Positions 1-64,000 of a DNA stretch of 64,000 nucleotides are shown piece by piece. Position 1 is the first letter of the stretch, and each line of letters starts with the position of its first letter. Made by a program: the position numbers and the translations under genes. Source of the DNA: Escherichia phage AV116; the sequence record OR352946.1; one strand, 5' to 3'. The notes beneath the pieces were generated by a model. That model was not told the origin of the DNA, searched no databases, and worked only from the letters and a program-made list of their open reading frames with translations.

Positions 1-143
1 GTCATAGACCCAATTTCATTACAACGTCCAATACGAGAATCAGTTACGAATTCCGGGTTTTCTAAAATTTCACGATTGACTGCTTTAAATGCGGTTTGAA
101 AATCTGCGGCTTTGATATATTTCATTGTGTTATGTTTTCCCAT
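1..143 (-). CDS. 42: dCMP hydroxymethylase (gene 42-like), N-terminal fragment; gene continues beyond window start
   Basis: Open minus-strand frame from ATG at 141-143 (MGKHNTMKYIKAADF...FVTDSRIGRCNEIGS) runs off the window; resembles T4 gp42 N-terminus and sits where gene 42 lies downstream of 43. Confidence 0.45.
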   Translation of the reverse strand, partial: MGKHNTMKYIKAADFQTAFKAVNREILENPEFVTDSRIGRCNEIGSM

Positions 144-422
144 GTTTACCTCAATACAATTTATTATATACTCAATTCGTAAAGCTTATTTGAATTTCTT
201 GACAATGTTGATATAACGTAAAGCTTCAGCATCGATACTTCCAAGAACACTATGAAGAAATGCGTCAGCGTAGTATTCCAATTGAACAGGTTTCTTTAAT
301 CACTTTAGCCGCTTTAGTTTTAAACAGGCCCATCAGGGCCTTTTTAAGAATTTGTTCGTTAGTGTTCAGTTTAATAGTCAAAATCTCTTCGTTAAGTTTA
401 TAATTAAAAGTTTTTCTAGAAA

Positions 423-1592
423 TCATTCCGGGTACCTCAAAGCGTCATCAGAGTTAGTTATATCAATAATAGATATAGAGTTTTCTGCTAACCCGTTTTT
501 AGATAATTGACGTTTATAATATCTTTCACAATATGTACACGTCGTCCCGCAGATTTCATTAGCACAATCGAAATCTGGATGTCTGAACCACCTTTTTTCT
601 AAAAAGCCATCTAACAAAGAGGTTTCAATATTTACTGTATGTGAAAACTCAGTTTCGTTTTCAAGAGTGAAAATGGTCTCTAAAGGCTTCCACAGTTCTA
701 ACAAATTACCTTCAAACTTTTCAGAAGCGTATGCTTCAAGAACTTTCAAAATGTAGTCTGTGCTACCTGTACGTCCTGAAACTTTGAATTGAGTGATACC
801 AATATCATTATAAAGTTTCAAATCTTGAGGACGAACAAAACGAGTTCTCAACCAGTTAAATGGGTCTGTATCACGAGCTTTAATACAGTGCTGCATAGGA
901 TATCCGTTTAAGGATTTAGCATCATCAGCGGTAACATCAGTACTATGGAAAATATAGCAAGAGTCACGATAGCTACAATGTGTTGTATACCCTTTACCAG
1001 CATTAGAACAGAACTCATTTACAAGAACTTCAAATATTATATTGTTCTTATTGCAAAACTCTGCTGCACGCTTCAGGAAAGAAACTGAACGGTTCTTATG
1101 AATTCCGCAGCAGACCTTTTTGATATTATACTGGTCATGCAAGTATTTGATTTGAGTTACAGCATCGACATGTAGAATTGTTGAAACTTCAATCTCAATG
1201 TCTTTATTGACTTCACGAACAATTTCCATAACAACAGGGTTAGCGATAGTAATACGCCATACGCCTATTGACCAAAGATACTGAACATAATCCTGAATAG
1301 CTTTCTTCTTCCACTCAACTAGTTCTCTTTTTGAACCAGGATTTATCGTGTTGAGTGTATAGTTAAAGCAAATACCTAATTCGTTACAACGTTTAACGTA
1401 GTCTTCTAACATCTTTTTGTCAACGTCAGGAAGCCTAAAATCAGGTCTGGCTGCTACAAAAGCCATTTCTCTTGTAGAGCCATATACTTCGTTTATCAAG
1501 CTATTAGGATAGGTTTTATTGAGCTCTACGATTTTATCAAGAAGAGCTAAATCAAAATTCGTTCCGATTTTAAAAGTATTCATTTTTTGCAT
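423..1592 (-). CDS. cysteine-rich hypothetical protein, candidate Fe-S/TIM-barrel enzyme or DNA sugar transferase of the hypermodification cassette
   Basis: 389-aa ORF with C-terminal CANEICGTTCTYC cluster and further conserved-looking Cys (VCCG, FCSNAG, HCSYRDSC); weak resemblance to U32-type proteins; no T4 counterpart here. Confidence 0.75.
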   Translation of the reverse strand: MQKMNTFKIGTNFDLALLDKIVELNKTYPNSLINEVYGSTREMAFVAARPDFRLPDVDKKMLEDYVKRCNELGICFNYTLNTINPGSKRELVEWKKKAIQDYVQYLWSIGVWRITIANPVVMEIVREVNKDIEIEVSTILHVDAVTQIKYLHDQYNIKKVCCGIHKNRSVSFLKRAAEFCNKNNIIFEVLVNEFCSNAGKGYTTHCSYRDSCYIFHSTDVTADDAKSLNGYPMQHCIKARDTDPFNWLRTRFVRPQDLKLYNDIGITQFKVSGRTGSTDYILKVLEAYASEKFEGNLLELWKPLETIFTLENETEFSHTVNIETSLLDGFLEKRWFRHPDFDCANEICGTTCTYCERYYKRQLSKNGLAENSISIIDITNSDDALRYPE

Positions 1593-1638
1593 CTCGCGTT
1601 AATTGATGCGATGGTTTTTGCAGGTCTTACTTAAATTA

Positions 1639-2040
1639 TTATAGATTCGGTTTATACGATTTAAATGTTTCGAATTCGCCTTTATTCATAAGAGCTTTGA
1701 ATTCGTCAGGACGCATAGCTTTGTCGTCGATAATCCAATCATATACTGGTTTATGTGTTAGCAAATTATGGTACTTCAAGCCAATGTTTGCCAAGTTCTG
1801 AATCAGACTTGGGAGAATGTCAATTGCTATACGTCCAGGACCTACTGACTTCATACCGCGAGCAGTGTAAAGCGTTATGGTATGCCCTGCATCATACAGG
1901 GCATTAATGGCAGACACCATTTCGACGTCTGGTTTGAAGTTCACGTAATCACGATTGTTATTCCACTCTGTTATACAATCATCGACATCAAAACAAAGAT
2001 TAAGCATGTTTTCTACACGGTGCATTAGATTCGTTCCCAT
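1639..2040 (-). CDS. HAD-superfamily phosphatase-like protein
   Basis: 133-aa ORF with N-terminal FDVDDCIT (DxDx[TV] HAD motif I); same operon as the isomerase and nucleotidyltransferase/kinase. Confidence 0.7.
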   Translation of the reverse strand: MGTNLMHRVENMLNLCFDVDDCITEWNNNRDYVNFKPDVEMVSAINALYDAGHTITLYTARGMKSVGPGRIAIDILPSLIQNLANIGLKYHNLLTHKPVYDWIIDDKAMRPDEFKALMNKGEFETFKSYKPNL

Positions 2041-3710
2041 TGATGAGTGATATCGCCACCGATTGGACGATAGGAAACACCAGTTTCTTTATCAGTTAGT
2101 ACCCATTTACCAGGATTTTTTGTAATCAGAGTAGCCGTTACAGGTTCTGCTACGTCATAACTAATAGAGCCGTCCTGAAGTACACGGCCCATGTTACGTA
2201 ATTGCTTAGTCAGAAGTTCCATACCTTTATAATATGCGGCTACCGCTTTAAGTGGATTATTCTTGAAATAACCACCTAATGCAATCCAGATAATTGCCAC
2301 AGCCAAATGATGATATTCATTAAACGAACTCAGCTTTCCATATTTGTAAACTAATGGATTGATGTTAATAGTCACATTACAAGTTGTTTCATCAATAGTA
2401 AACTGTCCCCAGGTCGGATTAGCATTGAATTCATCATAACCTGAAACAGCATAAAGCACTTTAGCTTCATCATACAATTTTGGCCCGTAAATCTTGGTTT
2501 CACCAAAATATCCACGAGGGTCGATAAATTTGACTTCGCCGTTATCAGTAATCATAGTATTACTGAAGTTCGGGTCACCATGAATAACAGAGTACTGTCC
2601 CTGAGAACGGTTATGATAACGAATAAGGTGTTCTAAAGCTTGTTTCAGCATTGGCTTCAGACGTCCAATCTTAGTGTAGTTCACATGTGTGATTTTACCA
2701 AATGAATCAATCAATGGTTGAATGCTTTCACAACGATCAATAACTTTCGTATAGAATTCTTTAGTGAAATCACGACGAACAGTTTCAGGACTTACAAAAT
2801 AAGTGTCTGTGCTGAATTTCAGTGCATCTAAAATTGCATCAACAATTTGTGGACGAGCAAGACTTGATTTGGATTTAATATATTCAAATGCCGGCTTACC
2901 TTTAATGCGTTCCATTTCAAAGTTATTTTCATTAACAGAAACTAACTGAGGAACTGAATCTGATTTCACTTTCAAATACCACGAAATCTCATCTTTCTGA
3001 AGAGCTCGACCTTGTTCAGTTAATGCGAATTTAGTTACAGTTTCTTCACCAATTTCAACTGCATTAAAACTACGATTAAGTTCACGAACTTCATGAGCCT
3101 TTTCAAGTTTAGGCATATCACCAAGGTCGATGATATTCATAAGCTCTGATTTATTGAATGCGCCGCTGTAAAGGAATTCTACGAAATCACGTCCTTTGCA
3201 GTATTCATGAATTTCCTCATCGGTAGAACCCATGTAGAATTCCCAGTCTTTGAACTGATAAATTCCTACAACATTACCACCTGTTGAACCTACGTTAGTG
3301 ATATTTTCACCGTCGAAATTATACCGACATTCATCACCCTTAACATAGATTGCGTTAACATTCCAAGACCATGAACCAAAATCAGGAATAATATCACACC
3401 AGTTAACAATTACATTATGGCCATCTAAATCTTTGTGTAATTTAGCAAGAGCATAAGCAGAACCATACGCTTCATCAACTGTACGAATAGTCACATTGAA
3501 CCCTTCTTGCTCACAATAAGCTCGAACAGTTTCAGCAAATTTTGAATGAACTACTACGATAATTTCATCTGCGCCAAGGTCAGAATAAATTGTATACAAA
3601 TTGCTCAGAATAGTGTCTTGTTTATAGTTAACAAGCACCTTAGGAATATGATGCGTTATTGGATACAAACGAGTTGCCAGTCCAGCACCAAGAATAACAG
3701 CTTTTTTCAT
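2025..3710 (-). CDS. bifunctional sugar-1-phosphate nucleotidyltransferase / APH-like sugar kinase
   Basis: 561 aa; N-terminal LGAGLATRL (GxGxxTRL nucleotidyltransferase signature); C-terminal HGDPNFSNTMI and IDPRG, typical of choline/aminoglycoside-type kinases. Confidence 0.8.
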   Translation of the reverse strand: MKKAVILGAGLATRLYPITHHIPKVLVNYKQDTILSNLYTIYSDLGADEIIVVVHSKFAETVRAYCEQEGFNVTIRTVDEAYGSAYALAKLHKDLDGHNVIVNWCDIIPDFGSWSWNVNAIYVKGDECRYNFDGENITNVGSTGGNVVGIYQFKDWEFYMGSTDEEIHEYCKGRDFVEFLYSGAFNKSELMNIIDLGDMPKLEKAHEVRELNRSFNAVEIGEETVTKFALTEQGRALQKDEISWYLKVKSDSVPQLVSVNENNFEMERIKGKPAFEYIKSKSSLARPQIVDAILDALKFSTDTYFVSPETVRRDFTKEFYTKVIDRCESIQPLIDSFGKITHVNYTKIGRLKPMLKQALEHLIRYHNRSQGQYSVIHGDPNFSNTMITDNGEVKFIDPRGYFGETKIYGPKLYDEAKVLYAVSGYDEFNANPTWGQFTIDETTCNVTININPLVYKYGKLSSFNEYHHLAVAIIWIALGGYFKNNPLKAVAAYYKGMELLTKQLRNMGRVLQDGSISYDVAEPVTATLITKNPGKWVLTDKETGVSYRPIGGDITHQWERI

Positions 3711-3751
3711 GTTGAAGTCCTCATTGGTAAGTAGGAGTATTGTACACTATT

Positions 3752-3895
3752 CTAGTTAAAGCATTCATACTTTGCTTGTAGTCCAATCATAATCCATCCA
3801 ATCACAAGTGTTGGAATCATTACCGGAGCCGTTAAGCTCCAGTAGATAGTCATGACAAGCATCAATAGTAAAAGTCCTATTGTTATTGCTTTCAT
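3752..3895 (-). CDS. small hydrophobic protein (47 aa, two predicted TM segments)
   Basis: Below ORF-track cutoff; ATG overlaps the stop of the upstream SIS gene (ATGA); MKAITIGLLLLMLVMTIYWSLTAPVMIPTLVIGWIMIGL. Confidence 0.35.
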   Translation of the reverse strand: MKAITIGLLLLMLVMTIYWSLTAPVMIPTLVIGWIMIGLQAKYECFN

Positions 3896-4527
3896 TGTTC
3901 GCCTCGTAACATGGCACCTAGTGCACCGCCTGGATGGAACTTAAGGAAATCATTAGAGGTAAATCCACGTTCAGACGAAAGGTTGATAGCAAACGTATCG
4001 ATAAGCGCTAACAACAATGTAGTGGACATAGTCGGAGCTAAAGAGTTCTCGTCAACTTCTACCGCGATACCGGTACAGAACGTATAATCAAAAAGAGCTT
4101 CGTATTCTTGTGGAATGTCAGGGTTACAATGTAACAGAATCTGTTTAACCTGAGGACGAATCATACGAAGATGTTTAGCAACACCTATCATTTCTTCAGT
4201 CTTACCAGAACGACTGATGTGAACTAATACATCATTAGGTGCAATAAATCCTGCGTCACCATGAGAATAATGCCCAGTGTTCAAGTACATACTTGGGATA
4301 CCGAGTGAAGCAAAAGTCTCGGAAGCTTTAGTTGCGATATTAGCGTTCTTACCAACACCTGTAATAATTACCCGGCTTTCATAATTACTAAGTCCAGGGC
4401 GTCGAAGAGTTTCTAGAATAGCGTTATAACGAGCAGGGTTTTGACTAATTACTTTAGCCATAGTGGCAAGAGATGAAGCTTGTTTTACGATTGCGTCAAT
4501 AGCGATAGTGATTGGTGTAGTTTTCAT
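3892..4527 (-). CDS. SIS-domain sugar-phosphate isomerase (KdsD/GutQ-like arabinose-5-phosphate isomerase, no CBS domains)
   Basis: 211 aa; GVGKNANIATKASETFASLGIPS...HGDAGFI...VHISRSGKTEE matches the SIS/KdsD phospho-sugar binding pattern. Confidence 0.8.
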   Translation of the reverse strand: MKTTPITIAIDAIVKQASSLATMAKVISQNPARYNAILETLRRPGLSNYESRVIITGVGKNANIATKASETFASLGIPSMYLNTGHYSHGDAGFIAPNDVLVHISRSGKTEEMIGVAKHLRMIRPQVKQILLHCNPDIPQEYEALFDYTFCTGIAVEVDENSLAPTMSTTLLLALIDTFAINLSSERGFTSNDFLKFHPGGALGAMLRGEQ

Positions 4528-4567
4528 ATTTCTCTCATTTAATTAGTTGGCCGTCCTTGGCATTATA

Positions 4568-7279
4568 TCAAAAATCAAACATATCGAACAGAGATGCTTT
4601 CTTCTCGTAATCGAGTTTAGCTGCTGATGTGAATCCTTCAAGTGGTTTAATAAATGTCTTCTCAAGGAGAACAGTGTAGTCCATCCAATGAAGTACATCG
4701 TCTTTAATTAAATCTGTGATTTCAGTACCAGAAGGCCATGCGATACATTTATCACCGAATGGGTTTCCTTCACGTAAAGGCAGAACATATACTTTTTCAC
4801 CTTCTACAACTTGCGGTGCATCGATATTACCTTTGATAGCCCGGTTATACGTCAGAATTCCACGAATATGGAACGGGCATTTAGGACCAGGGAATCCACC
4901 GACATCATATTTAGCAATGTTATTCGCAGAAGATACCGACGCGATGCTAATATAATTCAATTGACGGAATTCTTTTTCAAACTCTTTAAAATATTCTTGT
5001 AATGATTCTTCACCTTCTTGAAGCATACGACGAATACATTCTTTAAGAGCTTTCTGTACTGCTTTAGGGGTCGAAGATTTCTGAGTCTCTAGACCCATGA
5101 TTTTGAGTTTAGGCTCAGCGTAACGAGTGCCTTCCATATCCCACACGTTTAATGCATAACGTTTCTTACCAGTCCAGAATCCACCAATACCTTTAGAACC
5201 GAGCGGAGGACCAGCGATAGCTTCTCGGTCCATGAACATTAAGTGTTGTTTATTGTTCATGTATTCACACATTTCACGGAAACCTCTATCAATAGCTGGT
5301 TCCATACGTTCACGTGCAAACTTATCTAAGAAGTCTACCCAATGGTTGGTATCACGGAATTTAGATTCACCAACCTTATCGATAATTTTATCAGCAGATA
5401 CGTAAATAGAGTCTGTATCACCATAAAGAACGAAAGCTTCACCTTCTGTACCACAAACTTCATTCAGATATTCATTAACTTTACGTTCAATCCACTGTAA
5501 AGCCATTTGCCCGAATGTTGTGATTGCAGTAGCATTACGCAAATCATAATAACGGAACCAAACGTTGCCAAGTGCACCATAAAGTGAGTTGATAAGCAAT
5601 TTACGGTTAATTTGTGCAGTCATACCTGCAACTTCAGTACGTTGAGCTCTAAACAACATTTCATTAAGAGATTTAGCAGACAACTTTTTAATCTTTTCTT
5701 TAATCTCATCACTGAAGTCGAAACGATAATCAACATCTAATGGTTCGTCAATAGAAAGATTAGGATTATGCAATGCCTCTTTAATTATTTCACCATTACG
5801 TTGAGCTGCAAGCATGTAACCTTTATGTTCTTTACGTTGATTAAAGACCTTAGTGATTTCAGTTGGAACTACACCATCACGGTCTTTATAATACATCATG
5901 CCGTTAGGAGAACAACTGTACACATCTGAAGGACGTTCAGCGATTGCGTTAATATAATCATGTAATGGAGCTACTTTAAACGTTCCTGCTATTGTTTCTG
6001 GGCTAATATTCACTTGGCGAATGATGCTTGGATACAGAGATGTAAGGTCGAAACTCATTACATATTTGTATCGATTTGGAATAGGTTCCTTAACAAAAGC
6101 GCCGGGATAAGGTTGAACCGGGTGAGAACGACCTTGTGGAATCACCTTGTTCTGCTCTTTAAGGCTATTAAAAATAATAGCATCCCATGTTTTAATTGGG
6201 CTAAACACAGATTGAATCTGTATCTTAGCATAATAACCCATGTCCAAGCTCAAGTTGATGAACTGACGCTTAGCATCAATTTGCAATACACGATACACGT
6301 CGATAATGTTATAAGAAATATATCGTTGGTGATTGCTTTCACGAAGCTTAGAAATAGGGCCGTCATATTTCAGTTTACCAACGTTCAATTCAAATTCTGA
6401 AATGTAATCCAGAGAATACGACGGTTGATTGGTAAAAGAGAATTTTTTGTAAAGGTCAATGTAATCAAGAACAGAGATACCGAACAATGTAATGATTTCA
6501 CGAGAACCATACATGTTTTCGATAACTTTAACACGAGTTTTACGATGTGGCGATAAACGTTTCGCAGTAGATTCGCCAAAAATATTCTTGATTCGGTTAT
6601 ACACATATGGAATATCAAATGACTCAACGTTCCATCCGGTTAAAATGACAGGAGTTTTCTGTTGCCAGAAATTGAGATATTCCATCAATAATTCTTTTTC
6701 GTTATCGAACGGCATATAAATGATTTTATCGATAATTTCAGATGGAACTTCATCACCACCTTGTTCTTGAAGCTTAGCAGCGATTTCAATAGACCATTCT
6801 TCTACATTACCATACGGAGAATTCAATAGATCAAATACGTAGAACCTGTCGTCAATTGAGTCATAATGGGTGATAGCATCAATAGGATGCTTTGCTTGTG
6901 CCGGCTCAGGGAACCCGTCCGGAGATGTTACTTCGATGTCGAAGTTAGCCACACGAATTTTTGTATGGTCGTATTTGATTTCATAGTTATAAGTGTCAGA
7001 CAAATACGCCAATTTGAAATCGTCCATGCCAAGTGCTTCAAGTCCGATATCTTCCATGCGTTTAATCCATTGGGAGGCATCACGCATATTAGCGAACAAC
7101 TTACGAGTACACGGCTTACCGTAGATATCGAAATATTTCGTAGCCTGACTTTCTGGACAATGAGCAAACAGTGATGGTTTATATTCTACTTCACGAGTAC
7201 GTTCACGGCCATTAGAATCGATGTAACGTTCAAAAATTGAATCACCAATCTGTTCAACCGTTAAGTAAAATTCTTTCAT
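4568..7279 (-). CDS. 43: DNA polymerase (family B) gp43
   Basis: 903 aa; recognisable T4 gp43 sequence with exonuclease and polymerase motifs (YGDTDS); flanked by regA-62-44-45 as in T4. Confidence 0.97.
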   Translation of the reverse strand: MKEFYLTVEQIGDSIFERYIDSNGRERTREVEYKPSLFAHCPESQATKYFDIYGKPCTRKLFANMRDASQWIKRMEDIGLEALGMDDFKLAYLSDTYNYEIKYDHTKIRVANFDIEVTSPDGFPEPAQAKHPIDAITHYDSIDDRFYVFDLLNSPYGNVEEWSIEIAAKLQEQGGDEVPSEIIDKIIYMPFDNEKELLMEYLNFWQQKTPVILTGWNVESFDIPYVYNRIKNIFGESTAKRLSPHRKTRVKVIENMYGSREIITLFGISVLDYIDLYKKFSFTNQPSYSLDYISEFELNVGKLKYDGPISKLRESNHQRYISYNIIDVYRVLQIDAKRQFINLSLDMGYYAKIQIQSVFSPIKTWDAIIFNSLKEQNKVIPQGRSHPVQPYPGAFVKEPIPNRYKYVMSFDLTSLYPSIIRQVNISPETIAGTFKVAPLHDYINAIAERPSDVYSCSPNGMMYYKDRDGVVPTEITKVFNQRKEHKGYMLAAQRNGEIIKEALHNPNLSIDEPLDVDYRFDFSDEIKEKIKKLSAKSLNEMLFRAQRTEVAGMTAQINRKLLINSLYGALGNVWFRYYDLRNATAITTFGQMALQWIERKVNEYLNEVCGTEGEAFVLYGDTDSIYVSADKIIDKVGESKFRDTNHWVDFLDKFARERMEPAIDRGFREMCEYMNNKQHLMFMDREAIAGPPLGSKGIGGFWTGKKRYALNVWDMEGTRYAEPKLKIMGLETQKSSTPKAVQKALKECIRRMLQEGEESLQEYFKEFEKEFRQLNYISIASVSSANNIAKYDVGGFPGPKCPFHIRGILTYNRAIKGNIDAPQVVEGEKVYVLPLREGNPFGDKCIAWPSGTEITDLIKDDVLHWMDYTVLLEKTFIKPLEGFTSAAKLDYEKKASLFDMFDF

Positions 7280-7337
7280 TTAATTTCCTTTAGACGAGTT
7301 ATTGTCTTTTGTTTGTTGATGAACTTATTATACTCCA

Positions 7338-7357
7338 AATGGGACCGAAGTCCCATT
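7338..7357 (-). promoter_or_regulatory. RNA hairpin (8-bp stem, UUCG loop) between regA and gene 43
   Basis: Perfect palindrome aatgggac-cgaa-gtcccatt in the regA-43 intergenic region, upstream of the gene 43 start. Confidence 0.4.
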
Positions 7358-7360
7358 GCT

Positions 7361-7729
7361 TTAATTACCAATTGTATATTTTGCTTTCAAAGTCCAGTCA
7401 TCTTTCTGTTTAAAAGAGATAACACGGAAGTTATTAGTCAGGCCAAACAGATCTTCACGAGCAGAGTCTTCAATAACAATCAAGCCCCAGTCTTCAAGCA
7501 ACTGAGCAATCGAATCACGTCGTTGGTAGTCTTCACCATCAATATCAACCTGACGTCCGTCCATACGCAGCATTTCTTTAAAGTGGACGATGTAGTATTT
7601 ACCTTGCTTTTGGAGGATATGACAAGACTGATAAAGAACTTTATCCTTGTTATTAGCGATGCCCATACGGGTCAGAGTCTCTTTGACTTTCAGAAAATCT
7701 TCGGGGTTCTTCAATTTAATTTCGATCAT
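7361..7729 (-). CDS. regA: RegA translational repressor
   Basis: Matches T4 RegA (MIEI.LK.PEDFLKVKETLTRMGIANNKDKVLYQSCHILQK...); ORF track starts 9 nt earlier (7738), start chosen by homology. Confidence 0.9.
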   Translation of the reverse strand: MIEIKLKNPEDFLKVKETLTRMGIANNKDKVLYQSCHILQKQGKYYIVHFKEMLRMDGRQVDIDGEDYQRRDSIAQLLEDWGLIVIEDSAREDLFGLTNNFRVISFKQKDDWTLKAKYTIGN

Positions 7730-7731
7730 TT

Positions 7732-8295
7732 TTACCATTCCAATGCTAATTTTTTAAATTGTTTTTGTTCTTTCACATTTTTTGTAACTTCTTTGAGAAA
7801 CTCATCAGTGACCATGGCCTTCAGTTCTTTAAGGACTATTGGCAACTTGTTATTTTTTTCAAGGAGCCGCTTATACTCGGTAGCATCATTCATGTTGATT
7901 GTGTAATGTTTCATCAACAGTTTGATAACTAGTAACTCTGAAGTGTCTTCAACTAGTTTAGCCCATTTAGAGAATCGACGACCACGCGGAATTGCAGCCA
8001 TCATATAGTTGAAGTGCGCTTCATCACTTAATTCAGAACCGACTAAGTTCATCATGTAAACAGCTGGCATACATTCCGGGAACTGGGATAATGAGTTCTC
8101 AACCATAAATTTTGAGTAGTCGACCTGAGCAATTGACGTAGATTTCTTTTCATTAATAGCATTAATGATTTTAAAGAATTCATTCTCAGGTTTTTCTTTA
8201 AACATGTCAGCACATTTTTGAATCGCATCAGCGTCGTTAGACTTCCATGCAATTTGGTGCTCGTTAAGTTGGACGTCATCATCAAATAAGTTCAT
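7732..8295 (-). CDS. 62: clamp loader small subunit gp62
   Basis: 187 aa; T4 gene order regA-62-44-45. Confidence 0.88.
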
Positions 8296-8296
8296 A

Positions 8297-9259
8297 TTAT
8301 TTCCAAGTCAGTTCGCAGGTCAGTTGAAGAAGCATATACATAACATGTAATTCAATATTACTTGCTAATCCATGAAACTTATTGTTTTCGCCTGCAATTT
8401 CATAAAGCGAAATAATACTTTTACCAGGTGCAACTTGGTCATAACATTCTGAAACTAATTTATCGATGAACCATGAATAATCTGCGGCATATTTTGGAGC
8501 TAATGCACGAAGTTGTTTGATATCTTTATTTTTCATTGCTTCTATGACATCATCTACCGTGCCACGGTCATTAGTTACGATAGACAAAATACCCGCATCA
8601 AGAACACCTTTAGACGAGTACTGGTCTAATTGACCAATTGTACGACGAAAGTCCGGGAAGTTCTTTTTAACCAGAGCTGCAACAACTTTCATATCAGCGA
8701 TTTCGATATTTTCGTTCTTACAGATTTCAACCATACGATGAATCATTTTCTTCATCATCGAGATTTTATCTTCTTCGGTTGGACGTCCGAATTCGATAAC
8801 TCGACAACGACTACGTAACGGTTCGATAATTCCATCGATGTTGTTAGCAGTAATAATAATAGAACAGTTACTAGAGAATTCTTCCATAAACGTACGAAGG
8901 TGACGTTGTGATTCGGCGAGGCCACTACGGTCAAATTCATCGATAACGATAACTTTCGGCTTGCCTTCCATTGAGACTGAACGAGCGAATGCAGTTAATG
9001 GACCACGCACAAAATCAATCTTACAATCAGAACCGTTGACGAACATCATTTCGGCATTAATATCATTACATAATGCTTTTGCTACGGTTGTTTTACCTGT
9101 ACCAGGAGAAGGAGAGTGTAAAATAATATGAGGAAGTTTTCCTTTAGATACTAAAGACTTGAATGTTTCATGGTCATACGCAGGCAGAATACATTCGTCA
9201 ATGGAAGAAGGACGATATTTCTGTTCTAGAATGTGTTCTTTGGAATTGATAGTAATCAT
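8297..9259 (-). CDS. 44: clamp loader ATPase gp44 (AAA+)
   Basis: 320 aa; Walker [11 protein letters not shown], Walker B VIVIDEFD; close match to T4 gp44. Confidence 0.95.
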
Positions 9260-9285
9260 GTAATTTTCCTCATTATCATTAAACT

Positions 9286-9301
9286 GGAGGATTTCTCCTC
9301 C
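9286..9301 (-). promoter_or_regulatory. RNA hairpin GGAGGA-GAAA-UCCUCC between genes 45 and 44
   Basis: 6-bp stem with GAAA tetraloop on the transcript, upstream of the gene 44 ribosome-binding site. Confidence 0.35.
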
Positions 9302-9334
9302 ATAATCGTATCACAATAAACGTAAAGCTTTGAC

Positions 9335-10021
9335 TTAGAAGTCGTGAGTAGAATCGGCTTCCATCGCAATAACATAACTTACTTGAGAGCTTTCAAACTT
9401 GGCTGCAACTTTATCACCAGCTCCCCACAACATTACTTTATAGTTACCTGGCTGGATTTTCATATTAGCCATATTGATTACGAAGTTAAAGTTGTTAGAA
9501 CCATCATAATCGGTAAGAGTCAAAGAATACTTAGGACGAGTTAGTCCTGAATCTTCAACTTTATTATAGCCATTGATAACAATTTTACCATCTTTATTTG
9601 TAATAGCAATTGTATCAATCTGAAGACCACGTGAAACTCGAAGCAATTGTTGAAGGTCTTCAGCTTTAATTTCAGTAATCACAGAAGCTACTGGGAATTG
9701 AATTGGCTTATTAGGAAAAACAATTGTGCTCTTGTCAGCGGCAGGCCAATAAACTGTGGAACGTGTATCTGCAATTTTAATATTGCCATCAGTGTGCATT
9801 GAAATTTCAGCATCATCAGACACTAGACTCAAAATGCTTAAGAAGCTATTCAAATCATAAAGTGCTACGTCAAAATCAATTTCATCAGAGATATTTGCTT
9901 CCGCATAAGTGGTGCCATTAACTGCACGAGTCATAATAAATTTACCTTGACTCAGCAGAATGCCAGAGTTAATAGAAGCGAAGTTTTTCAGAATATTTAC
10001 GGTTTCACGGCTAAGTTTCAT
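9335..10021 (-). CDS. 45: sliding clamp gp45
   Basis: 228 aa; position and sequence as T4 gp45. Confidence 0.9.
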   Translation of the reverse strand: MKLSRETVNILKNFASINSGILLSQGKFIMTRAVNGTTYAEANISDEIDFDVALYDLNSFLSILSLVSDDAEISMHTDGNIKIADTRSTVYWPAADKSTIVFPNKPIQFPVASVITEIKAEDLQQLLRVSRGLQIDTIAITNKDGKIVINGYNKVEDSGLTRPKYSLTLTDYDGSNNFNFVINMANMKIQPGNYKVMLWGAGDKVAAKFESSQVSYVIAMEADSTHDF

Positions 10022-10917
10022 TTAGGTTTCCTATTAGCATAATAATTTGTCCAAGTCCGGATAGCACCTTGGTATGATTCATCATTAAAACCATGCTGAA
10101 TTGCATGTTTTCTAAATGTAATATAACTTGGTTTTCCTAAAGCAATCCACAATTCCTTTAATTTTTGTTCATGAAATATCCATGTACCTCTAGCTTTAGA
10201 TTTTCTGAATTTATCCTTAAATTCTTTGGTTGCATTTCTTTTCGAAGCTGCGATAGAGGCCTTTGCTCTATTTTCAGGTTTAGACCAATACAATGTTTTA
10301 GATATTTTTATTTTATCTTTAACATTAGGAGAATTCATTATATCTTTAAATTTTAAAGCAAAATCTCTATCGTTAAACATTTTTTTAGAACGAATAGAAA
10401 CTTTCTCTCTTCGTTCTTTGGTCCAATATGTTTTTTGAAATTCTCTAATTGCGTTTAAATGATTCTCCGACAATTTGCAATTTTTTCTAACACCGACGTA
10501 ATCTTCGTTTATTTCGTTTTTAGAAAGTTTTACTATTTTGCCTGTTTTTAAATTTTTATACGGTGCATATCCTTTAGCTGATATTCTAGACTTCTCGTTA
10601 GCATAAGCCTTATTAAAATATTTTTCATTTGAAACGGCTTTAACATTGAGTTGGAATAGTCTTTCTATTCTTCTAGGGTCTAATGTGGTTTCGCCTAAAA
10701 TTTTTACAGAATATTCGCCTTGGTCTATTAATCTGTTATATAAAGGAGAATACGAGGAATTAACACTACCGGTATATATTTTACCGGTAGAATCTTCAAT
10801 AATATCCTTTCCATTAAAATGACACGAAACTTTAGAACCTATATAATAACACGGGTATTCATTTTTAATCTCACGATTATAAAAGGTTATAAGATATATT
10901 AAATTCATAATTATCAA
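10018..10917 (-). CDS. GIY-YIG family homing endonuclease (Seg-like), free-standing
   Basis: N-terminal IYLITFYN...YYIGSK (GIY-x12-YIG); lysine-rich C-terminal half; inserted between gene 45 and rpbA-like ORF. Confidence 0.7.
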   Translation of the reverse strand: MIIMNLIYLITFYNREIKNEYPCYYIGSKVSCHFNGKDIIEDSTGKIYTGSVNSSYSPLYNRLIDQGEYSVKILGETTLDPRRIERLFQLNVKAVSNEKYFNKAYANEKSRISAKGYAPYKNLKTGKIVKLSKNEINEDYVGVRKNCKLSENHLNAIREFQKTYWTKERREKVSIRSKKMFNDRDFALKFKDIMNSPNVKDKIKISKTLYWSKPENRAKASIAASKRNATKEFKDKFRKSKARGTWIFHEQKLKELWIALGKPSYITFRKHAIQHGFNDESYQGAIRTWTNYYANRKPK

Positions 10918-11330
10918 GCAACAACCATCTGCTTTTTAATAGCTTCAGGCAGTGATTCAATATATTCTGGAATTTTAGAAGCAACAATTTCGCCAGCTGC
11001 AATTAGTTGTTCGTCGGCATCAACACAGTAAAAATCTTCAAGGCGTTCAGAACCGTCTTTATCAAGAACGATTTTAGCACCTGCTTCGATAGAATCTTTA
11101 TAGTGCTTACGCATCAAATGAATCCACATATCAGACACATCGTTATCAATAAAACCATAAATCATAAAACGAGTTTCTTGTGGCAAAGATTGGAGTTTTT
11201 TAGCACTTGCGTCATCACAATGCAGGACCCATGCTTTACGAACACGATTATGGTTATGTGGGTTAGCGTCAGTACGGATAGAAGTAACTTTCAGATCAGC
11301 AGCAGTGAAACCTTTAGCAGTAGTAAACAT
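10914..11330 (-). CDS. rpbA: RpbA-like protein (assigned by position)
   Basis: 138-aa ORF in the T4 rpbA position between 45 and 46; sequence identity not verified. Confidence 0.45.
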   Translation of the reverse strand: MFTTAKGFTAADLKVTSIRTDANPHNHNRVRKAWVLHCDDASAKKLQSLPQETRFMIYGFIDNDVSDMWIHLMRKHYKDSIEAGAKIVLDKDGSERLEDFYCVDADEQLIAAGEIVASKIPEYIESLPEAIKKQMVVA

Positions 11331-11342
11331 ATTATTTCTCTC

Positions 11343-11543
11343 TTATTCGTAGAAGTCGGTAACTGTCCATGCGGAATTGCGATTAGACATTATTTTATTA
11401 TACTCATCTTTAAAAGCAGATTTGAGCATTTGTTCAGTAACAATATGTTCTTCACCTGAAAACGTATTGGTCAAAACATATTTTTTAATTTCAGGGACAA
11501 CGAGAAGATGTTGTCCAGTTGAATACTCCATGTTGTTCTCCAT
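11343..11543 (-). CDS. hypothetical protein (45.2-like position)
   Basis: 66-aa ORF between the rpbA-like ORF and gene 46. Confidence 0.45.
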   Translation of the reverse strand: MENNMEYSTGQHLLVVPEIKKYVLTNTFSGEEHIVTEQMLKSAFKDEYNKIMSNRNSAWTVTDFYE

Positions 11544-11585
11544 TTAACACGATGTGGTCATTATAACCACATCGTGTTAAAGCGT

Positions 11586-13274
11586 TTATGAAACAGTCAT
11601 TACCGTAAATCGTCCAACTTTGCTCATTTGAAGATGTTGTCCATAAGCTTGTGGGTCATGGTCTCTGTGACTAATTATAAACACGTTTGCATCGGTTAGA
11701 GAGTTAAGAATTGTTGAAATAGCTTTAATACCTTCAGAATCAGTCGCGGAATCCATGACTTCGTCCATAATTAATGTATTGATTCTAACACCAGAGACCT
11801 TTTCAGCAATATCTCGCCATGTAAACAACAACGCGATATCGATACGTGCTTTTTCACCTTGACTAAATGAAGCATAACTGAACTCTTCACGACCACGTGA
11901 TTTTATAGATTCATTGAATTCTTCGTCAATAGAAAACACGTAATCAGCTTCCATGATTTTAAGATAATGGTTAATCTGCTTGTTGAACAGAGGCACATAT
12001 TTTTTAATGATAGCACCTTTAATACCAGAATCTTTTAACATATCTGTGATAATACCACGATGGTATTTTTCAAGAACGATATCCGATTTTGTTTTAATGA
12101 TTTTATCAAGTTCTTTTTGAAGCAAAGCTATCTCATCGGCATGGTCGATAAATTCCGCTGAGGCTTGTTCTATTGCAGCTTTAACTTTCTTAGCTTTATC
12201 AATAGTGGCAATCATTGCTTGTTTCTTGGTACGAATATCAGATGCAAGGTCCTGTTTAGTCTTAACATTAGCTCTATATTCGTCCACTAGGACACTCAGA
12301 TTATCTCTGTGGCAGGTAAGTTGCTCGAATGAGTGATTACATTCATGAAGCTTATCGGTAATCTTAGAGACAATAGGATCACCCTGGTGCAACTGTGATG
12401 CGCAAGTAGGACATGTACCGCCATCATGATACATCTTAATAACTTTGTTGTATGAGTCAATTTTAGATTTAATCAAGAATGCTTCTTGTCCTATCTTGTT
12501 GAATGCCTCAGTAGGGTCTTCATCAAGAACGATATTAAGTAGTCGCTCATTAGCTTCTTCGATTTCTGCTTTTAATGAACGAGCTTCTTTAGCTAGGTCG
12601 TCATACATATTCTGTAGACGCGCTACATTATCACCAGATAATTTCTTTTGACGTTCGATATTCTCGTTATAAATCTTAATTTGTTGGATAACACCATCTT
12701 TCTTGGCATCGAGAACTTGTCCCTGGGAATTAAGTTCTCGAACTTGAGACTTATTGATTTTATCCATTTCAGCGAGTGTGCCGACTTCTAAAAGGTCTTC
12801 GACAAGTTTTCTACGAGCAGGGGTGCTAAGAGCCATGAAAGGGGTATACCCTGCCGTCCCAAGCACAACGATCTGTTTAAAAGACGCGTATGACATTCCG
12901 ATGCTACGTTCAAATTCTTCTTGGAAGTCACGACTGCTGGCAGATTCATCAAGACGAACACCGTCAACGGAGATTTCGAAAATATTGGGCTTTTGGCCAC
13001 GTTTAATGAAGTATTTTTTATCATCGAATTCCATCCAAAGCTCAACTAAGAGCTCTTTCTTGTTCGTGCTATTAATGATTTGTCCTTTCTTAACATCACG
13101 AAATGGTTTACCGAAAAGTCCGAAAGTAATGGCTTCTAACATCGTAGATTTACCACCGCCATTTTTACCAGTGATTAATGTCTTTTGAACTTTATCTAAT
13201 TGGATATCAATAGGATTCCCACCTACCGACATGATGTTTTGATAACGAACACGATTTAATTTAAATGATTTCAT
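11586..13274 (-). CDS. 46: recombination endonuclease ATPase subunit gp46 (Rad50/SbcC-like)
   Basis: 562 aa; Walker A GKNGGGKST, central coiled coil with CPTC zinc hook, C-terminal LIMDEV; T4 46-47 synteny. Confidence 0.95.
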   Translation of the reverse strand: MKSFKLNRVRYQNIMSVGGNPIDIQLDKVQKTLITGKNGGGKSTMLEAITFGLFGKPFRDVKKGQIINSTNKKELLVELWMEFDDKKYFIKRGQKPNIFEISVDGVRLDESASSRDFQEEFERSIGMSYASFKQIVVLGTAGYTPFMALSTPARRKLVEDLLEVGTLAEMDKINKSQVRELNSQGQVLDAKKDGVIQQIKIYNENIERQKKLSGDNVARLQNMYDDLAKEARSLKAEIEEANERLLNIVLDEDPTEAFNKIGQEAFLIKSKIDSYNKVIKMYHDGGTCPTCASQLHQGDPIVSKITDKLHECNHSFEQLTCHRDNLSVLVDEYRANVKTKQDLASDIRTKKQAMIATIDKAKKVKAAIEQASAEFIDHADEIALLQKELDKIIKTKSDIVLEKYHRGIITDMLKDSGIKGAIIKKYVPLFNKQINHYLKIMEADYVFSIDEEFNESIKSRGREEFSYASFSQGEKARIDIALLFTWRDIAEKVSGVRINTLIMDEVMDSATDSEGIKAISTILNSLTDANVFIISHRDHDPQAYGQHLQMSKVGRFTVMTVS

Positions 13275-13525
13275 ATGTATTCTCTTCGAATGAAGTCCTC
13301 TACATATTTTAACATGTCATCCCTATCAGCAAAATATTCATCTAGTTCTGCATACATAACAACACCTGGTGCATACTCACAGGTAACATACATTGTTCCA
13401 AAGAAACGAGGAGTTGATTCCTCGTAATTCTCAGTCCATTCAACGATACCAATATAACCGTCACCAATACTAAATTCATGACGATGGATTTCATAATCAG
13501 TCTTCGTCATTATACGCATCCTCAA
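13271..13525 (-). CDS. hypothetical protein (46.1-like position)
   Basis: 84-aa ORF between 47 and 46, translationally coupled. Confidence 0.5.
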   Translation of the reverse strand: MRMRIMTKTDYEIHRHEFSIGDGYIGIVEWTENYEESTPRFFGTMYVTCEYAPGVVMYAELDEYFADRDDMLKYVEDFIRREYI

Positions 13526-13754
13526 TACACGCTTCAGCCATTTTAAGAATAGAGCCAGGAGTATCGTTGTCCATTATATTAAAGCTAAATTCAATAGCCC
13601 AGTCGGTGCAGACATGAACTGCTTTAACTTCATTGCCTTCAACGCGTAATGGCTCAATCCAATACTTGATAGTGTTCTCGAATCCATCGTCATCTTTAAC
13701 GTCCATTTCAACTTCAAGCCTGAGTCCAGCATTGTTAAATTCATCTAAAGTCAT
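13497..13754 (-). CDS. hypothetical protein (46.2-like position)
   Basis: 85-aa acidic ORF between 47 and 46. Confidence 0.5.
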   Translation of the reverse strand: MTLDEFNNAGLRLEVEMDVKDDDGFENTIKYWIEPLRVEGNEVKAVHVCTDWAIEFSFNIMDNDTPGSILKMAEACIEDAYNDED

Positions 13755-14773
13755 TGTGTTGCCTCAATATAAAGTTCGTTGGAATATTTGACCAGCGCTT
13801 CTCTGTCTTCATCTGAGATATCTGGAATCGCGTCAATATATTCTTTAATGATATCTTGAAGTGATTTAATCTCGATTTCCTGGTCGTCATCAGATTCAAC
13901 ACTGTTATCAACTTTAGAAACCATACGAAGAGAGTGAACTACTTTTTCAAGTTCAGATTCAAACTTAGTCAACTCTGAATCAATTTCTGATACTATAACA
14001 CGTACGGCTAGATTAGTATAATCAGAATAATTGATTTTGCCTTTAAATGGATAAGTGATTCGTCGATGCCATGTTGTTTCATTAGGAATAAATTCCATAC
14101 GTTCAACATCAGTGTCAAATACCCAGAATCCGCGCGGGTCGTTCTCATCACCTGCAGTAAGGGTCCATGGTGTCCCAATATATTTGACGTTAGCAGCTTC
14201 AGAGATTGTGTGGAAGTGGCCGGACCAGACTTGTTTATAGGTCTTTAAGAAATCAGGTTCAAGCCCATGAGACTTCATTCCTTTATAGAAATAGAAGCCA
14301 TTTAATTCCCAGTGCCCAACACAATACGCTGCAGAAGAAGTCTTGATGTGCTCTAAGATTTCACCTGTATTTTCTTCACACATCCATGGAATCAAATCAA
14401 TCAAGCACCCATCAAAATCTACTGTAGTTGGCTTATCATAAATTATTACGTTTTTACGATGGCTCAATAATTCTTGAACAGTGTTAGGATATAAGGTTGT
14501 TTTATAAAAGAGATCATGATTCCCAAGTATTGTATGGACTGTTATACCAGCGGCTTCCACCAAATCAAACATTTCACGCGTGAATTCCATACAACGTTGT
14601 GTGGTGTGGGCTCTGACATCAAATGTATCACCATATTGAATCCATGTTGTTATTCCATTTGCGACGGAATAGTCGATCATTTGTCTGAAACCGTCACGTT
14701 GTATAGCTTGAATCCAATCGTCGTCTTTTTTGACGCCTAGATGCAAATCGCCTATATTAAGTATTTTCATCAC
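13751..14773 (-). CDS. 47: recombination nuclease gp47 (Mre11/SbcD-like)
   Basis: 340 aa; calcineurin-like phosphoesterase motifs (GDLHLG, GNHD, GHFH). Confidence 0.95.
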   Translation of the reverse strand: MMKILNIGDLHLGVKKDDDWIQAIQRDGFRQMIDYSVANGITTWIQYGDTFDVRAHTTQRCMEFTREMFDLVEAAGITVHTILGNHDLFYKTTLYPNTVQELLSHRKNVIIYDKPTTVDFDGCLIDLIPWMCEENTGEILEHIKTSSAAYCVGHWELNGFYFYKGMKSHGLEPDFLKTYKQVWSGHFHTISEAANVKYIGTPWTLTAGDENDPRGFWVFDTDVERMEFIPNETTWHRRITYPFKGKINYSDYTNLAVRVIVSEIDSELTKFESELEKVVHSLRMVSKVDNSVESDDDQEIEIKSLQDIIKEYIDAIPDISDEDREALVKYSNELYIEATQ

Positions 14774-15573
14774 ATACCTTTAAATTTGGAGTAAATTATA
14801 TTGTGGTACGATATATCAGGAAACCCTTTATCGACCGCAATTTTTCTAAACTTATTAGGACTTATTTTACCACACTCCATCCATAATGCAAACAACTCGT
14901 CAAAATGCTCATATGCTGGACCTCGACGAGCTTTTGACACAGCAGCACTTATGCGAGCCTTTTTCTCAGAATCAAGGTTTTTAAGAGAATTACTTATTTT
15001 ATTTTTTTGCTCTTCTGAATTGAAGGTGCCTTTTTCCCAGCCTAAAGGTTGGCTTCCTTCATGGAACATTTTTCTTGAAGTTCCATTGGTATACCATATT
15101 TTACCTTTATTGTGCCCTGATGCTTTATATTTTGGTGAGCGTCCTTTTATAAATCCTTCAGGTATAGTAGGAGCAAATGTTTGTTCAAGGGTTTCTGGGT
15201 TATACGAATGTATGTTATTTTTGGCGTTATGAGACCCATATAATGGGTGATTTTTACCAGAAACATCACGCCCAAAGAAACCAGTTGGTGATGCCAAAGA
15301 CATATTCATATACAAAGGATTTTTATGAGCTTGAACTCTAATTTGATAGTCCTTTTCCACCTTTAAAGCTTCTTCTCGTGTTGGATGTTCGCTCAAAATA
15401 CAAGAATCAAACAACGTAGGATTTTCTAAAAGTTCTTTGTTATAAATTTTACGATAGGCTTTAGATAGAATAGTACCATGATACCCGTTTAAATGTTTTT
15501 CTAAGCTAGTCGAACCTATGTAAAAAGGTGGTAGCTTATCTCCAGAATAAATTGTCAAATAGACTATAAACAT
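14770..15573 (-). CDS. GIY-YIG homing endonuclease (Seg-like), free-standing
   Basis: MFIVYLTIY...FYIGST GIY-YIG motif, NUMOD-like HPLYGSHNAKNN; start set at internal ATG 15571-15573 preceded by AAGGAGA; track ORF start (15642) lies inside a terminator hairpin. Confidence 0.75.
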   Translation of the reverse strand: MFIVYLTIYSGDKLPPFYIGSTSLEKHLNGYHGTILSKAYRKIYNKELLENPTLFDSCILSEHPTREEALKVEKDYQIRVQAHKNPLYMNMSLASPTGFFGRDVSGKNHPLYGSHNAKNNIHSYNPETLEQTFAPTIPEGFIKGRSPKYKASGHNKGKIWYTNGTSRKMFHEGSQPLGWEKGTFNSEEQKNKISNSLKNLDSEKKARISAAVSKARRGPAYEHFDELFALWMECGKISPNKFRKIAVDKGFPDISYHNIIYSKFKGM

Positions 15574-15625
15574 ATATTTCTCCTTTGATTTAAGGAGATT
15601 ATAACACGCCTTTAATGAAGCGTAA

Positions 15626-15652
15626 ACAAAAAAAGGAAGCACTAGGCTTCCT
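15626..15652 (-). terminator. rho-independent terminator (7-bp stem AGGAAGC/GCUUCCU plus U7 tract)
   Basis: Hairpin 15634..15652 followed on the minus strand by a T-run (plus 15626..15633). Confidence 0.55.
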
Positions 15653-15718
15653 TTTGATATCGCCTAAGGCTTATAGGTCCTTAGAAATCTGGATGTTCAT
15701 CTTCAACAAAGCTAGTAT

Positions 15719-15934
15719 TCATCGCTGCCACCATTTTTTAAGTTGATGTGAATCTACCCATACCTTCGCTACAGGCTCAATATTAAAAATACCATCGGAC
15801 GTACGTCCAATCATTTTGTATTCGGTTTCAGATTGCTTGATACAAATATCACCATAAGAGCGAAGTCTAAAAGCGGCTCCTACTAGAAGCCGTTTAAACT
15901 TTGTTTGAACTAGCGCCATTAATGATGTCCTCAA
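15719..15934 (-). CDS. hypothetical protein
   Basis: 71-aa ORF downstream of gene 55. Confidence 0.4.
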   Translation of the reverse strand: MRTSLMALVQTKFKRLLVGAAFRLRSYGDICIKQSETEYKMIGRTSDGIFNIEPVAKVWVDSHQLKKWWQR

Positions 15935-16217
15935 TAGCCTGACGAGTAGTAACCCACTGGATTTTAATTAACTTGTCATTATATGGTTGTCTTAGAATAT
16001 CCCGAGATTTCTTAATAGCATATTCGTAAGCTTCGAAGTTGTTTTGAATTGCTGCTTCTTGAGCATGAGCATAAAGACGGTTTAGTTCAAAACGATTCTT
16101 TTTAAGAATCTTTTCGGATTTTTTACGTGCTTCAGCTTCATTTTTCTTTTGGATTTCTTGTAGCATTTTAGCTACTGCATCTTCTGCTTCTTTATTTTCA
16201 ATAATCTCGGTAGTCAT
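15894..16217 (-). CDS. hypothetical protein
   Basis: 107-aa lysine/glutamate-rich helical ORF. Confidence 0.45.
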   Translation of the reverse strand: MTTEIIENKEAEDAVAKMLQEIQKKNEAEARKKSEKILKKNRFELNRLYAHAQEAAIQNNFEAYEYAIKKSRDILRQPYNDKLIKIQWVTTRQAIEDIINGASSNKV

Positions 16218-16218
16218 A

Positions 16219-16434
16219 TTATCTCATTAAATTAAAATAAAAACGTCCGTCCTCTTCAATACAGAACTCATACTCAACCGGAGTCCCATTTATCGAAAAT
16301 AACACGTCATGTGGGTTCAAAGGGTCGATGTCAAAATTAATTTTAAATTCACGACCCAACAGTTTTACCAAATAAGGGATTGCTTCGTCAAAAGGTTCTT
16401 CTAAGTAGTTAGAGATGTCAATTGTCATCCTCAT
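16219..16434 (-). CDS. hypothetical protein
   Basis: Track ORF 16219..16512 overlaps the gene 55 C-terminus; internal ATG start ([10 protein letters not shown]) removes most of the overlap. Confidence 0.4.
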
Positions 16435-16993
16435 ATAAAAAATCCAAACTAGGCGAATCGCTAACAACTTCCTTCTTTTCAGCCCCAGGAGCTTTATAAG
16501 CGGATTCTTCATAATGCGTCATTTTATCGTAGATGTCTTGAATAAACGTTTCATCTACCAACGCTACCATATCATCGTCATGACTGTCGTAGACATTATG
16601 AACGAAGTAACTATATTTCTTTGCAACTTCCTTACGTTCTTTTTTGATACGTTGGACAAAAGCATTAAAACAAGCTCGAGTTATGTATGCATGTGGGTTA
16701 TTGTACTTAGTTTCGTCGAAATTATGAAGTCCCTTAATAGAGGCTTCAATCCCATCTGCAATCATCTCCTGCTTCCAAGACTGGGTATATCCTGAAAAGT
16801 TGAAACGTTTGGACAGGCCTTCGGCGATAAGCATAATTGCTAAACCGATGGTATCATTCTGACGAATAATTTTGTTTGGGTCTTTATTATTTAAGAGCTC
16901 CTTTTTCCACTCGATTATAGCGGCGAGAAGCTCTTTATTATTCACATAGTTATTTTTAGGTTTTTGTTCAGTCATAAGTACCTCTTGGCTCAA
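16418..16993 (-). CDS. 55: late-transcription sigma factor gp55
   Basis: Matches T4 gp55 (NYVNNKELL...[38 protein letters not shown]); true start may be the internal Met at ~16975. Confidence 0.93.
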
Positions 16994-17130
16994 TTCATAG
17001 GTCTATTATATCATAATATTTAGAGACCTATCTTAAAGCACGAGATACTATAAAAGATACATAACTTTTATAAAGTTGTCGACTTAAAATTCACCAATCT
17101 TTTCTTCAGTTATACTGATTCGAGTTAATT

Positions 17131-17358
17131 TCATTCTAGTTCCTTTGCTGCTTCAAGAGCAGCATCCAGCGAATCAAATTGGTCAACGAAATCAATATTT
17201 AACGCATCGTCAACCGTAGCATATAACCACCATTGTTTGAATTCGTATTCAAGAATAAATCCAGGACCTTCAATCTGAGGAAGACCTAGGCTATTTGTAC
17301 CAACTTCGTAACCAGCTAGACGCAGGTCATTAATCAAAGTTTCTGTTAATACGCTCAT
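17131..17358 (-). CDS. hypothetical protein
   Basis: 75-aa acidic ORF. Confidence 0.45.
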   Translation of the reverse strand: MSVLTETLINDLRLAGYEVGTNSLGLPQIEGPGFILEYEFKQWWLYATVDDALNIDFVDQFDSLDAALEAAKELE

Positions 17359-17687
17359 TTTACCGCCTTAACAATTTTCAGGTCAACGAATTTTTTCTTA
17401 CGTTGATTTTTCATACGACGGATAGTCTTTTCAGAGATTTCATGTTTCTGATAAGCTTTAGATTCGACACCAAATGCAGCAACGTCAAATTCAGAAAGAA
17501 TGTATTGCACTAGAATTTCACGAATAGAGTTACGTCCAATTTTCTGCTCATGTTTTTGCATGATTTCATAGAGACGATATTCCCAGGCGTCAAGAACTTG
17601 AGGAGTAACAATATTGCCGGATTCCAGAAGAGCAACAACTTTATCGAAAGCGAAAGAATTAACTACGTTTTTGATTTTAGTAGACAT
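17355..17687 (-). CDS. hypothetical protein
   Basis: Start set at internal ATG (MSTKIKNVV) preceded by GAGGAAAATAAT; track start 17726 lies inside the promoter repeat. Confidence 0.5.
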   Translation of the reverse strand: MSTKIKNVVNSFAFDKVVALLESGNIVTPQVLDAWEYRLYEIMQKHEQKIGRNSIREILVQYILSEFDVAAFGVESKAYQKHEISEKTIRRMKNQRKKKFVDLKIVKAVK

Positions 17688-17705
17688 ATTATTTTCCTCG
17701 GTTAT

Positions 17706-17754
17706 TTTATTATCCAATGAGAGCATTATACTCTGCTCTCAAGAGTTTGTAAAT
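17706..17754 (-). repeat. 49-bp exact repeat, copy 1 (early-type promoter with palindrome around the -10)
   Basis: Identical to 45512..45560; minus strand reads TTTACA-N17-TATAAT with GAGAGCA/TGCTCTC inverted repeat bracketing the -10. Confidence 0.7.
17725..17753 (-). promoter_or_regulatory. T4 early-type promoter (-35 TTTACA, 17-bp spacer, -10 TATAAT)
   Basis: Read directly from sequence; upstream of the ORF starting at 17687. Confidence 0.55.
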
Positions 17755-17756
17755 CG

Positions 17757-17969
17757 TTATCCGAACTTTTTAGCGCCTTTCCAGCCTTCGTACATAACTG
17801 CACAAGTCAGTAGCACAGCGTGTTGGCATTCTTTGTATTTGTAAATCCAGAACCAGCGTAAAAAGTCTTCATCCTCAACACCGTTGAGTTTCATGTTGGC
17901 GAAGAATTCAGCTCGTTCTTCGCGAAGTTTTTGAGATAACATAGATTCAGGATTCATTTTGTGTTCCAC
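17757..17969 (-). CDS. hypothetical protein
   Basis: 70-aa ORF. Confidence 0.4.
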   Translation of the reverse strand: MEHKMNPESMLSQKLREERAEFFANMKLNGVEDEDFLRWFWIYKYKECQHAVLLTCAVMYEGWKGAKKFG

Positions 17970-18181
17970 GCCCCGTTTTCATCGATGAACTTAATCCAGT
18001 CATTTACAGACCATTTAGTTGTATCACCCTTTGGATTAACATTTAAAGTATATAATCCCTGCTTAAAAAGCATTCGTTTGATATTCATAATTTCCTCAAC
18101 TGTAACGATAACATTCGTTAGCTTTACGTTTGGCTTCAGTATGAGAAGTATTATAATCATACTCTTCTTTACTGTAAACAT
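17954..18181 (-). CDS. hypothetical protein (start uncertain)
   Basis: 75-aa ORF overlapping its upstream neighbour; may start at an internal Met. Confidence 0.3.
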   Translation of the reverse strand: MFTVKKSMIIILLILKPNVKLTNVIVTVEEIMNIKRMLFKQGLYTLNVNPKGDTTKWSVNDWIKFIDENGAWNTK

Positions 18182-18416
18182 CTTTTTTCAACTTACGAAC
18201 TTCTTTGCGGAGTTGTCGATTCATTTCGTTCTTGACTTCAGAATCAACGCCTTTCATACGTTTCCATTTATCTGAGCGGAAGATGTTTTCAACCATGTCT
18301 TTGTGGCTAACACCGTCAGGAGCTTTACGTTTACCAAAATAGTCGTAATCACGAACTTTCAAATCTTTACGACGATACGTTTTACCCATAAGTACCTCAG
18401 AGGTTGATTGATACAA
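18096..18416 (-). CDS. hypothetical basic protein
   Basis: 106-aa Lys/Arg-rich ORF. Confidence 0.4.
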   Translation of the reverse strand: MYQSTSEVLMGKTYRRKDLKVRDYDYFGKRKAPDGVSHKDMVENIFRSDKWKRMKGVDSEVKNEMNRQLRKEVRKLKKDVYSKEEYDYNTSHTEAKRKANECYRYS

Positions 18417-18645
18417 TGCGTTTGATAAAATTCACTTCACTTACTGAAAGGTCTTTAAGACCGATTGATTCTAAACGCTGAATAAAAGTCAACATTGGGA
18501 TATAGTCCCATTGTGTTTTAGTCGTTTGATAAGTACGGACGCCATTAGCAATTTCAACATGCAAATCGGAAATGGTAATGAATACCGGTCGCTCGTCATT
18601 AACTTTAAGGGTTAGAACAACTTTCTTTGAATCTAAACTAATCAC
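18397..18645 (-). CDS. hypothetical protein
   Basis: 82-aa ORF. Confidence 0.4.
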   Translation of the reverse strand: MISLDSKKVVLTLKVNDERPVFITISDLHVEIANGVRTYQTTKTQWDYIPMLTFIQRLESIGLKDLSVSEVNFIKRIVSINL

Positions 18646-18944
18646 GGCTTAATTTCCTTCGCAATTGAACAGAAGATACCACGGTCACAAAGCATTTCAC
18701 CAATTTCTGGATATTTGATTGAACGGTACCAAACATCCAGGCTTGAAACTCTGGTTATCCGTACTGCATTACCGTTGACAGAATAGTACTGGTCAACCTT
18801 AATTTCTTTATCTTCAATTGTCATTTTATTTTCCTCTATAGTAGATGGTTTAATCTTAACACATCTATCGAGGATGTAAACTGTTTTATGAAAATATTTT
18901 TGATTTGAGAGGGGCACAAGGAGATAGTGAAGTGAAGATTCCAA
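18642..18944 (-). CDS. hypothetical protein
   Basis: 100-aa ORF. Confidence 0.45.
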   Translation of the reverse strand: MESSLHYLLVPLSNQKYFHKTVYILDRCVKIKPSTIEENKMTIEDKEIKVDQYYSVNGNAVRITRVSSLDVWYRSIKYPEIGEMLCDRGIFCSIAKEIKP

Positions 18945-18989
18945 TGGATTATATTAGAAATGAGATAAAGAAGACCAGGCGGCACCTGG

Positions 18990-19298
18990 TCAATCTTCTA
19001 TGATATCAGAGTCGTATCCTAATGAAATCAAGGACTTTTTAAACTCTGCAATATTCTTTTGTTTCTTATCATTTAAAAATATGACAGGATAACGAATATT
19101 AAGTGAAGTGAATCCTGCACGTTTAGCAAGAGATACGATTAAAGGACGGTCATATTCAATCTTACCATTATTAGTGAGGACTTTATAAAATGTATAAGGA
19201 GCATTGAGCTCCTTTAAAAGTTTTGTAACAGTATAACATCCTGGACAACGTCCAACTTCTTCAGGGATGCCATAAATTTCAATCTTGTTGTGTTCCAC
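18990..19298 (-). CDS. nrdH: glutaredoxin-like protein NrdH
   Basis: 102 aa with CPGC redox motif; directly downstream of nrdG as in T4. Confidence 0.8.
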   Translation of the reverse strand: MEHNKIEIYGIPEEVGRCPGCYTVTKLLKELNAPYTFYKVLTNNGKIEYDRPLIVSLAKRAGFTSLNIRYPVIFLNDKKQKNIAEFKKSLISLGYDSDIIED

Positions 19299-19300
19299 AA

Positions 19301-19513
19301 TTATTCCTTGCCAAGAACAGAATTCAGTTTATTAGTAATTTTGTCCAAACGTTCATTGAATTCGCTGGAGGATAAACCCTTTTCCGGAGAAATTAAACTA
19401 ATCACGAAAAATACACCAGTAAAAGGAATAAGAAAAATAGCTCCAACTGCCATAAACAAAAAGAACGTTACAGTTGTAAGAAAATCAGCTAAACCTTTAC
19501 GAAATTTGTACAT
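19301..19513 (-). CDS. small membrane protein
   Basis: 70 aa with a central hydrophobic segment. Confidence 0.45.
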   Translation of the reverse strand: MYKFRKGLADFLTTVTFFLFMAVGAIFLIPFTGVFFVISLISPEKGLSSSEFNERLDKITNKLNSVLGKE

Positions 19514-19623
19514 ATTTACCCTTAATTAACTAAGAATTGATAATCATTAAACTATATTGCGAATAAAATTCTGGACCAAAACGAAAAATCATATCATTTA
19601 TAGTATCCATAATGTAATTCAAT

Positions 19624-20094
19624 TTAATCATGTTTCCACACCCCATCGGTATTTGACCAAAGTCGCTGATTATCTGATCCTCGCCACAGTTTTTTGGTCG
19701 GAAGATTTTTCTCATACTTCCCATCAATAATAACATCAACATATTTAAGCATTTCTAGTTGTTTAATATCTTCAAACTTATATCCTGTCCACAACCAAAT
19801 GCTTTTATTGGGATAAAGATTTTTTACTGTTTGAACAATGCAATGAATAACATCTCGGTTATCAGGATAGAGAGGGTCACCTCCGGTTATAGTTAATCCT
19901 TCTATATAATCATTATTCAAACATTCAATTAATTGTTCTAGTGTTTCACCAGTGAATGGAATACCATTTCTAGCATTCCATGTTGATTTATTATAACACC
20001 CTTCGCATTTATGCAAACAACCTGTAACGAAAAGAACGACCCTACAACCAGGGCCATTCACAAAATCGCAAGGATAAAATCTATCATAATTCAT
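19624..20094 (-). CDS. nrdG: anaerobic ribonucleotide reductase activating protein NrdG (radical SAM)
   Basis: 156 aa; CLHKCEGCYN (CX3CX2C) near N-terminus; follows nrdD. Confidence 0.93.
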   Translation of the reverse strand: MNYDRFYPCDFVNGPGCRVVLFVTGCLHKCEGCYNKSTWNARNGIPFTGETLEQLIECLNNDYIEGLTITGGDPLYPDNRDVIHCIVQTVKNLYPNKSIWLWTGYKFEDIKQLEMLKYVDVIIDGKYEKNLPTKKLWRGSDNQRLWSNTDGVWKHD

Positions 20095-21908
20095 TGGTGT
20101 TTAACCCTATGCATGATTTCTTTATTTTTACCGAGATTAAATCCGCGTTCGTTCGGATTTCCCAAATAGCCGCATGTTCTTCTTATGGTGTTCATCTTTT
20201 TAGGATCAGTTTCTCCGCAAACTGAACAAACAAATCCATTTTCGGTAGGAGTCATTTCATGAGTACTTCCACATGTAAAACATTTATCTACTGGCATATT
20301 AACACCAAAATAATCTAAATGTTGTGCAGCATAATCCCAGACAGCCTCAAGTCCTTTTAAGTTATTTTTCATATCAGGAAGTTCAACATAAGAAATGTGA
20401 CCACCTGTCGCAATGAAATGATACGGCGCTTCACGAGAAATCTTTTCAAACGGAGTAGTATTTTCTTCTACTGAAACGTGGAAACTGTTAGTGTACCAGC
20501 CTTTATCGGTAACATCTTTTACACTTCCATATTTTTCTGTATCAAGTTTACAGAAGCGATAACAAAGGTTTTCAGCAGGAGTAGAATACAAACTAAAAGC
20601 AAAACCAGTTCTTTCAGTCCACTGTTTAAGATGAGCATTCATTTTAGTTAAAATTTCTTGTCCAATATCACGACCGACAAGAATATTCAATTCATGAATA
20701 CCGATGTATCCTAAAGACACTGAACTTCTACCGTTTTTAAATAGCTCAATTATATCGTCATCAGGTTTAAGACGAACCCCGAATGCACCTTCTTGGTAAA
20801 GAATAGGAGCAACAGTCGCTTTAACTCCTTTTAAGGAACTAATTCTACACATCAAAGCTTCAAAACACAGGTCCATTCGTTCATTGAATAATTCAACAAA
20901 TTTCTGTTCATTGAACTGTGTTCCAATATAAGAATCTAATGCGATACGAGGAAGATTCAGTGTTACAACGCCGAGATTATTACGACCGTCAAGAATTTCA
21001 TTTCCAGTTGAATCTTTCCATACGCTCAAGAAACTACGGCAACCCATCGGAGAAACTGGAACTGAAGAACCGGTAATAGCTTTATTATTCTTAACTGAAA
21101 TAATGTCAGGATACATTCTTTTGCTTGCACATTCTAACGCAAGTTGTTTAATATCATAGTTTGGATCATCTTTATAAAGATTAACACCTTCTTCAAAAAA
21201 CATAACAAGCTTAGGGAAAATAGGAGTTATTCCATCACGTCCAAGGCCTTTAATGCGGTTTTTAAGAATTGCCTTCTGAATCATTCGTTCAGTCCAGTCA
21301 GTTCCCGTACCAAATGTAATTGTCACAAAAGGCGTTTGTCCGTTTGAACTAAAGAGAGTGTTTACTTCATATTCATAAGCTTGGAATGCATCGTATACGT
21401 CTTTTTCTGTTTTAGATTGAGCATAATTCAGAATGTCTGGTATTTGCCATTTTTCTGCATCTTCAACATGTTTAGCGTATGTGCGTTTAACATAAGGAGA
21501 AAGAACTTTATCGACATTCGCAAATGTAGTTCCGCCATACTGGTGTGAAGCAACTTGTGCAGTAATTTGTGCCATAATTGCAGTAGCAACGCCAATAGAT
21601 TTAGGCGTTTCAATTTGAGCATTGCCTAATTTAAATCCATTCTCAAGCATTCCTTTTAAATCTACTAAACAGCAATTAGTAAAAGGCAATGATATACTAT
21701 AATCTAAATCGTGAAAATGAATTAATCCGACATTATGAGCATTTACAATATGGCTCGGAAGAATACTACAAGCGATATGTTTAGAAACAATACCGGCCAT
21801 TAAATCTCTTTTTGTTGGAAAGACACGAGAATCTTTGTTGGCATTTTCGGTATTTAATTCTTTATCTTTATTTGAAATAAAATTTAAAACATCTTTCTCT
21901 AAAGACAT
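20091..21908 (-). CDS. nrdD: anaerobic ribonucleoside-triphosphate reductase NrdD
   Basis: 605 aa, uninterrupted; C-terminal zinc-ribbon cysteines and glycyl-radical region. Confidence 0.95.
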   Translation of the reverse strand: MSLEKDVLNFISNKDKELNTENANKDSRVFPTKRDLMAGIVSKHIACSILPSHIVNAHNVGLIHFHDLDYSISLPFTNCCLVDLKGMLENGFKLGNAQIETPKSIGVATAIMAQITAQVASHQYGGTTFANVDKVLSPYVKRTYAKHVEDAEKWQIPDILNYAQSKTEKDVYDAFQAYEYEVNTLFSSNGQTPFVTITFGTGTDWTERMIQKAILKNRIKGLGRDGITPIFPKLVMFFEEGVNLYKDDPNYDIKQLALECASKRMYPDIISVKNNKAITGSSVPVSPMGCRSFLSVWKDSTGNEILDGRNNLGVVTLNLPRIALDSYIGTQFNEQKFVELFNERMDLCFEALMCRISSLKGVKATVAPILYQEGAFGVRLKPDDDIIELFKNGRSSVSLGYIGIHELNILVGRDIGQEILTKMNAHLKQWTERTGFAFSLYSTPAENLCYRFCKLDTEKYGSVKDVTDKGWYTNSFHVSVEENTTPFEKISREAPYHFIATGGHISYVELPDMKNNLKGLEAVWDYAAQHLDYFGVNMPVDKCFTCGSTHEMTPTENGFVCSVCGETDPKKMNTIRRTCGYLGNPNERGFNLGKNKEIMHRVKHQ

Positions 21909-22720
21909 AATTCTAATTTATCCTTTTGAAATTCTTCGTCTAAATATGGGTTCCAACCCATTTTAAACCTTTTGATGAAATTATCAATTCTAAATTTCGG
22001 TAAATTTAACTCCGCAAAAATAGATGATTTACTTTTAAAATCTGGACCTAAATAATCATATAAAATTTCTGCGTATTTTAACCATAATATATAAGTACCA
22101 GATTTAATTGCGTTCGGAGTTTTCCAAGGTTTTACACCATACATCGGATTTCCACTTCCTTTATGCCTGATAGAAGATGAAATTCCAATTTTAATTTTAG
22201 CTTCCTTTGTATGCGAAAATCCACGATGCGGATTTTCTTTCCAGTATTTTTTAGCAGCTTCTGATATTTTCTTTCTGGCTAAATTAGTATGATGCTTTCC
22301 ATAAAATCCATGATTTTTGCCTTTATTACGATTTCTTTTAATCATGGTTATTGATTGCTTTTCTCTAGTTTCTTTAGAAGGAGAAATACCATATGTCGTA
22401 AATTTGCCATCAGCATATGCTAAATTAAAATACTCTTTATTCCATACATCTTTTTCTATATTCTTTTGAAATTCAGCTTCAATGCTAGTTATTTGTTCAT
22501 CTCCGACTAATTGAAAATATAATATTTCAACTTTCGGCGTTTCTTTCAATAAGGCTTTTTGAAATTCGGAAGATGACGAAGACGAATAATAAAATTTACC
22601 ATTTTTATCAATAATATTCGTTCCATCAAAAGTGCAATTGGTTTTACTTCCAATGTAATAATATGGTGGGGTTTTAGCATTAATTCTATTAATAAATGAT
22701 AGTTTATATACTACATTCAT
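21899..22720 (-). CDS. GIY-YIG homing endonuclease, free-standing
   Basis: VYKLSF...YYYIGSK motif and NUMOD-like NHGFYGKHHT; N-terminus resembles the endonuclease at 10018..10917. Confidence 0.7.
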   Translation of the reverse strand: MNVVYKLSFINRINAKTPPYYYIGSKTNCTFDGTNIIDKNGKFYYSSSSSSEFQKALLKETPKVEILYFQLVGDEQITSIEAEFQKNIEKDVWNKEYFNLAYADGKFTTYGISPSKETREKQSITMIKRNRNKGKNHGFYGKHHTNLARKKISEAAKKYWKENPHRGFSHTKEAKIKIGISSSIRHKGSGNPMYGVKPWKTPNAIKSGTYILWLKYAEILYDYLGPDFKSKSSIFAELNLPKFRIDNFIKRFKMGWNPYLDEEFQKDKLELCL

Positions 22721-23190
22721 TTTAAACTCTTTCTAAGCTGCTTTTTGAATGAAGCTATTAATTGTGTTTTAGTATCAGATTCAGTATATTCAAATCCTCT
22801 TTGAAGCATCTCAGCCATCATTTCCTCTTTACCTAGTCTTGAGAACTCTTTAGTTTTGTCTGGAACAAAATTAGGATGGATATTATTATCAGAATAATCT
22901 TGTTTCAAATAAGCAAGAAGAGCTTCAAGCCATTCTAAGTAGTCAACGTTTTGACCTTTCAAACCGGAACGGTTGAACTTATGCTTCATTTGACCTTCTG
23001 CTGCGTTGCACAGATTACAGAGTAATCCACGAACTCTACCGGCTTTTGGCCCGTTTAATTCATGGTCGTGGTCAAGATGGTTACCTTGAACATCAGGGTC
23101 TAATTCACGGTGGCAAATAGGACACTTACCGTTCTGTGCATCATAAAATTTTTGTTTTTCTTCTTTATATTTTGCGCCTGATAATAACAT
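22717..23190 (-). CDS. 49: recombination endonuclease VII gp49
   Basis: 157 aa; strong match to T4 endo VII (CPICHREL...HLDHDH...LLCNLCN). Confidence 0.93.
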   Translation of the reverse strand: MLLSGAKYKEEKQKFYDAQNGKCPICHRELDPDVQGNHLDHDHELNGPKAGRVRGLLCNLCNAAEGQMKHKFNRSGLKGQNVDYLEWLEALLAYLKQDYSDNNIHPNFVPDKTKEFSRLGKEEMMAEMLQRGFEYTESDTKTQLIASFKKQLRKSLK

Positions 23191-23219
23191 GATAAACCCT
23201 TACCTTAAATAGATAAGGG

Positions 23220-23227
23220 TATTTATA
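23220..23227 (-). promoter_or_regulatory. T4 late promoter TATAAATA upstream of gene 49
   Basis: Plus-strand tatttata is TATAAATA on the minus strand, about 30 bp upstream of the gene 49 ATG. Confidence 0.6.
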
Positions 23228-23229
23228 AT

Positions 23230-23427
23230 TTAGTAAACGTTATAAAAGTTACGATGAGAACGTTTAGCTTTGCGAAGCTGACGTTTAGTTGGTCGAACCG
23301 TAAATGGTCGTCCGGAGAAAAAATTCGGATCGGTTTTAATAAGCAAATACCAATCATGCTTGCCATTTTTTAATAAACGGTACAATAATTTAACTTGCAT
23401 AATAATCTCTTCCCATTTCCAAATCAA
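23230..23427 (-). CDS. hypothetical protein
   Basis: 65-aa basic ORF. Confidence 0.35.
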   Translation of the reverse strand: MIWKWEEIIMQVKLLYRLLKNGKHDWYLLIKTDPNFFSGRPFTVRPTKRQLRKAKRSHRNFYNVY

Positions 23428-23528
23428 TCATATCGTTTACTGTAGGTTCATCATAACACGTTTCTTCGTCGTTGTAAACTGTTTCGACGTCTGGCTCGAC
23501 AGTTTCCCATCGAGCCGAATACCATGGT

Positions 23529-23864
23529 TTAACCCCGGAGTTTATTGAGCTCTTCATAATCAATCCAGGATTCTAGCCCTGACGGCAGGTCACATTCAAT
23601 GTTCCACAGAAGCTCTTCAATGGCTTGCAGGCGATTATATTCTTCAACGGTAATGGTAACCATTGGTTTTGGCTTTTTAACCATCATGTCATTCATCAGA
23701 ACGTACAGGTCTTCACAAACAGCCGGGTCGTCCCATGTCCATACTTCAGCATCTCGAACCAATGAAGTCGGAATCGAATTTAAAACTTCAAGCTTAGTAG
23801 GAGCATCAGGGCCGAGAAGAGTTGCTACAAATTTATATGCTTTGGCGAAATCAATATCGTTCAT
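23529..23864 (-). CDS. hypothetical protein
   Basis: 111-aa acidic ORF immediately downstream of nrdC. Confidence 0.5.
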   Translation of the reverse strand: MNDIDFAKAYKFVATLLGPDAPTKLEVLNSIPTSLVRDAEVWTWDDPAVCEDLYVLMNDMMVKKPKPMVTITVEEYNRLQAIEELLWNIECDLPSGLESWIDYEELNKLRG

Positions 23865-24124
23865 TTAAAATATTCTCGCAGTTGGTCAAATCCACCAATG
23901 TGACTTCCGTCAGGAGCAAACACTTGAGGCATAGTCAATCCAACTTGTGATTCGCGTCCAAGCTTAACAAGAAGCTCAGTAATTTTCTCATCGTCGAACA
24001 CACCTTTTTCTGGCATAACATTAATGAATTCGAACGGCTGTTTCTTAACAGTCAGCAATCGTTTCGCATTATCACAATAAATGCATTTATGAATAGTAGA
24101 GTCATACCCGTACACTTTAAACAT
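23861..24124 (-). CDS. nrdC: thioredoxin/glutaredoxin NrdC
   Basis: MFKVYGYDS.IHKC.YCDNAKRLLTVKKQPFEFIN matches T4 NrdC; start set at internal Met by homology. Confidence 0.9.
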   Translation of the reverse strand: MFKVYGYDSTIHKCIYCDNAKRLLTVKKQPFEFINVMPEKGVFDDEKITELLVKLGRESQVGLTMPQVFAPDGSHIGGFDQLREYFK

Positions 24125-24530
24125 TATTTTTCCTTTCATCGATTAAATATGCAACGCCAAATACAATACATGTAATAAAACCTGTGATACAGATAGAAAC
24201 CAACAACACCGTACCAAAGAACCAAATCAAGTTATCTTTAGTAGTTTGTTTGATATCCATCTCACGAATTTCTATAGCTATCGTATCACCTTTATTCAGA
24301 AGCGTATAAAACGAAGGTGATACATGCCTGTCAAAAACTCGTCCTTGCTCATCTTTATAGACTGCAATAAATTCTAATTTAGAATATTTTCCTGTAGATT
24401 GACCTGAAATTAATTCCACTACCTCCACAGGAATTACTTTAGTTTCCATGTAAGTATTCTGGCTGTTCCAAATGAATGGAATGATGGCAAAAACTAAAGC
24501 TGCGATAAAACAACGAAGGCTATATCTCAT
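24117..24530 (-). CDS. membrane protein
   Basis: 137 aa; N-terminal and C-terminal hydrophobic helices. Confidence 0.5.
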   Translation of the reverse strand: MRYSLRCFIAALVFAIIPFIWNSQNTYMETKVIPVEVVELISGQSTGKYSKLEFIAVYKDEQGRVFDRHVSPSFYTLLNKGDTIAIEIREMDIKQTTKDNLIWFFGTVLLVSICITGFITCIVFGVAYLIDERKNNV

Positions 24531-24835
24531 TATAATGTTCTCTCAAATTTGTGGAAGCATTTACGGCATTTCAATTTCAAGTTATCGGTGGTCCAGTTAA
24601 CCAGTTGGACTTGGATAGTTCCACATTCCGGGCATGGATGTTTTGCTGCCGATTTGGCAGCATTTTCACGTCGTTCAACCATTTTCATGATTTCGTTCCA
24701 TGCCGGAGGAACGAACTCTTCTTCACCGTGGATTTTATCTTGCTGAACAAATTCAATATTTGAACTATCGTCAATAAACTTAACCAAGCGGTGATTAGTG
24801 TTCATATCAATATCCTCTAAAAGACGTAGTTTCAT
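24530..24835 (-). CDS. zinc-ribbon protein
   Basis: 101 aa; CPECG...CRKC four-cysteine motif. Confidence 0.5.
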   Translation of the reverse strand: MKLRLLEDIDMNTNHRLVKFIDDSSNIEFVQQDKIHGEEEFVPPAWNEIMKMVERRENAAKSAAKHPCPECGTIQVQLVNWTTDNLKLKCRKCFHKFERTL

Positions 24836-25785
24836 TATAAAACCTCAATGGCATTTCGTAAACCATCCGCTTTCGCATTCAGAGCTTTTAACGATTTAGT
24901 TTGTTCTGCAATCTGGGCTTCGACTTCTTTAAGACGAGATTTGAGATATTCGCGTTCTTCTCTTAAGTTATCAACTTTTTCTGCTTTAGGTTCTTTAATA
25001 GTCTTAAGTTTATACCCGTTAGGGGACTTCAGCTTAATTCGGGTACGAGAACTGTATAACATTGAACCGTTATCTTCGGATTCGTCGAACGTTTCAACAA
25101 CATCCATAGTCTCTAACAATGTAATAAGTTTATAAGACAACGAACGAACGGTTTTGTTATGCTTATTAATTTCTTCGGCTTTCATGGTACCGAGATTACG
25201 TGAGTAGTAATAAGGAACCTGGATATCAATTGACAATGATGCGTTACCATTACCAGTTGGTTTGAATACTGCAGTAACCCAATCTTTAACATGAACTTTA
25301 TTTGTACGACCATCACCGCCTGTGAATAATTTACGAGAATGTTTAAAAAGCATATTCACTTGGTTATTGAATTCACAAGCAAATTTATCAGCAAATTTAG
25401 TTTCAGGAATGGTAGATAACCAATCAGCTAAATGAGTCTTTTTAACATCGTTAATAATAGTAAATTCAACCAAATCGGTTTTAGATGTCACAGATTTAAT
25501 AAAGCTCGGCTTCATAAAGTTTTTAATGTTATCGCGAGCTACAGTAGAAGATAATAAACGAGAACGTTTGAACCATTGAAGCAGTGTCCCTAATGATTGA
25601 GAATACGCATTCTGAGTATCTTTACAGATATGATTTTCTTGGCCTGTGTATGTACCAAAATCGCGAAGAATACCACTTACTACATCTCGGTGTGGAACAT
25701 CAAATCCTAGTGCACCAGAAGCGCGCTGAGCATGAATGTTAGCGATAAGACCGGCAAAGTATTCAATGTAATGTGAACGTGTCAT
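24835..25785 (-). CDS. hypothetical protein with C-terminal coiled coil
   Basis: 316-aa ORF. Confidence 0.55.
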   Translation of the reverse strand: MTRSHYIEYFAGLIANIHAQRASGALGFDVPHRDVVSGILRDFGTYTGQENHICKDTQNAYSQSLGTLLQWFKRSRLLSSTVARDNIKNFMKPSFIKSVTSKTDLVEFTIINDVKKTHLADWLSTIPETKFADKFACEFNNQVNMLFKHSRKLFTGGDGRTNKVHVKDWVTAVFKPTGNGNASLSIDIQVPYYYSRNLGTMKAEEINKHNKTVRSLSYKLITLLETMDVVETFDESEDNGSMLYSSRTRIKLKSPNGYKLKTIKEPKAEKVDNLREEREYLKSRLKEVEAQIAEQTKSLKALNAKADGLRNAIEVL

Positions 25786-25842
25786 AATATTTTCCTCTCG
25801 TTAAGATAGAAAGATTATACTCCAACCATCCTTGGTTGTACA

Positions 25843-26838
25843 TCATTCCTTAAGAAGTTTTACTACCTGAATAAGATTAGCTCGTTCTGTTTTATTTTTA
25901 CCGTTTAAGCCTGCTAATCGTGAGATTTCATCGTCAGTCTGTTGAATAGTTACATTAAGTTCGTTAATCAAAGCTTCAAAGTATTTGATTTGCTCAGCAT
26001 GTTTTGATTCAAATTTCTGAACCGGATTAACGTATTGATTCAGTTCATCAATAAGGTCTTTAAGAGCATCTTCTTGGTTGATATCATATTCAACTTCTTT
26101 TATTTCTTCAACAAGCTCGTCTTTATATCTAACGTCTTTTAGTCCTAGTGCTGGTCCTGAAATCTCTTCTTTAAGAGTACAAACATATCCAATACGGTAT
26201 CCAATGCCGTCTCGCTTGATATCAACTTCGTCGATAAATCCACAATGTTTAAGACCAGAGCCGATTAGGTTAAAATATCCTTGACGTCTTCCTTCAAACG
26301 TTACACGAACTACTAAGACGGTTTTGCCACCGACCTTTTGAAGCTCACATTTATAAAAGTCAGTTGAACCTGAATAACGTGGATGAGTTTTAAAGTTCAT
26401 CTGACGATCTAGACCCATTTGTAAGCGTGCTGATACGGCCAGAAAACGTGTTTGGTTCTCGTTAAGATGAGCAACAATCCATTTCAAAGGCATTTTACCC
26501 TGTTCACGACCGAACAAATCAGTACGTCCTAAATTACGCAGGATATTGTTAGAGTTAATCATCGACAGAACGTTAAGTTTATTCAGCGCGCTGAAGATTC
26601 CATCGGCCATTGATTTTCCGTAACCTTTACACGCTTTAATAAGCGCTCGCGGTAGATTAGTATAGATTTCAGATGGCATATGAAAATCAAATTTACTAGT
26701 CAGTAATTGATGAACTTGGATAGCAATTTGCTCATAATTAAGTGCTCTGCGATCGTTATGGTCTTTAAACCACACTTTAATCTGTGAAGCACATAAACCG
26801 TTAATTTCATGTTTTACCGCATCAGATGTAATGCTCAT
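25843..26838 (-). CDS. hypothetical protein with C-terminal coiled coil
   Basis: 331-aa ORF. Confidence 0.55.
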   Translation of the reverse strand: MSITSDAVKHEINGLCASQIKVWFKDHNDRRALNYEQIAIQVHQLLTSKFDFHMPSEIYTNLPRALIKACKGYGKSMADGIFSALNKLNVLSMINSNNILRNLGRTDLFGREQGKMPLKWIVAHLNENQTRFLAVSARLQMGLDRQMNFKTHPRYSGSTDFYKCELQKVGGKTVLVVRVTFEGRRQGYFNLIGSGLKHCGFIDEVDIKRDGIGYRIGYVCTLKEEISGPALGLKDVRYKDELVEEIKEVEYDINQEDALKDLIDELNQYVNPVQKFESKHAEQIKYFEALINELNVTIQQTDDEISRLAGLNGKNKTERANLIQVVKLLKE

Positions 26839-26900
26839 AACTATTTCCTCAGATTGAATTGGAACTCAAAACCATTATAACCCGTCCTTGGGTAAAGCGT

Positions 26901-27428
26901 TTATGCGTGAACCGTCTTTAAACGTTCTTCAAATTTCCGAAGAGTACTAATACGTTCTGCTTTCTGTTTTGTATAGTTTGCAATACGTTCTGAAGTGAGA
27001 GCGTATCGTTCGTTTACTGTTTCTTTCATGAAGTCAGGGATTTCACGAGAAGCTTTAATTTCATCAAACTTATCGAGTACTGCCTGGTCTTCAGCAATTA
27101 AATTTTCGTACATCTCGATATCTTTCTTGATGAAGTCGATATCTTCCTGGGTTACTTTGGATAAACGAGATGCTTTATCCTTTTTGTACTGCTCGTTAGT
27201 TTCACGAGACCAGAATAATGTACGTTTTTTGTTAGTGTTTTTGTAGACTTCCACAATTCCAACTGAATCGATGATAACAATCCAATTCCAGCGAGATTTG
27301 AAAATCTGACCTCCGTCCACGGTAATCTCGTTACCATAAGCAATGTCATTAAAGAACTTGCTTTGTGCTTCAGATTTAAATTTACCGTCGTTATAATTTA
27401 CCAGGTTGAAAATATCTTTAGCGTTCAT
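26901..27428 (-). CDS. hypothetical protein
   Basis: 175-aa ORF preceded by GGAGG and an early-type promoter. Confidence 0.55.
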   Translation of the reverse strand: MNAKDIFNLVNYNDGKFKSEAQSKFFNDIAYGNEITVDGGQIFKSRWNWIVIIDSVGIVEVYKNTNKKRTLFWSRETNEQYKKDKASRLSKVTQEDIDFIKKDIEMYENLIAEDQAVLDKFDEIKASREIPDFMKETVNERYALTSERIANYTKQKAERISTLRKFEERLKTVHA

Positions 27429-27455
27429 GTTTTACCTCCAGTAGTTGATAGGTCT

Positions 27456-27484
27456 ATAATAACATAACCATAGACCTTGTAAAC
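27456..27484 (-). promoter_or_regulatory. T4 early-type promoter (GTTTAC ... TATTAT)
   Basis: Minus strand GTTTACAAGGTCTATGGTTATGTTATTATAGACC upstream of the ORF at 27428. Confidence 0.5.
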
Positions 27485-27486
27485 AA

Positions 27487-27774
27487 CTAAAAGAAACTTT
27501 TTTCGGTATTTTTTCCACTGAACCAAACCGACTTCGGGATTTTTTGTAATTTTTCAGATTTAAGTTTCTCTTCCTGCTCTTTCTTATATACACCCTTGTC
27601 GTACTGGAGCATCTCTATGGCATTCTTTTGCAAACAATCTAAGGTAATTAAGGCTTTAGTTTTTCCTTTCAAGGAAGAGTCCTGGCGAACCTCCTCGCTA
27701 TATTGCATCGTAGAACTAACCATACGATGAGCATAGAGTTCGACTGCTGCTTTAATTTTTTGCATAAAATCCAT
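27487..27774 (-). CDS. hypothetical protein (frame ambiguous with 27669..27875)
   Basis: 95-aa ORF; overlaps another 68-aa ORF in a different frame. Confidence 0.35.
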   Translation of the reverse strand: MDFMQKIKAAVELYAHRMVSSTMQYSEEVRQDSSLKGKTKALITLDCLQKNAIEMLQYDKGVYKKEQEEKLKSEKLQKIPKSVWFSGKNTEKSFF

Positions 27775-27912
27775 AACATATCCTCTTTGATTTGTACATC
27801 ATTATTTTTAAATATTTCTATGCCCTCAGTAGGTTCCTGGTGTCCTTCTTTGAGGTAAGCCATATGATTATTCATCTTTATGGCTTTTGTTACCTCAGAA
27901 CTTCCTATAAGC

Positions 27913-28905
27913 TTATTTCAGTAAAGTTACTTCGGAGATTTCTTCCCAACCATCTTTATCAGTTGAAATAAAATCTGCTACATAAAGAGCCGTACGTAAT
28001 GATACATTGCGAAGACGAGATACGTTAGCCTTCATCCAGGACAATGCTTTATACGTTTCTGCATCCGTCAGACCACGTTTCTGCATCATGTCAGTAGATA
28101 ATATTACATCTTCAACTCGAACCATAATCTCTTCATTAGAGTGTACTCCAAGGTCGAGATACACTGAACGAGATACTAAAGCTTGAAGGTGTGGAGCAAG
28201 TTTCGAACCGCGTTCTAACTCTTTATCGATATCAACGTTTGTAATGAAAACGATAGTACCTTCAAACTCAAATTCTTTATCAATACCCTTATCATCGAGA
28301 TAAGATGACGCAGTGCTCCAACAAACTTTGCGTTTATCTCCGGTATCTAATGCTGCTTTAAGAAGATTCAAGATGTCCATATCTGAGAATACGTCAACGT
28401 CGTCGATTAAGAGAACGCTGTCTGCATCACGGTTGAGCCAAAGTTGTTCGTAAAGGCCAATACCAGAGATTTTACCATTAATACTTTTGTATTTGATGAA
28501 ACCATTATCATTAGCATTATTAAGTGCTTTATCCAGAGAATACGTCTTACCAATACCTGCTGCACCTGAAATAATGAGTGAACGAATTTTGCCATCAATA
28601 ATGCCATTCGTCATCATGTTCATTACTTTAAAGCGTTTGTTGATACGAGTTTTCATATCTTCAGTGCTTTCAGCAACTGCAACTGGTGATGTCTCAACTC
28701 CTTCCATTACGATGTCTGATTTGAAGACCCATACTCCACGTTCAGAACCATCAATCATAACGAAAATTTTACCATCACCTAAGTGGGAACATTCAGGATT
28801 AAGCTTTGCCGGGAACCAGGTCTTTGTGGCAACATAAGAACCAGAGATTTCGTTATTACGATAGATACCTTTTTTGATTTGAACGTTGAACATTTTATTC
28901 TCCAA
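27913..28905 (-). CDS. P-loop NTPase
   Basis: 330 aa; Walker A SGAAGIGKTY and Walker B LLIDDVD. Confidence 0.6.
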   Translation of the reverse strand: MENKMFNVQIKKGIYRNNEISGSYVATKTWFPAKLNPECSHLGDGKIFVMIDGSERGVWVFKSDIVMEGVETSPVAVAESTEDMKTRINKRFKVMNMMTNGIIDGKIRSLIISGAAGIGKTYSLDKALNNANDNGFIKYKSINGKISGIGLYEQLWLNRDADSVLLIDDVDVFSDMDILNLLKAALDTGDKRKVCWSTASSYLDDKGIDKEFEFEGTIVFITNVDIDKELERGSKLAPHLQALVSRSVYLDLGVHSNEEIMVRVEDVILSTDMMQKRGLTDAETYKALSWMKANVSRLRNVSLRTALYVADFISTDKDGWEEISEVTLLK

Positions 28906-28932
28906 ATTTACTCATTTCGTTTCGATAGGTCT

Positions 28933-28961
28933 ATAATAACATGTTTAAAGCAAAAGTAAAC
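28933..28961 (-). promoter_or_regulatory. T4 early-type promoter
   Basis: GTTTAC and TATTAT elements upstream of the ATPase gene start at 28905. Confidence 0.45.
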
Positions 28962-28963
28962 AA

Positions 28964-29182
28964 TTATTTGCGACGAGTTTTTTTGGTAAGAGGTTGAAAG
29001 AACACTGCTTTACCAGCAGGAGTCAAAGTGACTCGTAATGCATTACCGATTCCCAAGGATGCTTTAACCAGACCTTTAGATTTCAGTTCACCGAATGCTT
29101 GACGTTGGTCTGCATCACGAGTGTTAACCATAAGACCTTTATCACCAGCTTCACGAATCATTTCTAACATTTTGGTTTTCAT
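28964..29182 (-). CDS. hypothetical protein
   Basis: Start set at internal ATG (MKTKMLEMI) preceded by GAGGAG; track start 29239 lies inside promoter sequence. Confidence 0.45.
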   Translation of the reverse strand: MKTKMLEMIREAGDKGLMVNTRDADQRQAFGELKSKGLVKASLGIGNALRVTLTPAGKAVFFQPLTKKTRRK

Positions 29183-29285
29183 TTTGTTCTCCTCTTGTTT
29201 TGATAGGTCTATAATAACATATCCTAAAAGCATGTACACTACTTTTTAAAAATATTTGACCCCCTAAAGGGCCCGAAGGCCCTTA

Positions 29286-30275
29286 TCATTTATAGTATGA
29301 ATTGTGGTTTTCTAAGTAGACTTGCTCAAGAAAGTCATCCCAGAAACTCATATCTACTTTTTGTTGCATACCGTTCTTAGCGGCTTGTTCCGATGCTTGT
29401 TCAACTTGGTCAACGATATCTTCTAGGAATTCTTGTACAGTTTTAAACGTATGTTTACCAAGCTTAACATCGAGAATAAATGGAGCATCCTGAAGTGGGT
29501 AAACCAGGTCGCCGGTTTTGTAAATTTCCAATAATTGAAGTCCACCACGACATGCATGACTCAATGCTTTCCAATCAATACCTTCATTGGCTTCAGCCTT
29601 ACGAGCACGTTCACCATAGTTCTCTTCCAGTTTAACCAGGATGGCATTGAACTCTTTGTTAGTTAACGTATCTTGGAATTTACGGTCCAACAGACTATAA
29701 AATGTTTGCTTACCTGTTTTCTCGTTTTCGGTTTCAACCCATGAAGCAAATTCACCTACAGGCAGAACATTCTTCATATGTGATAAACGAATTACTGCAC
29801 CATTATCAAAGTATTGTCCCCATTCATTAGAACGTTTAAGGGCTTGACGAAGAACAGCCAGTCGAGAACCCTTGACACCGTATTTAGAAGCTTGCTTACG
29901 GACATACCCTAAATAAGATTTCATGTTAGTAGTATAGAAACGAGACCTGTTATCTTGAATATACTTCCATACATCAGGCAAATCAGATTTAACTACTAGA
30001 CTTTGTGGAGTGTGAAGCATATCTAATGCGACGGTTTCACCATCCGCAGCTAGTTTAAAGAAATATTTGAGACTGTACAACTCATGGTCCACGTCGTCTT
30101 TTGTGTTCTTAGAAGATGTGTTATTCGTGTTCTTGCTCATGTGTTCTTTAACGTTACCGGTCAAAATATCACGAGCATGAGGGACATAAATTTCTTTAAA
30201 ATCGATGTCAGATTCAGGAGTAGACGTTCCATAAAGGTGGCTGCCAAAGTAGCCTTTCATAATTGTTTTCATCAT
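29286..30275 (-). CDS. nucleotidyltransferase-fold protein (Pol-beta-like N-terminal domain)
   Basis: 329 aa; GSHLYGTSTPESDIDF resembles the hG[GS]x(9-13)[DE]h[DE]h NTase signature. Confidence 0.55.
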   Translation of the reverse strand: MMKTIMKGYFGSHLYGTSTPESDIDFKEIYVPHARDILTGNVKEHMSKNTNNTSSKNTKDDVDHELYSLKYFFKLAADGETVALDMLHTPQSLVVKSDLPDVWKYIQDNRSRFYTTNMKSYLGYVRKQASKYGVKGSRLAVLRQALKRSNEWGQYFDNGAVIRLSHMKNVLPVGEFASWVETENEKTGKQTFYSLLDRKFQDTLTNKEFNAILVKLEENYGERARKAEANEGIDWKALSHACRGGLQLLEIYKTGDLVYPLQDAPFILDVKLGKHTFKTVQEFLEDIVDQVEQASEQAAKNGMQQKVDMSFWDDFLEQVYLENHNSYYK

Positions 30276-30745
30276 TTAGCCTTATATTCAAGAGTAGGAC
30301 AGACTTTTTCTTTACGAGCTTTAAGGTATTCGCCTATTAATGATTTCTTACGTTCAATAGGCTCAAGTCCATTTTTAATTCGTTCTTGGTTTTGTGCAAT
30401 GAGCTCAATTTCTTTATAATATTTTCTGTCGTTATATTTGTCTAACAACCAAGACGGACCAATTACCAACCCGGTAGCAATAAAAGCCATGACTGCCACC
30501 ATTAAAATGCCTACACCAATTGAAGCTGGAACTAATGTCCATAGACTGCTAAAAACAAAGAATTTAGTTAAAATTTCCTGGCCAATGATTGTGACTGCTG
30601 CTAAAATAGCAAATCCAATAATTGAAACGGCCAATACCGGGATTAACGTTTTCCAAAAATAAGCACACAACGTTTTCGGCCGATTCCATGTACTATTGAA
30701 CGCGGCATAAATTTTAAAATGCCAAGAGTTTTCATTGATAATCAT
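30272..30745 (-). CDS. membrane protein
   Basis: 157 aa with several hydrophobic helices. Confidence 0.5.
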   Translation of the reverse strand: MIINENSWHFKIYAAFNSTWNRPKTLCAYFWKTLIPVLAVSIIGFAILAAVTIIGQEILTKFFVFSSLWTLVPASIGVGILMVAVMAFIATGLVIGPSWLLDKYNDRKYYKEIELIAQNQERIKNGLEPIERKKSLIGEYLKARKEKVCPTLEYKAK

Positions 30746-30754
30746 AATAATTCC

Positions 30755-31285
30755 TTATTTCAAAGTCGGGATAATGGAATCAAGATAAGCTTTAAGAGCA
30801 ACTGCTTCATCTTTGTCTAATGTAATGATATGTTGACGAAGGTCATCAATTTGACGAATAACTACGACATCACCGTCTTCATAAGAAGGATTAACGCCTA
30901 GGACTGTTGTATAGTCAGGGCGGTCCTGATTTGTAATAAAAGCATTACGGCATTTAGCCCATTGAAGTTTGGCCTTTTTGGCTGTTTCAGATTCAATGAA
31001 TTCTTTCACCTTAGCGACAAATGTTTTCCAATTATTAATAGAAAAACATTCATCTTCGGTTTCGATATTAACCCCACTATAAAGTCCGTGATAAAAACGA
31101 ACTTGAAGGTCTTCATCAATGTTAATTACAGATGCATGACCAGGTGGATTGAGTTTCAAAATCTTGTCTAGTTCCATAGGAAGAATAGTAACAACATCAT
31201 CTTCTTGCGTCAGAACATACGCATAACCACGTTTTTCGATACATAAATCGCCAAACAACTCGGTTGTTTCAATTACAGTTTTCAT
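30755..31285 (-). CDS. hypothetical protein
   Basis: Start set at ATG 31283-31285 (MKTVIETT); track extends upstream through a non-ATG codon. Confidence 0.5.
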   Translation of the reverse strand: MKTVIETTELFGDLCIEKRGYAYVLTQEDDVVTILPMELDKILKLNPPGHASVINIDEDLQVRFYHGLYSGVNIETEDECFSINNWKTFVAKVKEFIESETAKKAKLQWAKCRNAFITNQDRPDYTTVLGVNPSYEDGDVVVIRQIDDLRQHIITLDKDEAVALKAYLDSIIPTLK

Positions 31286-31286
31286 A

Positions 31287-31466
31287 TTATTCACCAATTA
31301 AAGTTTCAACAAAATTCACCAAAGCATCCTGGCAAGCATCAACCTGATTTTCATAAAAGTCTCCGTTATCATTTACCGCGTGATAAGCTACAACATTCAA
31401 ATCTGAATCGGCTTCACGTAGGTCACGGATAAGGTCCATCAATTTATTAGCTTGTTCACGGGTCAT
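31287..31466 (-). CDS. small hypothetical protein (59 aa)
   Basis: Below ORF-track cutoff; MTREQANKLMDLIRDLREAD...; stop 2 nt before the next ATG. Confidence 0.35.
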   Translation of the reverse strand: MTREQANKLMDLIRDLREADSDLNVVAYHAVNDNGDFYENQVDACQDALVNFVETLIGE

Positions 31467-31601
31467 TTTACCATACTCGTTTCAATAAGATTCACTATGC
31501 CGTTTACCATGTTATAAGTAAACATCGGATAATTGTATTGTATCACAACGTATACGATAAGCAAAAGTTTCATTTTGTTCTCCATTTGTTTTGATAGGAC
31601 T

Positions 31602-31630
31602 ACTATAACATAGTCCTATCAAGATGTAAA
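31602..31630 (-). promoter_or_regulatory. T4 early-type promoter with flanking 9-bp inverted repeat
   Basis: Minus strand GTTTACA-N17-TATAGT; GATAGGACT/AGTCCTATC arms bracket the -10 region. Confidence 0.5.
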
Positions 31631-31864
31631 CTACCGATTATGTTTTAAATGTTGATAAAGTTCTTCAACTTGTTTAGGGTCCAAAACAATTAGGTCATTT
31701 TCTTGGCGAAGATAAATCCATCCCTTATCTCCAGGACCATTTTTACAAAACATCACCACCATATCATCATCTTCAGCGCTTTCAGGTAAAAGTTCAAGTA
31801 CACCGTCTTCAGATTTTCCAGTATAATCGTAAAGCATAATATCCTCACATAATCTCGTTAACAT
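31631..31864 (-). CDS. hypothetical protein
   Basis: 77-aa acidic ORF. Confidence 0.45.
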   Translation of the reverse strand: MLTRLCEDIMLYDYTGKSEDGVLELLPESAEDDDMVVMFCKNGPGDKGWIYLRQENDLIVLDPKQVEELYQHLKHNR

Positions 31865-32093
31865 ACATTTGCAATTCGGTGTGGGCGTCAGCCATCTTTT
31901 TCATAGCTCTGTTAATGTCGATGTCTCCATCTTCGCAACCATGAGCATTTTCCCAATCAGATACCGCATTAGCGTACTCTTCAATCAAAAACATTAACTT
32001 AGAAATTTTTTCTTTACGTGACATAACGTTCTCCTCTAGTAAGTAAGGTTTACTATAACACAACCTGAGGAGAAGTAAACTGATAGATGCCAA
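31845..32093 (-). CDS. hypothetical protein
   Basis: 82-aa ORF. Confidence 0.45.
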   Translation of the reverse strand: MASISLLLLRLCYSKPYLLEENVMSRKEKISKLMFLIEEYANAVSDWENAHGCEDGDIDINRAMKKMADAHTELQMYVNEIM

Positions 32094-32118
32094 AAAGCCC
32101 CGACCTTTCGGAAGGGGC
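32092..32118 (-). terminator. rho-independent terminator (GCCCCUUCC-GAAA-GGUCGGGGC plus U5)
   Basis: GC-rich interrupted stem followed by a T-run on the minus strand, just downstream of the ORF ending at 32126. Confidence 0.55.
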
Positions 32119-32125
32119 TAGTAAA

Positions 32126-32428
32126 TTAGATAGATGTAGGCTCTAATTTTATTTTCATGAACTCGGCAAATTGTCTGGCAGTTTTTATGCCTTGTTCATG
32201 ACATTCAAATGCATCATCACAGGGACTATTTTTGTAATGCTTTGCCATATACTTATAGAATTTTTCAGAATTCTCGACATTTTGAATTTCAAACAAAGTA
32301 TATACGTTTTTAATCCCTGATTCCATAAAGTTATCAAAATATGGGTCGATATATGCAGTACCAACGATAGGAGTTGTTGCTGCAAAAAACCCCAGCATCG
32401 CCATGACAGCTATCGCTCTTAAGGCCAT
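32126..32428 (-). CDS. secreted/periplasmic protein (signal peptide)
   Basis: 100 aa; N-terminal MALRAIAVMAMLGFFAATTPIVGTA hydrophobic leader. Confidence 0.5.
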   Translation of the reverse strand: MALRAIAVMAMLGFFAATTPIVGTAYIDPYFDNFMESGIKNVYTLFEIQNVENSEKFYKYMAKHYKNSPCDDAFECHEQGIKTARQFAEFMKIKLEPTSI

Positions 32429-32440
32429 ATAGGCCTCCTG

Positions 32441-32653
32441 TTAATTTTGGCCAGTATTTATTTTTCGCCTTTGGACGGCCTTAACATCTGTGAGGTATTT
32501 TTCCAGCTTGCGCTTGCGTGTATAATCAGCTTTAGAACCAGTTTGACGGATATCCTCGTTTAAATGAGAAATAGAATGTCCTAATTCTCTTCGGATTTCA
32601 TCCAATTGGGTTACAGTAAGATTACGAAGTTGTCTTTCGTTTAATTGCTGCAT
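32441..32653 (-). CDS. hypothetical protein
   Basis: 70-aa basic ORF. Confidence 0.4.
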
Positions 32654-32680
32654 ATATACCTCTTGGTTAGATATTAGTAT

Positions 32681-33262
32681 TTATAACAACCCTGTCAAAT
32701 CGTTCCAATGCTTCCGGCATAATGACACATATCTATCGGTATCACCAATTTCAATTTGACTGCCATCTGTAATTGGAAGTCCGTCTTCCGTGACTCTAGC
32801 TACCATTGTGGCCTTTTTACCACAATGACAAACACCTTTAAGTTCAACAAGTTTATCGGCAATAGCCATTAATGCTTGAGAACCTTCAAATAGATTACCT
32901 TTAAAATCTGTTCGTAGTCCATATGCCATTACCGGCACATTGTACACGTCAACAATACGACTAAGTTGATACACCTTTTCAGTAGTTAAGAACTGAGCTT
33001 CGTCAACAAATACACAATGAATATCCTTTTGTGCTGCAGCCCATTTATAAAATTCAAAGATATCCATGTCTTTTGTAATTATATTGGCATCCTGACGAAT
33101 ACCAATACGAGAGACTATTTCACCTTTTGAATCACGAGTATCAATAGCCGGTTTAAGAACTAATACACCCATGCCACGTTCTTTATAGTTATGTGCGGCA
33201 GTAAGTAATGAAGCAGACTTACCAGCGTTCATAGCGGCATAGGTAAAAATTAAACTAGCCAT
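32681..33262 (-). CDS. tk: thymidine kinase
   Basis: 193 aa; P-loop YAAMNAGKS, Walker B VFVDEAQF, C-terminal zinc cysteines (CHCGKKA...CRKH). Confidence 0.95.
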   Translation of the reverse strand: MASLIFTYAAMNAGKSASLLTAAHNYKERGMGVLVLKPAIDTRDSKGEIVSRIGIRQDANIITKDMDIFEFYKWAAAQKDIHCVFVDEAQFLTTEKVYQLSRIVDVYNVPVMAYGLRTDFKGNLFEGSQALMAIADKLVELKGVCHCGKKATMVARVTEDGLPITDGSQIEIGDTDRYVSLCRKHWNDLTGLL

Positions 33263-33271
33263 AAGAGTCCC

Positions 33272-33454
33272 TTATAGTGAATTCACGTAGTCAATGAGTT
33301 CTTGTTCTTTCCTGTCAAATGATTCCAACAATGCTTGATATTCTTCGTCCGTCAAAGGAGCATATTCATCATACGCATTGGTGGCTGCTTGCTCATCCAA
33401 TAGGTCATGGATAAGTTCAAACAGTTTAGTTTTCTCTTCTTTAGTCAATTTCAT
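33272..33454 (-). CDS. hypothetical protein
   Basis: 60-aa acidic ORF. Confidence 0.4.
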   Translation of the reverse strand: MKLTKEEKTKLFELIHDLLDEQAATNAYDEYAPLTDEEYQALLESFDRKEQELIDYVNSL

Positions 33455-33945
33455 TTAGGTTCCCAATCAACAATCACAATTTCTAGTTTAGTGGAATACG
33501 TATCTAAAATCTCTTCGATGACATCCCAGTTTCCACCACCAATACCTGCACCAATTCTTGGCATATAAATTACAGGCTTTGTTATCTTATTCTTTCCGAA
33601 TTCATTTAATTCTATTATACAATTCATTAAAGCAGAGTACTCAAAATTAGGTCCCGGCTCAAACTGTGTATAAAGATTAAAGCAATAAGCTTTATGGGTC
33701 TTAAAATATTTTTCATAAACCGAATAAGTCCCGAGTTTAGACTTGTCTCCGAATTCGGTTTGAAGTTTATCGGCTTCCAGAATTTTTGGATAAGCCTTTG
33801 CTAATTGTCCTGCCACACCAGCGCCCATTGTATGAAAACAATTACACCCGTGAGCAATATTATTACCTTTAGAAAACAGGGCGACAATATCGCCCTTGAT
33901 ATAGTTTTTAATCACTTGCTGCAAGTCCTCTAGTATAAGAGTCAA
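33451..33945 (-). CDS. macro-domain-like protein (putative ADP-ribose binding/hydrolase)
   Basis: 164 aa; HGCNCFHTMGAGVAGQLAKAYP and IGAGIGGG resemble macro-domain glycine-rich loops. Confidence 0.45.
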   Translation of the reverse strand: MTLILEDLQQVIKNYIKGDIVALFSKGNNIAHGCNCFHTMGAGVAGQLAKAYPKILEADKLQTEFGDKSKLGTYSVYEKYFKTHKAYCFNLYTQFEPGPNFEYSALMNCIIELNEFGKNKITKPVIYMPRIGAGIGGGNWDVIEEILDTYSTKLEIVIVDWEPK

Positions 33946-34255
33946 CTAGACGGTCCACCATAGAATTGCATGCCGCCTTATCTTTAGGTTCCGCCACCGA
34001 GCATTCTAATATTTGCCATTTTTTATAGTATCTTTTAATTAAGGTAGACGCCTTGAACCTACTAGACGCCCCATCTTTTTCTCCGTCTTTATACGCATAT
34101 AACAATTTTTGTGAAAAATCTACTTTACACTCTTGACTTTTACCACAATAATCAGACGCCGTTCTGTTTGTATACTCCGTTACATCAGTATATGTAGTAT
34201 TAGCAAGAGCGTTAAATGAAACCAAGCCAACTATTAAAGCCAACATTTTGGTCAT
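33908..34255 (-). CDS. secreted cysteine-containing protein
   Basis: 115 aa; signal peptide MTKMLALIVGLVSFNALA; four Cys. Confidence 0.5.
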   Translation of the reverse strand: MTKMLALIVGLVSFNALANTTYTDVTEYTNRTASDYCGKSQECKVDFSQKLLYAYKDGEKDGASSRFKASTLIKRYYKKWQILECSVAEPKDKAACNSMVDRLVDSYTRGLAASD

Positions 34256-34794
34256 TCTTTTATTTCCAGTAGTTTATTTGATTTAAGGTAATTAGCCTTT
34301 TCTAGGACTTCAGAAGCATATTTACTTCCAGCACTTGTCTTCCATCCCGCATTATATGAGGATATGGCTTTCCTTATATCCCCGTTATGTATATTTAACC
34401 AATAAGAAAATTCGATATAAGCCCATCTGGCTGAATTAGACCGCTTAGATAGCATTTTCTTAATTTGGGCATCAGTCATATTATAACCAAGCTGGTTAAT
34501 TCTTGCCCTCATTGTTGGTAGATAGTTTTGGAACATTCCATACGCATGGTGACCTTTCTTATCTTTAAGATTAATACCGGCAGATGATTCCTGCCATAGT
34601 ATTGCGGCCATTATGTATCCAAGTCCTTTCTTATGCATATTTTCATGCGTTTTAAATTTTCCGTCCTTAGAAAACTGTTCCCCAAACTGATAAGCATAAT
34701 TCAAGTTATCGAGTTGGACATTACTAAAAGTATGCTCGGAGCTATGTGCTGATAACGAAAGAGCAAATAGACCAGCGAGTAGTGCTTTTCTCAT
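34252..34794 (-). CDS. secreted lytic transglycosylase (SLT domain)
   Basis: 180 aa; signal peptide plus WQESS...YGMFQ...SYNAG motifs of family-1 lytic transglycosylases. Confidence 0.6.
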   Translation of the reverse strand: MRKALLAGLFALSLSAHSSEHTFSNVQLDNLNYAYQFGEQFSKDGKFKTHENMHKKGLGYIMAAILWQESSAGINLKDKKGHHAYGMFQNYLPTMRARINQLGYNMTDAQIKKMLSKRSNSARWAYIEFSYWLNIHNGDIRKAISSYNAGWKTSAGSKYASEVLEKANYLKSNKLLEIKE

Positions 34795-34802
34795 GTTTAC
34801 CT

Positions 34803-35261
34803 CTAGATTTTAATCACTGCTTTAGAAGCTTTTCCTGGTAGTCGTTTACTGTTAATAATAGCCATTCTACATTGAAGAGTCTTCATTTTGAATGCCGGAT
34901 TTTCGCGACAAACTGTAAGTCCTAACCAAAGATTTCCGTCAGTTATTTCTAAACGGCCTGGGCGATATTCGACACCTTCGACAAAATCTTCATCAACATC
35001 CGGACGTGCCGGCATTGATAAAAATTCTGCAACTTCTTTAACGTGATTTTTTACTTTATGAAATAATTCAAAAACGTAATTCTCATCTATTTCTCTCTGG
35101 ATGGCACGATCTAAGAGATGTTGAGAATACTTGATATGAAAGCCTGGTAGTCCAAGAGACTTTGCAGCATCTTTTATACCGGCATTTATTTTGCGGAACT
35201 CCGTTTCAAAGATTCGACGGAGTTTATTACGGCGGATAAAAACATCCGAATTGATAGTCAT
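34803..35261 (-). CDS. regB: RegB endoribonuclease
   Basis: 152 aa; close match to T4 RegB (FIRRNKLRR.FE.EFR...HLLDRAIQREIDE.YVFELFHK). Confidence 0.93.
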   Translation of the reverse strand: MTINSDVFIRRNKLRRIFETEFRKINAGIKDAAKSLGLPGFHIKYSQHLLDRAIQREIDENYVFELFHKVKNHVKEVAEFLSMPARPDVDEDFVEGVEYRPGRLEITDGNLWLGLTVCRENPAFKMKTLQCRMAIINSKRLPGKASKAVIKI

Positions 35262-35322
35262 TTTGATTTCTCCTCTAGTTGACAGGTCTATAGTAACACA
35301 ACTAGAGGAGAAGTAAACTACT

Positions 35323-35538
35323 TTATTGATAAAATGGAGTTAAAGCCCAGGATTCTTTAGATACTATATTGGCGAAATGCCTCATCTCTTCGATTTGGCG
35401 ACGACGCTGGTCAGCATAGTCTTCTTCGCCTTCTTCCTTACAGTCTTCAAGGTCTTCTTCAAGATACTTTAAGTATTCACTACAAATTTTGTTGACCTTT
35501 TCTTGGAAGTCCAATAACCCAGTAATAGTAGAAGCCAT
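35323..35538 (-). CDS. hypothetical protein
   Basis: 71-aa acidic ORF. Confidence 0.4.
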   Translation of the reverse strand: MASTITGLLDFQEKVNKICSEYLKYLEEDLEDCKEEGEEDYADQRRRQIEEMRHFANIVSKESWALTPFYQ

Positions 35539-35804
35539 TAGTATTTTTCCTCAGGTCGAAATACCGCACGACATGCCCACATGCTGGCTTCTTTTAGATG
35601 TTGCTTAGCATACTTAAGAGCCTGCACTGCATCCATATCTTCTTTGGTTTGTTGCTCTGTTTCATTTTCTTTCAAGATATATGCTTCTTCAATCAGAGCA
35701 TCAAACATCAATCCAAGACGGACTTCGGCATCTTTAATAGCGTTCACTTTACTGATTTTATCATCGGTATGCGGCTTGTAGCCTTTGATGTCTTCAATCG
35801 ACAT
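35538..35804 (-). CDS. hypothetical protein
   Basis: Track ORF 35538..35972 overlaps its neighbour; internal Met (MSIEDIKGY) chosen. Confidence 0.35.
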   Translation of the reverse strand: MSIEDIKGYKPHTDDKISKVNAIKDAEVRLGLMFDALIEEAYILKENETEQQTKEDMDAVQALKYAKQHLKEASMWACRAVFRPEEKY

Positions 35805-36018
35805 AAGGAATTTCCTCATCAGTGGCAAGGTCATATTCGACCAATTGGATAGGCTCATTAATACCATATCCACGTACAGTGATATCGGTTGACGGATAGT
35901 TTCCAGTAATATCACCCATTCTAAATGCTTCAATGAATGATTGCTCGCCTGAGCAACTAAACCAGGCGGCAAAACATTTTAAAACATCTTCAGACCCTTC
36001 TATAATCAATTTAGCCAT
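35794..36018 (-). CDS. hypothetical protein
   Basis: 74-aa ORF translationally coupled to the GrcA-like gene. Confidence 0.4.
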   Translation of the reverse strand: MAKLIIEGSEDVLKCFAAWFSCSGEQSFIEAFRMGDITGNYPSTDITVRGYGINEPIQLVEYDLATDEEIPYVD

Positions 36019-36380
36019 TATAGACTCTCAGTAAAGGTACGAGCGATAACGTCGCGCTGCTGTTCCGGAGTCAGAGAGTTAAAGCGAACTGCATAACCGG
36101 ATACACGGATGGTCAGCTGCGGATATTTTTCTGGATGCTTAACTGCATCTTCTAGAGTTTCACGACGCAGAACGTTAACGTTCAGATGTTGACCACCTTC
36201 AATTTTAACTTTAGGTTGATGTTCAATTTCAATTTCACGGGCATGCAAACCGTAGAAAATTTCCGGGTCTACAATAGTGTCTTCTTTAAAAGTCTTAGAG
36301 ACAATAATCCGGGCTTGAGTACCATCTTCAAAATAAATAGTGCCTTTATGTGCACCTTCAAGAATTTGATATGCTTTCAT
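36018..36380 (-). CDS. autonomous glycyl radical cofactor (GrcA/YfiD-like)
   Basis: 120 aa; C-terminal [59 protein letters not shown] carries the RVSGYAV glycyl-radical motif. Confidence 0.8.
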
Positions 36381-36386
36381 ATAACC

Positions 36387-36758
36387 TCAATTAGAAAATA
36401 AATTTATCCAAGTTTTTTCTTTAATCAAAAATGGGTCGGAATTAAACGCCATTAAACTTTGAGTGATTAATCCCTTAAATGGCCCATCAATAAATTCCAT
36501 TTTGAAATGCGGAATACTAGTCATCAACCGTGCATTAGGAGCAGTACAAAGAACCTGCTGCCCTGCGAACGGACCTTTAGTCAAACGATATCGTTTAGGT
36601 TTAAAATGGTAAATCTCGTAATTTTCTACAAGAGCCCTTTTATTGCATACTGGGCTGTTATAACAATACTCAAAAACTTCAATAGTGGTCATCATTGCAT
36701 TCCAATCACAAAAAATTGAGGACGAGCAATACCGCCGATGCAATATTTGCTTTTGCAA
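36387..36758 (-). CDS. hypothetical protein
   Basis: 123-aa ORF. Confidence 0.45.
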   Translation of the reverse strand: MQKQILHRRYCSSSIFCDWNAMMTTIEVFEYCYNSPVCNKRALVENYEIYHFKPKRYRLTKGPFAGQQVLCTAPNARLMTSIPHFKMEFIDGPFKGLITQSLMAFNSDPFLIKEKTWINLFSN

Positions 36759-37231
36759 CAGTGTTGGACTGTTTTAATATGGACATTGTAAATCTTATCC
36801 ATATCAGGAGCTTTAATAGGCTCGTCAATTATGTACAGAATACGAGAAAGCGTTAATCCACGGAATTTAGAACCTTCATTGCCAATAAAACTACGAACAG
36901 AATCAGTAAATAAACGGAATCGAATATCGTCGCTAGAATAACGAGAAAATTCTTTTTTAATGTTGCCGGCAGAAATTTTAGCATAAGCTGAAGTATTAGA
37001 AAGAACAATAACTGTTCCACCATCATACAGCCAATTAACAGCAAAATTAGTTACTGCGGTCGATTTACCTGATTGTCTGCCGCCGTCTAAACGAAGTGTA
37101 CAGTACTGCTTGAGTACGTCTTCAAATGGTGGGACATAACCGTTCTTACAAATTTCTTCTACTCTAGCATCAGAATGGTGTGTAAAAGCATTCATCAGGG
37201 ATAGATAAGGACCAGTTAAAAATGTTCTCAT
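36692..37231 (-). CDS. P-loop-containing hypothetical protein
   Basis: 179 aa; GGRQSGKST Walker A-like motif and IDEP Walker B-like motif. Confidence 0.45.
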   Translation of the reverse strand: MRTFLTGPYLSLMNAFTHHSDARVEEICKNGYVPPFEDVLKQYCTLRLDGGRQSGKSTAVTNFAVNWLYDGGTVIVLSNTSAYAKISAGNIKKEFSRYSSDDIRFRLFTDSVRSFIGNEGSKFRGLTLSRILYIIDEPIKAPDMDKIYNVHIKTVQHCCKSKYCIGGIARPQFFVIGMQ

Positions 37232-37344
37232 TTAGTTTCTCTTTTAGGTTGGGCCATTCCGTGGCGCATGAATTGTCCATTTCTGTATTTACCCCTCCAA
37301 GTAATTATGAATATACTATCACAATTCTAGGAGAAAGTAAACTG

Positions 37345-37647
37345 TTATTTACCTTTAATTACTTTAGCTGCTTCGATAGCCGCTTGCTGAAGGTCATCCA
37401 TAGACATACCAAATTTAGAAGCAAAGTTATCAATTTTCTTTTCGACAGCATTCAAAGGCTTGGCCTGTTTACCTTCATTAGCGCCAGGAAGAGCGAGAAT
37501 ACGCTCTTTGTCAATATAAAGGCTTACAAGTTTCTTACGGTCTTTATCGGACAAATCATGAAATGAATGGGCCTTTTTATTTATAGCGGCTTCTAATTTA
37601 CCTGCACTCACTCGCGCTTCAGTAATAAATTCTTGATATGTTTTCAT
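37345..37647 (-). CDS. ipII: internal protein II-like (capsid-targeted)
   Basis: 100 aa; N-terminal MKTYQEFITEA capsid-targeting sequence; resembles T4 IPII. Confidence 0.75.
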   Translation of the reverse strand: MKTYQEFITEARVSAGKLEAAINKKAHSFHDLSDKDRKKLVSLYIDKERILALPGANEGKQAKPLNAVEKKIDNFASKFGMSMDDLQQAAIEAAKVIKGK

Positions 37648-37710
37648 TTTTGTTTCCTTGTTTGTTTTGATAGAGTAATTATACCATATTAATACTTAAG
37701 CGTAAACAAT

Positions 37711-37971
37711 TTAAGCTTTACCGCCAGAAATAATTCCGAAGTTGTTAAAATCGTATCCAATATCGTCAACATCTACTTTAGGACTTACTACAACATAAGC
37801 AATTTCACTACGTTTTGCATAGGTGTTGATTTCTTTACCATCGCCACCTAAGAAAGAATACCCATTACGTTTTAATGAGCCAAAGTCTTCGGCATCACCA
37901 ATGAAAGCTTTAACTTTAAATTTAGGACCTTTGGCATCTGCTTCAGCGATAAATTCTTGATACATTTTCAT
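37711..37971 (-). CDS. internal protein with capsid-targeting sequence
   Basis: 86 aa; N-terminal MKMYQEFIAEA. Confidence 0.6.
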   Translation of the reverse strand: MKMYQEFIAEADAKGPKFKVKAFIGDAEDFGSLKRNGYSFLGGDGKEINTYAKRSEIAYVVVSPKVDVDDIGYDFNNFGIISGGKA

Positions 37972-37977
37972 TTTTCC

Positions 37978-38391
37978 TTAGTAAATTGATTTACCATAGT
38001 ATTTGTACCAAGTCGGACGTTGAGCAATTTTTTCATCTAAGCGTGCTTGACTTATCGCAATGGACGCTTCAGACGGGACGTAATTATTACGAAATTCTAT
38101 AGGAATGTCGGAAATATCCTGGACAGTCGTGTCCTTGATTTTGAAACCACGTTTCAAACATTCGGCTATTAGCTCGATTTGACGTAAACGTAAAAATTCG
38201 AGTTTGTCGTAAAAGAATGTTACGTGACCTGTGCCTAAGATAAATGTTGGAGAGATTTTAAAATCCTTTACACGTTTACCGTTTTGAACATGTTTACGGA
38301 CTGCACCAAATACGCGTGGTAATTCACGATACTCAGCCATAAGATGTTGGTCGGTCAGTTCAGAAACAAGTGTTAAATTGATACGGGTCAT
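37978..38391 (-). CDS. denV: pyrimidine dimer DNA glycosylase (endonuclease V) DenV
   Basis: Close match to T4 DenV ([34 protein letters not shown]); start set at internal Met by homology. Confidence 0.95.
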
Positions 38392-38449
38392 AATTTCCTC
38401 CAAGTAGTTGATGAATGTATAGTATCAAAGTCCTTGGAGGAAGTAAACA

Positions 38450-38731
38450 CTATTTTTCTGAAGCGCCTGAAATATATTTTTCAAGACGCTGTTTCATCAA
38501 CGAGCCGTTCTTAGCGATTTCTTCCGGTTTATCGCACATACGCAACAATGCTTCAAGCTTAGCGATATCGCTGGTACGTTCAAATTTGCGAGTATCTATC
38601 TTACTAGCAAGTTCAGAAATACGTGCTAATAGACTTTCAGCTTCAACCAAAGCTGCACCTAGCTTAGTTGCAAATGTGTCAGTAGCTTCGTTAAGAATAG
38701 ATTCTGATAAAAATTCACTATATGTTTTCAT
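38450..38731 (-). CDS. internal-protein-like protein with capsid-targeting sequence
   Basis: [11 protein letters not shown]-terminus; ATG overlaps the lysozyme stop (ATGA). Confidence 0.55.
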
Positions 38732-39216
38732 ATATACGCTTTCCAAGTTCCTGTTTTAAATGTTGAGATTACGCGTTTCGCGCGATTAGGTGTCTGACGA
38801 TACCATTTAGATTGGGCTAGATTTACTGCCGCTTCATCCCAACGTTTCTGTTGAAGCATACGAAGAGAATTAGTAAAACCGGCGACTCCTGCTACACCCA
38901 TTTGGAAGACCATATTGACCAATGCACACCGACGAACTGCATCTAAAGAATCATATACCGGTTTAAGTTTAGCATTACCCAAGATTCCGCGGACGGCTTT
39001 ATCAACGTCTTCATTAAATAGCTTTTCAGCCTCATCAAGGGTAATTGTACCGTTGCATTTACGACCGATCATTCTGTCAAGTTCAGCTTTAGCTATGGCT
39101 AAAGACGGGTTCTTTGTTACTAAATGGCCTATGCCAATTGTCCAAAAGCCTTCAGTGTCTTTGTATAAAGTCAGTCTAAGACCTTCGTCATTACGAAGCA
39201 TTTCAAATATATTCAT
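38728..39216 (-). CDS. e: lysozyme (endolysin) e
   Basis: [27 protein letters not shown] matches T4 lysozyme; GGAGG before the ATG at 39214-39216. Confidence 0.95.
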
Positions 39217-39250
39217 AATACCTCCCACGTTTATAGGAGGTATTTATTAC

Positions 39251-39709
39251 TTATAGGAGGGTAGTGAGCACCTTATATAATGATTTGCCCATTACATATT
39301 CCCATTGAGAAGGTTTAATTAAAGCGAATGCATCAAATTCAGGAATCTGTCGTCCGTCTGGGAATGTATGATAGGAATTACAAACACTGTTTCTGAATTG
39401 CTCGTGCTCTACAGGGATGGTATATAGGAACAGATGAATATTCTTATTGTCTGAGTAATGATGTTCACCTAGGTCTTTCAGGAAGGCAGGGTCATATTGT
39501 GTAAACCCAGTTTCTTCTTCGCATTCGCGAATAGCGGCTTCAATAGGAGATTCGCCAGGTTCGACACGGCCTTTAGGAATATCCCACCGATGAGCTAAAG
39601 AACCTTTAGGACGAGAACCAGTTACACGCCCCATGAATAATTCTTTATCTTCGGTAAGGAAAATAATACCGGCTGATAGTTCTTTCACTTTATTTTTCTT
39701 ACTCATCAT
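39251..39709 (-). CDS. nudE: Nudix hydrolase NudE
   Basis: 152 aa; Nudix box GRVEPGESPIEAAIRECEEETG. Confidence 0.85.
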   Translation of the reverse strand: MMSKKNKVKELSAGIIFLTEDKELFMGRVTGSRPKGSLAHRWDIPKGRVEPGESPIEAAIRECEEETGFTQYDPAFLKDLGEHHYSDNKNIHLFLYTIPVEHEQFRNSVCNSYHTFPDGRQIPEFDAFALIKPSQWEYVMGKSLYKVLTTLL

Positions 39710-39935
39710 CTCGGTCCCATGATTTGGCCATTAATTCGGACATAAATTCTTCAATGCGCGTTTCTTTAGATGGACTTTCACTATTAGAGACCGCAAGTTT
39801 GTAATCTGCAATAGGACAGAACATATCAAGGTCCATATTAAGGTCGTCTTTGATTTTTTCTTCTGACACATCTTTATCGTATGTGTACAGATAACTATCA
39901 CATGATTCTGATTTAATGTAAATTGCTATACTCAT
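39699..39935 (-). CDS. hypothetical protein
   Basis: Start set at internal ATG (MSIAIYIK) overlapping the upstream stop. Confidence 0.4.
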   Translation of the reverse strand: MSIAIYIKSESCDSYLYTYDKDVSEEKIKDDLNMDLDMFCPIADYKLAVSNSESPSKETRIEEFMSELMAKSWDRDDE

Positions 39936-40156
39936 CTCAAATTCCTGCATTCGGTAATAAAACGTTCAACTTCATTATTCTTGTCTTTATGTTCTTGTAA
40001 ACTACTTTTAATAAGATTAATAATGATAGCGACAGTGCCGCCGCCAATGATGCCACCAATAATACTTACGATAGTAGATGTTAATAAGATAGCAATAATA
40101 TCAACAAAACCGAAAGAACTCACCTTAGTACTAAAAAAACCATATAGACGGTACAA
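39932..40156 (-). CDS. small membrane protein, FIxECR C-terminal family
   Basis: 74 aa; one TM helix; C-terminus ...VERFITECRNLR. Confidence 0.45.
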   Translation of the reverse strand: MYRLYGFFSTKVSSFGFVDIIAILLTSTIVSIIGGIIGGGTVAIIINLIKSSLQEHKDKNNEVERFITECRNLR

Positions 40157-40400
40157 ATATAATCCATCCTGTTATCCATTGGCACTTATTGAAAAACTTT
40201 TCAAGCTCAGCTTGAGTTGTTCGTATTACTTCATCGATAGGTTGATATCCGTTAATGTATCTGTTCACGATAATACCTGCTGACTGGTCGATTTTAAATT
40301 CTTGGCAAATATGTTTCACTAAGTATGATGGACATCCTGTCCAATCTACTGAATAGTATGAAATACCTTCATTGCCGTCGTCTATATTATTGTTAATCAT
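40131..40400 (-). CDS. hypothetical protein
   Basis: 89-aa ORF. Confidence 0.4.
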   Translation of the reverse strand: MINNNIDDGNEGISYYSVDWTGCPSYLVKHICQEFKIDQSAGIIVNRYINGYQPIDEVIRTTQAELEKFFNKCQWITGWIIFVPSIWFF

Positions 40401-41086
40401 TACCAGCCTTCCATAGGGAATTCCAGATAAACTTGAGCATTGACACGAATTTCATTGGTAATCTTTTTAACTCGGTCTGTATTACGAGATACACGTCCGA
40501 ACCAACGCCATCCGTTACTAATTGCACGAGAACCAGTGTGCCATGTTTGCCAATCAAACTGAAGAAGAGTACGATCTGGAGCTTCCCATTTCTCTAGTTC
40601 GCCTTTTTCGATTTTTTCGAGGACTTCTTTGTGCCACTGGCGATAGATAAGTTCGCCATCAGGAATCTGACTGAACTCTGCAGTTCCTGTTGCAAAATGA
40701 GTAGGACACACATCAGCGTTAACAAGACCAAGAATATGTTCAGACAAATAGCGAGGATTGTCATAGTCAGGTTGTCCTGCAGTAATAAAATGTTGACCAA
40801 CCGGAATATCCGGGCGTGGTACGTCATCATGGTGATAACCAGGAATAGCAGGATACCAAACAGGCATCAGCATGTGGACTCGTGAATCAAATACTACATC
40901 CGAGTCTTTCCAATCGTCAGGGAGATTTTGGATAAAGCTACGAGTAATTGGACCGCCATTATCAAAAGCAAAATTCAAATCGCAATTAAAGAACATAGGC
41001 TCGTTTTTAATCTGGTCATTTTTAATCGCATGAGCAAAACCACCTACTGCACGAGCTTGACTATTAAACACTTTAGAACTATTCAT
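40400..41086 (-). CDS. hypothetical protein
   Basis: 228-aa ORF preceded by GAGGAAAATAAT. Confidence 0.55.
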   Translation of the reverse strand: MNSSKVFNSQARAVGGFAHAIKNDQIKNEPMFFNCDLNFAFDNGGPITRSFIQNLPDDWKDSDVVFDSRVHMLMPVWYPAIPGYHHDDVPRPDIPVGQHFITAGQPDYDNPRYLSEHILGLVNADVCPTHFATGTAEFSQIPDGELIYRQWHKEVLEKIEKGELEKWEAPDRTLLQFDWQTWHTGSRAISNGWRWFGRVSRNTDRVKKITNEIRVNAQVYLEFPMEGW

Positions 41087-41087
41087 A

Positions 41088-41393
41088 TTATTTTCCTCGG
41101 CATTCTTTAATGAAATTTTCTAGATTGGTAGATTCAATAGCTTTTTTACGAGCTTCTGCATGTTCTTCTTCGGACAATTTACATTTATAATTGACCCAGA
41201 CATTATGGTCGAAACTAGTCGTGGCATATAATAACAATGCTCCAGCGAATAGCAAAAACGGTGATAAGAATACAAAACCAGGAACACCATCCATACTGTA
41301 AGCCTTTTGTAATACTGCAACAGAAAGAGCTGCGTAAAAAGGTGATGCAAATATTGTTAAAAGACCAATTCGGTTGGTTTCGCCTAATTTCAT
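41088..41393 (-). CDS. membrane protein, FIxECR C-terminal family
   Basis: 101 aa; two TM helices; C-terminus ...LENFIKECRGK. Confidence 0.5.
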   Translation of the reverse strand: MKLGETNRIGLLTIFASPFYAALSVAVLQKAYSMDGVPGFVFLSPFLLFAGALLLYATTSFDHNVWVNYKCKLSEEEHAEARKKAIESTNLENFIKECRGK

Positions 41394-41420
41394 AATATTC
41401 TCCTCATGTTTTAATAGGAC

Positions 41421-41449
41421 TACTATAACATAATCCTATAATTATGTAA
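41421..41449 (-). promoter_or_regulatory. T4 early-type promoter (TTTACA-N17-TATAGT)
   Basis: Read from sequence upstream of the ORF at 41393. Confidence 0.5.
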
Positions 41450-41463
41450 ACAGTTTTGCGAAA

Positions 41464-42420
41464 TTATTTGAAAGGTTTTACCATATGAAAATTTTCTTTA
41501 AACCGTTTGATGTAATCATTTTTGCCGAGCTTATGATACATAGCCACTACTTCATAATAGTTCTCGTATGCGTACTCACGGAACCAACCGGAGGTGATGC
41601 TTGTGCAGACTTTTTCTAATGCCATCATGAAACTGGCTTCAGGGTTAATTTTAAAGTCATTAGGAATCTGAGAACGTTCTAACGCTAGTACACATGATTC
41701 TTCGTATACGCCGGCCAATTTGACCATTTCCGGTAATGATTCGAACTTCTCGCGTGAGGTCATGACTTCAGAACCATCTTTCATATAAAATGTATACGCT
41801 GGACGGTCTGTTAGTGCAATGGCTTCATGAATAGTATCATGGTCATATGTATAGATGTCATCTTTAAAGAACGCACTTTTAGAAGTGTCAAGAACTGGGT
41901 GAGCATAATTCAAGGTTTCTTTCTGGCGTTTCAGCATAATTTCAGTAAGTTCATCGTTCAGTGTAACACCTTTACCACGAAGATACTGAATATGGTTCAT
42001 AGTCTTTAAAAAGAATGGATTATTTTTCTTGAAACGATGAGACATCTTAATTGCAAGACATATCTCAGGAGTTGCCCAGTAAAACCCGTTCAAACGGTCT
42101 TTAGTCAAATTTTTCTTGGCGTATTTTAAAAGGTCATAAGAAGACGTGAAATCTTCAGGAGTGAGTTCACCGACTAATTCACGGACATTAGTGATTGCCG
42201 GAACAATATATGCTTCAAAATGAGTTTCGCGTCCATTATGGAAGCATTTGAAAACTTGGACATCAGGGTTATCTTGGTGAACATATACACCCATCATTTG
42301 ATTTTTGAATGCGTTCCAAGAACCTTGGTCCGCAATAAAGTCCCAATCACTATTTTTAATAGCGCTAGAATCAATAAGACCGTGATAGTGAAGTGCACGA
42401 GAACCAATAACTAACATCAT
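41464..42420 (-). CDS. hypothetical protein
   Basis: 318-aa ORF. Confidence 0.55.
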   Translation of the reverse strand: MMLVIGSRALHYHGLIDSSAIKNSDWDFIADQGSWNAFKNQMMGVYVHQDNPDVQVFKCFHNGRETHFEAYIVPAITNVRELVGELTPEDFTSSYDLLKYAKKNLTKDRLNGFYWATPEICLAIKMSHRFKKNNPFFLKTMNHIQYLRGKGVTLNDELTEIMLKRQKETLNYAHPVLDTSKSAFFKDDIYTYDHDTIHEAIALTDRPAYTFYMKDGSEVMTSREKFESLPEMVKLAGVYEESCVLALERSQIPNDFKINPEASFMMALEKVCTSITSGWFREYAYENYYEVVAMYHKLGKNDYIKRFKENFHMVKPFK

Positions 42421-42448
42421 AATATTTTCCTCGGATTAATTCATTAAC

Positions 42449-42700
42449 TTAAATTTCACGACATGCGATATTATATTCATCCCAGAGGTCATCATGTGAA
42501 GCTTCTACCAATGGAACGATTGTACCGTTTATGTCTTCATTATAAGGGCAAATTGTACAGTGCGCATCTTCGAATCGGATGCCTTTGTGTTCAGATTTTT
42601 TATAACGCATATCGAATATCTTTGCAAACTTTTCACGAGTAATAGTTTTAGCAACCACTTTGGTTCCAATACTTTCGTAATAAATCATTGTGGACTCCAT
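42449..42700 (-). CDS. hypothetical protein
   Basis: 83-aa ORF with four Cys. Confidence 0.45.
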   Translation of the reverse strand: MESTMIYYESIGTKVVAKTITREKFAKIFDMRYKKSEHKGIRFEDAHCTICPYNEDINGTIVPLVEASHDDLWDEYNIACREI

Positions 42701-42720
42701 TTAATTTGATAGGACTACTA

Positions 42721-42749
42721 TAACATAGCCCTATCTTGTTGTAAACTGT
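42721..42749 (-). promoter_or_regulatory. T4 early-type promoter (TTTACA-N17-TATAGT) with flanking inverted repeat
   Basis: Read from sequence upstream of the ORF at 42700. Confidence 0.5.
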
Positions 42750-42750
42750 T

Positions 42751-42948
42751 TTAGCAAGAATAACTAGATGATACCCAGCCTTGAACAGTGATACTATTGT
42801 GGGATAATGAGATCGCGTCCTGGAGATTCAGACCTGCGTTATCTTCAATCCATAATGTAACTTCTTCACGTTCTTCTGTTGCAATTTGGAACAGGTTTTC
42901 CAGGGCAGCTACTGCCGTACGTACAGCACAATCTAATTCACGAGACAT
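42751..42948 (-). CDS. small protein, GWVSSSxxC C-terminal family (paralog 3)
   Basis: 65 aa; ends ...QGWVSSSYSC. Confidence 0.5.
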   Translation of the reverse strand: MSRELDCAVRTAVAALENLFQIATEEREEVTLWIEDNAGLNLQDAISLSHNSITVQGWVSSSYSC

Positions 42949-42957
42949 ATTGTTTCC

Positions 42958-43230
42958 TTAGCAAGTGTGAGAAGATGCGACCCAACCACCAGTTTCGAGG
43001 CTCAGGTTGTAGTCGTATTGGTAAACGTCGGCCCATTCAGCATAGCCGTTTTTTGTACAACGTTCAAGATCAGCTTTAAGATGTCCGGGTGAATGATAGG
43101 TTCCGCCCATACCATAAGCCGGATACAAATTAAACGTGGTGTTTTGTTTATCAGCAATTTCTTTGGCAGCCTCAATAGCTGCATAGATTTTTGCTACAGC
43201 TTCAGCCAGTTCGGTTTGTTCTTTAGACAT
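42958..43230 (-). CDS. small protein, GWVSSSxxC C-terminal family (paralog 2)
   Basis: 90 aa; ends ...GGWVASSHTC. Confidence 0.5.
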   Translation of the reverse strand: MSKEQTELAEAVAKIYAAIEAAKEIADKQNTTFNLYPAYGMGGTYHSPGHLKADLERCTKNGYAEWADVYQYDYNLSLETGGWVASSHTC

Positions 43231-43239
43231 AATGATTCC

Positions 43240-43545
43240 TTAGCACAACGCAGAAGACGAAACCCAAGCACCTTCAGTAATAACGTAACCATTACCTTCA
43301 CGCTTAACATCGCCACCATTATTTTCAATTTCATTTTTCATCCACTGGGATACGATTTCACCCTTAGGATAATAAGTACGACCGCTACCATAATCACCTA
43401 CAGAAAATGATACGGCATATTGGTCTGCGATCTTTGTTGCTTCTTCTTCGATACGTTCAGCTTGATTCAGAAGTTTATAAATTGCATCTGAAGCGGATTT
43501 GGCATCATTAAACTCTGGTACTTTAATTTCAATAATCTTACTCAT
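43240..43545 (-). CDS. small protein, GWVSSSxxC C-terminal family (paralog 1)
   Basis: 101 aa; ends ...GAWVSSSALC. Confidence 0.5.
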   Translation of the reverse strand: MSKIIEIKVPEFNDAKSASDAIYKLLNQAERIEEEATKIADQYAVSFSVGDYGSGRTYYPKGEIVSQWMKNEIENNGGDVKREGNGYVITEGAWVSSSALC

Positions 43546-43901
43546 TTTCTACATTCCTTAATAAAGTTTTCGATTGTTTCATTTTCACGTTTAGCTAGAA
43601 GTTCATTATAACTAATCATTTGAGAAGCGTAAATCTTTTTATTTTTCTTGTTATGGTTTATAAAATCGTAGTAAAAATAGACTACAGTACAAAATGATGC
43701 GATGGATGCAAAGGCTTGGGTATACCGTAAGTCCTGCCATTGGTCTGTGAATCCACCAGTGTTCCCTATAAATCCTAACACAACGCCGTCAATAAGAAAT
43801 CCAACTAATCCAAAGGCAAATCCCATGCCAATACTCATAATAAAAATTAGAATGTTCTCACCAAGAGAAGGCCATATGGTTAAGAGTTGAGGCTTTTGCA
43901 T
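43542..43901 (-). CDS. membrane protein, FIxECR C-terminal family
   Basis: 119 aa; TM helices; C-terminus ...IENFIKECRK. Confidence 0.5.
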   Translation of the reverse strand: MQKPQLLTIWPSLGENILIFIMSIGMGFAFGLVGFLIDGVVLGFIGNTGGFTDQWQDLRYTQAFASIASFCTVVYFYYDFINHNKKNKKIYASQMISYNELLAKRENETIENFIKECRK

Positions 43902-44305
43902 CTTATTTCCTTAACGAATTCCATAGCTTCTTCATATTCATACTTTTTAACAGCTTCATCATACTGAGCTTGGGCTTTTGCGCACTGAACTTTCCATTCT
44001 CTTAATCGGGCTCTGTGATGACGGCCTTGGTGCCAATATCCTACCCAATTAATAGGCATTAATAAAAACGGTACAATAAGTGGTGCGACGAACATTAATG
44101 AAAATGCTGCATCAGACGATATAACTTCACTAGAATCTAAAACAGCTCCTATAATCATAAAGATTAAAAATGCTAAAGCTAAAATAGGGCCAAATAATAC
44201 TTCATTTGGGATTAATTTACGCTTGTATTCATACGCCCAGGGCTTACTTGGCATGTATAGGGTTGGCTTTGACATATTCTCTACATTCCATAATAAATTG
44301 CTCAA
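43880..44305 (-). CDS. membrane protein (related C-terminal motif EFVKEIRC)
   Basis: 141 aa; two TM helices. Confidence 0.5.
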   Translation of the reverse strand: MSNLLWNVENMSKPTLYMPSKPWAYEYKRKLIPNEVLFGPILALAFLIFMIIGAVLDSSEVISSDAAFSLMFVAPLIVPFLLMPINWVGYWHQGRHHRARLREWKVQCAKAQAQYDEAVKKYEYEEAMEFVKEIRCKSLNS

Positions 44306-44867
44306 GGATTAAATTGTTAGTGAAATTAGGACTAACAACCATAGTTTCATAAAGCGCATCAATAGCACTTAAAGCATCAACTCTTTTAAGCAAAGGCTTG
44401 CCTTCATACATAGTTTCAGAATCGATGATTAACGTAAAGTAATATTTTTTATTATCGACTAGAACTTCTGTATCGATATAAAACATATTAGACCTCAGAA
44501 GCTTATCTCTAAAGCCATAATAATCTTCAGAGCGTTCGCTGATATATTCCCATTCAGTGTTTAAACAACAAACAGACCACGTAGGAGCAACGAAATCAGT
44601 GAATCTAATATCATGGTCTGCAACTAGTTTAGCAATAGCTCCGATATCATGAATCATAATACCTGGGGCTAATAAAGATTTTCTGCTATGGCTAGCCGTT
44701 TTCTCGGTGGTCTCATAAGAAGACGACCAGTACCATTTACGTCCAGTTGCAACATATCGTAATGAATCAACTAAAGACGTAGGTGGATTTACCTTATCTC
44801 GGAACTCTTCGAACATTGAGTCAATATCATTATTTTGGTTTCGCATGTTAACTCCTTTATTATCCAA
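44244..44867 (-). CDS. hypothetical protein (C-terminal QFIMECR motif)
   Basis: 207-aa ORF. Confidence 0.5.
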   Translation of the reverse strand: MDNKGVNMRNQNNDIDSMFEEFRDKVNPPTSLVDSLRYVATGRKWYWSSSYETTEKTASHSRKSLLAPGIMIHDIGAIAKLVADHDIRFTDFVAPTWSVCCLNTEWEYISERSEDYYGFRDKLLRSNMFYIDTEVLVDNKKYYFTLIIDSETMYEGKPLLKRVDALSAIDALYETMVVSPNFTNNLILEQFIMECREYVKANPIHAK

Positions 44868-44895
44868 AAGGAGGACCGGAGTCCTCCGTATTATT

Positions 44896-45489
44896 TTATT
44901 TCAAAGAGTTAATATATTCTTGTACATCAGCAGAAGTGGTTTCGACACCAGCTGGAGTGCCATTGAACGTTTCAACACGAGTCAGAGTGTCTTCGATATC
45001 AACCTTAGTCAGTGCAGCGATTTCAATTACATCATCAGCCGTAGAGATACCAAGGGCATTAGCTGCTCGAGTTTCACGAATGTATTCGAGTTTGATTGCC
45101 AGATTCTGACGAGCATCATCAAGTTCAACCACCTTACGAGCAATTTCAATTCGCATAGCGGCATACCCGTCAGCTTTTGTATTAAGTTGTTCGGCAGTTC
45201 GACGATACAGAAGACCAAGCTTAGCATGCATGGTAACATCTTGTCCTTCAGCCAAGAGCTTACGAATTTCACGTTCCTTAGAAGCGGCTTGCTTGTTCTT
45301 TTCATTAACAAGTTCGCGAATACGTTTTTCTTCATTAATAGATTTAACAGAAGCCGTTTTTAGTTCTTTGATTTGGGTAATCAACTTATCTGCAGCTGCG
45401 TTATACTGTTCTTCGACAGTCAGATTTTTAGCCATAGCAGTACCCAGTTTAGTGCGGATGAATTCAACAAGTTTTTTCAGTGTGTTCAT
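44896..45489 (-). CDS. coiled-coil protein (possibly PspA/IM30-like)
   Basis: Start set at ATG ([10 protein letters not shown]) preceded by AAAGG; long heptad-like helical sequence. Confidence 0.5.
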
Positions 45490-45511
45490 ATTATTACCTT
45501 TCAATTGGTGG

Positions 45512-45560
45512 TTTATTATCCAATGAGAGCATTATACTCTGCTCTCAAGAGTTTGTAAAT
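45512..45560 (-). repeat. 49-bp exact repeat, copy 2 (early-type promoter with palindrome)
   Basis: Identical to 17706..17754. Confidence 0.7.
45531..45559 (-). promoter_or_regulatory. T4 early-type promoter (TTTACA-N17-TATAAT)
   Basis: Same element as at 17725..17753; upstream of the ORF at 45489. Confidence 0.55.
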
Positions 45561-45787
45561 TATTTTTTAATCAAATTGACATAAAACTCGGCGTCTTCCG
45601 GGTGCATGCCTTCACAGTATTCTTCAACCATGAACTTCTTAACGGCTTCATAAGGACCACTCAGATTAAGCTCAGTTGTCCAGAACTTGGAATCTTGGGC
45701 TGAATCGATATGAACTTCAGGGTGACGGTTGCGAATAACTTCTTCTGTGTATTCATAATCAACGACATCAATACTAACTTTAGCCAT
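45560..45787 (-). CDS. hypothetical protein
   Basis: 75-aa acidic ORF with upstream GAGAGGAAAATAAA. Confidence 0.45.
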   Translation of the reverse strand: MAKVSIDVVDYEYTEEVIRNRHPEVHIDSAQDSKFWTTELNLSGPYEAVKKFMVEEYCEGMHPEDAEFYVNLIKK

Positions 45788-45819
45788 TTTATTTTCCTCT
45801 CATTTGATTTGATAGGTCT

Positions 45820-45848
45820 ATAGTAACACCGTCCTTGGTGTTTGTACA
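45820..45848 (-). promoter_or_regulatory. T4 early-type promoter-like element
   Basis: TGTACA and TACTAT elements with 17-bp spacing on the minus strand. Confidence 0.4.
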
Positions 45849-46352
45849 TCATTTATTTTTAATTTTGCAAATTTTTCCAGCTTCAATGCACGCAGCATAG
45901 ATGATGCTCTGGGCAATTTTATTGCTAGTGGACCTTGCAATCACACTAAGAACAATTTCTTTTTCTTCACCACCACATCCCCAGCTATTTTGCCCATGTG
46001 TACCTTTAACTACGGCTGAAACTTCAACAGAACGTCCACCATCAGAAGTCTTAACATCCACAACCCAATCACCGTCTTTCTCATTAACCTGTGGTTTATC
46101 CCAAGAAATACTAATATATGATTCGCCGTCAATAGAAGTCGCCGGGTTTTTCTCTACAGTAAGACCTTCGCTTTCTAACCATTCAATAGTATTTGAGCAT
46201 AAATCTGTAGAACATCTCATCGGAAAGCGGCATGATTTTTCACCTTTAGATGCAGCGTCATACATCTTTTCCAAAATACGCTTTTGTACATTTTTAAAAA
46301 CAACGTCACGCGATTCTTCAGATTTTTTATTCAGTTCAGTATAAAGACTCAT
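45849..46352 (-). CDS. hypothetical protein
   Basis: 167-aa ORF. Confidence 0.5.
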   Translation of the reverse strand: MSLYTELNKKSEESRDVVFKNVQKRILEKMYDAASKGEKSCRFPMRCSTDLCSNTIEWLESEGLTVEKNPATSIDGESYISISWDKPQVNEKDGDWVVDVKTSDGGRSVEVSAVVKGTHGQNSWGCGGEEKEIVLSVIARSTSNKIAQSIIYAACIEAGKICKIKNK

Positions 46353-46383
46353 AATGTTTTCCTCATTTGTTTTGATAGGTCTA

Positions 46384-46412
46384 TAGTATCATACCTCAAG
46401 GAGAAGTAAACA
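46384..46412 (-). promoter_or_regulatory. T4 early-type promoter-like element
   Basis: GTTTAC-N17-TACTAT on the minus strand upstream of the ORF at 46352. Confidence 0.4.
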
Positions 46413-46449
46413 ACTTTGTGAAAAATTTATCTGCCCTAGATGCCCGAAA

Positions 46450-46470
46450 GCCCCAACCATAGGAAGGGGC
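46450..46470 (-). terminator. terminator-like hairpin (GCCCCUUCC...GGUUGGGGC family), weak U tract
   Basis: Same hairpin architecture as 32097..32118 and 47167..47188; immediately 3' of the ORF ending at 46490. Confidence 0.4.
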
Positions 46471-46489
46471 TTAAGTGATTGTAACTTAA

Positions 46490-47116
46490 TTATTTACGGG
46501 TTTTTGCATACTGAGCAGCGTCAGCAGCCAAACGACCTGCCTGACGAAGTTTTTCTTTAATCTCATCGTGAAGTGGTTGAGTGTACTTCAAACCTTCAAT
46601 AGTCAAATAAAGACGATAAAGGTCTGGGGTATCAAGGTTGTTGATATGTTGGCCATTACGAAGACTGTTGAATTCACGAACGAGTGAAGATGTATCGGAT
46701 TCAATATCACGAACAAGCGAAGATAGTTGTTTATATTTTTTTTCCAGGCTAGAAGTATCAAACTTAAGAGCAGGAGCTTTAGGAGTTGCTTTTACTTCCG
46801 GCTTAGGCTCAGGTTTTGCTACTGCTTTAGGGGTCGCAGGTTTAGGAGTGGTAGGAGCAGGTTTTACTTTAGGCGAACCAGATTTAGCAGAAACACCACC
46901 ACTAACAATATCTTTGAATGCTTTAGAAGCTCTGTAATATTCTTTTTGGCTGGAAGTGTCGATACCGTACATGGCTTGAACGTTTTTGAAAAACTCTGTA
47001 CTAGTTTTTGTACCAGAAATAGCATCGTAAGCAGCTTGCCACTTCTCTTTTGTCATACGTACACCGGCTTCGGTGATTACTTCCGTTTCGGCTAAAAATT
47101 CATTAAAAGTATACAT
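46490..47116 (-). CDS. internal-protein-like protein with capsid-targeting-like N-terminus and Pro/Lys/Ala-rich linker
   Basis: 208 aa; N-terminal MYTFNEFLAETE; central PKVKPAPTTPKPATPKAVAKPEPKPEVKATPKAP. Confidence 0.55.
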   Translation of the reverse strand: MYTFNEFLAETEVITEAGVRMTKEKWQAAYDAISGTKTSTEFFKNVQAMYGIDTSSQKEYYRASKAFKDIVSGGVSAKSGSPKVKPAPTTPKPATPKAVAKPEPKPEVKATPKAPALKFDTSSLEKKYKQLSSLVRDIESDTSSLVREFNSLRNGQHINNLDTPDLYRLYLTIEGLKYTQPLHDEIKEKLRQAGRLAADAAQYAKTRK

Positions 47117-47151
47117 TGATGGTCCTTAGAAAGTAGGTTTATTATTTACTA

Positions 47152-47159
47152 TATTTATA
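47152..47159 (-). promoter_or_regulatory. T4 late promoter TATAAATA
   Basis: Plus tatttata is TATAAATA on the minus strand, about 35 bp upstream of the ATG at 47116. Confidence 0.55.
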
Positions 47160-47160
47160 C

Positions 47161-47188
47161 AAAAAAGCCCCAACCTTTCGGAAGGGGC
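47161..47188 (-). terminator. rho-independent terminator (GCCCCUUCC-GAAA-GGUUGGGGC plus U6)
   Basis: Hairpin 47167..47188 followed by a six-T run on the minus strand; terminates the tRNA-region transcript. Confidence 0.6.
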
Positions 47189-47231
47189 TATATACCTTGT
47201 CGGGGTTTCCACCTACTAGATAAGTGTTTGT

Positions 47232-47305
47232 ACGAAACGCCGGGATTCGAACCCGGTTATTAAGTAGTTGACGCTACTCAATATTTTTAAAAAGGCCATA
47301 TCTCG
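47232..47305 (-). ncRNA. tRNA-like element / degenerate tRNA (canonical T-arm, aberrant D and anticodon arms)
   Basis: Minus strand CCGGG-TTCGAAT-CCCGG T-arm and pairable acceptor (CGAGATA/CGTTTCG) but no clean cloverleaf; 6-nt anticodon-like loop. Confidence 0.25.
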
Positions 47306-47497
47306 ACCGTATCCGAACGTTCCGTCAAAAACGCTACTCGGCTTACGGCAAAGATATTTCCTCGAATCGATAATTCTGTGCGCCGTTTCTGCTGTGATGT
47401 AAGGGGATATTAACAAATCGTAAAGATTTATTAAGACCAGTCCTTACTCAGGGAACATCAGTCCGACGACTTGCCGGTAGCGACCCGGCTTCTTGTT

Positions 47498-47574
<77 letters not shown>

Positions 47575-47577
47575 TAA

Positions 47578-48243
47578 TTAAAATTTCATTTTTCGACCTT
47601 TAAACCATCCTTCTGGAATTGGGTCAGTTTTCTTAATACGTTTAGAAACTTTTTCATCTAATGAATGAATCCACATCATACCAAATTGGGAATTCTTTTC
47701 GCCCTGTTGATGTTTATTTCTGGCGTGAGATTCTTTCATTTTATTAATAGTTTCAAGAGTATGGGTCTTACCCAAGAAAGATTTAGTATTTAAAAATTTC
47801 TCTCTATACTTAGGATTATCCCAAAGCTGTTTAAACCTTTCTGAACCCATTTTACGATATTTTTCTTTAAGGTCTGGGTCGTTCTCAAATCTGGTTTTAA
47901 AAGCAGCAGCCCCTTTTAAGGAAGCTTCTTTCTTTTTATCCAAATATTCTTTAGTGTTTAAATGGTCCCAACCACCTTCACCACCTAATTTCAAATTATA
48001 AACATCAGGGCGCTTTAAAAACTCTTCAGTCACAATATTCTTTTCTGACTCAAACATAGAGGTTTTATCGTCAAAGAACTCTAATATTTCTTTAGAGAAA
48101 TTTTCTATACCATACTTGTCTTGGGCTCTTTTTAATAATTTACCAGAACCCATATATCCATCATCTAAATTTTCGGTAGAATGGGCGCCTATATAGATTT
48201 TATTATTAATTTTATTTGTTATTTTATAAGTGTAATGGAACAT
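47578..48243 (-). CDS. segB: GIY-YIG homing endonuclease (SegB-like) within the tRNA cluster
   Basis: 221 aa; YKITNKINNKIYIGAHS GIY-YIG motif; lies between two tRNA genes as segB does in T4. Confidence 0.75.
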   Translation of the reverse strand: MFHYTYKITNKINNKIYIGAHSTENLDDGYMGSGKLLKRAQDKYGIENFSKEILEFFDDKTSMFESEKNIVTEEFLKRPDVYNLKLGGEGGWDHLNTKEYLDKKKEASLKGAAAFKTRFENDPDLKEKYRKMGSERFKQLWDNPKYREKFLNTKSFLGKTHTLETINKMKESHARNKHQQGEKNSQFGMMWIHSLDEKVSKRIKKTDPIPEGWFKGRKMKF

Positions 48244-48284
48244 AAATATCTCCTATTTCTAAGAGTATTTATGTTCCCAAAATA

Positions 48285-48356
48285 TGGCCCTGGCTGGTTT
48301 CGATCCAGCTACCTATCAGTTATGAGCTGACAGCTCTCCCATTGAGCTACAGGGCC
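48285..48356 (-). tRNA. tRNA with CAU anticodon (Met, or Ile2 if lysidine-modified); CCA not encoded
   Basis: Manual cloverleaf: acceptor GGCCCTG/CAGGGCC, D-stem GCTC/GAGC, anticodon arm GTCAG-CTCATAA-CTGAT, T-arm GCTGG-ATCGAAA-CCAGC. Confidence 0.85.
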
Positions 48357-48452
48357 TAAATAACTTTCTATTATGAAAGGCACTTGAGGGAGCACCTTTG
48401 GTAATAGAGGGTAGATTAATAATAACACATAATTCTTAAAGCAAATTACGTT

Positions 48453-48743
48453 TTACCGTACCATATTAATGTAGTTATATTCAATGCAACGTAATTTCAA
48501 AGGGTTCTTGAAAATATCATATTCAAGAGGGCCTTTTTCTGTTTCAATAAAGAAATCAAAGTTAACTGTGTTAAATTTAACGTCTTCACAGAGTAATTTA
48601 ACTTGTGAAGATGAACGGTCGATATAAACCTTTTCAACCTCAAAGATAGTCAGAATACCGTAGTCATTAACCAGTGCTTTAGCTGCACGTTGGTCGCTTT
48701 CATATCCGTTCTCAATGGACGATACTTTAGCATAAAGAATCAT
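48453..48743 (-). CDS. hypothetical protein
   Basis: 96-aa ORF. Confidence 0.45.
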   Translation of the reverse strand: MILYAKVSSIENGYESDQRAAKALVNDYGILTIFEVEKVYIDRSSSQVKLLCEDVKFNTVNFDFFIETEKGPLEYDIFKNPLKLRCIEYNYINMVR

Positions 48744-49102
48744 GAATGTTCCACCATTTCAAAGGTATGAGCATCAACAATATGATACCAGTCAAAATTT
48801 TCTTCCGCGTTTTTATAAATTTCGCGAAGAGCTTCAACAGTTTTTCCTGTAGCAACAAGATCGTCAATACCACCAAGAGGATAACAGTAATAACCAGCAA
48901 ACAGAAGGAAATTAATAGTTTCTGTAGGTTCTGGATGCAGAACACCGTTATCATCTACCACTTCAAAGAAAGTGTAAGAAGGAGTACAAGTTTTAATCCA
49001 AGCCCATGCTTGGGCTGCTGAATCAAATGGTCTGCGTATCAAACGACAATCAGGGTCTTTAGAAGGATTTGCGTCAAAATCTGCATATACATGATATTTC
49101 AT
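48740..49102 (-). CDS. hypothetical protein
   Basis: 120-aa ORF. Confidence 0.5.
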   Translation of the reverse strand: MKYHVYADFDANPSKDPDCRLIRRPFDSAAQAWAWIKTCTPSYTFFEVVDDNGVLHPEPTETINFLLFAGYYCYPLGGIDDLVATGKTVEALREIYKNAEENFDWYHIVDAHTFEMVEHS

Positions 49103-49309
49103 TTACTCACCTTTTGCAATTTTATCCATAACGATAGCGATTAAGCCGATTAGAAATGCTACTACCAATGAGATAGAATTTTCTGTTGTTGTCAGTAGTC
49201 CACAAATGAATCCTACAAACATCGAAAAACTAAAAGCCATTGAAGCAATTACTACAGCAACATTACGAATCAGTTCAGCGCGTTTCATTTTATTTCTCCA
49301 TTTACTCAT
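49103..49309 (-). CDS. small membrane protein
   Basis: 68 aa with two hydrophobic helices. Confidence 0.45.
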   Translation of the reverse strand: MSKWRNKMKRAELIRNVAVVIASMAFSFSMFVGFICGLLTTTENSISLVVAFLIGLIAIVMDKIAKGE

Positions 49310-49357
49310 TTGTTTTGATAGGACTACTATAACATATCCCTATAGGCTTGTATACCT

Positions 49358-49621
49358 TTATTTCAAATATATTGCGTATTTTTTATAGCCACCAGGCTCG
49401 TGTCGAAGACCTTTATCATTCGCAAAACGTTGAATGTTATTGAACTGATTTTCATCAAGTTCGGATGTGTCAAATACGAAAAAGTTTCGTTTGTTACCAA
49501 GCGTGATATGCGGAGTTAAGTCAATATTATACAAATTAAGAATATCAGCAATAACCTGATTGACCGCTTTGTTAATTTTCACACCAGATGATTCTGAGAT
49601 GAATTCGTTGAAAGTTTTCAT
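49358..49621 (-). CDS. internal-protein-like protein with capsid-targeting sequence
   Basis: N-terminal MKTFNEFISES; start set at internal Met of the track ORF. Confidence 0.5.
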   Translation of the reverse strand: MKTFNEFISESSGVKINKAVNQVIADILNLYNIDLTPHITLGNKRNFFVFDTSELDENQFNNIQRFANDKGLRHEPGGYKKYAIYLK

Positions 49622-49643
49622 TTTAGGTTCCATTTGGTTGTTT

Positions 49644-49672
49644 TGATAGGACTACTATAACATAGTCCTATC
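49644..49672 (-). promoter_or_regulatory. T4 early-type promoter (TTTACA-N17-TATAGT) with perfect 9-bp flanking inverted repeat
   Basis: GATAGGACT/AGTCCTATC arms bracket the -10 region. Confidence 0.5.
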
Positions 49673-49682
49673 GTGTTGTAAA

Positions 49683-49994
49683 TTATTTTATGCCTTTAGA
49701 AGAAATGGTATTTTGGCGTTTAACCCCTGTTTGTGAAAAATCGTGGTTATCGATTTGGTCGACTCGCATAACACCAAATGCAGATTTAATTTTAGCCTTT
49801 GAACCTTTTTTGATACTAATTATCATATAAGTATCATTTTTCTTATATTCGAAATTTGTTACTTCAACGCCTTGATTAGAAATTGACTTAATAATAGCAT
49901 TAGCGTATTCATCATCTAACGGACCGGTGGTGTTAATAATAAAATTTTTATCGGCTTTAGTAGCTTCAGCGATAAACTCTTGATAAGTTTTCAT
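49683..49994 (-). CDS. ipI: internal protein I-like (capsid-targeted)
   Basis: 103 aa; N-terminal MKTYQEFIAEA; immediately downstream of 57B as ipI is in T4. Confidence 0.6.
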   Translation of the reverse strand: MKTYQEFIAEATKADKNFIINTTGPLDDEYANAIIKSISNQGVEVTNFEYKKNDTYMIISIKKGSKAKIKSAFGVMRVDQIDNHDFSQTGVKRQNTISSKGIK

Positions 49995-50073
49995 TTGTTT
50001 TTTCCGTTTGGTTTGTGATTTGATATGATGATAGTATCACACCATCATCCTTATGTAAACTGTTTTGTGAAAA

Positions 50074-50759
<686 letters not shown>

Positions 50760-50763
50760 TTTA

Positions 50764-51498
50764 TTACCTTAAGATTGTTTCAATTTTAGAATAAAGCTCT
50801 TCTAAAGAGCCGTCGTTTGTAATAACTAAATCGCCTTCTTCAATAGGCAACCCAGCTTCTGTAATATGTTTATCAGTGGATTCCGTACCAGAGCGAACCA
50901 CATGAATAACTGTAGCACCCATCGCTCTAGCGGTTTCCATTTCATGGACTTGACGTGTATCGGTTACAACATAGTAATCGAAATCACTTCCAATATAATC
51001 CATATAGTTTAATGCAAAAAGCTTAACCCAATACATACGGTCAAATAAATTAACGACAACATCCGTACCGAGGGCTTGCATAAGACGGCGGATTGACCAT
51101 GTGTCGTTGATATTATTTATAGCTTCACGCAGGGCTTCATATGGTTTAATATCTAGATACGAATATCCACCTTCTAACGATGATAATACTTTAACATTAT
51201 TAATTGGTAAATATTGACTTTGCAAATAAATTAGCGCTTCTTCCAATAATTCAATAACATCCAACTTATTGATATTTAATGGCGTTTCACGGTCATATCC
51301 GATACCTTCAAAGTATTCGTATTTCAACTCTGTGAATACATCAGGATTTTCAGCATGCCTACGTCCCCAGGCTATTGCTAGAGAGTCTTTAATTGGATAT
51401 GCTAATTGGTATTTTACGGATTTAAAGTTTGAATTGATGTAATCAGCAGTAGTGTCTTTACCACTACGTTTGATGCCACTTAAAAAGATTAGCTCCAT
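50764..51498 (-). CDS. 1: deoxynucleoside monophosphate kinase gp1
   Basis: 244 aa; P-loop LSGIKRSGKDTTADYI and extended similarity to T4 gp1. Confidence 0.93.
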   Translation of the reverse strand: MELIFLSGIKRSGKDTTADYINSNFKSVKYQLAYPIKDSLAIAWGRRHAENPDVFTELKYEYFEGIGYDRETPLNINKLDVIELLEEALIYLQSQYLPINNVKVLSSLEGGYSYLDIKPYEALREAINNINDTWSIRRLMQALGTDVVVNLFDRMYWVKLFALNYMDYIGSDFDYYVVTDTRQVHEMETARAMGATVIHVVRSGTESTDKHITEAGLPIEEGDLVITNDGSLEELYSKIETILR

Positions 51499-51551
51499 AG
51501 GTTTTCCTCATATAATTTATGAGTGATTATAACATACGGAGCTAGAAGCGA

Positions 51552-52142
51552 TTAACGCAAGGAAGGGTGTCTAGAAATGGATTTAGATTCGACCGCTTGA
51601 CGTGGTTGTTGAGATACAATGACTTCACCATCCTTTTCTATCGTCATATACGCATAGTGAATAGTTGCTACGCACGTAACGGCAGGGTCAGAATCTTCAG
51701 TGTAACTAAATTCAATTTCACTCAAATCAGAAATCCATGGTTTATAGAAATTTGCCGTCAAAACTACTTCTGTCTTATTGTTATTTAAAATGTGCAAAGT
51801 AACAAACTCAGGACCATCGGAGTGGGCCGTATTATGTCCGGTTATATAGTTATTAGTGCTGAGCATCCATTTATACATGTTCATCCAGGACGTCATGTCT
51901 TCATCAACTATAAATCGTACAACAAAAGGGTCATATTCAAATGTGGTGCCTGCACGCATTGCACGTCCTAACCCCATCGTGCCTGTCACAGTTTCAACAA
52001 CAGGAATTCTCACACCTGGCAACGGTGCCGTTTGGGCATTGAGCACAAAACCTGAAGTTCGTGTACTATCTGGGATATCCACAACAAAGTTTGTTATATT
52101 TGTTTGGTTAAAAATCTGTCTCGTTGGACGAGTCATAAGCAC
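51552..52142 (-). CDS. 3: tail completion / sheath stabiliser protein gp3
   Basis: 196-aa ORF between genes 1 and 2 as in T4; start may be slightly internal. Confidence 0.7.
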   Translation of the reverse strand: MLMTRPTRQIFNQTNITNFVVDIPDSTRTSGFVLNAQTAPLPGVRIPVVETVTGTMGLGRAMRAGTTFEYDPFVVRFIVDEDMTSWMNMYKWMLSTNNYITGHNTAHSDGPEFVTLHILNNNKTEVVLTANFYKPWISDLSEIEFSYTEDSDPAVTCVATIHYAYMTIEKDGEVIVSQQPRQAVESKSISRHPSLR

Positions 52143-52238
52143 CTCAAAAACGCTTTAATAAAAATGCAGTATAATGGTTTTAGGTCTCTTCCATTAATCT
52201 GGTTCAACAGAATATCAGAAGAACGGAAGAGAATAGAA

Positions 52239-53060
52239 TTAAGATTTCCAAACAGTATTCGCAGAGAAACGTTTTCCTTTTGACATAAACTGCTGAGTAG
52301 GTAACATGATTATGTTAGCCCAGTCTTTAGGAGCTATTTCTGTTATTGTTCCTCTAATGTGGCCTGGCAGGTATGCTTTAATCATTTTGTCAGCACCTTG
52401 AAATCCTTTCACCTTGCTCCAGTCTATCTTCAACTTTGTGTTATTAGTAATAGTAGTTGTGCTAGCATATTGCTTCAGCAATTCTTCAAGAAACTGTTGT
52501 CGTGCTTTAGGTGGGATATAGTGCAAGTTTAACCCATACATCAAATTATGTTTACCTAATCCTAAATAAATAATCAAAGGATAACGGTCCCAGTATGGCA
52601 GAGTATCTTTATGTTTAGCATCATACACGTAAGTATAAATTTTGCCTGGCGTAGGCTTGACTACTTTATGACCTTTTACACTTTTCTTAATTGTTTCAAC
52701 AAACCACTTAGATGATTTGTTGTTTACTGCTGCGCCTTCATTTCTAATCTTTTCTCGTATTGAACTGCGAAACGAGTTTATCATCAGAAGTTGACGTTCT
52801 TGCTTATTGAGTTTATTTTTAGGTTTAGATTCAAGCGTTTCAATTTTCTGTGCAGTCTTAATAGATGATGCATATCTAGACATTGCAGATGTAAACGACG
52901 AGTATTTTATTCCTTTTGATTCTGCAAATGCTTTTGCAGTGATTCCTTTCTCTTTAGCTTTCTTGTATTCTAATCCTATCTCAATCCATTTTCTTTCATT
53001 CATAGACTGAGCAATCTTAGGGGCTTGTGCGCCTTCAGATATAATTTGGAATATGCTCAT
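52239..53060 (-). CDS. 2: DNA end protector protein gp2
   Basis: 273 aa; T4 gene order 4-2-3-1. Confidence 0.8.
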
Positions 53061-53062
53061 AA

Positions 53063-53512
53063 TTACCCCTTGTATCCGAGTTTTCTAAGTCCGTCTTCGG
53101 TTAGAACTCGAAATTTTATATTTCTCTTTTCAGCAACAGCTGAGGCAGCTTTCCATTTGTCACAGTTCACAGACCAGGTATATATTTCATTCATATAACG
53201 TTTCTTTGCTGCGGTCGTAAGATTTGCGGGCTTAATAGGTGGCTGAGTTTCTTTCTTTGGTTTTATTTCTACAAAAAACTCTTGACCTGATGCATCTTTC
53301 ATCCATATGTCCATATAGTATCGACGTTTCTTACCTTCAGCATTACAAAAATATGGAATTACTGCTGTTTCACTACCCCATGCAATAATTTCTGGATTTT
53401 TATCCAACCATTCGAAAAAGAATTTTTCCCAGTTTGAACGATACGTTATTTTGGTATGGTCTCCACGGTATTTTTTTAAATTTTTTGGGACCCATTTACC
53501 AGAGTAGGCCAT
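53063..53512 (-). CDS. 4: head completion protein gp4
   Basis: 150 aa from internal ATG ([12 protein letters not shown]...); the track's extension reads as intergenic sequence. Confidence 0.85.
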
Positions 53513-53523
53513 GTTGTCCTCCT

Positions 53524-53531
53524 TATAAATA
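53524..53531 (+). promoter_or_regulatory. T4 late promoter TATAAATA for gene 53
   Basis: Exact TATAAATA about 43 bp upstream of the gene 53 ATG. Confidence 0.6.
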
Positions 53532-53538
53532 GTATTAT

Positions 53539-53546
53539 TATTTATA
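53539..53546 (-). promoter_or_regulatory. T4 late promoter TATAAATA for gene 4 (divergent)
   Basis: Plus tatttata is TATAAATA on the minus strand, about 27 bp upstream of the gene 4 ATG. Confidence 0.55.
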
Positions 53547-53573
53547 CCAATTTCATATTGGAAGGAGACTATC

Positions 53574-54149
53574 TTGTTATTTACATTCTTCGACCCAATA
53601 GGATATAGTGCTAAAACAGTTAATAAGAATGCACCTACTATTCCTATGACAGACATATTTCGTAACTATAAAGAGTACTTTAAGCGTGTGGCTGCCAATT
53701 ATAGATTACGTTCTTATTACATTAAAGGCTCTCCACGTCCTGAAGAACTAGCGAATATCATTTATGGCAACCCGCAATTATACTGGGTTCTTTTGATGTG
53801 CAACGATAACTACGACCCGTATTATGGTTGGATTACATCTCAGGAAGCAGCGTATCAAGCTTCTATTCAGAAATATGCTAATGCAGGCGGCGACCAAATT
53901 CTTTACCATATTAATGAGAACCGTGAGAAATTTTACAATTTAGTTTCATATCCAGACGAGCCTTTAGTGTGGTATGATAAAGGTGATGAAGCTCGTAAGT
54001 ATCCGCAATATAAAGGACCTTTAGCTGCAGTAGATACTTATGAAGCGGCAGTATTAGATAATGAAAAACTTCGTAAAATAAAAATTGTTGCAAAAGAAGA
54101 TATAAACTCGTTTATCACAGATTTGATTCGTGAGATGGAGATTGCATAA
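53574..54149 (+). CDS. 53: baseplate wedge protein gp53
   Basis: 191 aa; N-terminus matches T4 gp53 (MLFTFFDPI.Y.AKTVNKNAPTIPMTDIFRNYK). Confidence 0.92.
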   Translation: MLFTFFDPIGYSAKTVNKNAPTIPMTDIFRNYKEYFKRVAANYRLRSYYIKGSPRPEELANIIYGNPQLYWVLLMCNDNYDPYYGWITSQEAAYQASIQKYANAGGDQILYHINENREKFYNLVSYPDEPLVWYDKGDEARKYPQYKGPLAAVDTYEAAVLDNEKLRKIKIVAKEDINSFITDLIREMEIA

Positions 54150-55882
54150 TGGAAATGATTAGCAGTAGCCTTAATTGGTTCGTGGGTGTTGTCGAGGACA
54201 GAATGGACCCATTAAAACAAGGGCGAGTTCGAGTTCGAGTCGTTGGTCTTCATCCGGCACAGAGAGCACAAGGTGATGTACAAGGTATTCCTACAGAAAA
54301 ACTTCCATGGATGACTGTTATTCAACCTATTACGTCTGCATCAATGTCAGGTATTGGTGGTTCTGTTACAGGTCCTGTTGAAGGAACTCGAGTATATGGT
54401 CATTTCTTAGACAAATGGAAAACAAACGGGATTGTACTTGGTACGTATGGCGGAATTGTACGTGAAAAGCCTAATAAACTTGAAGGTTTTTCAGACCCGA
54501 CAGGCCAGTATCCGCGACGTTTAGGTAATGATACGAACGTATTAAACCAAGGTGGTGAAGCTGGTTATTATTCGAACTCTAACGTAATTCAAGATAACAA
54601 CTTGGATTATGGTATAAACCCAGACGATACAGATTTAGCAAATATTCCAGAAGATGATGACCCTAATTTTACAATAACAGAAATGTTACGTCGTGACGAA
54701 GGTCTTCGTGATAAAGTGTATTGGGACCATCTCGGATATCCTACCGTAGGTATTGGTCACCTTATCGTAATGGAAAAGACCCGAGATATGTCTCGAATTA
54801 ATAAATTGTTATCTGATCAAGTAGGGCGTGAAGTAACAGGAAATCCCGGAACTATTACATTAGAAGAAGCAACAGCGTTATTTGAGAAAGACCTTGCTAA
54901 GATGCAGAAAGACATTCGTTCTAATTCTAAAGTAGGTCCTGTTTATGCTAAAATGAACAGGTCTCGTCAAATGGCATTAGAAAACATGTGTTTCCAAATG
55001 GGCGTTGGTGGTGTAGCAAAATTCAATACTATGCTTAAAGCAATGGCCACAGGTGATTGGAAAACCGCATACAAATCTGGTCGCGATTCGTTATGGTTCC
55101 AACAGACTAAAGGGCGTGCTTCACGTGTAACAACAATTATTTTAACTGGTAACATGGAATCATATGGCGTTCCTGTTAAAACACCACCTTCGCCAGGAGT
55201 TGGTGCTGATTTAGTTACTAGAAATACCGATCCAGAAGACCCAGCCGGTCCTCCTGTTCCATTAGATTCACGCATCCTTTTTAAAGAACCGGAATCAAGT
55301 TATCGTGGTGAGTACCCATATGTTCATGCTATGGAAACAGAAAGTGGTCATATCCAAGAATTTGACGATACTCCAGGTAATGAACGTTATCGCTTAGTTC
55401 ATCCAACAGGGTCATATGAGGAAGTTTCTCCGTCTGGGCGTCGTACTCGTAAAACTGTAGAAGACCTTTTTGACATCACTAATGGTGATGGGAACTTCTT
55501 GATTTCTGGCGATAAGCTTGTTAACGTTGGTGCTAATGAAATATATTATAACATGGCAGACCGCCTCCATCAAATAGACGGCAATGACACAATCTTTATT
55601 CGTGGTAACCAATCTAAAACTGTTGAAGGCGATGGAACTCTTTACGTTAAGGGTAATATCAAAATAGTTGTTGACGGAAATGCAGATATTCTTGTTAAAG
55701 GTGATGCTAAAACTCAGGTCGAAGGGAATCATGATTACACCGTCAACGGAAACGTTAAATGGACTGTTAATGGTAATGTTGATATGACTGTTGCCGGGGA
55801 TTGGGCAGAAACAATGTCTACAATGAGCTCAGTAGCTTCAGGACAATACACTGTTGACGGATCTCGTATTGATATTGGGTAA
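54149..55882 (+). CDS. 5: baseplate hub / tail lysozyme gp5 (cell-puncturing device)
   Basis: 577 aa; central lysozyme domain (RRDEGLRDKVYWDHLGYPTVGIGHL) and C-terminal VxGxxxxxV beta-helix repeats. Confidence 0.95.
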   Translation: MEMISSSLNWFVGVVEDRMDPLKQGRVRVRVVGLHPAQRAQGDVQGIPTEKLPWMTVIQPITSASMSGIGGSVTGPVEGTRVYGHFLDKWKTNGIVLGTYGGIVREKPNKLEGFSDPTGQYPRRLGNDTNVLNQGGEAGYYSNSNVIQDNNLDYGINPDDTDLANIPEDDDPNFTITEMLRRDEGLRDKVYWDHLGYPTVGIGHLIVMEKTRDMSRINKLLSDQVGREVTGNPGTITLEEATALFEKDLAKMQKDIRSNSKVGPVYAKMNRSRQMALENMCFQMGVGGVAKFNTMLKAMATGDWKTAYKSGRDSLWFQQTKGRASRVTTIILTGNMESYGVPVKTPPSPGVGADLVTRNTDPEDPAGPPVPLDSRILFKEPESSYRGEYPYVHAMETESGHIQEFDDTPGNERYRLVHPTGSYEEVSPSGRRTRKTVEDLFDITNGDGNFLISGDKLVNVGANEIYYNMADRLHQIDGNDTIFIRGNQSKTVEGDGTLYVKGNIKIVVDGNADILVKGDAKTQVEGNHDYTVNGNVKWTVNGNVDMTVAGDWAETMSTMSSVASGQYTVDGSRIDIG

Positions 55883-55885
55883 TAT

Positions 55886-56401
55886 ATGGCACAAATACTT
55901 CCTTTAAATACCGACTTAGGAGAAGACATGGAAGGGGCGTCTATTGACGTCCTTTTTACTCCGCAGTTAGAAACAACCGAAACTTTAGTGTCAATAAATA
56001 TAACAGATTATGAACCGACACAAGGCATTACGGTAGATGGTAATCGTTTATATGGAACATATGAAAGTGTGTTTAGCTTTTCTTCGGACGCATTGAAATA
56101 CCGATTAAATGATGATTTTGAAACCGCATCTTCATGGGATGATTTACCAAAAGATGAGTCCACACAGTTATATTTGTGGAGAGCTCCTCAGAATCTTCGT
56201 AAAGTGTTTAGTTATACGGTTGAAATGATTTATAACTACCAAGAAGAAAGTTCATCAGGCGGTTCTAGAAGCGACTCTGGTACAGAACCTCCACCGGCTC
56301 CAGTACAAAAAACTCTTACTAAGGTTTATACAAAAACTATAGTAGGAAATTGGAGCAAATGGGCTCATCAATTACGAAACTATGTTTATGAGAGGCCGTG
56401 A
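55886..56401 (+). CDS. 5.1: gp5.1-like protein
   Basis: 171-aa ORF between gp5 and the PAAR protein. Confidence 0.65.
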
Positions 56402-56697
56402 AAATGTCTGGCTTAAGTTACGACAAGTGCGTTACAACAGGTCATGAAGCATGGCCTCCTACTGTAATAAATGCTTCCCAATCTAAAGTGTTCACCGGCG
56501 GTATTCCTGTTCTTGTGGCAGGAGACCAAATAACACCTCATACAGAAATTAAAAAACCATACGAGACTCATGGAGGTGTTACTGAACCTCGTACATCTAA
56601 AGTATACGTCACCGGTAAAAAGGCCGTTCAAATGGCTGACCCAATTTCATGCGGGGATACTGTTTCTCAGGCCTCGTCAAAAGTCTTTATAAAATAG
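56398..56697 (+). CDS. 5.4: PAAR-repeat spike tip protein gp5.4
   Basis: 99 aa; small Gly/Thr-rich protein downstream of gp5. Confidence 0.8.
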
Positions 56698-56705
56698 GAA
56701 TTAAA

Positions 56706-58679
56706 ATGGCAAACACTCCTGTAAATTATCAATTAACCCGAACAGCGAATGCTATTCCCGAGATTTTTATCGGGGGCACATTTGCCGAAATCAAACAGAA
56801 CATTATCGAATGGCTTAATGGGCAGAATGAATTTCTTGATTATGATTTTGAAGGTTCACGCTTAAACGTATTGTGCGACCTTTTAGCATATAACACTCTT
56901 TACATCCAACAGTTCAGTAATAGTGCAGTGTATGAAAGTTTTATGCGTACTGCAAACTTGCGTAGTTCTGTTGTACAAGCGGCTCAAGATAATGGATATC
57001 TGCCTTCATCTAAATCAGCAGCACAAACAGAAATTATGCTAACATGTACAGATGCATTAAATAGAAACTATATCACCATTCCACGTGGCACTCGTTTCTT
57101 AGCATACGCTAAAGATACTTCTGTTAACCCGTATAACTTTGTTTCTACTGAAGATGTCATTGTAGTTAAAGACAAAAATAACCAATATTTTCCACGTCTT
57201 CGATTAGCTCAAGGACGTATTGTTCGCACTGAATTAACATTTGATAGATTAAAACCTATCATTATTCGTGATAAGAATATTGACCGTAATTTGGTTAAGT
57301 TGTATGTTGACGGAGCAGAATGGATTAACTGGACTCGTAAGTCGATGGTTCACGCTGGTTCTACGTCAACAATCTATTATATGCGTGAAACAGTTGATGG
57401 GAACACCGAATTTTATTTTGGTGAAGGCGAAATCTCTATTAACACGTCAGAAGGTGCGTTAACATCTAACTATATTGGTGGCCTTAAACCTGTTCAGGGT
57501 TCTAAAATCGTAATTGAGTATATTTCTACTAATGGCGCAGATGCTAACGGTGCTGTAGGATTTTCTTATGCTGATACATTAGCTAATATCACGGTAATCG
57601 ATATTAATGAGAACCCTAGCAATAACCCAGACTTTGTTGGGGCCGACGGCGGTGGTGACCCTGAAGATATTGAACGTATCCGCGAATTAGGCACAATTAA
57701 ACGCGAAACTCAACAACGTTGTGTAACCGCTTCCGACTATGACACATTCGTTTCTGAGCGGTTTGGTTCTATTATTCAAGCGGTTCAAACATTCACAGAT
57801 TCATCTAAACCAGGGTACGCCTATATTGCTGCTAAGCCTAAATCTGGATTGTATTTGACTTCTGTCCAACGTGATGATATCAAAAACTATTTGAATGATT
57901 ATAACTTAGGGACTATTACACCTGTTGTTATTTCGCCTGATTATTTGTTTATCAAAATGAATATCAAAGTTACATATGCGTTGAATAAACTCCAAGAATC
58001 AGAACAATATCTTGAAGGGCAAATTATTAATAAAATTGACCGATATTATATTGAAGATGTAGAAATTTTTAACTCATCGTTTGCAAAATCTAAAATGCTA
58101 ACTTATGTCGATGATGCAGATATTTCTATTATTGGTTCTTCAGCTACTATTCAAATGGTTCGCGAAGTACAAAACTTCTATAAAACGCCTGAGGCCGGTA
58201 TTAAATACAATAATCAGATTAAAGATAGATCGATGGAATCTAATATATTCTCGTTTGATTCGCACAGACCTAATCCGGAAAATGCAAACGAAACTATTAA
58301 ATACGGTGTTCGCATAGTATCTTCTGACCGTAATGACCGTGGCATAGGTCAAGTTATTATTGGTCCATTTGCAGATGGTGATGTTGTTGAAAACGAAAAT
58401 ATACAACCTTATACAGGTAATGATTTTAATAAACTTACTGTTACTGACGGACGAAACAAATACTATTCAATTGGTGAAGTGAATTATCCTGCCGATTCGA
58501 TTTATTGGAACATTGCTAAAATTGACCTCACTTCAGACCGTTTTGAAGTTCAAACAATTGAACTTTATTCCGACCCTGCAGATGATATTATTTTTACAAA
58601 GGATGGTTCTTTAATCGTATTCGAAAATGACTTACGTCCTCAGTACTTAACTATAGATTTGGAGCCTATTTCACAATGA
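56706..58679 (+). CDS. 6: baseplate wedge protein gp6
   Basis: Start set at MANTPVNYQLTRTANAIPEIF matching the T4 gp6 N-terminus; track ORF begins 57 nt upstream. Confidence 0.93.
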   Translation: MANTPVNYQLTRTANAIPEIFIGGTFAEIKQNIIEWLNGQNEFLDYDFEGSRLNVLCDLLAYNTLYIQQFSNSAVYESFMRTANLRSSVVQAAQDNGYLPSSKSAAQTEIMLTCTDALNRNYITIPRGTRFLAYAKDTSVNPYNFVSTEDVIVVKDKNNQYFPRLRLAQGRIVRTELTFDRLKPIIIRDKNIDRNLVKLYVDGAEWINWTRKSMVHAGSTSTIYYMRETVDGNTEFYFGEGEISINTSEGALTSNYIGGLKPVQGSKIVIEYISTNGADANGAVGFSYADTLANITVIDINENPSNNPDFVGADGGGDPEDIERIRELGTIKRETQQRCVTASDYDTFVSERFGSIIQAVQTFTDSSKPGYAYIAAKPKSGLYLTSVQRDDIKNYLNDYNLGTITPVVISPDYLFIKMNIKVTYALNKLQESEQYLEGQIINKIDRYYIEDVEIFNSSFAKSKMLTYVDDADISIIGSSATIQMVREVQNFYKTPEAGIKYNNQIKDRSMESNIFSFDSHRPNPENANETIKYGVRIVSSDRNDRGIGQVIIGPFADGDVVENENIQPYTGNDFNKLTVTDGRNKYYSIGEVNYPADSIYWNIAKIDLTSDRFEVQTIELYSDPADDIIFTKDGSLIVFENDLRPQYLTIDLEPISQ

Positions 58680-61600
58680 CAGTAAAAGCGCCAGCAGTCA
58701 CAAGTCTCAGAATATCCAAGTTGTCCGCTAACCAAGTTCAAATACGCTGGGATGACGTTGGTGCTAATTTCTACTATTTCGTAGAAATCGCTGAGACTAA
58801 AACGGCAGACGGGGGAATAATTCCCACTGCCAGCTACAGATGGATAAATTTAGGATATACTCCTAATAGCAACTGGTTCGAAAGTAGCTTAGACCCATTA
58901 ACTTCTTATATTATTCGTGTATCAACTGCCGCCGAAGGCTTCGAGAGATCTGATTGGGTATATACCGAAATATTTGAATCATTTCAGACTAACGCGTATA
59001 CATTTCAACATATGATTGAAATGCAATTGGCTAACACTTTTATTAGAGAAAAATTTACAAATAACAACATGTCTTATGTCGATTTTAATAACGACACTAT
59101 AATGGCAGCTCTAATGAATGAATCGTTCCAATTTAGCCCTGCTTATGCGGATATTTCATCTATTAAAAATTTCATTATTGGCGAAAATGAGTATCATGAA
59201 ATTCAAGGTTCGATTCAACAGGTGTGTCATGATATAAACCGTGTTTATTTGATGGAATCCGAAGGAATTCTTTATTTGTTTGAACGGTATCAGCCTGTGG
59301 TTAAAGTCTCTAATGATAAGGGACAAACCTGGAAATCGGTTAAATTGTTTAATGACCGTGTAGGGTACCCTGTATCAAGAACAGTGTATTACCAGACAGG
59401 TTATACCACGTATGTTCTTGGGTATGATAAATTATTTTACGGCCGTAAATCAACTGACGTTCGTTGGTCTGCTGATGATGTGAGATTTAGTTCTCAAGAT
59501 ATAACATTTGCTAAAATTGGTGACCAGTTAAATTTAGGATTTGATGTAGAAATATTTGGTAACTACGCATCATTACCTGCTAACGTATCACGTATTGCAG
59601 AAGCTATCGTTTGCAATGACGATTATGTATACGTTGCTGCTCGAGATAAAGTTCGTTTTATTAAAACTAGTAATGCCCCTATTGATTCAGACCCGTTATC
59701 TCCGACATATTCCGAACGTTTGTTTGAACAAGAAACATTTAACATCACAGGTAACCCTAAGGCCGTTTGCTATAAAATGGATTCTGTCGGTGGTAAAATA
59801 TTTGCACTGATTATCGGTGAAGTTGTTAATCTTAACGATGACCCGAGGACTACTCCTATTGTTGATTCTGCTGATAAGGGTATTTACGTTCTAGACCATG
59901 ACGCTGGCACATTTAAACGTGTGTTTGGTAATACTGAAGAAGAACGTCGCCGTATTGAACCAGGGTACACCAGTATGTCTACTGATGGTGTTGAGTTATC
60001 TATTTCATCTAGTAATTTTAAATTTCTAGAATCGGACATTGTTGATGACCCAAAAACACAAGTCAAGTACGGTTTAATCGGTGCTGTTAAATATGAGTAT
60101 CCTCGTGAATGGCTGGCTGATAAACATTATCATATGATGGCATTTATTTCAACTGAAGACTCTCAATGGGAATCGTTCACTCCTCAACCAATGGAATACT
60201 ACGCTGAGCCATTCTTTAGTTATTCTAGAAAGTCTGGTACTCGTTGTTGGATTAATAACTCAGACAAGGCCGTTGTAATTTATTCTGATTTACTTTACAC
60301 TAAGGTTATTGAGAATCATCCACTTAGTTCTTCAGACCGTGAAGTTCATGAATATTGGAAGGACGGTGACTGTACAATAGTGATGCCTAACGTAGATTTC
60401 ACCGGATTTAAAAAATATGCATCCGGCATGATTTTCTATAAATCATCAGGTGAGATTATTTCTTATTATGATTTTAGTTATCGTGTTAGAGATAATGTTT
60501 CTATAATTTGGAAGCCTACTAATATATTCTTAACAGCATCGTTACAAAACCAAGAAAAAGATACCACATGGACTCCTGTAGAAGAGAACGGCATTGCAGA
60601 CCCAGATTTACGACCATTGCTCACTACAATGATGCCGGAGTCTTATCTTTTAGATAATACAAACTTCGAAGCATTCTGCGAGGCTTATATTCAGTATCTT
60701 TCTGACGGTTATGGGACCCATTATAACAACCTTTTGAATCTTATTAAAAATCAATATCCGCGCGAAGAACATGCGTGGGAATACTTATGGTCTGAGATTT
60801 ATAAACGAAACATTTACTTAAACGCCGAAAAACGCGATTTAGTGTCTCGTTTCTTTGAATCAAGAAGTTATGACTTCTATTCAACTAAAGGAACTGAAGC
60901 ATCATATAAATTCTTGTTTAAAGTGCTTTATAACGAAGATGTTGAAATTGAAATTGAATCTAGTTCCGGGACTGAATATGATATCATCATTGAATCTGAT
61001 TCGTTGACAGAAGATTTGGTCGGACAAACCATATACACCGCGACAGGGCGTTGTAATGTGACGTATATCGAGAGAAGTTACTCTAAAGGTAAATTACAAT
61101 GGACAGTAACAATTCACAACCTCTTAGGTCGTTTAATCCAAGGACAGGAAGTTAAAGCTGAAAGACTCCCTGGTTTTGAAGGTGAAATTGTTCGTGGTAT
61201 TAAAGGTAAAGAGCTTTCTCAGAACAACATTGATTACATAAATCGTGGTAGAGCATACTACGTAATGAAGATTAAATCTAAACTTCCATCATCTCGTTGG
61301 AAATCAGACGTATTACGTTTTGTTCATCCGGTTGGATTTGGATTTATCGCAATTACACTTCTCACAATGTTTATTAACACTGGATTAACACTTAAACATG
61401 TTGAAACCATTATTAATAAATACAAAAACTATAAGTGGGATTCTGGATTACCGACTAAATATGCAGACCGAGTGGCTAAATTAGACCCACAAGGAAATTT
61501 TGAGTTTGACCCTATTACAGGTAAAGCGATATATGAAATAGGCCCTATGGCTGGTCAAGATTATCCATTGCCTGAAGATTATAACGCTGAAAACAATAAC

Positions 61601-61774
61601 TCCATATTTCAAGGTCAACTTCCATCGGAACGACGTAAACTGATGAGCCCGTTATTTGATGCTTCCGGAACAACATTCTCTAGATTTAGAGATTTGGTTG
61701 AACAACGGTTAATCGATAATGTGGGAAATCCAAGAGACCCCGTGAATCCACCACAGGTTAAATTAGATGAATGA
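58676..61774 (+). CDS. 7: baseplate wedge protein gp7
   Basis: 1032 aa; length and order as T4 gp7. Confidence 0.93.
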   Translation: MTVKAPAVTSLRISKLSANQVQIRWDDVGANFYYFVEIAETKTADGGIIPTASYRWINLGYTPNSNWFESSLDPLTSYIIRVSTAAEGFERSDWVYTEIFESFQTNAYTFQHMIEMQLANTFIREKFTNNNMSYVDFNNDTIMAALMNESFQFSPAYADISSIKNFIIGENEYHEIQGSIQQVCHDINRVYLMESEGILYLFERYQPVVKVSNDKGQTWKSVKLFNDRVGYPVSRTVYYQTGYTTYVLGYDKLFYGRKSTDVRWSADDVRFSSQDITFAKIGDQLNLGFDVEIFGNYASLPANVSRIAEAIVCNDDYVYVAARDKVRFIKTSNAPIDSDPLSPTYSERLFEQETFNITGNPKAVCYKMDSVGGKIFALIIGEVVNLNDDPRTTPIVDSADKGIYVLDHDAGTFKRVFGNTEEERRRIEPGYTSMSTDGVELSISSSNFKFLESDIVDDPKTQVKYGLIGAVKYEYPREWLADKHYHMMAFISTEDSQWESFTPQPMEYYAEPFFSYSRKSGTRCWINNSDKAVVIYSDLLYTKVIENHPLSSSDREVHEYWKDGDCTIVMPNVDFTGFKKYASGMIFYKSSGEIISYYDFSYRVRDNVSIIWKPTNIFLTASLQNQEKDTTWTPVEENGIADPDLRPLLTTMMPESYLLDNTNFEAFCEAYIQYLSDGYGTHYNNLLNLIKNQYPREEHAWEYLWSEIYKRNIYLNAEKRDLVSRFFESRSYDFYSTKGTEASYKFLFKVLYNEDVEIEIESSSGTEYDIIIESDSLTEDLVGQTIYTATGRCNVTYIERSYSKGKLQWTVTIHNLLGRLIQGQEVKAERLPGFEGEIVRGIKGKELSQNNIDYINRGRAYYVMKIKSKLPSSRWKSDVLRFVHPVGFGFIAITLLTMFINTGLTLKHVETIINKYKNYKWDSGLPTKYADRVAKLDPQGNFEFDPITGKAIYEIGPMAGQDYPLPEDYNAENNNSIFQGQLPSERRKLMSPLFDASGTTFSRFRDLVEQRLIDNVGNPRDPVNPPQVKLDE

Positions 61775-62771
61775 TTCAAGTGTTATCTATCGTGCAATAG
61801 TTACATCAAAATTTAGAACAGAGAAAATGCTGAATTTTTATAATTCAGTTGGGGATGGAGATGATAAGAACTCCATTTATATTACGTTTGGACGTTCAGA
61901 GCCTTGGGCGTCAAATGAAAATGAGGTGGGCTTCGCCCCACCTTATCCTACAGATTCTGTTCTTGGTGTTACTGATATGTGGACCCATATGATGGGCACC
62001 GTTAAAGTTTTACCTTCAATGTTAGATTCTGTTATTCCTAGACGTGATTGGGGAGATGTGCGATATCCAGACCCTTACACGTTTAGAATTAACGATATAG
62101 TCGCATGTAATACTGCTCCGTACAACGCGACAGAAGTTGGAGCCGGTTGGTTAATTTACCGTTGTTTAGATGTCCCTGACGTAGGGCTCTGTTCAATAGA
62201 ATCTTTAGATAATAAAGATGAATGTCTTAAATTGGGTGGTAAATGGACTCCGTCTGTTCGTTCTATGTCTCCTCCTGAAGGCAGAGGCGATGCTAATGGG
62301 GTTATCGAAACCGGTGATGGATATATTTGGGAATATCTTTATGAGATTCCTGCCGATGTGTCAATTAACCGTTGCACTAATGAATATCTTGTAGTTCCAT
62401 GGCCGGAAGAAATTAAAGAAGACCCCACCCGTTGGGGATATGAAAATAACTTAACTTGGCAACAAGATGACTACGGTTTGATTTACCGTGTTAAAGCTAA
62501 TACGATGCGGTTTAAAGCATATTTTGATTCTGTTTATTTCCCTGAGGCAGCTTTGCCTGGTAACAAGGGTTTTAGACAGATATCAATTATCGCAAACCCG
62601 TTAGAAGCTAAGAAAAATCCAAATGACCCTAATGTTAAAGCAGAAAAGGATTATTACGACCCTAGAGACCTGCAACGTCATTCTGGTGAAATGATTTATA
62701 TGGAAAACCGACCACCTGTTATTATGGCAATGGACCAAACAGAAGAAATTAACATTTTGTTTATGTTTTAA
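61767..62771 (+). CDS. 8: baseplate wedge protein gp8
   Basis: 334 aa; length and order as T4 gp8. Confidence 0.93.
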   Translation: MNDSSVIYRAIVTSKFRTEKMLNFYNSVGDGDDKNSIYITFGRSEPWASNENEVGFAPPYPTDSVLGVTDMWTHMMGTVKVLPSMLDSVIPRRDWGDVRYPDPYTFRINDIVACNTAPYNATEVGAGWLIYRCLDVPDVGLCSIESLDNKDECLKLGGKWTPSVRSMSPPEGRGDANGVIETGDGYIWEYLYEIPADVSINRCTNEYLVVPWPEEIKEDPTRWGYENNLTWQQDDYGLIYRVKANTMRFKAYFDSVYFPEAALPGNKGFRQISIIANPLEAKKNPNDPNVKAEKDYYDPRDLQRHSGEMIYMENRPPVIMAMDQTEEINILFMF

Positions 62772-62774
62772 TTA

Positions 62775-62798
62775 GGGAGCCTTCGGGCTCCCATTTTT
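62775..62798 (+). terminator. rho-independent terminator after gene 8 (GGGAGCC-UUCG-GGCUCCC plus U5)
   Basis: 7-bp GC stem with UUCG tetraloop followed by ATTTTTGT. Confidence 0.65.
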
Positions 62799-62803
62799 GT
62801 ATC

Positions 62804-62811
62804 TATAAATA
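62804..62811 (+). promoter_or_regulatory. T4 late promoter TATAAATA for gene 9
   Basis: Exact TATAAATA about 33 bp upstream of the gene 9 ATG. Confidence 0.6.
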
Positions 62812-62843
62812 GAATATAATATCGGACAACAAAAGGCAGAATT

Positions 62844-63716
62844 ATGGCATTTTTTAAGCAAACTCCTAAACAATTAATCGATACCGGCGAAATTGGTAAT
62901 GCCTCAACAGGTGATATCTTATTCGACGGTGGTAATAAAATAAATGACGATATCAACGCTATTTACAATGCATTTGGCGATCAACGTAAAATGGCCGTAG
63001 CAGATGGAACCGGACCTACAGGTCAAACTATTCATGCCACAGGCTATTATCAAAAAGGAAAGGCGGTCGATTATCAAACTCCTATTAAACCAGGCACTAT
63101 GCATGATATTGATGCTTCTGATGGCGGTGTGATTGTTATTATTGACCGTCCTGAATTAGGTGACTCTGTAGAATTCATAAACTCTAATGGGTCTATTTCT
63201 GTTAACAATCCTTTAAGTATCCAAGTAACCGATGGTTCGATTAAAGGTGTTCTTAATAATCTTGTTATTTCAACCCCTTATACCCATGTTGTTCTTCGTT
63301 GTGTTGAACTTAATGGGCCAACTTCAGTATGGAATTATTCTACTGATAGCATGTTTGGGCAGAAAGAATCTCCTGTCGATGGGACTTGGAGTCTTACAGG
63401 AAACACAGTTTCTATTCCTCTGTTTTATCGCACTGATTATAACATGGCCAAATTGCTTGTTACATGCCAATCCGCCGACGGTAGAAAAATAAAAACATGC
63501 GAAATAAATATTCTAATAGATACAATTAACTCAGAAGTTCTTTCTACCGAATTTGCAGTAATGCGAGTTGGTAATGTAGATGAAACCGACGAGATTGCTA
63601 ATATTAGCTTTAGTATTATTAACAACTTTGCTACTATGACGATTACATCCGATATTATTGGATTACGTTCGGCAGTTAAAATTATCTCAACTCAGAAAAT
63701 TGGGGTCGCTCAATAA
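62844..63716 (+). CDS. 9: baseplate wedge / long tail fibre socket protein gp9
   Basis: 290 aa; matches T4 gp9 (LIDTGEIGNASTGDILFDGGNKIN...AIYNAFGDQRKMAV). Confidence 0.93.
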   Translation: MAFFKQTPKQLIDTGEIGNASTGDILFDGGNKINDDINAIYNAFGDQRKMAVADGTGPTGQTIHATGYYQKGKAVDYQTPIKPGTMHDIDASDGGVIVIIDRPELGDSVEFINSNGSISVNNPLSIQVTDGSIKGVLNNLVISTPYTHVVLRCVELNGPTSVWNYSTDSMFGQKESPVDGTWSLTGNTVSIPLFYRTDYNMAKLLVTCQSADGRKIKTCEINILIDTINSEVLSTEFAVMRVGNVDETDEIANISFSIINNFATMTITSDIIGLRSAVKIISTQKIGVAQ

Positions 63717-64000
63717 TGAAACAAAATATTAAAATTGGTAACGTCGTTGATGACGGACAAGGCGATTACCTTCGTCGAGGTGGTGAAAAAATAAATGAGA
63801 ACTTTGACGAAATCTATTATGAATTAGGTGATGGTGAAGTTCCTTATGCCGCTGGCGCATGGAAGACTTATGATGCGGCTGATGGTCTTAATCTTAAGGC
63901 TGCTTGGGGTAAATCTTATGCAATTAATACTACTTCTGGGCGAGTTTCGGTAAATCTTCCTAAAGGGACAATTGCAGACTATAATAAAGTTATTCGTGCT
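63717..64000 (+). CDS. 10: baseplate wedge protein gp10, N-terminal part (continues beyond window end)
   Basis: ATG overlaps the gene 9 stop (TAATG); MKQNIKIGNVVDDGQGDYLRRGGEKINENFDEIYYELGDG matches the T4 gp10 N-terminus. Confidence 0.9.

Follow-up and report, generated by a model that had tools for sequence, protein, structure and literature searches.

Escherichia phage AV116 probably encodes six internal proteins (Ips), head-packaged and ejected, the sixth of which, a 208-aa protein, would represent an unannotated Ip family encoded at a third locus; we put the probability of this reading at roughly 0.7. The 64-kb window, meaning the whole stretch of DNA that was analysed, is T4-like and belongs to Mosigvirus (RB69-like). 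A regular-expression scan of its six frames returned six matches to the capsid-targeting sequence (CTS) motif and none elsewhere, every one at the start of an ORF on the coding strand. By chance, 4e-6 matches to the strict motif would be expected, and 200 mononucleotide shuffles of the window gave none. The scan confirms the original prediction that six ORFs start with a T4-type CTS, although the motif as it was written there is exact in only four of them, because position 2 is Tyr and not Lys in the 208-aa ORF, and position 9 is Thr in the IPII-like one. Since all six ORFs lie on the minus strand, the positions by which they were first listed are their stop-codon ends. Five of the six belong to families already named internal head or virion protein in PHROG or RefSeq, one of these being an ortholog that shares 93% identity with T4 IPII, and the proposed identity as T4-type internal proteins is supported for them; the 208-aa ORF is thus the sole new lead. 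Two classical Ip loci, e/denV and the neighbourhood of gene 57B, hold the five, and the 208-aa ORF is outside both. The features at the e/denV locus are as follows, a slash marking the predicted cut.

37345..37647, minus strand: IPII ortholog, 100 aa, leader MKTYQEFITE/A; PHROG 7857 'internal virion protein', E=4.5e-55
37678..37706, minus strand: early-type (sigma-70-like) promoter TTTACG-17-TATAAT, preceding the IPII ortholog
37711..37971, minus strand: 86-aa Ip, leader MKMYQEFIAE/A; PHROG 2667 'internal head protein', E=4e-21
38450..38731, minus strand: 93-aa Ip, predicted cut before S, second site ILNE/A at residue 15; PHROG 3499 'internal head protein', E=2e-46

The identity between the IPII ortholog and T4 IPII, both of 100 aa, was measured over 88 residues outside the leader, and phage mogra names this gene ipII. 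The 86-aa Ip, which starts 6 nt past denV, is homologous to RB69p125 'internal head protein' and occurs in 217 phage records. The 93-aa Ip is homologous to RB69p127 and occurs in 496 phage records; its ATG (38731) and the stop codon of the lysozyme gene e overlap as ATGA. Mechanical ORF calls begin upstream both for the 93-aa Ip (TTG at 38746) and for Ip9 (ATG at 49633, 'MEPK'), but the MKT... ATGs are likely the true starts of the two, and relatives annotate the 87-aa form of Ip9. An ipIII gene is missing from the window: the gap between the IPII ortholog and the 86-aa ORF is just 63 bp long, and in mogra this interval holds an ipIII of 579 bp. The second classical locus, beside gene 57B, holds the following.

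49358..49621, minus strand: Ip9, 87 aa, leader MKTFNEFISE/S; PHROG 7673 'internal head protein', E=5e-49
49654..49682, minus strand: early-type promoter preceding Ip9, with a stem-loop spanning the -10 element
49683..49994, minus strand: Ip7, 103 aa, leader MKTYQEFIAE/A, adjoining gene 57B; PHROG 2667, E=2e-38
50031..50059, minus strand: early-type promoter preceding Ip7

Ip9 is so named in mogra, RB32 and VR25, and relatives label Ip7 'Ip7 protein' or 'internal head protein 7'; the leader of the latter is identical to the T4 IPII/IPIII CTS. The AF2 model of Ip7 is a small alpha/beta fold of modest confidence (pLDDT 66). An IPI*-like fold was considered for it and rejected, the best Foldseek hit against the PDB having E=0.06 and the matches being unrelated ACT/RRM-like folds. 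BLASTP detected no similarity between T4 IPI and any of the five non-IPII ORFs, Ip7 and Ip9 included, and these two had no sequence match in the PDB either.

What identifies the leader as a capsid-targeting sequence? In T4, the first 10 residues of IPIII are enough for packaging, residues 4 and 7 serve targeting and residues 8 and 10 processing, and gp21 cleaves after L/I-x-E to remove propeptides of 10-19 residues (PMC9026906). All six ORFs have Y/F at position 4, F at position 7 and an [IL]-x-E that ends at residue 10, keeping I/L8 and E10, so that the equation of this N-terminus with the T4 capsid-targeting sequence agrees with the published functional data in every case. A second [IL]-x-E site ends at residue 15 of the 93-aa ORF and at residue 16 of the 208-aa ORF. 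With the first 12 residues removed, an all-versus-all BLASTP search linked the IPII ortholog to T4 IPII (E=3e-58) and, weakly, Ip7 to Ip9 (E=9e-4), and returned no other match; beyond the leader, the six proteins appear essentially unrelated to one another and to T4 IPI and IPIII. A shared N-terminus on such divergent proteins could instead be a by-product of nucleotide recombination, or reflect a shared translation-initiation region, and have no targeting function. The DNA around the ATG is moderately conserved and gene swapping is well known at Ip loci, as that explanation would have it. However, the leader codons vary at synonymous positions while the peptide is kept, the ribosome-binding regions upstream are not conserved, the retained residues are exactly those that suppressor genetics found important, and a Kagunavirus siphophage, unrelated to these phages, carries an Ip9 homolog that consists of the mature domain and lacks the leader. 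We regard a leader devoid of targeting function as highly improbable.

The 208-aa ORF matches PHROG 2280, a family of unknown function, with E=2.1e-58, its residues 1-203 aligning to profile positions 1-178 of 178. Its relatives occur in 138 phage records, JK42, p000v and LF82-1 being close relatives of AV116 with the gene, and are 'hypothetical' or unannotated in all rows among the matches listed, and PHROG 2280 is not among the named Ip families in any annotation seen. Homologs down to about 33% identity (33-70%), together with profile hits, keep a leader of the form M-x-x-[FY]-x-[ED]-[FI]-[LIV]-x-E, relatives from five genera retain it, and most family members have a second [IL]-x-E-[AS]. 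Position 2, usually Lys, is Tyr in the AV116 protein and Leu, Ile or Lys in its homologs, and one distant member (P0027) is without Glu10. The second site of the 208-aa protein, ITE/A, appears to match the processing site of T4 IPI, a site itself deduced from the T4 IPI sequence, the 76-residue mature form (PMC3012670) and the 10-19-residue propeptides (PMC9026906). The AF2 model (pLDDT 71) comprises N- and C-terminal helical domains joined by a disordered linker at residues 78-117, and in some homologs the C-terminal domain has been exchanged. The description of the protein as Pro/Lys/Ala-rich applies to this 40-residue linker (68% P+K+A) and does not extend to the protein as a whole (29%). 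In a Foldseek search of the PDB the model gave nothing significant, only generic helical hairpins, and in BFVD its matches were confined to uncharacterised homologs of the same protein; sequence and profile searches of the PDB returned nothing, and Pfam and NCBIfam gave only sub-threshold compositional matches to TonB/PspC proline-rich regions. We rejected, as a general rule, the idea that the 208-aa protein replaces the absent IPIII. No homology beyond the leader was found by hhalign, which gave probabilities of 26% and 9% and aligned only residues 1-27, and both genes co-occur in p000v, S143_2, ESCO47, Marfa, MY02 and AnYang; with the two together in many genomes, neither simply stands in for the other.

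The 208-aa gene is located just past the tRNA/rnaC region and before the e.8 position, in the following arrangement.

46443..46472, minus strand: second copy of the hairpin, immediately 3' of the 208-aa stop codon; direct-repeat family D2, 23 nt at 78%
46490..47116, minus strand: 208-aa candidate Ip, leader MYTFNEFLAE/T, second site VITE/A at residue 16; PHROG 2280, function unknown
47152..47159, minus strand: T4 late promoter TATAAATA, a perfect match, 43 nt 5' of the 208-aa ATG
47160..47189, minus strand: terminator hairpin (GCCCCTTCCGAAAGGTTGGGGC followed by a T-run), closing the tRNA/rnaD/rnaC unit; upstream copy of the direct repeat; -16.4 kcal/mol, z = -3.5

The rnaC and rnaD homologs were identified by BLAST against T4, and Rfam reported two tRNAs only near the cassette. 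The promoter at -43, which comes directly after the terminator, is the sole intergenic perfect late promoter within 36.5-51.6 kb, and it is conserved in JS98 and PG7, at -36 and -35. None of the five classical Ip genes has a late promoter of its own; each either has an early-type promoter directly upstream or is linked to denV or e by co-transcription or coupling. T4 Ips are produced both early and late. At the corresponding locus, T4 has one hairpin and no gene, and the 3' continuation of that hairpin resembles the downstream copy in AV116. The paired hairpins and the single-hairpin empty site of T4 fit gain and loss by recombination between the repeats. The same cassette, in the same synteny (tRNAs, then the 208-aa gene, then e.8 or its position), is found in Dhakavirus, Karamvirus, Winklervirus and Marfavirus, and mogra and RB69 have different ORFs at this locus, starting MKSYAEFLTE and MKTYAEFLTE. 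The module is reminiscent of the PeSL cassettes, promoter/terminator stem-loops through which modules of T4-type genomes are reported to be shuffled (PMC2839356, PMC4122927): a terminator, promoter, gene and hairpin lie between repeated stem-loops, with T4 providing the single-hairpin 'empty site'. Unlike in those cassettes, the promoter is late (TATAAATA) and the repeat is the tRNA/rnaC terminator, not an early-promoter stem-loop. The balance tips slightly toward PHROG 2280 being an unrecognised head-packaged, injected family that occupies a third Ip locus after tRNA/rnaC, occurs in at least five T4-like genera, has its own late promoter, is modular (CTS, N-domain, flexible Pro/Lys/Ala linker and exchangeable C-domain) and is gained or lost via the duplicated terminator hairpins.

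A late promoter of its own and a position outside both recognised Ip loci would also suit a late protein that needs its leader only for entry into the prohead core, where it would aid assembly or the scaffold as gp67 and gp68 do before being degraded or expelled, or one that is not packaged at all, rather than an injected effector. The coiled helical two-domain build with its long linker and without a recognisable inhibitor fold, and an extra internal I-x-E at residue 188, would agree with such a role, and T4 IPIII too has a head-assembly phenotype (PMC9026906). Yet the gene sits in a variable region, far away from the cluster of head genes, and a locus with different CTS-bearing ORFs in mogra and RB69, together with C-domains swapped in some homologs, is typical of accessory or arms-race genes and not of assembly factors. 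Residue 188 is moreover the only candidate protease site beyond the N-terminal region, whereas core proteins are cut into many fragments, and T4 lacks the gene, which must therefore be dispensable for the conserved assembly pathway. We consider a protein of this kind, whether an assembly accessory or unpackaged, quite unlikely.

If the 208-aa protein and the other five are indeed injected, how would they act? By analogy with the T4 Ips, the N-terminal ~10 residues would serve as the CTS and bind the gp22 scaffolding core during prohead assembly, and the gp21 prohead protease would cut after Glu10 (L/I-x-E), freeing the mature protein inside the head; a further cut may follow at Glu15 in the 93-aa and Glu16 in the 208-aa protein. 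The mature proteins, as in T4, would remain with the packaged DNA and accompany it into the cell, where they would act ahead of any phage gene expression, their putative targets being either modification-dependent nucleases (type IV, GmrSD-family) or other defences of the host's first response. The 208-aa gene would contribute to this set as a self-contained late-promoter cassette at the third locus. The gp21 protease and gp22 scaffold are core genes of T4-related phages (PMC9026906) and, by T4 synteny, would be encoded in the head-gene cluster beyond the window end. For the five ORFs other than the IPII ortholog, capsid targeting, and with it packaging, N-terminal processing, injection and anti-defence activity, is predicted from sequence. 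Literature searches turned up neither virion proteomics nor N-terminal mapping nor data on injection for the five non-IPII families in this clade or for any PHROG 2280 member. A Jiaodavirus virion data set reports only annotated Ips with high counts.

T4 IPI, IPII and IPIII are CTS-bearing, gp21-processed and injected (PMC3012670, PMC9026906), and each of T4 Ip1, Ip2 and Ip3 inhibits a GmrSD type IV nuclease of its own (Silas 2025, PMC12373910), as a second source also reports for IPIII. In experiments on the T4 protein, Ip2 inhibits the ECOR21-type GmrSD nuclease (PMC12373910). The IPII ortholog of AV116 should therefore, by its similarity, probably share the target class of T4 Ip2; Mosigvirus DNA is hypermodified by arabinosylation and sensitive to cutting by BrxU, an enzyme of the GmrSD family (PMC13390438), whereas that of T4 carries glucosyl-hmC. 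The Ips of AV116 could also be mainly basic DNA counter-ions or packing aids, with anti-defence activity the exception, a view compatible with all six being head-packaged and ejected. The mature forms of four of the six AV116 proteins are basic (pI 9.0-9.7), the 208-aa linker is rich in lysine and proline, and the mature 208-aa protein, with a pI of about 9.6, is similar to T4 IPIII in size, charge and pI; in T4, lysines of internal proteins were seen by solid-state NMR to touch DNA phosphates (PMC3012670). On the other hand, the remaining two mature proteins are near neutral (pI 6.3-6.4), specific nuclease targets are now known for all three T4 Ips (PMC12373910), and the extreme sequence turnover is more in keeping with an arms race than with the neutralisation of charge in bulk. 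The frequent presence of IPIII and the 208-aa family in one genome is a further point against such a general role. T4 IPIII expressed in the host without its CTS still rescues infection, and hence IPIII acts in the cytoplasm. A mainly counter-ion function for these Ips is unlikely.

Compared with T4, the AV116 Ips follow the same 10-residue leader logic and L/I-x-E site, with small size and unrelated mature domains, and five of them occupy the same two neighbourhoods (e/denV and 57B), with one true ortholog. AV116 differs from T4 in lacking orthologs of IPI and IPIII and in carrying six Ip genes where T4 has three, one of the six at a third locus at which T4 has no gene. The order along the e/denV locus also differs, running e, Ip, denV, Ip, IPII in AV116 and e, ipIII, ipII, denV in T4. 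Six Ips per genome is typical of Mosigvirus, and RB69 has about seven. Repoila et al. (1994) reportedly described polymorphic Ip sets in T-even/RB phages, with 'at least 10' Ips. Five of the six ORFs belong to these sets (Ip7 and Ip9 of RB32, VR25 and mogra; RB69), but the 208-aa family does not. The idea of the original prediction, an injected arsenal of diverse CTS-bearing Ips, is already in textbooks and in recent literature as a means against restriction. The T4 internal proteins and their CTS were reportedly treated by Mullaney and Black in 1996, Bair and Black are said to have described T4 Ips as specific GmrSD type IV inhibitors in 2007, and most of the Ip interpretation, sound in itself, is already in print (Repoila 1994, Rao and Black 2010, Silas 2025).

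The biology of these genes is ordinary, with the addition of one modest new candidate Ip family. The practical gain is limited to a family, widespread but unannotated, and a previously unrecognised locus that should enter the catalogue; the remainder confirms existing annotation. Host immunity meets injected internal proteins before any other phage molecule, and the clade includes many phage-therapy isolates; a correct catalogue of CTS-bearing genes points experimenters to the small "hypothetical" ORFs worth testing for anti-defence activity in therapeutic T4-like phages. If the 208-aa family is indeed injected, the different CTS-bearing ORFs that mogra and RB69 carry at the same position would mark the site as a third arsenal locus with hypervariable content, possibly directed against defences other than GmrSD.

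Six ORFs of the window, all on the minus strand, carry genuine T4-type leaders at their starts, as the original prediction held, and PHROG places five of them in families labelled internal head or virion protein:

37345-37647, minus strand: IPII ortholog, 100 aa, PHROG 7857
37711-37971, minus strand: 86-aa ORF, PHROG 2667
38450-38731, minus strand: 93-aa ORF, PHROG 3499
46490-47116, minus strand: 208-aa ORF, PHROG 2280 (full-length match, function unknown)
49358-49621, minus strand: Ip9, 87 aa, PHROG 7673
49683-49994, minus strand: Ip7, 103 aa, PHROG 2667

A six-frame regular-expression scan of the 64 kb found the leader motif six times and no more, each time at an ORF start; chance expectation by analytic estimate is 4e-6 for the strict and 0.016 for the loose motif, and in 200 shuffles of the window the strict motif never occurred and the loose one averaged 0.01 occurrences per window. 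The motif as first written needs amending at two residues, position 2 of the 208-aa ORF being Tyr and position 9 of the IPII-like ORF Thr, and a mechanical ORF list gives spurious upstream starts for two of the ORFs. Is this leader the T4 capsid-targeting sequence (CTS)? The first 10 residues of IPIII suffice for incorporation into the T4 head, CTS residues 4 and 7 are the main determinants of targeting and 8 and 10 of processing, gp21 cleaves after L/I-x-E, and propeptides of internal proteins (Ips) are 10-19 residues long (PMC9026906). All six ORFs possess Y/F4, F7, I/L8 and E10, which, together with the five PHROG assignments, supports the proposed capsid-targeting interpretation, and the Ip7 leader, MKTYQEFIAE, is that of T4 IPII and IPIII. 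The mature parts are mutually unrelated, save for a weak match between Ip7 and Ip9. Among the ORFs the leader codons vary synonymously and upstream sequence shows no conservation, so the peptide is what selection maintains. Modularity is independently indicated by a leaderless 72-aa ORF, 57% identical to Ip9 residues 14-87, in vB_EcoS-K1_SXAU_B4 (record L010, 1507-1725), a 44.6-kb Kagunavirus siphophage unrelated to the window phage; phage YX22 (155 kb) has a weaker match. The effector domain of Ip9 can thus stand alone as an accessory gene, and the CTS has the look of an address tag added on.

Gene content bears out a T4-like layout, with lysozyme e (38728-39228), denV (37978-38403), 57B, 57A, gene 1, tRNA-Arg and tRNA-Met present. 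The 37.2-39.3 kb region matched 738 phage records, the closest (98-99% identity) being the Escherichia/Shigella Mosigvirus (RB69 group) phages G2469, AV118, SHSML-52-1 and mogra. The gene order e, Ip(93), denV, Ip(86), IPII is that of RB69, unlike T4, where it is e, ipIII, ipII, denV. The window lacks ipIII, and just 63 bp (37648-37710) separate the IPII ortholog from the 86-aa ORF; mogra instead has a 579-bp ipIII at this point, approximately 93% identical to T4 IPIII as read by eye from the alignment, and matches in G2469, AV109 and AV114 are about 620 bp longer here, presumably owing to ipIII. Only 261 phage records in total contain IPIII, which marks it as a gene often gained or lost. An ATGA overlap translationally couples the 93-aa ORF to e, the 86-aa ORF begins 6 nt after denV, and an early-type promoter lies directly upstream of each of the IPII ortholog, Ip9 and Ip7. 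In RB69, the homolog of the 93-aa Ip (RB69p127; record L005, 4923-5204) starts MKTYMNFYQNLSLNEA, unlike the window ORF. Judged by eye at codon level, a short local frame shift seems to have removed the CTS and left the second LNE|A site intact; either targeting has really been lost in RB69 or its reference genome contains a sequencing error.

Other repeated elements of the window comprise three early-type promoters with the near-identical core TTTACA...ATAGG(A/G)(C/T)TATGTTATAGTAGTCC and a stem-loop across the -10 element, and two sets of ORFs with shared C-terminal motifs, one of five small, partly membrane-like ORFs, which look like paralogous families:

49654-49682, 42717-42745 and 41422-41450, minus strand: stem-loop early-type promoters
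39932-40156, 41088-41393, 43542-43901, 43880-44305 and 44244-44867, minus strand: ORFs sharing ...F[IV][KTM]E[CI]R...
42751-42948, 42958-43230 and 43240-43545, minus strand: adjacent ORFs ending WV[SA]SS..C

The promoters resemble the promoter stem-loop (PeSL) cassettes of T4-type phages, which have been proposed as mediators of modular gene shuffling (PMC2839356, PMC4122927).

What might the five classical Ips do? They are named ipII, Ip7, Ip9 or 'internal head protein' in mogra, RB69, RB32, VR25 and others, and from family membership they are very likely packaged, processed and ejected. Repoila 1994, as cited in PMC12373910, numbers the T-even Ips at 'at least 10', and RB69 has approximately seven CTS-type ORFs, so six is normal for a Mosigvirus. 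Anti-defence function has been shown only for T4 Ip1-3, each of which inhibits a different GmrSD type IV nuclease (PMC12373910), inhibition by IPIII also being reported in a second paper. The cytosines of Mosigvirus DNA are arabinosylated, and BrxU, an enzyme of the GmrSD family, cuts this DNA (PMC13390438), which makes such enzymes a plausible target class here. The IPII ortholog, 93% identical to T4 IPII, would by that likeness share its anti-defence function; for the remaining Ips such a function is speculative. A structural or DNA-charge role of Ips is a rival reading, though the two are non-exclusive.

The 208-aa ORF occupies a third locus, in a cassette with its own expression signals:

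47378-47493, minus strand: T4 rnaD homolog (87% identity), upstream of the cassette
47231-47370, minus strand: T4 rnaC homolog (98% identity), upstream of the cassette
47189-47160, minus strand: terminator hairpin, directly before the late promoter
47159-47152, minus strand: perfect T4 late promoter TATAAATA, 43 nt before the ATG
Between late promoter and ATG, minus strand: good Shine-Dalgarno, TAAGGA
46472-46443, minus strand: second hairpin, directly after the stop codon

No other intergenic sequence between 36.5 and 51.6 kb matches the late promoter perfectly. The gene holds the same position (tRNA cluster, gene, e.8 or its position) in JS98 (Dhakavirus), PG7 (Karamvirus), CBH8 (Winklervirus) and Marfa (Marfavirus), with TATAAATA at -36 in JS98 and -35 in PG7 and one-mismatch versions in the other two. 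T4 lacks the gene and carries a single terminator hairpin after rnaC; the 3' continuation of that hairpin is like the window's downstream copy, and stem and loop agree with either copy, an arrangement compatible with gain or loss of the cassette through recombination between the two direct repeats. The rnaC and rnaD homologs, for which Rfam has no model, lie between tRNA-Arg and the cassette; at the equivalent site a 345-nt 'hypothetical protein' ORF, probably spurious, is annotated in the three relatives examined (RB69ORF150c, mogra_133, F27_0143). Between tRNA-Arg (47498-47574) and tRNA-Met (48285-48356) lies a 221-aa homing endonuclease (47578-48243, minus strand), judged GIY-YIG and segB-like by eye from sequence and position in T4; approximately 18-30% of this region is unmatched in most close relatives, which may reflect absence of the gene.

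Several independent observations, among them the expression signals, the conserved cassette and the empty T4 site, argue that the 208-aa protein is a genuine Ip. The leader, M-x-x-[FY]-x-[ED]-[FI]-[LIV]-x-E, is kept in homologs down to approximately 33% identity and in profile matches among 1.8 billion representative proteins. Most family members have a second [IL]-x-E-[AS] near residue 16, with Glu16 invariant in a first nine-sequence alignment; in the window protein it is ITE|A, matching the T4 IPI processing site deduced from the IPI sequence and its 76-residue mature form (PMC3012670). Different CTS-bearing genes annotated hypothetical occupy the locus in mogra (154 aa, MKSYAEFLTE) and RB69 (ORF149c, MKTYAEFLTE). 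ORF149c overlaps ORF148c (L005, 13429-13991) and contains 'MYNIDTSS', recalling the 208-aa family; the two look like a single gene split by a frameshift. The AlphaFold2 model (mean pLDDT 71) has two helical domains, at residues of approximately 20-72 and 120-206, with a disordered linker (74-112) between them. The Pro/Lys/Ala richness originally ascribed to the protein is confined to a 40-residue linker (residues 78-117; 68% P+K+A, against 29% overall). Of the linker, composition alone is conserved in the family, and some members carry a different C-terminal domain. Searches of the PDB by fold and by sequence gave nothing significant, and the only BFVD matches were uncharacterised relatives of the protein itself. 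The predicted mature protein is approximately 22 kDa with a pI of 9.6. On the strength of its leader and late promoter, of the conserved second cleavage site and of the different CTS-bearing genes that occupy the locus, we put the probability that the family is packaged, processed and ejected at roughly 0.6-0.65, the main rival for the 208-aa protein being a pure assembly role.

The set of six leader-bearing ORFs and its reading as injected anti-restriction proteins are largely a rediscovery of known biology. All matches listed among 138 phage records are annotated 'hypothetical protein' or not at all for the 208-aa family, and what is new is this family itself, a candidate group of Ips that is widespread and unannotated and lies in a cassette-like third locus.

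What the first reader, a model, noticed from the sequence alone, without database searches (positions are those of the whole stretch)
39932..44867. Family of small membrane proteins sharing a C-terminal F-I-x-E-C-R motif that coincides with the downstream ribosome-binding site
At least four ORFs (39932.., 41088.., 43542.., 44244..; a fifth at 43880 is degenerate) end in ...FI[KTM]ECR. The codons for ECR(K/G) overlap the Shine-Dalgarno and start of the next gene, yet the nucleotides differ (TGC CGA vs TGT AGA). This may be a paralogous membrane-protein family, a dual-coding translational-coupling signal, or both.
Basis: seen in the sequence. Interest (0 to 1): 0.5.

Follow-up and report, generated by a model that had tools for sequence, protein, structure and literature searches.

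The report
Shared tail motif in T4-type proteins
Five neighbouring genes of this RB69-like (T4-type) phage encode otherwise dissimilar proteins that all end in the same short helical motif (Phe-Ile/Val-x-x-Cys-Arg); the motif is kept almost unchanged across distant relatives of T4, so it is a protein-level signal of still unknown function and not a ribosome-binding signal.

Summary
The window is an RB69-like Mosigvirus. F-I-x-E-C-R occurs exactly four times in all six frames of the 64 kb. All four lie 1-11 residues before the stop of neighbouring minus-strand genes: e.5, e.3, RB69ORF133c and e.2. Gene e.4 carries a variant, F-V-K-E-I-R-C.

The '39932' ORF is only the C-terminal half of e.2, which is split here by an A7/A6 homopolymer change. 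e.5 is a soluble 200-aa protein, not a small membrane protein.

The core F-[IV]-x-x-C-[RK] recurs 2-5 times per genome in the gene cluster after e.6 in T4-type phages of at least eight genera. It sits on at least 12 sequence-distinct families, both two-transmembrane (2-TM) and soluble. In the whole T4 genome it occurs only in e.3 and e.5.

All synonymous Cys, Arg and Phe codons are used. The distance to the next start codon ranges from 1 to 77 nt, and the motif persists where a spacer follows. Selection therefore acts on the peptide. The RBS overlap is ordinary gene packing, served by Arg codon choice.

No similarity between the main families survives removal of the motif. Most likely it is a shared cytoplasmic docking or assembly helix. 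The function is unknown, and T4 knock-downs show no fitness defect.

The parts
44244..44846 (-). e.5 homologue (200 aa, soluble); motif F-I-M-E-C-R at 44280-44297, followed by 11 codons that overlap the start of e.4
   Evidence: RB69 annotation; PHROG 2607 at 1.5e-95; motif position. In the 28-sequence family alignment (14-47% identity) the only invariant columns are N96, F184, C188 and R189. All 22 further 50%-cluster representatives read (of 27 hits among 1.84 billion) carry F-[IV]-x-x-C-[RK]. The AF2 model places the motif in the C-terminal helix 179-194.
43880..44275 (-). e.4 homologue (131 aa, 2 TM); variant motif F-V-K-E-I-R-C at 43901-43918. The R-C-K-S codons are also the M-Q-K-P start of e.3 in another frame.
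   Evidence: (PHROG 2604). T4 e.4 ends FVKESRCKSQS. Gaprivervirus e.4 ends EFIKEVRNGTA.
43542..43901 (-). e.3 homologue (119 aa, 2 TM); motif F-I-K-E-C-R at 43548-43565, then K and stop. The next ATG is at 43545 (ATGA overlap) and the SD AAGGA lies in the K-E codons.
   Evidence: (PHROG 2330). The AF2 model shows helix 13-45 and one continuous helix 53-118 running from TM2 to the motif. T4 e.3 ends EFVIDCRKIK.
41088..41393 (-). RB69ORF133c homologue (101 aa, 2 TM); motif F-I-K-E-C-R at 41097-41114, then G-K and stop. The SD GAGGA lies in the R-G codons and the next ATG is at 41086.
   Evidence: (PHROG 9798; weak hit to the C-terminal half of the e.2 family PHROG 2203, E 0.0016).
39932..40400 (-). 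e.2 homologue, frameshifted here into 40131..40400 and 39932..40156; motif F-I-T-E-C-R at 39944-39961. The SD AGGA lies in the R-N codons and the next ATG is at 39935.
   Evidence: RB69 e.2 is one 163-aa ORF. The window has one extra base in the homopolymer at 40133-40139. PHROG 2203 hit at 7.6e-54 with the RB69 sequence.
44896..45489 (-). e.6 homologue (197 aa), the most conserved gene of the cluster, always immediately upstream of the e.5-type gene (context; candidate partner)
   Evidence: 88% identical to T4 e.6, against 47% for e.5, 53% for e.4 and 35% for e.3. Present in 1109 phage records. The e.6 + e.5-like pair stays adjacent in Aes012 and Margaery in a different genome context.
44864..44887 (-). 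Terminator-like hairpin GGAGGACUCCGGUCCUCC followed by UUUU, between e.6 and e.5
   Evidence: Read in the sequence. The T4 record L13089 annotates a stem-loop at the same place and no promoter before e.5-e.2.

Best explanation
The thing is a short C-terminal peptide motif, not a nucleotide signal. Its consensus is [L/I]-E-x-F-[I/V]-x-x-C-[R/K]-(basic). It lies on an alpha-helix, with the hydrophobic positions -3, 0, +1 and +4 on one face.

It ends a set of co-transcribed, non-essential accessory proteins of T4-type phages: e.2, e.3, e.5, RB69ORF133c and others, plus e.4 with V/I/S in place of C. These proteins otherwise have different sequences and architectures. In the 2-TM members the motif sits at the tip of a ~35-residue charged helix that continues from TM2 into the cytoplasm. 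In e.5 it sits on the last helix of a soluble alpha/beta domain.

The most likely function is a common docking or assembly element in the cytoplasm at the inner membrane. Either the tails bind one shared partner, or they bundle with each other and so tether e.5 to the membrane proteins. The obvious phage candidate for a shared partner is the very conserved, always adjacent e.6; a conserved host protein is the alternative.

The overlap with the downstream ribosome-binding site follows from gene packing. The phage accommodates it by choosing AGG or CGA-GG Arg codons when the next start is 5-12 nt away.

Shown: the motif exists, is specific to this cluster, is deeply conserved, is selected at the amino-acid level, is predicted helical, and does not depend on an RBS. 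Inferred: cytoplasmic location (positive-inside rule), the interaction function, and the identity of the partner.
For: - Cluster specificity: four exact copies in the window and none elsewhere. In the whole T4 genome F[IV]..CR occurs only in e.3 and e.5.
- Breadth: the motif occurs 2-5 times per genome downstream of e.6 in nearly all of the 34 IMG/VR loci (e.6 identity 55-100%). It is also present in T4, RB69, UPEC07, WG01, Entb_45, ABTNLsp5, KP185, Aes012 and Margaery.
- Heterogeneous carriers: the 134 unique carrier proteins fall into at least 12 BLAST-distinct families, 2-TM and soluble.
- Amino-acid-level selection: all synonymous codons are used. In e.5, F, C and R are three of the four invariant columns at 14-47% identity. 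22 of 22 further representatives carry the motif. The window's e.3 and ORF133c share ENFIKECR, yet 5 of those 8 codons differ synonymously.
- Logo: hydrophobic residues at -3, 0, +1 and +4, E at -2, basic residues after R.
- Cys preference: with position +4 masked, 56 of 65 distinct tails have Cys and the rest have V, S, A, M or I.
- Helix: AF2 models of e.3 and e.5.
- Independence from the RBS.
- Dispensable accessory genes: e.2 is frameshifted here, e.3 is destroyed in LF82-31 and OLB35, T4 e.2 is truncated, and T4 knock-downs are called 'Not Fit' (PMC11879866 supplement).
Against: - No partner has been identified, and no interaction was or could be computed; the tools fold single chains only.
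- Near-invariant Cys and Arg would also fit a chemical role (thiol or modification site). The V/I/S substitutions in e.4 and in Kanagawavirus e.3 argue against that for those members.
- The e.6 link rests on synteny alone, and most loci were fetched through e.6, which biases co-occurrence.
- Knock-down of T4 e.2-e.6 gave no fitness phenotype, so nothing functional is anchored experimentally.
Confidence: 0.5

Rival explanations
1. Remnant of common descent. All carriers descend from one ancestral small protein by tandem duplication and fusion. The motif is simply the slowest-evolving piece (a helix cap or packing element needed for folding or stability of each protein on its own), with no shared partner.
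For: - The genes lie in tandem in one transcription unit.
- e.3, e.4, ORF133c and the C-terminal half of e.2 share the same build: 2 TM, a charged helix, then the motif.
- ORF133c weakly hits the C-terminal half of the e.2 PHROG.
- Some hhalign matches extend over 52-107 columns: e2-tm9, e2-tm11, e3-tm10, tm11-e4.
Against: - With the motif removed, no inter-family similarity reaches 40% except e3-tm10.
- Soluble alpha/beta e.5 and the small soluble families carry the same motif on unrelated bodies.
- A purely intramolecular packing element would not be expected to stay nearly invariant on such different scaffolds.
Confidence: 0.25
2. The tail is an amphipathic membrane-surface or regulatory tag. 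It would be either a C-terminal membrane-targeting helix (as in MinD or FtsA) that brings e.5 and the small soluble proteins to the membrane, or a recognition tag for a protease or a modifying enzyme that acts on the Cys-Arg pair.
For: - C-terminal position, one hydrophobic face, and basic residues after the motif.
- Co-occurrence with membrane proteins.
- Near-invariant C and R.
Against: - Membrane-targeting helices are sequence-degenerate (established knowledge), whereas F, C and R here are almost invariant.
- The 2-TM members are already membrane-anchored, and their motif sits ~35 helical residues from the membrane.
- Cys is replaced by V, I, S, A or M in 9 of 65 distinct tails, which does not fit an obligatory thiol chemistry.
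Confidence: 0.12
3. One reading: the conserved element is the nucleotide sequence, a dual-coding translational-coupling signal (SD plus context) for the downstream gene, and the peptide is a by-product.
For: - In the window the next start lies 0-10 nt after the Arg codon in all five genes, and the SD lies in the K-E, R-G or R-N codons.
- Arg codon choice correlates with the distance to the ATG.
Against: - All synonymous codons are used at F, C and R.
- The SD sits at different places relative to the motif, and after it in 23 of 24 junctions with 13-35 nt spacing.
- The motif is kept in families followed by a 29-43 nt intergenic spacer.
- F and I/V codons have no SD content.
- The junction RNAs fold no better than shuffles (z = -0.5 to +2.1).
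- A gap of 12 nt or less, too short for a separate RBS, is found at 19 of 33 sampled T4 junctions without producing this motif elsewhere.
Confidence: 0.05
4. Recombination linker: the 3' ends are short homology patches that let gene modules be swapped or inserted in this hyperplastic region (as proposed for the promoter-stem-loop cassettes of T4-type phages), and the peptide is incidental.
For: - RB69-type phages carry a ten-gene insertion between e.3 and e.2 relative to T4, whose flanks both end in FIKECR (e.3 and ORF133c).
- OLB35 shows a chimeric e.3/e.4 tail, and LF82-31 keeps only the e.3 tail.
Against: - Paralogous tails in one genome differ at most synonymous sites: 5 of the 8 shared codons between e.3 and ORF133c. 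There is thus no usable nucleotide homology and no sign of recent gene conversion.
- Conservation follows the amino acids across genera.
- OLB35 is an UNVERIFIED record.
Confidence: 0.03

Closest known systems
T4 genes e.2, e.3, e.4, e.5 and RB69ORF133c (PHROGs 2203, 2330, 2604, 2607, 9798; Pfam PF26876 precomputed for e.5-type proteins)
   Same: The window genes are orthologues of these: 96-100% identical to RB69-group proteins and 35-53% to T4.
   Different: All are annotated as hypothetical or 'predicted membrane protein'. The families are kept separate in PHROGs, and the shared tail motif that links them is not annotated in any record or paper I could search.
Capsid targeting sequence of T4 internal proteins (MKTYQEFIAE, cleaved by the gp21 prohead protease; Mullaney and Black 1996, from memory)
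   Same: It is a ~10-residue peptide shared by otherwise unrelated, dispensable proteins encoded in the neighbouring hyperplastic region. Its x-E-F-I-A-E core resembles R-F-I-A-E-C-R of Dhakavirus e.5. A CTS-bearing protein lies next door at 38450..38731 ([10 protein letters not shown]).
   Different: The CTS is N-terminal and needs the Glu for cleavage. Here the motif is C-terminal, Glu at +3 is present in only ~38% of families, and Cys-Arg, absent from the CTS, is the conserved part. The carriers are membrane proteins co-transcribed downstream of T4 promoters annotated with -35/-10 signals, not head proteins.
C-terminal docking peptides that bring many different proteins to one hub (sliding-clamp-binding tails of T4 gp43/gp55/gp33, the SSB C-terminal tail, the FtsZ C-terminal peptide; established knowledge)
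   Same: A short conserved C-terminal element sits on proteins with unrelated bodies. The rest of each protein diverges fast while the tail stays fixed.
   Different: There is no sequence resemblance to any of these motifs. The partner is unknown and binding has not been shown.
Translationally coupled, overlapping genes with the Shine-Dalgarno inside the upstream ORF
   Same: ATGA overlaps or gaps of a few nucleotides, with the SD in the last codons of e.2, e.3, e.4 and ORF133c. Arg codon choice serves the SD.
   Different: This is the normal state of the sampled T4 early region (19 of 33 junctions). It explains neither F, I/V and C nor the motif's presence in front of spacers.
Amphipathic C-terminal membrane-targeting helices (MinD, FtsA)
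   Same: C-terminal, helical, one hydrophobic face, flanking basic residues.
   Different: Those helices tolerate wide sequence variation. Here F, C and R are nearly invariant, and most carriers already have transmembrane segments.

Membership tests
T4-type e.3 / e.4 / e.5 / e.2 / RB69ORF133c protein families | Full-length profile match to the family model | tested here: met
   PHROG hits over the whole length, all: 2330 at 2.5e-49, 2604 at 2.7e-64, 2607 at 1.5e-95, 2203 at 7.6e-54 (RB69 e.2 sequence) and 9798 at 5.2e-67.
T4-type e.3 / e.4 / e.5 / e.2 / RB69ORF133c protein families | Conserved position between e.6 and nudE/e on the same strand | tested here: met
   The gene order matches RB69 and, minus the ten-gene insertion, T4.
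One paralogous family comprising all motif carriers | Detectable sequence similarity outside the shared motif | tested here: not met
   hhalign on family alignments with the motif removed gives no pair at 40% probability or more, except e3-tm10 at 66%. The alignments are shallow (2-25 sequences), so distant homology among the 2-TM members is not excluded.
One paralogous family comprising all motif carriers | Common architecture | tested here: not met
   2-TM proteins of ~100-130 aa, an N-domain + 2-TM protein (e.2), a soluble alpha/beta protein of 180-315 aa (e.5) and soluble 92-162-aa proteins all carry the motif.
Dual-coding / translational-coupling nucleotide element | Conservation at the nucleotide level, including synonymous sites | tested here: not met
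   Codon counts: TGT 72/TGC 62; CGT 36, AGA 35, AGG 23, CGA 13, CGC 10, CGG 1; TTT 99/TTC 35.
Dual-coding / translational-coupling nucleotide element | Fixed register between the element and the downstream start codon | tested here: not met
   The Arg-codon-to-ATG distance is 1-77 nt in 83 distinct junctions. The SD lies inside the motif in some and after it in others.
Dual-coding / translational-coupling nucleotide element | RNA structure that occludes or exposes the downstream RBS | tested here: not met
   The five window junctions (76 nt each) have z-scores of +1.5, +1.1, +2.1, +0.5 and -0.5 against shuffles.
Regulatory nascent (arrest) peptides | Fixed distance of the conserved peptide from the stop codon or the stalling site | tested here: not met
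   The distance from motif end to stop is 0-15 residues.
Regulatory nascent (arrest) peptides | Ribosome stalling at the peptide | not testable with these tools
   Needs ribosome profiling or toeprinting.
T4 capsid targeting sequence | N-terminal location, with a gp21 cleavage site [L/I]-x-E | tested here: not met
   The motif is C-terminal in every carrier. Glu at +3 is present in only 38% of families by weight.
PeSL-type mobile promoter/stem-loop cassette | Early promoter plus stem-loop between genes | tested here: not met
   The motif lies inside coding sequence with no hairpin. Two promoter-like repeats do exist elsewhere in the cluster, at ~42692-42746 and ~41397-41451.
Amphipathic membrane-targeting helix | Short C-terminal amphipathic helix with basic flank | tested here: met
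   The logo shows hydrophobic residues at -3, 0, +1 and +4 and K/R at +5 to +8. AF2 predicts a helix.
Amphipathic membrane-targeting helix | Membrane binding of the isolated tail | not testable with these tools
   Needs localisation of tail-GFP fusions or liposome binding.
Hub-docking C-terminal peptide | Conserved tail on proteins with unrelated bodies | tested here: met
Hub-docking C-terminal peptide | Direct binding to a common partner | not testable with these tools
   No multimer prediction or interaction data are available. e.6 is a candidate by synteny only.

The most novel reading that the evidence does not exclude
The tails form a plug-and-socket system. A conserved hub, either e.6 (which stays next to an e.5-type gene even in Aeromonas and RB43-type phages) or a conserved host machine at the inner membrane, accepts any protein that ends in [L/I]-E-x-F-[I/V]-x-x-C-R. 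T4-type phages can then exchange, gain and lose membrane and soluble accessory 'adaptors' freely (2-5 per genome, at least 12 families) while keeping only the plug constant. The near-invariant Cys-Arg could additionally be a site of regulated chemistry (thiol or arginine modification).
Probability: 0.3. Interest if true: 0.7.

Novelty: new variant of a known kind. Interest (0 to 1): 0.5.

Why it matters
The e.2-e.6 block is part of the unexplained gene content of T4, one of the best-studied viruses. Its genes are conserved across many genera but have no phenotype and no annotation (PMC11879866 supplement).

A near-invariant 6-10-residue tail shared by otherwise unrelated proteins gives a concrete experimental handle. 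A single peptide can be used as bait. Three point mutations (F, C, R) can be tested in several genes at once. The motif also groups separate 'hypothetical protein' families, each now filed in its own PHROG, into one functional set.

The case is also a clean example for annotation. An apparent dual-coding signal at gene junctions can be separated from a peptide motif by codon usage and by spacing statistics across relatives.

Tried and rejected
- **Database matches.** Pfam, NCBIfam and PDB sequence searches of e.2-e.6, ORF132c and ORF134c gave nothing informative. The only hits were DUF7275/DUF7277 for ORF134c and Phage_FRD3 for frd.3.
- **e.6 as PspA/ESCRT-III-like.** This was my recollection of its coiled-coil look. 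Pfam and PDB sequence searches give no support, so I dropped it.
- **Metal or disulfide site built from one Cys per protein.** Unlikely. The tails are predicted cytoplasmic, the copy number varies from 2 to 5, and e.4 and Kanagawavirus e.3 have V/I/S at that position.
- **gp21 cleavage site or capsid targeting sequence.** Rejected because of the wrong terminus and a non-conserved Glu.
- **First homologue search with e.3 alone.** It found only 3 close relatives. The search for related loci with the e.3 alignment failed for lack of a conserved stretch, so the e.6 alignment was used as anchor instead.
- **Literature searches.** They returned nothing on these genes beyond their listing as unknown.

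Full report
**What the window is.** The region is 96-97.6% identical to RB69-group phages (Mosigvirus: AV118, JK42, mogra, RB69). All genes between 39.7 and 45.5 kb are on the minus strand. By the RB69 annotation the finding's ORFs are:
- e.5 (44244..44846)
- e.4 (43880..44275)
- e.3 (43542..43901)
- RB69ORF133c (41088..41393)
- e.2 (39932..40400)

In RB69, e.2 is one ORF of 163 aa. The window has one extra base in a homopolymer (A7 at 40133-40139; A6 in RB69, mogra, LF82-31 and L016).

**Checking the observation.** F-I-x-E-C-R occurs exactly four times in the six-frame translation of the 64 kb. The downstream start codons lie 2-10 nt after the Arg codon, or overlap the R-C codons in e.4. e.3, e.4 and ORF133c are small proteins with two hydrophobic segments. 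e.2 has an N-terminal soluble part before its two segments. e.5 has no hydrophobic segment.

**Conservation elsewhere.**
- T4 e.3 ends EFVIDCRKIK, T4 e.5 ends KFVKECREYVK..., and T4 e.4 ends KFVKESRCKSQS. T4 e.2 is a truncated form without the tail, but other Tequatroviruses have a full e.2 ending NFITECRKLK.
- In the rebuilt complete T4 genome, F[IV]..CR occurs only in e.3 and e.5.
- I used the well-conserved neighbour e.6 as an anchor to fetch 34 IMG/VR loci (e.6 identity 55-100%). I added Gaprivervirus, Dhakavirus, Kanagawavirus, Jiaodavirus, Tulanevirus (Aeromonas) and Pseudotevenvirus records.
- Nearly every locus with sequence downstream of e.6 has 2-5 ORFs there with F-[IVL]-x-x-C-[RK] near the C-terminus.
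- The 134 unique carrier proteins fall into at least 12 BLAST-distinct families: e.2, two e.5 groups, e.3, ORF133c, several further 2-TM families, and three or four small soluble families.
- With position +4 masked, 56 of 65 distinct tails have Cys. The others (V, S, A, M, I) are e.4-type or e.3-type membrane proteins.

**Peptide or nucleotide signal?**
- All synonymous codons are used: Cys TGT 72/TGC 62; Arg CGT 36, AGA 35, AGG 23, CGA 13, CGC 10, CGG 1 (Lys 16); Phe TTT 99/TTC 35.
- Within the window, e.3 and ORF133c share ENFIKECR, but 5 of those 8 codons differ at synonymous sites.
- In a 28-sequence e.5 alignment at 14-47% identity, the only invariant columns are N96, F184, C188 and R189.
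- An exhaustive profile search of 1.84 billion cluster representatives found only 27 e.5 relatives. All 22 further sequences I read carry the motif.
- The distance from the motif to the stop is 0-15 residues. The distance from the Arg codon to the next ATG is 1-77 nt. Three families keep the motif in front of a 29-43 nt spacer.
- The five window junctions fold no better than shuffled sequence.
- Having the downstream RBS inside the upstream gene is the norm here. The gap is 12 nt or less at 19 of 33 junctions in a T4 early region and at 10 of 14 in the RB69 cluster.
- What remains of dual coding is codon choice. Arg is AGG in 15 of 30 junctions with the ATG 5-12 nt downstream, where the Arg codon contributes the SD in 23 of 30. 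Arg is CGT in 16 of 24 junctions with the ATG 13-35 nt downstream, where the SD lies after the motif in 23 of 24.
- A true overlap constraint is visible in e.4. Its R-C-K-S codons are the M-Q-K-P start of e.3 in another frame, in both T4 and RB69. That may explain the displaced Cys there.

**One paralogous family?** Profile-profile comparison of the family alignments gives 58-94% probability matches. Between the main families (e.2, e.3, e.5, ORF133c) these cover only the 12-20 motif columns. A few pairs with the minor families run longer (e2-tm9 77 columns, e3-tm10 107 columns). After cutting the proteins three residues before the Phe, no pair reaches 40% except e.3 with one related 2-TM family. 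ORF133c weakly hits the C-terminal half of the e.2 PHROG. Common descent of some 2-TM members is therefore possible, but it cannot be shown, and the soluble carriers do not fit it.

**Structure and location.**
- AF2 models e.3 as helix 13-45, a short loop, and one continuous helix 53-118 from TM2 to the motif (pLDDT 63).
- AF2 models e.5 as an alpha/beta domain whose last helix (179-194) holds the motif (pLDDT 61.7).
- Basic residues directly after TM2 (for example NHNKKNKK in e.3 and QGRHHRARLR in e.4) place the tails in the cytoplasm by the positive-inside rule. This is an inference.

**Context.**
- e.6 is far more conserved than the carriers: 88% identity between T4 and the window, against 47%, 53% and 35% for e.5, e.4 and e.3.
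- A terminator-like hairpin separates e.6 from e.5. The T4 record L13089 annotates no promoter before e.5-e.2.
- In Aeromonas phage Aes012 and Citrobacter phage Margaery, e.6 sits in a different genome neighbourhood but is still followed directly by a long protein containing MFVDYCRR or KFIHSCKK.
- The genes are dispensable. e.2 is broken here. e.3 is destroyed in LF82-31 and OLB35, where its last ~30 codons and the RBS for the next gene are retained. T4 e.2-e.6 are listed as function 'Unknown' and knock-down 'Not Fit' in the CRISPRi-ART data set (PMC11879866, supplementary files 8 and 15).

**Interpretation.** The best-supported reading is a protein-level, helix-borne C-terminal motif that marks a functional set of accessory proteins. 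It most probably acts as a common docking or assembly element in the cytoplasm at the membrane. e.6 or a conserved host protein is the candidate partner. Its existence, specificity, conservation and amino-acid-level selection are shown. The interaction function is inferred. The rivals are set out with their tests in the rival explanations:
- a remnant of common descent with a purely intramolecular role
- a membrane-surface or regulatory tag
- a recombination linker

I found no description of this motif in the records or the searchable literature. The absence of a report is not proof of novelty.

Noticed in passing
window 43240..43545, 42958..43230, 42751..42948 (all minus strand); L009 4935-6558; L010 4827-6070: A second C-terminal motif family is interleaved in the same cluster. 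Three tandem small proteins end in GAWVSSSALC, GGWVASSHTC and QGWVSSSYSC, with Cys as the very last residue. Kanagawavirus and Dhakavirus phages carry 5-6 tandem copies with the same W-x-x-S-S-x(1-3)-C end (PHROGs 899 and 4882). Tandem small proteins with a fixed Ser/Cys end, next to two very conserved proteins of unknown function, look like peptide-precursor arrays. This was not tested.
   Followed up: partly
window 40133-40139: A homopolymer A7 (T7 on the coding strand) splits e.2 into two ORFs. RB69, mogra, LF82-31 and IMG/VR locus L016 have A6 and an intact 163-aa e.2. This is either a sequencing error or a real inactivation.
   Followed up: partly
window ~42692-42746 and ~41397-41451 (minus strand): Two near-identical intergenic cassettes, GTTTACA-N17-TATAGT overlapping an inverted repeat (TAGGxCTA...TAGTCCTA), lie after ORF136c and after ORF134c. 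They resemble the early-promoter/stem-loop cassettes described for T4-type hyperplastic regions (from memory).
   Followed up: no
L049 8998-10496 (Aes012); L050 8998-10571 (Margaery): The e.6 gene and the following e.5-like gene (290 and 315 aa, with FVDYCR and FIHSCK) remain adjacent although the surrounding genes are entirely different (nrd genes, gene 55.2). This suggests a conserved two-gene module.
   Followed up: partly
L006 ~6950-7090 (LF82-31); L004 7064-7357 (OLB35, UNVERIFIED record): In both, e.3 is destroyed by an early stop plus an internal deletion. Its last ~30 codons, with the motif and the RBS of the next gene, are kept. OLB35 also has a chimeric ORF joining the e.3 pre-motif sequence to a duplicated e.4 tail.
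   Followed up: partly
window 40400..41086 (ORF132c homologue) and 41464..42420 (ORF134c homologue): ORF132c is extremely conserved: its last 32 residues are identical in the window, RB69, Dhakavirus ABTNLsp5 and Kanagawavirus Entb_45. It has no family or structure match. ORF134c matches only DUF7275 + DUF7277.
   Followed up: partly
window 43899-43910 (e.4/e.3 junction): The e.4 codons R-C-K-S are read in another frame as the e.3 start M-Q-K-P. Both readings are conserved between T4 and RB69-type phages. This is a true dual-coding overlap of about 20 nt.
   Followed up: partly
window 38450..38731 (minus strand): A small protein begins [10 protein letters not shown], which matches the capsid targeting sequence of T4 internal head proteins (recognised from memory). 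It lies just downstream of the lysozyme gene e (38728..39201).
   Followed up: no

Follow-up and report, generated by a model that had tools for sequence, protein, structure and literature searches.

Comparison with related phages inclines us, on balance, to regard three adjacent small genes of Escherichia phage AV116 as the small-protein component of a conserved bipartite phage module, in which a near-invariant C-terminal tail is the tag by which an enzyme recognizes the small proteins and, probably, modifies them covalently. The genes lie in a stretch of 64,000 nucleotides from sequence record OR352946.1 (hereafter the window), which belongs to the Mosigvirus (RB69-like) group. The uncharacterised protein family to which they belong, together with the enzyme, suggests that large lytic phages possess a tag-and-enzyme system not described before. 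The genes and their tags are:

43240..43545, minus strand: tagged small protein 1, 101 aa, ending GAWVSSSALC; RB69ORF139c-type; PHROG 899 match, E 1.8e-22
42958..43230, minus strand: tagged small protein 2, 90 aa, ending GGWVASSHTC; PHROG 899 match, E 5e-19
42751..42948, minus strand: tagged small protein 3, 65 aa, ending QGWVSSSYSC; RB69ORF136c-type; PHROG 4882 match, E 8e-37
43243..43272, minus strand: C-terminal tag of protein 1, G-A-W-V-S-S-S-A-L-C
42961..42990, minus strand: C-terminal tag of protein 2, G-G-W-V-A-S-S-H-T-C
42754..42783, minus strand: C-terminal tag of protein 3, Q-G-W-V-S-S-S-Y-S-C

That three adjacent ORFs of 101, 90 and 65 aa share a GWV[SA]SSxxC end had been proposed in an earlier, sequence-only reading, and is borne out by the ORF list of the window. 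All three proteins carry the tail in the form W-x-[SAP]-S-[ST]-x-x-C with Cys last, Cys being the final codon of each gene, and among the 238 window ORFs of at least 40 aa only these three do so. The number of ORFs expected by chance in the window is approximately 0.014 for the loose motif and 5e-6 for W-V-[SA]-S-S-x-x-C. The same reading took the genes to be tandem paralogs, which pairwise BLASTP among the three proteins (E 3e-4, 3e-4 and 7e-3) and leave-out profile tests uphold. With the family profile so tested, protein 1 matches at E 7.7e-18 (5e-14 without its last nine residues) and protein 2 at E 4e-17 (6e-13 without them); by this measure both are clear members of the family even when deprived of the tail. 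For protein 3 the values are 7e-5 with the tail and 4e-3 without, and its membership beyond the tail is marginal.

Proteins 1 and 2 begin with an amphipathic helix, after which comes a YGxGxTY hairpin; protein 3 has the helix but lacks the YGxG hairpin. The divergence of the N-terminal halves that had been claimed holds for the triplet (25–34% identity); it does not hold family-wide, where the N-terminal helix and the YGxGxTY hairpin are conserved and the variable part is the acidic linker ahead of the tail. Both internal junctions of the triplet read TGC-TAA-GGA(A)-N6-ATG. The stop codon is thus part of a Shine-Dalgarno-like TAAGGA placed nine bases before the next ATG. At the other end of the triplet, the start of protein 1 overlaps the stop of the upstream e.3-like gene in the sequence ATGA. 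The proposed translational coupling is therefore plausible.

A shared C-terminus could in principle be a product of chance, or a DNA-level artefact of a repeated junction in ORFs that are not translated, and the string TGCTAAGGAA is indeed common to two of the junctions. The codons tell part of the story: the claim that the tail is encoded by different codons stands for paralog 3, which differs at G, V and two Ser, but not for paralogs 1 and 2, whose codons for G, W, S, S and C agree, with Val as the point of difference. The third gene, with its other codons, is also without the shared junction. To this are added the chance expectation of 0.014 ORFs per window, the retention of the motif in 588 divergent clusters, and synonymous changes that far exceed non-synonymous ones. 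These observations refute the artefact, to which we assign practically no credence. They also confirm that the tail is conserved at the level of the protein. Absence of the motif from homologues in related phages had been named beforehand as a point on which the claim would fall; the motif is kept in those homologues and, across the 588 representative clusters, in distant phages as well.

Selection on the three genes was gauged from differences to a Mosigvirus relative (L025). Synonymous and non-synonymous differences number 6 and 1 for protein 1, 14 and 4 for protein 2, and 14 and 1 for protein 3; per site, non-synonymous change is no more than 4–8% of synonymous change in the three genes. 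The second point set beforehand, that the ORFs might be untranslated, is answered by this excess, which indicates that all three are translated genes under strong purifying selection. It also argues against the view that the family is a diversifying one: there is no short-range sign of diversifying selection, and in 115 phage records protein 1 is conserved at 99% identity or more. A part in host takeover had likewise been suggested. The genes g126, g127 and g128 of the Yersinia phage phiR1-RT, which are orthologues of the triplet and not the window genes themselves, gave relative CFU of 0.94, 0.69 and 1.08 in a toxicity screen in E. coli with a cut-off of 0.4 (PMC6893735 supplement). As the orthologues are non-toxic when expressed alone, a host-takeover role in toxic form is argued against.

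The small proteins belong to a large family. An exhaustive profile search recovered at least 588 representative clusters (50% identity) at E<=1e-3; among the best 150 of the 588, nearly all are 65–170 aa in length and the end of the profile is the end of the protein. Four huge cadherin-repeat proteins returned by the search were discarded as false positives, produced by the summing of short repeat matches. Median pI is 4.5 and median net charge -8. In an alignment of 149 members, W at -7, S at -4 and S/T at -3 are each present in 148, and Cys is last in 140. In divergent members, anything from 0 to 2 residues may separate Ser from Cys (...SSC, ...SSRC, ...SSSYNC). An AlphaFold2 model of protein 2 (pLDDT 89) comprises a helix (3–29), a hairpin (32–46), two helices, a strand (81–85) and the tail; Trp falls within that last strand, and the five tail residues after it lie in the block of lowest confidence. 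On this model the tail is probably exposed in the small protein.

Searches with the small proteins gave little with which to connect them to known families. There is no match in Pfam (which holds no entry for the family), NCBIfam or PADLOC; PHROGs returned only 'unknown function' entries, the PDB sequence profile search only designed helical proteins at E>0.01, and Foldseek comparison of the model to BFVD only uncharacterised family members. No HEPN Pfam match was found in 144 family members and the small proteins lack the Rx4-6H motif; Pfam revealed no antitoxin-like DNA-binding domain in them; and they do not display the combination of beta-grasp fold and C-terminal Gly-Gly that marks ubiquitin-like and sulfur-carrier proteins (ThiS, MoaD). 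A literature search on the tail motif, the RB69ORF names, DUF7275/DUF7277 and the PHROG numbers found nothing relevant. Every component of the module is still annotated 'hypothetical'.

The main point missed by the sequence-only reading is the linkage of the tagged genes to an enzyme. The features downstream and upstream of the triplet that bear on this are:

41464..42420, minus strand: partner enzyme, 318 aa; DUF7277 at residues 2–101, DUF7275 at residues 120–305
42449..42700, minus strand: intervening 83-aa ORF, PHROG 3723; in 7 of 48 loci only
42708..42745, minus strand: promoter-like site TTTACA-17-TATAGT, overlapping a hairpin, just past the third gene
43605..43633, minus strand: sigma-70/T4 early- or middle-like promoter match, 10/12 in a consensus scan; a consensus match only

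The 48 loci that we examined come from isolates, metagenome contigs and IMG/VR, and in them enzyme identity falls as low as 33%. A gene of approximately 310 aa encoding DUF7277 and DUF7275 lies 0–1.6 kb downstream of the tagged genes in 46 of them, the remaining two being cut by contig ends; thus in all 46 evaluable viral and isolate loci, 1–6 tagged proteins are encoded just upstream of, and on the same strand as, that gene. Seven MAG contigs show the same arrangement, which brings the evaluable loci to 53, and linkage is universal in those examined. Isolate phages with the arrangement include MX01, PSD9, RZH, vB_EcoM_118_SA_NWU, fHe-Yen9-01 and phiR1-RT. No other neighbour from the window is co-conserved with the tagged genes in the 48 loci; the 83-aa ORF is lineage-specific and stands outside the conserved core of the module. 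Because the small protein or the full-length enzyme served to gather the loci, exact linkage applies to that clade only: within 4 kb of distant DUF7275 homologues there are no tagged genes. T4, T2 and T6 are without the module, and classical T4 genetics therefore gives no lead.

The tail itself keeps company with the enzyme. Of 310 ORFs upstream of the enzyme on the same strand, 61 bear the tail, compared to 3 of 2009 ORFs in other positions (Fisher p 6e-52). Nineteen of the 61 escape the family profile, and since the tail thereby recurs on neighboring ORFs with bodies that the profile does not detect, it behaves as a modular tag.

The 318-aa protein matches Pfam DUF7277 at E 8.6e-28 and DUF7275 at E 1.2e-77. 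In DUF7277, G6, S7, D25 and D27 are invariant, and E/D is found on the 'hEhEh' strand in 25 of 25 aligned sequences; the elements of the polymerase-beta-type signature, namely hG[GS], [DE]h[DE]h and a third acidic residue on a later strand, are therefore all present, with a G-to-D spacing of 15–19 residues that is longer than the classical 9–13. Pfam also gives weak matches to DUF6036, a nucleotidyltransferase family (E 0.07–0.25). None of the Pfam and NCBIfam nucleotidyltransferase models matches significantly, PDB profile searches, one for the full-length protein and one for the N-terminal domain, returned no sequence match even at E<=10, and a single-sequence AlphaFold model was unusable (pLDDT 36). 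From sequence motifs only, then, DUF7277 is probably a nucleotidyltransferase domain. DUF7275 is a helical domain rich in His, Asp and Glu, whose invariant residues (K125, H128, H194, D195, H198, E240, E241, E248 and R249) are kept even in very distant homologues. Those distant homologues that lack tagged genes adjoin 1–4 tandem copies of a different small-protein family, so that partnership with small proteins seems to be a general trait of the enzyme family. Homology between that family and the tagged one is unsupported (hhalign probability 0.6%). DUF7275 genes often lie near tRNA or RNA-repair genes.

The proposed explanation is as follows. One part of the module is an array of 1–6 small, acidic, soluble proteins. 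A typical member opens with an amphipathic helix, continues through a YGxGxTY beta-hairpin and an acidic linker that varies between members, and closes with a G-W-x strand; every protein ends in S-S-(0–2 residues)-Cys-COOH, a tail predicted to be exposed. The other part is the enzyme encoded immediately downstream, in which DUF7277, bearing all three catalytic motifs that mark nucleotidyltransferases of the polymerase-beta type, is joined to the helical DUF7275. The W...SS...C-COOH tail would serve as a portable tag by which the enzyme recognizes the small proteins; a docking or modification handle is the best reading of it. The most probable outcome is a covalent modification of the tail by the enzyme, for which nucleotidylylation of the tail Ser or Cys is the best guess. 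Since the paralogs differ in body and linker, individual tagged proteins might then act on separate targets, or in separate roles, in the early phase of infection. A mechanism of disulfide or Cys–Cys type through the conserved Cys272 of the enzyme was considered on the strength of a mirror-like C-T-S-I-T-S-G-W motif, and set aside as unlikely because that Cys is absent in at least one locus (L039) that nevertheless has four tagged genes. More tentatively, we entertain the fuller possibility of a new post-translational system of large lytic phages: the enzyme would covalently modify Ser-Ser...Cys tails, by nucleotidylylation or by Ser activation followed by thioether closure, the modified proteins would act early on the host as effectors or carriers, and the tail would be a new portable, enzyme-addressed tag.

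Gene linkage may, as a counterpoint, reflect shared regulation or a shared pathway and not a relation of enzyme to substrate; in Mosigvirus the triplet is set apart from the enzyme by the extra 83-aa gene, a hairpin and a promoter-like site. The latter two can also be counted in favor of a different account, in which the small proteins are autonomous acidic binders or inhibitors (anti-defence factors or nucleic-acid mimics), the enzyme merely shares their early accessory block, and the tail is intrinsic to the protein, a capping strand together with a terminal Cys that would mediate dimerisation, bind metal or insert into a host target. The small size and acidity of the family (pI and charge as above), the position of the triplet between e.2 and e.3, in an accessory region of early type, and tandem paralogs whose differing linkers would fit several targets all agree with it. 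We nonetheless judge it rather unlikely: a single enzyme family is linked in 53 of 53 evaluable loci while all other neighbors change, the tail recurs on ORFs unrecognised by the profile only beside that enzyme, diversifying selection is absent, and the three phiR1-RT orthologues are non-toxic alone. Known families of this kind, such as Arn, Ocr-like DNA mimics and the Acb2/Tad nucleotide sponges, resemble the tagged proteins in being small, negatively charged products of early accessory regions and fast-evolving families across Straboviridae, but share no sequence or fold similarity with them (PDB profile search, Foldseek against BFVD); none is known to have a conserved tail with terminal Cys or an obligatory enzyme neighbor.

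If linkage does signify a functional pair, the small proteins need not be substrates. They might be cognate inhibitors or activators of the enzyme, in the manner of toxin–antitoxin pairs, with the tail plugging or tuning the active site and the real substrate being, for example, host tRNA, RNA or a nucleotide. The adjacency of the two genes is tight, with a gap that is often 4–60 nt; the proximity of DUF7275 genes to tRNA or RNA-repair genes fits; and MNT-HEPN and AbiE are precedents for a nucleotidyltransferase with a small partner encoded beside it. A simple inhibitor would, however, hardly account for as many as six different tagged proteins per enzyme, the small proteins have neither the HEPN Rx4-6H motif nor an antitoxin-like DNA-binding domain, and it is not obvious why a strictly lytic phage should need an addiction module. 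The chances of this account appear to us distinctly small.

Modification of the tail, as we prefer to read it, has parallels in MntA-HepT (MNT-HEPN), GlnD-PII and CitX-CitD, each of which combines an enzyme of the polymerase-beta-type GS/DxD kind with a small protein, as the module probably does. In these systems a nucleotide or nucleotide-derived group is put on a Tyr or Ser of the small protein, and CitD, the partner of the holo-ACP synthase CitX, is, like the tagged proteins, small and acidic. The module differs from them in having 1–6 partners per enzyme, defined by a C-terminal W-x-S-S-x-x-C tail and devoid of HEPN, PII or ACP folds and motifs; DUF7275 has no counterpart there, the module is phage-only, and the modification is here putative. 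The tail also recalls the sorting signals LPXTG/sortase, PEP-CTERM/exosortase and GlyGly-CTERM/rhombosortase, where a short C-terminal signature on differing proteins goes with one specific processing protein. Unlike proteins with those signals, the tagged proteins are cytoplasmic, acidic and without a transmembrane segment, the tag ends in a free Cys, and the partner enzyme is of no protease or transpeptidase family.

Another chemistry would make the tagged proteins precursors, RiPP-like or scaffold-like, whose C-terminal Ser...Cys is converted, either by Ser activation and elimination followed by a thioether (lanthionine/AviCys-type) ring or by turning the terminal Cys into a released small molecule. 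Several precursor-like genes do precede one enzyme gene, as in the tandem arrays of prochlorosins and ProcM, and, as in most members here, epidermin-type lanthipeptides have a C-terminal Cys with Ser three residues earlier. In epidermin-type peptides the Ser/Cys pair with that spacing forms the C-terminal AviCys ring; S(-3)-x-x-C-COOH is the spacing of our main family, in which Cys is strictly terminal in 140 of 149. Yet the interval between Ser and Cys is not fixed across the family (0–2 residues). Genes for LanB/C/M, HFCD decarboxylase, radical-SAM or peptidase functions are not co-conserved, and Pfam families for LanB/C/M/KC/L dehydratases and cyclases or for HFCD are absent from the window neighbors and the genes of related loci. 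Finally, the products are predicted to be folded domains of 65–170 aa (pLDDT 89) with conserved bodies under purifying selection, unlike disposable leaders, and it is the C-terminal tail that is conserved, not a leader. We consider this chemistry very unlikely.

Of the candidate regulatory signals, the promoter match at 43605..43633 sits inside the e.3-like gene, upstream of the triplet, and the equivalent site in phage SA79RD is annotated as T4 middle-like. At the site 42708..42745, transcription of the 83-aa ORF and the enzyme gene may start anew. The hairpin that overlaps it is annotated as a terminator in SA79RD; because no T-run follows, its function is uncertain.

The module is found in hundreds of sequenced phages of Escherichia, Klebsiella, Enterobacter, Yersinia, Aeromonas, Acinetobacter and Pseudomonas, including therapeutic candidates and phages of the BASEL collection. 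A near-invariant tail tied by gene order to one enzyme family is a concrete and cheaply testable hypothesis. If the tail is modified, it would provide phage biochemistry with a new pairing of protein tag and enzyme, and a handle on an early accessory gene block that may serve anti-defence, RNA/tRNA metabolism or host takeover; if it is a binding tip only, it would still be the interaction motif of a very large orphan family. Some proteins bear the motif twice, and one GenBank record names a homologue of the enzyme 'putative nucleotidyltransferase'.

The segment 42400-44000 of the window is 98-99% identical to many genomes of Mosigvirus (vB_EcoM_G53, APCEc01, JK42), the RB69-like T-even phages that infect Escherichia and Shigella. 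The counterparts of the triplet in annotated relatives are RB69ORF136c to 139c, every one of them named 'hypothetical protein'; e.2 and RB69ORF133c-135c lie on one side, the membrane-protein genes e.3, e.4 and e.5 on the other, and a tRNA cluster is found a few kb away.

The triplet and its neighbors in the window
43545..43240, minus strand: called ORF of 101 aa, C-terminus GAWVSSSALC
43230..42958, minus strand: called ORF of 90 aa, C-terminus GGWVASSHTC
42948..42751, minus strand: called ORF of 65 aa, C-terminus QGWVSSSYSC
42449-42700, minus strand: ORF of 83 aa (PHROG 3723) between triplet and enzyme, with a Cys/His-containing stretch (HCTICPY...H) and no tail
41464-42420, minus strand: gene of 318 aa with Pfam domains DUF7277 and DUF7275 (the enzyme)
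43880-44305, minus strand: e.4-like membrane protein gene

Both internal junctions of the triplet read TGC TAA GGA(A) N6 ATG, and the start codon of the first ORF shares an ATGA with the stop codon of the e.3-like gene; coupled translation is plausible from this arrangement. Synonymous and non-synonymous differences to a Mosigvirus relative (92-98% DNA identity) number 6/1, 14/4 and 14/1 for the 101-, 90- and 65-aa genes, a pattern indicating that all three are genuine coding genes, each under purifying selection. A scan of the 238 window ORFs of at least 40 aa found no others with such a tail, the chance expectation for a loose form of the motif being ~0.014 ORFs. Pairwise similarity between the triplet members is weak yet significant. 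When profiles were tested in leave-out mode, the 101- and 90-aa proteins stayed firmly within one family even after removal of their last nine residues; the 65-aa protein has little in common with the family apart from the N-terminal helix and the tail. The sequence-only reading had described paralogs with a common C-terminal motif, and the computed ORFs, ends and family membership bear this out. Some proteins in the 65-aa cluster are listed in UniRef as 'Ig-like domain-containing protein', a name for which we found no Pfam domain or fold evidence.

Word-based searches with the tailed proteins returned close relatives only, and an exhaustive profile search, run against 1.84 billion representatives, returned 588 clusters at E<=1e-3. 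Of the 150 best, nearly all measure 65-170 aa, and their C-termini coincide with the end of the profile. Four giant cadherin-repeat proteins (profile matches P0058, P0060, P0107 and P0116) were rejected as false positives: they score highly because many short 'V.VDDG.GNTY' repeats match the YGxGxTY region, and they would contaminate any automatic build of the family. Among 149 sequences, 148 have Trp(-7), 148 Ser(-4) and 148 Ser/Thr(-3); Ser, Ala or Pro occupies position -5, and 140 terminate in Cys. The body ahead of the tail consists of an amphipathic helix, conserved as A..IADE.G..F.F, and a YGMGGTYYP hairpin, together with a linker that is variable, 6-55 residues long and rich in Asp, Glu, Gly, Ser and Tyr. 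The proteins are acidic, with a median pI of 4.5 and a median net charge of -8. The 90-aa protein gave a confident AlphaFold2 model (pLDDT 89), which has a helix (3-29), a hairpin (32-46), a pair of inserted helices and, at 81-85, a final strand carrying the Trp. The five tail residues that follow fall in the model's least confident block, and we read the tail as probably exposed. Pfam, NCBIfam and PADLOC hold no model for these proteins, the matching PHROGs (899 and 4882) are without assigned function, and neither the motif strings nor the ORF names occur in the literature searched.

The first clue to a partner came from a distant relative on a 371-kb phage contig, where a DUF7275 gene lies 3' of two family members; the window triplet is likewise followed by the 318-aa enzyme gene. 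We assembled 48 loci, 43 fetched from IMG/VR through the small protein and five others. Family members form tandem arrays of one to six copies per locus, and in 46 of the loci they are followed, 0-1.6 kb downstream and in the same orientation, by a homolog of the enzyme whose identity to the window protein goes down to 33%; in the other two the contig edge comes before the expected position. The remaining window neighbors (83-aa ORF, e.3, e.4, e.5, e.6) show no co-conservation beyond close relatives, the 83-aa ORF being kept only in Mosigvirus and Karamvirus-like loci (7/48). The same order of small genes and enzyme recurs in the isolate phages MX01, PSD9, RZH and vB_EcoM_118_SA_NWU, and in fHe-Yen9-01 (gp145-gp142) and phiR1-RT (g128-g125). 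When the enzyme alignment was used to scan 185,579 species genomes, it gave just seven matches, all MAG contigs with tailed ORFs directly upstream of the enzyme gene: the module is in essence confined to phages. That the tailed proteins are linked exclusively to one enzyme speaks against their being fully autonomous binders, and the presence of several partners per enzyme against a simple inhibitor or antitoxin. The sequence-only proposal of a diversifying anti-defense or host-takeover family is supported in part; it left out the enzyme partner.

The tail itself behaves as a modular tag. In 29 dereplicated loci we examined all ORFs that lie on the enzyme's strand and no more than 3 kb upstream of it: 61 of 310 have a W-x-x-S-S-(0-2 residues)-C end. 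Among the 2009 ORFs in the rest of these loci 3 do (Fisher p 6e-52), and those three lie just past the 3-kb limit. The family profile missed 19 of the 61. These 19 are 41-158 aa long; their bodies are divergent or different, and their tails include ...DWNSSSYNC, ...AWHSSMC and ...IWHPSSC. Some proteins carry the motif twice, internally (e.g. DWLSSSCYGE) and C-terminally (IWESSSC), with Cys directly after the serines.

Members of the double-motif subfamily, by collected locus
L055, 5690-5911 (phiR1-RT g128)
L012, 10221-10502
L043, 10207-10422
L062, 7347-7631

The double motif may stem from two mini-units joined by fusion or read-through, or from repeated use as a short linear motif. Given tails on bodies that the profile misses, and these double motifs, the only universal features are therefore the tail and the adjoining enzyme, the pattern expected of a recognition tag and its reader.

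Both Pfam domains are present in all 29 diverse enzyme homologs. In the N-terminal domain the opening strand ends in an invariant Gly-Ser, an invariant D-x-D follows 15-19 residues later, and the 'hEhEh' strand bears an acidic residue in 25/25 aligned sequences. These are three hallmarks of polymerase-beta-type nucleotidyltransferases, and by them the partner is a putative enzyme of that type. Matches to DUF6036, a nucleotidyltransferase family, are weak, one GenBank record names a homolog 'putative nucleotidyltransferase', and profile searches of the PDB found no similar sequence. The second domain has K125, H128, K139, T140, R165, H194, D195, H198, E240, E241, E248, R249, K270 and R281 as invariants. 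Its SH, HD..H, EE and ER elements persist in homologs from Streptomyces, Gordonia, Vibrio, Ruegeria and Limnohabitans phages, and this persistence favors a catalytic over a structural role.

Read most economically, the W...SS...C-COOH tail would serve as a handle by which the DUF7277+DUF7275 enzyme recognizes a set of small acidic proteins, which it then probably modifies, the tail being the probable site. By analogy with MntA-HepT, GlnD-PII and CitX-CitD, we favor nucleotidylylation of a tail Ser or Cys as the candidate modification. Processing of the tailed genes' products as RiPPs of lanthionine/AviCys type is less likely, since the Ser-to-Cys spacing varies and dehydratase, cyclase and decarboxylase genes are absent. 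The tag-and-reader module resembles known enzyme-plus-tagged-substrate arrangements in its logic; all of its components are unannotated, and the literature searched contains no description of tail, family or module. That it constitutes a new protein-modification system is a tentative proposal, to which we give an appreciable though less than even chance.

Three tailed orthologs, phiR1-RT g126, g127 and g128, were cloned in a published screen and gave transformant ratios of 0.94, 0.69 and 1.08, the cut-off for toxicity being 0.4 (PMC6893735). As proteins detected in virions had been excluded from that screen beforehand, the three were probably not found in particles.

Distant, shorter DUF7275 homologs occur in Streptomyces phage BillNye, Gordonia phage OneUp, Vibrio phage KVP40, DSS3_VP1 and Limnohabitans phage DC31, with no tailed genes within 4 kb.

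Distant DUF7275 loci
L049, 4899-7215
L050, 3220-4058
L051, 3360-3656
L052, 5217-5612
L053, 4725-5072

Each adjoins one to four tandem genes of a second small family (PHROG 18295/8206/13591; motifs GGE.QGS.YY ... GWYASY.G ... EV.P). Since arrays of small proteins stand beside these homologs too, the enzyme superfamily seems to work with such arrays in general. Gly-rich and GW motifs come in a similar order in the two small families; an hhalign profile-profile comparison gave no significant homology between them. On the 371-kb jumbo-phage contig (L003, 105-5478 and 10647-15402) a Gad2-like gene, a T4-type RNA ligase 1, a polynucleotide kinase-phosphatase, two metallophosphoesterases and a DNA ligase lie around the module, and RNA ligase, kinase or tRNA genes are close to the DUF7275 genes of DSS3_VP1, BillNye, OneUp and DC31. 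A tie of the module to RNA or tRNA repair is possible.

The e.4-like neighbor is called 'sulfurtransferase' in several GenBank records (JK42, JK36, JK45, vB_Eco_F27); Pfam, NCBIfam and PADLOC lend the name no support, and it is probably an annotation artefact. Promoter-like consensus matches lie 5' of the triplet, inside e.3, and directly past the triplet, and are consistent with early or middle expression. The latter, a T4-early-like match (TTTACA-17-TATAGT; 42708-42745, minus strand) directly after the third gene, overlaps a hairpin with a 10-bp stem, annotated as a terminator in phage SA79RD and lacking a T-run 3' of it. These two elements may uncouple the triplet transcriptionally from the 83-aa ORF and the enzyme gene.
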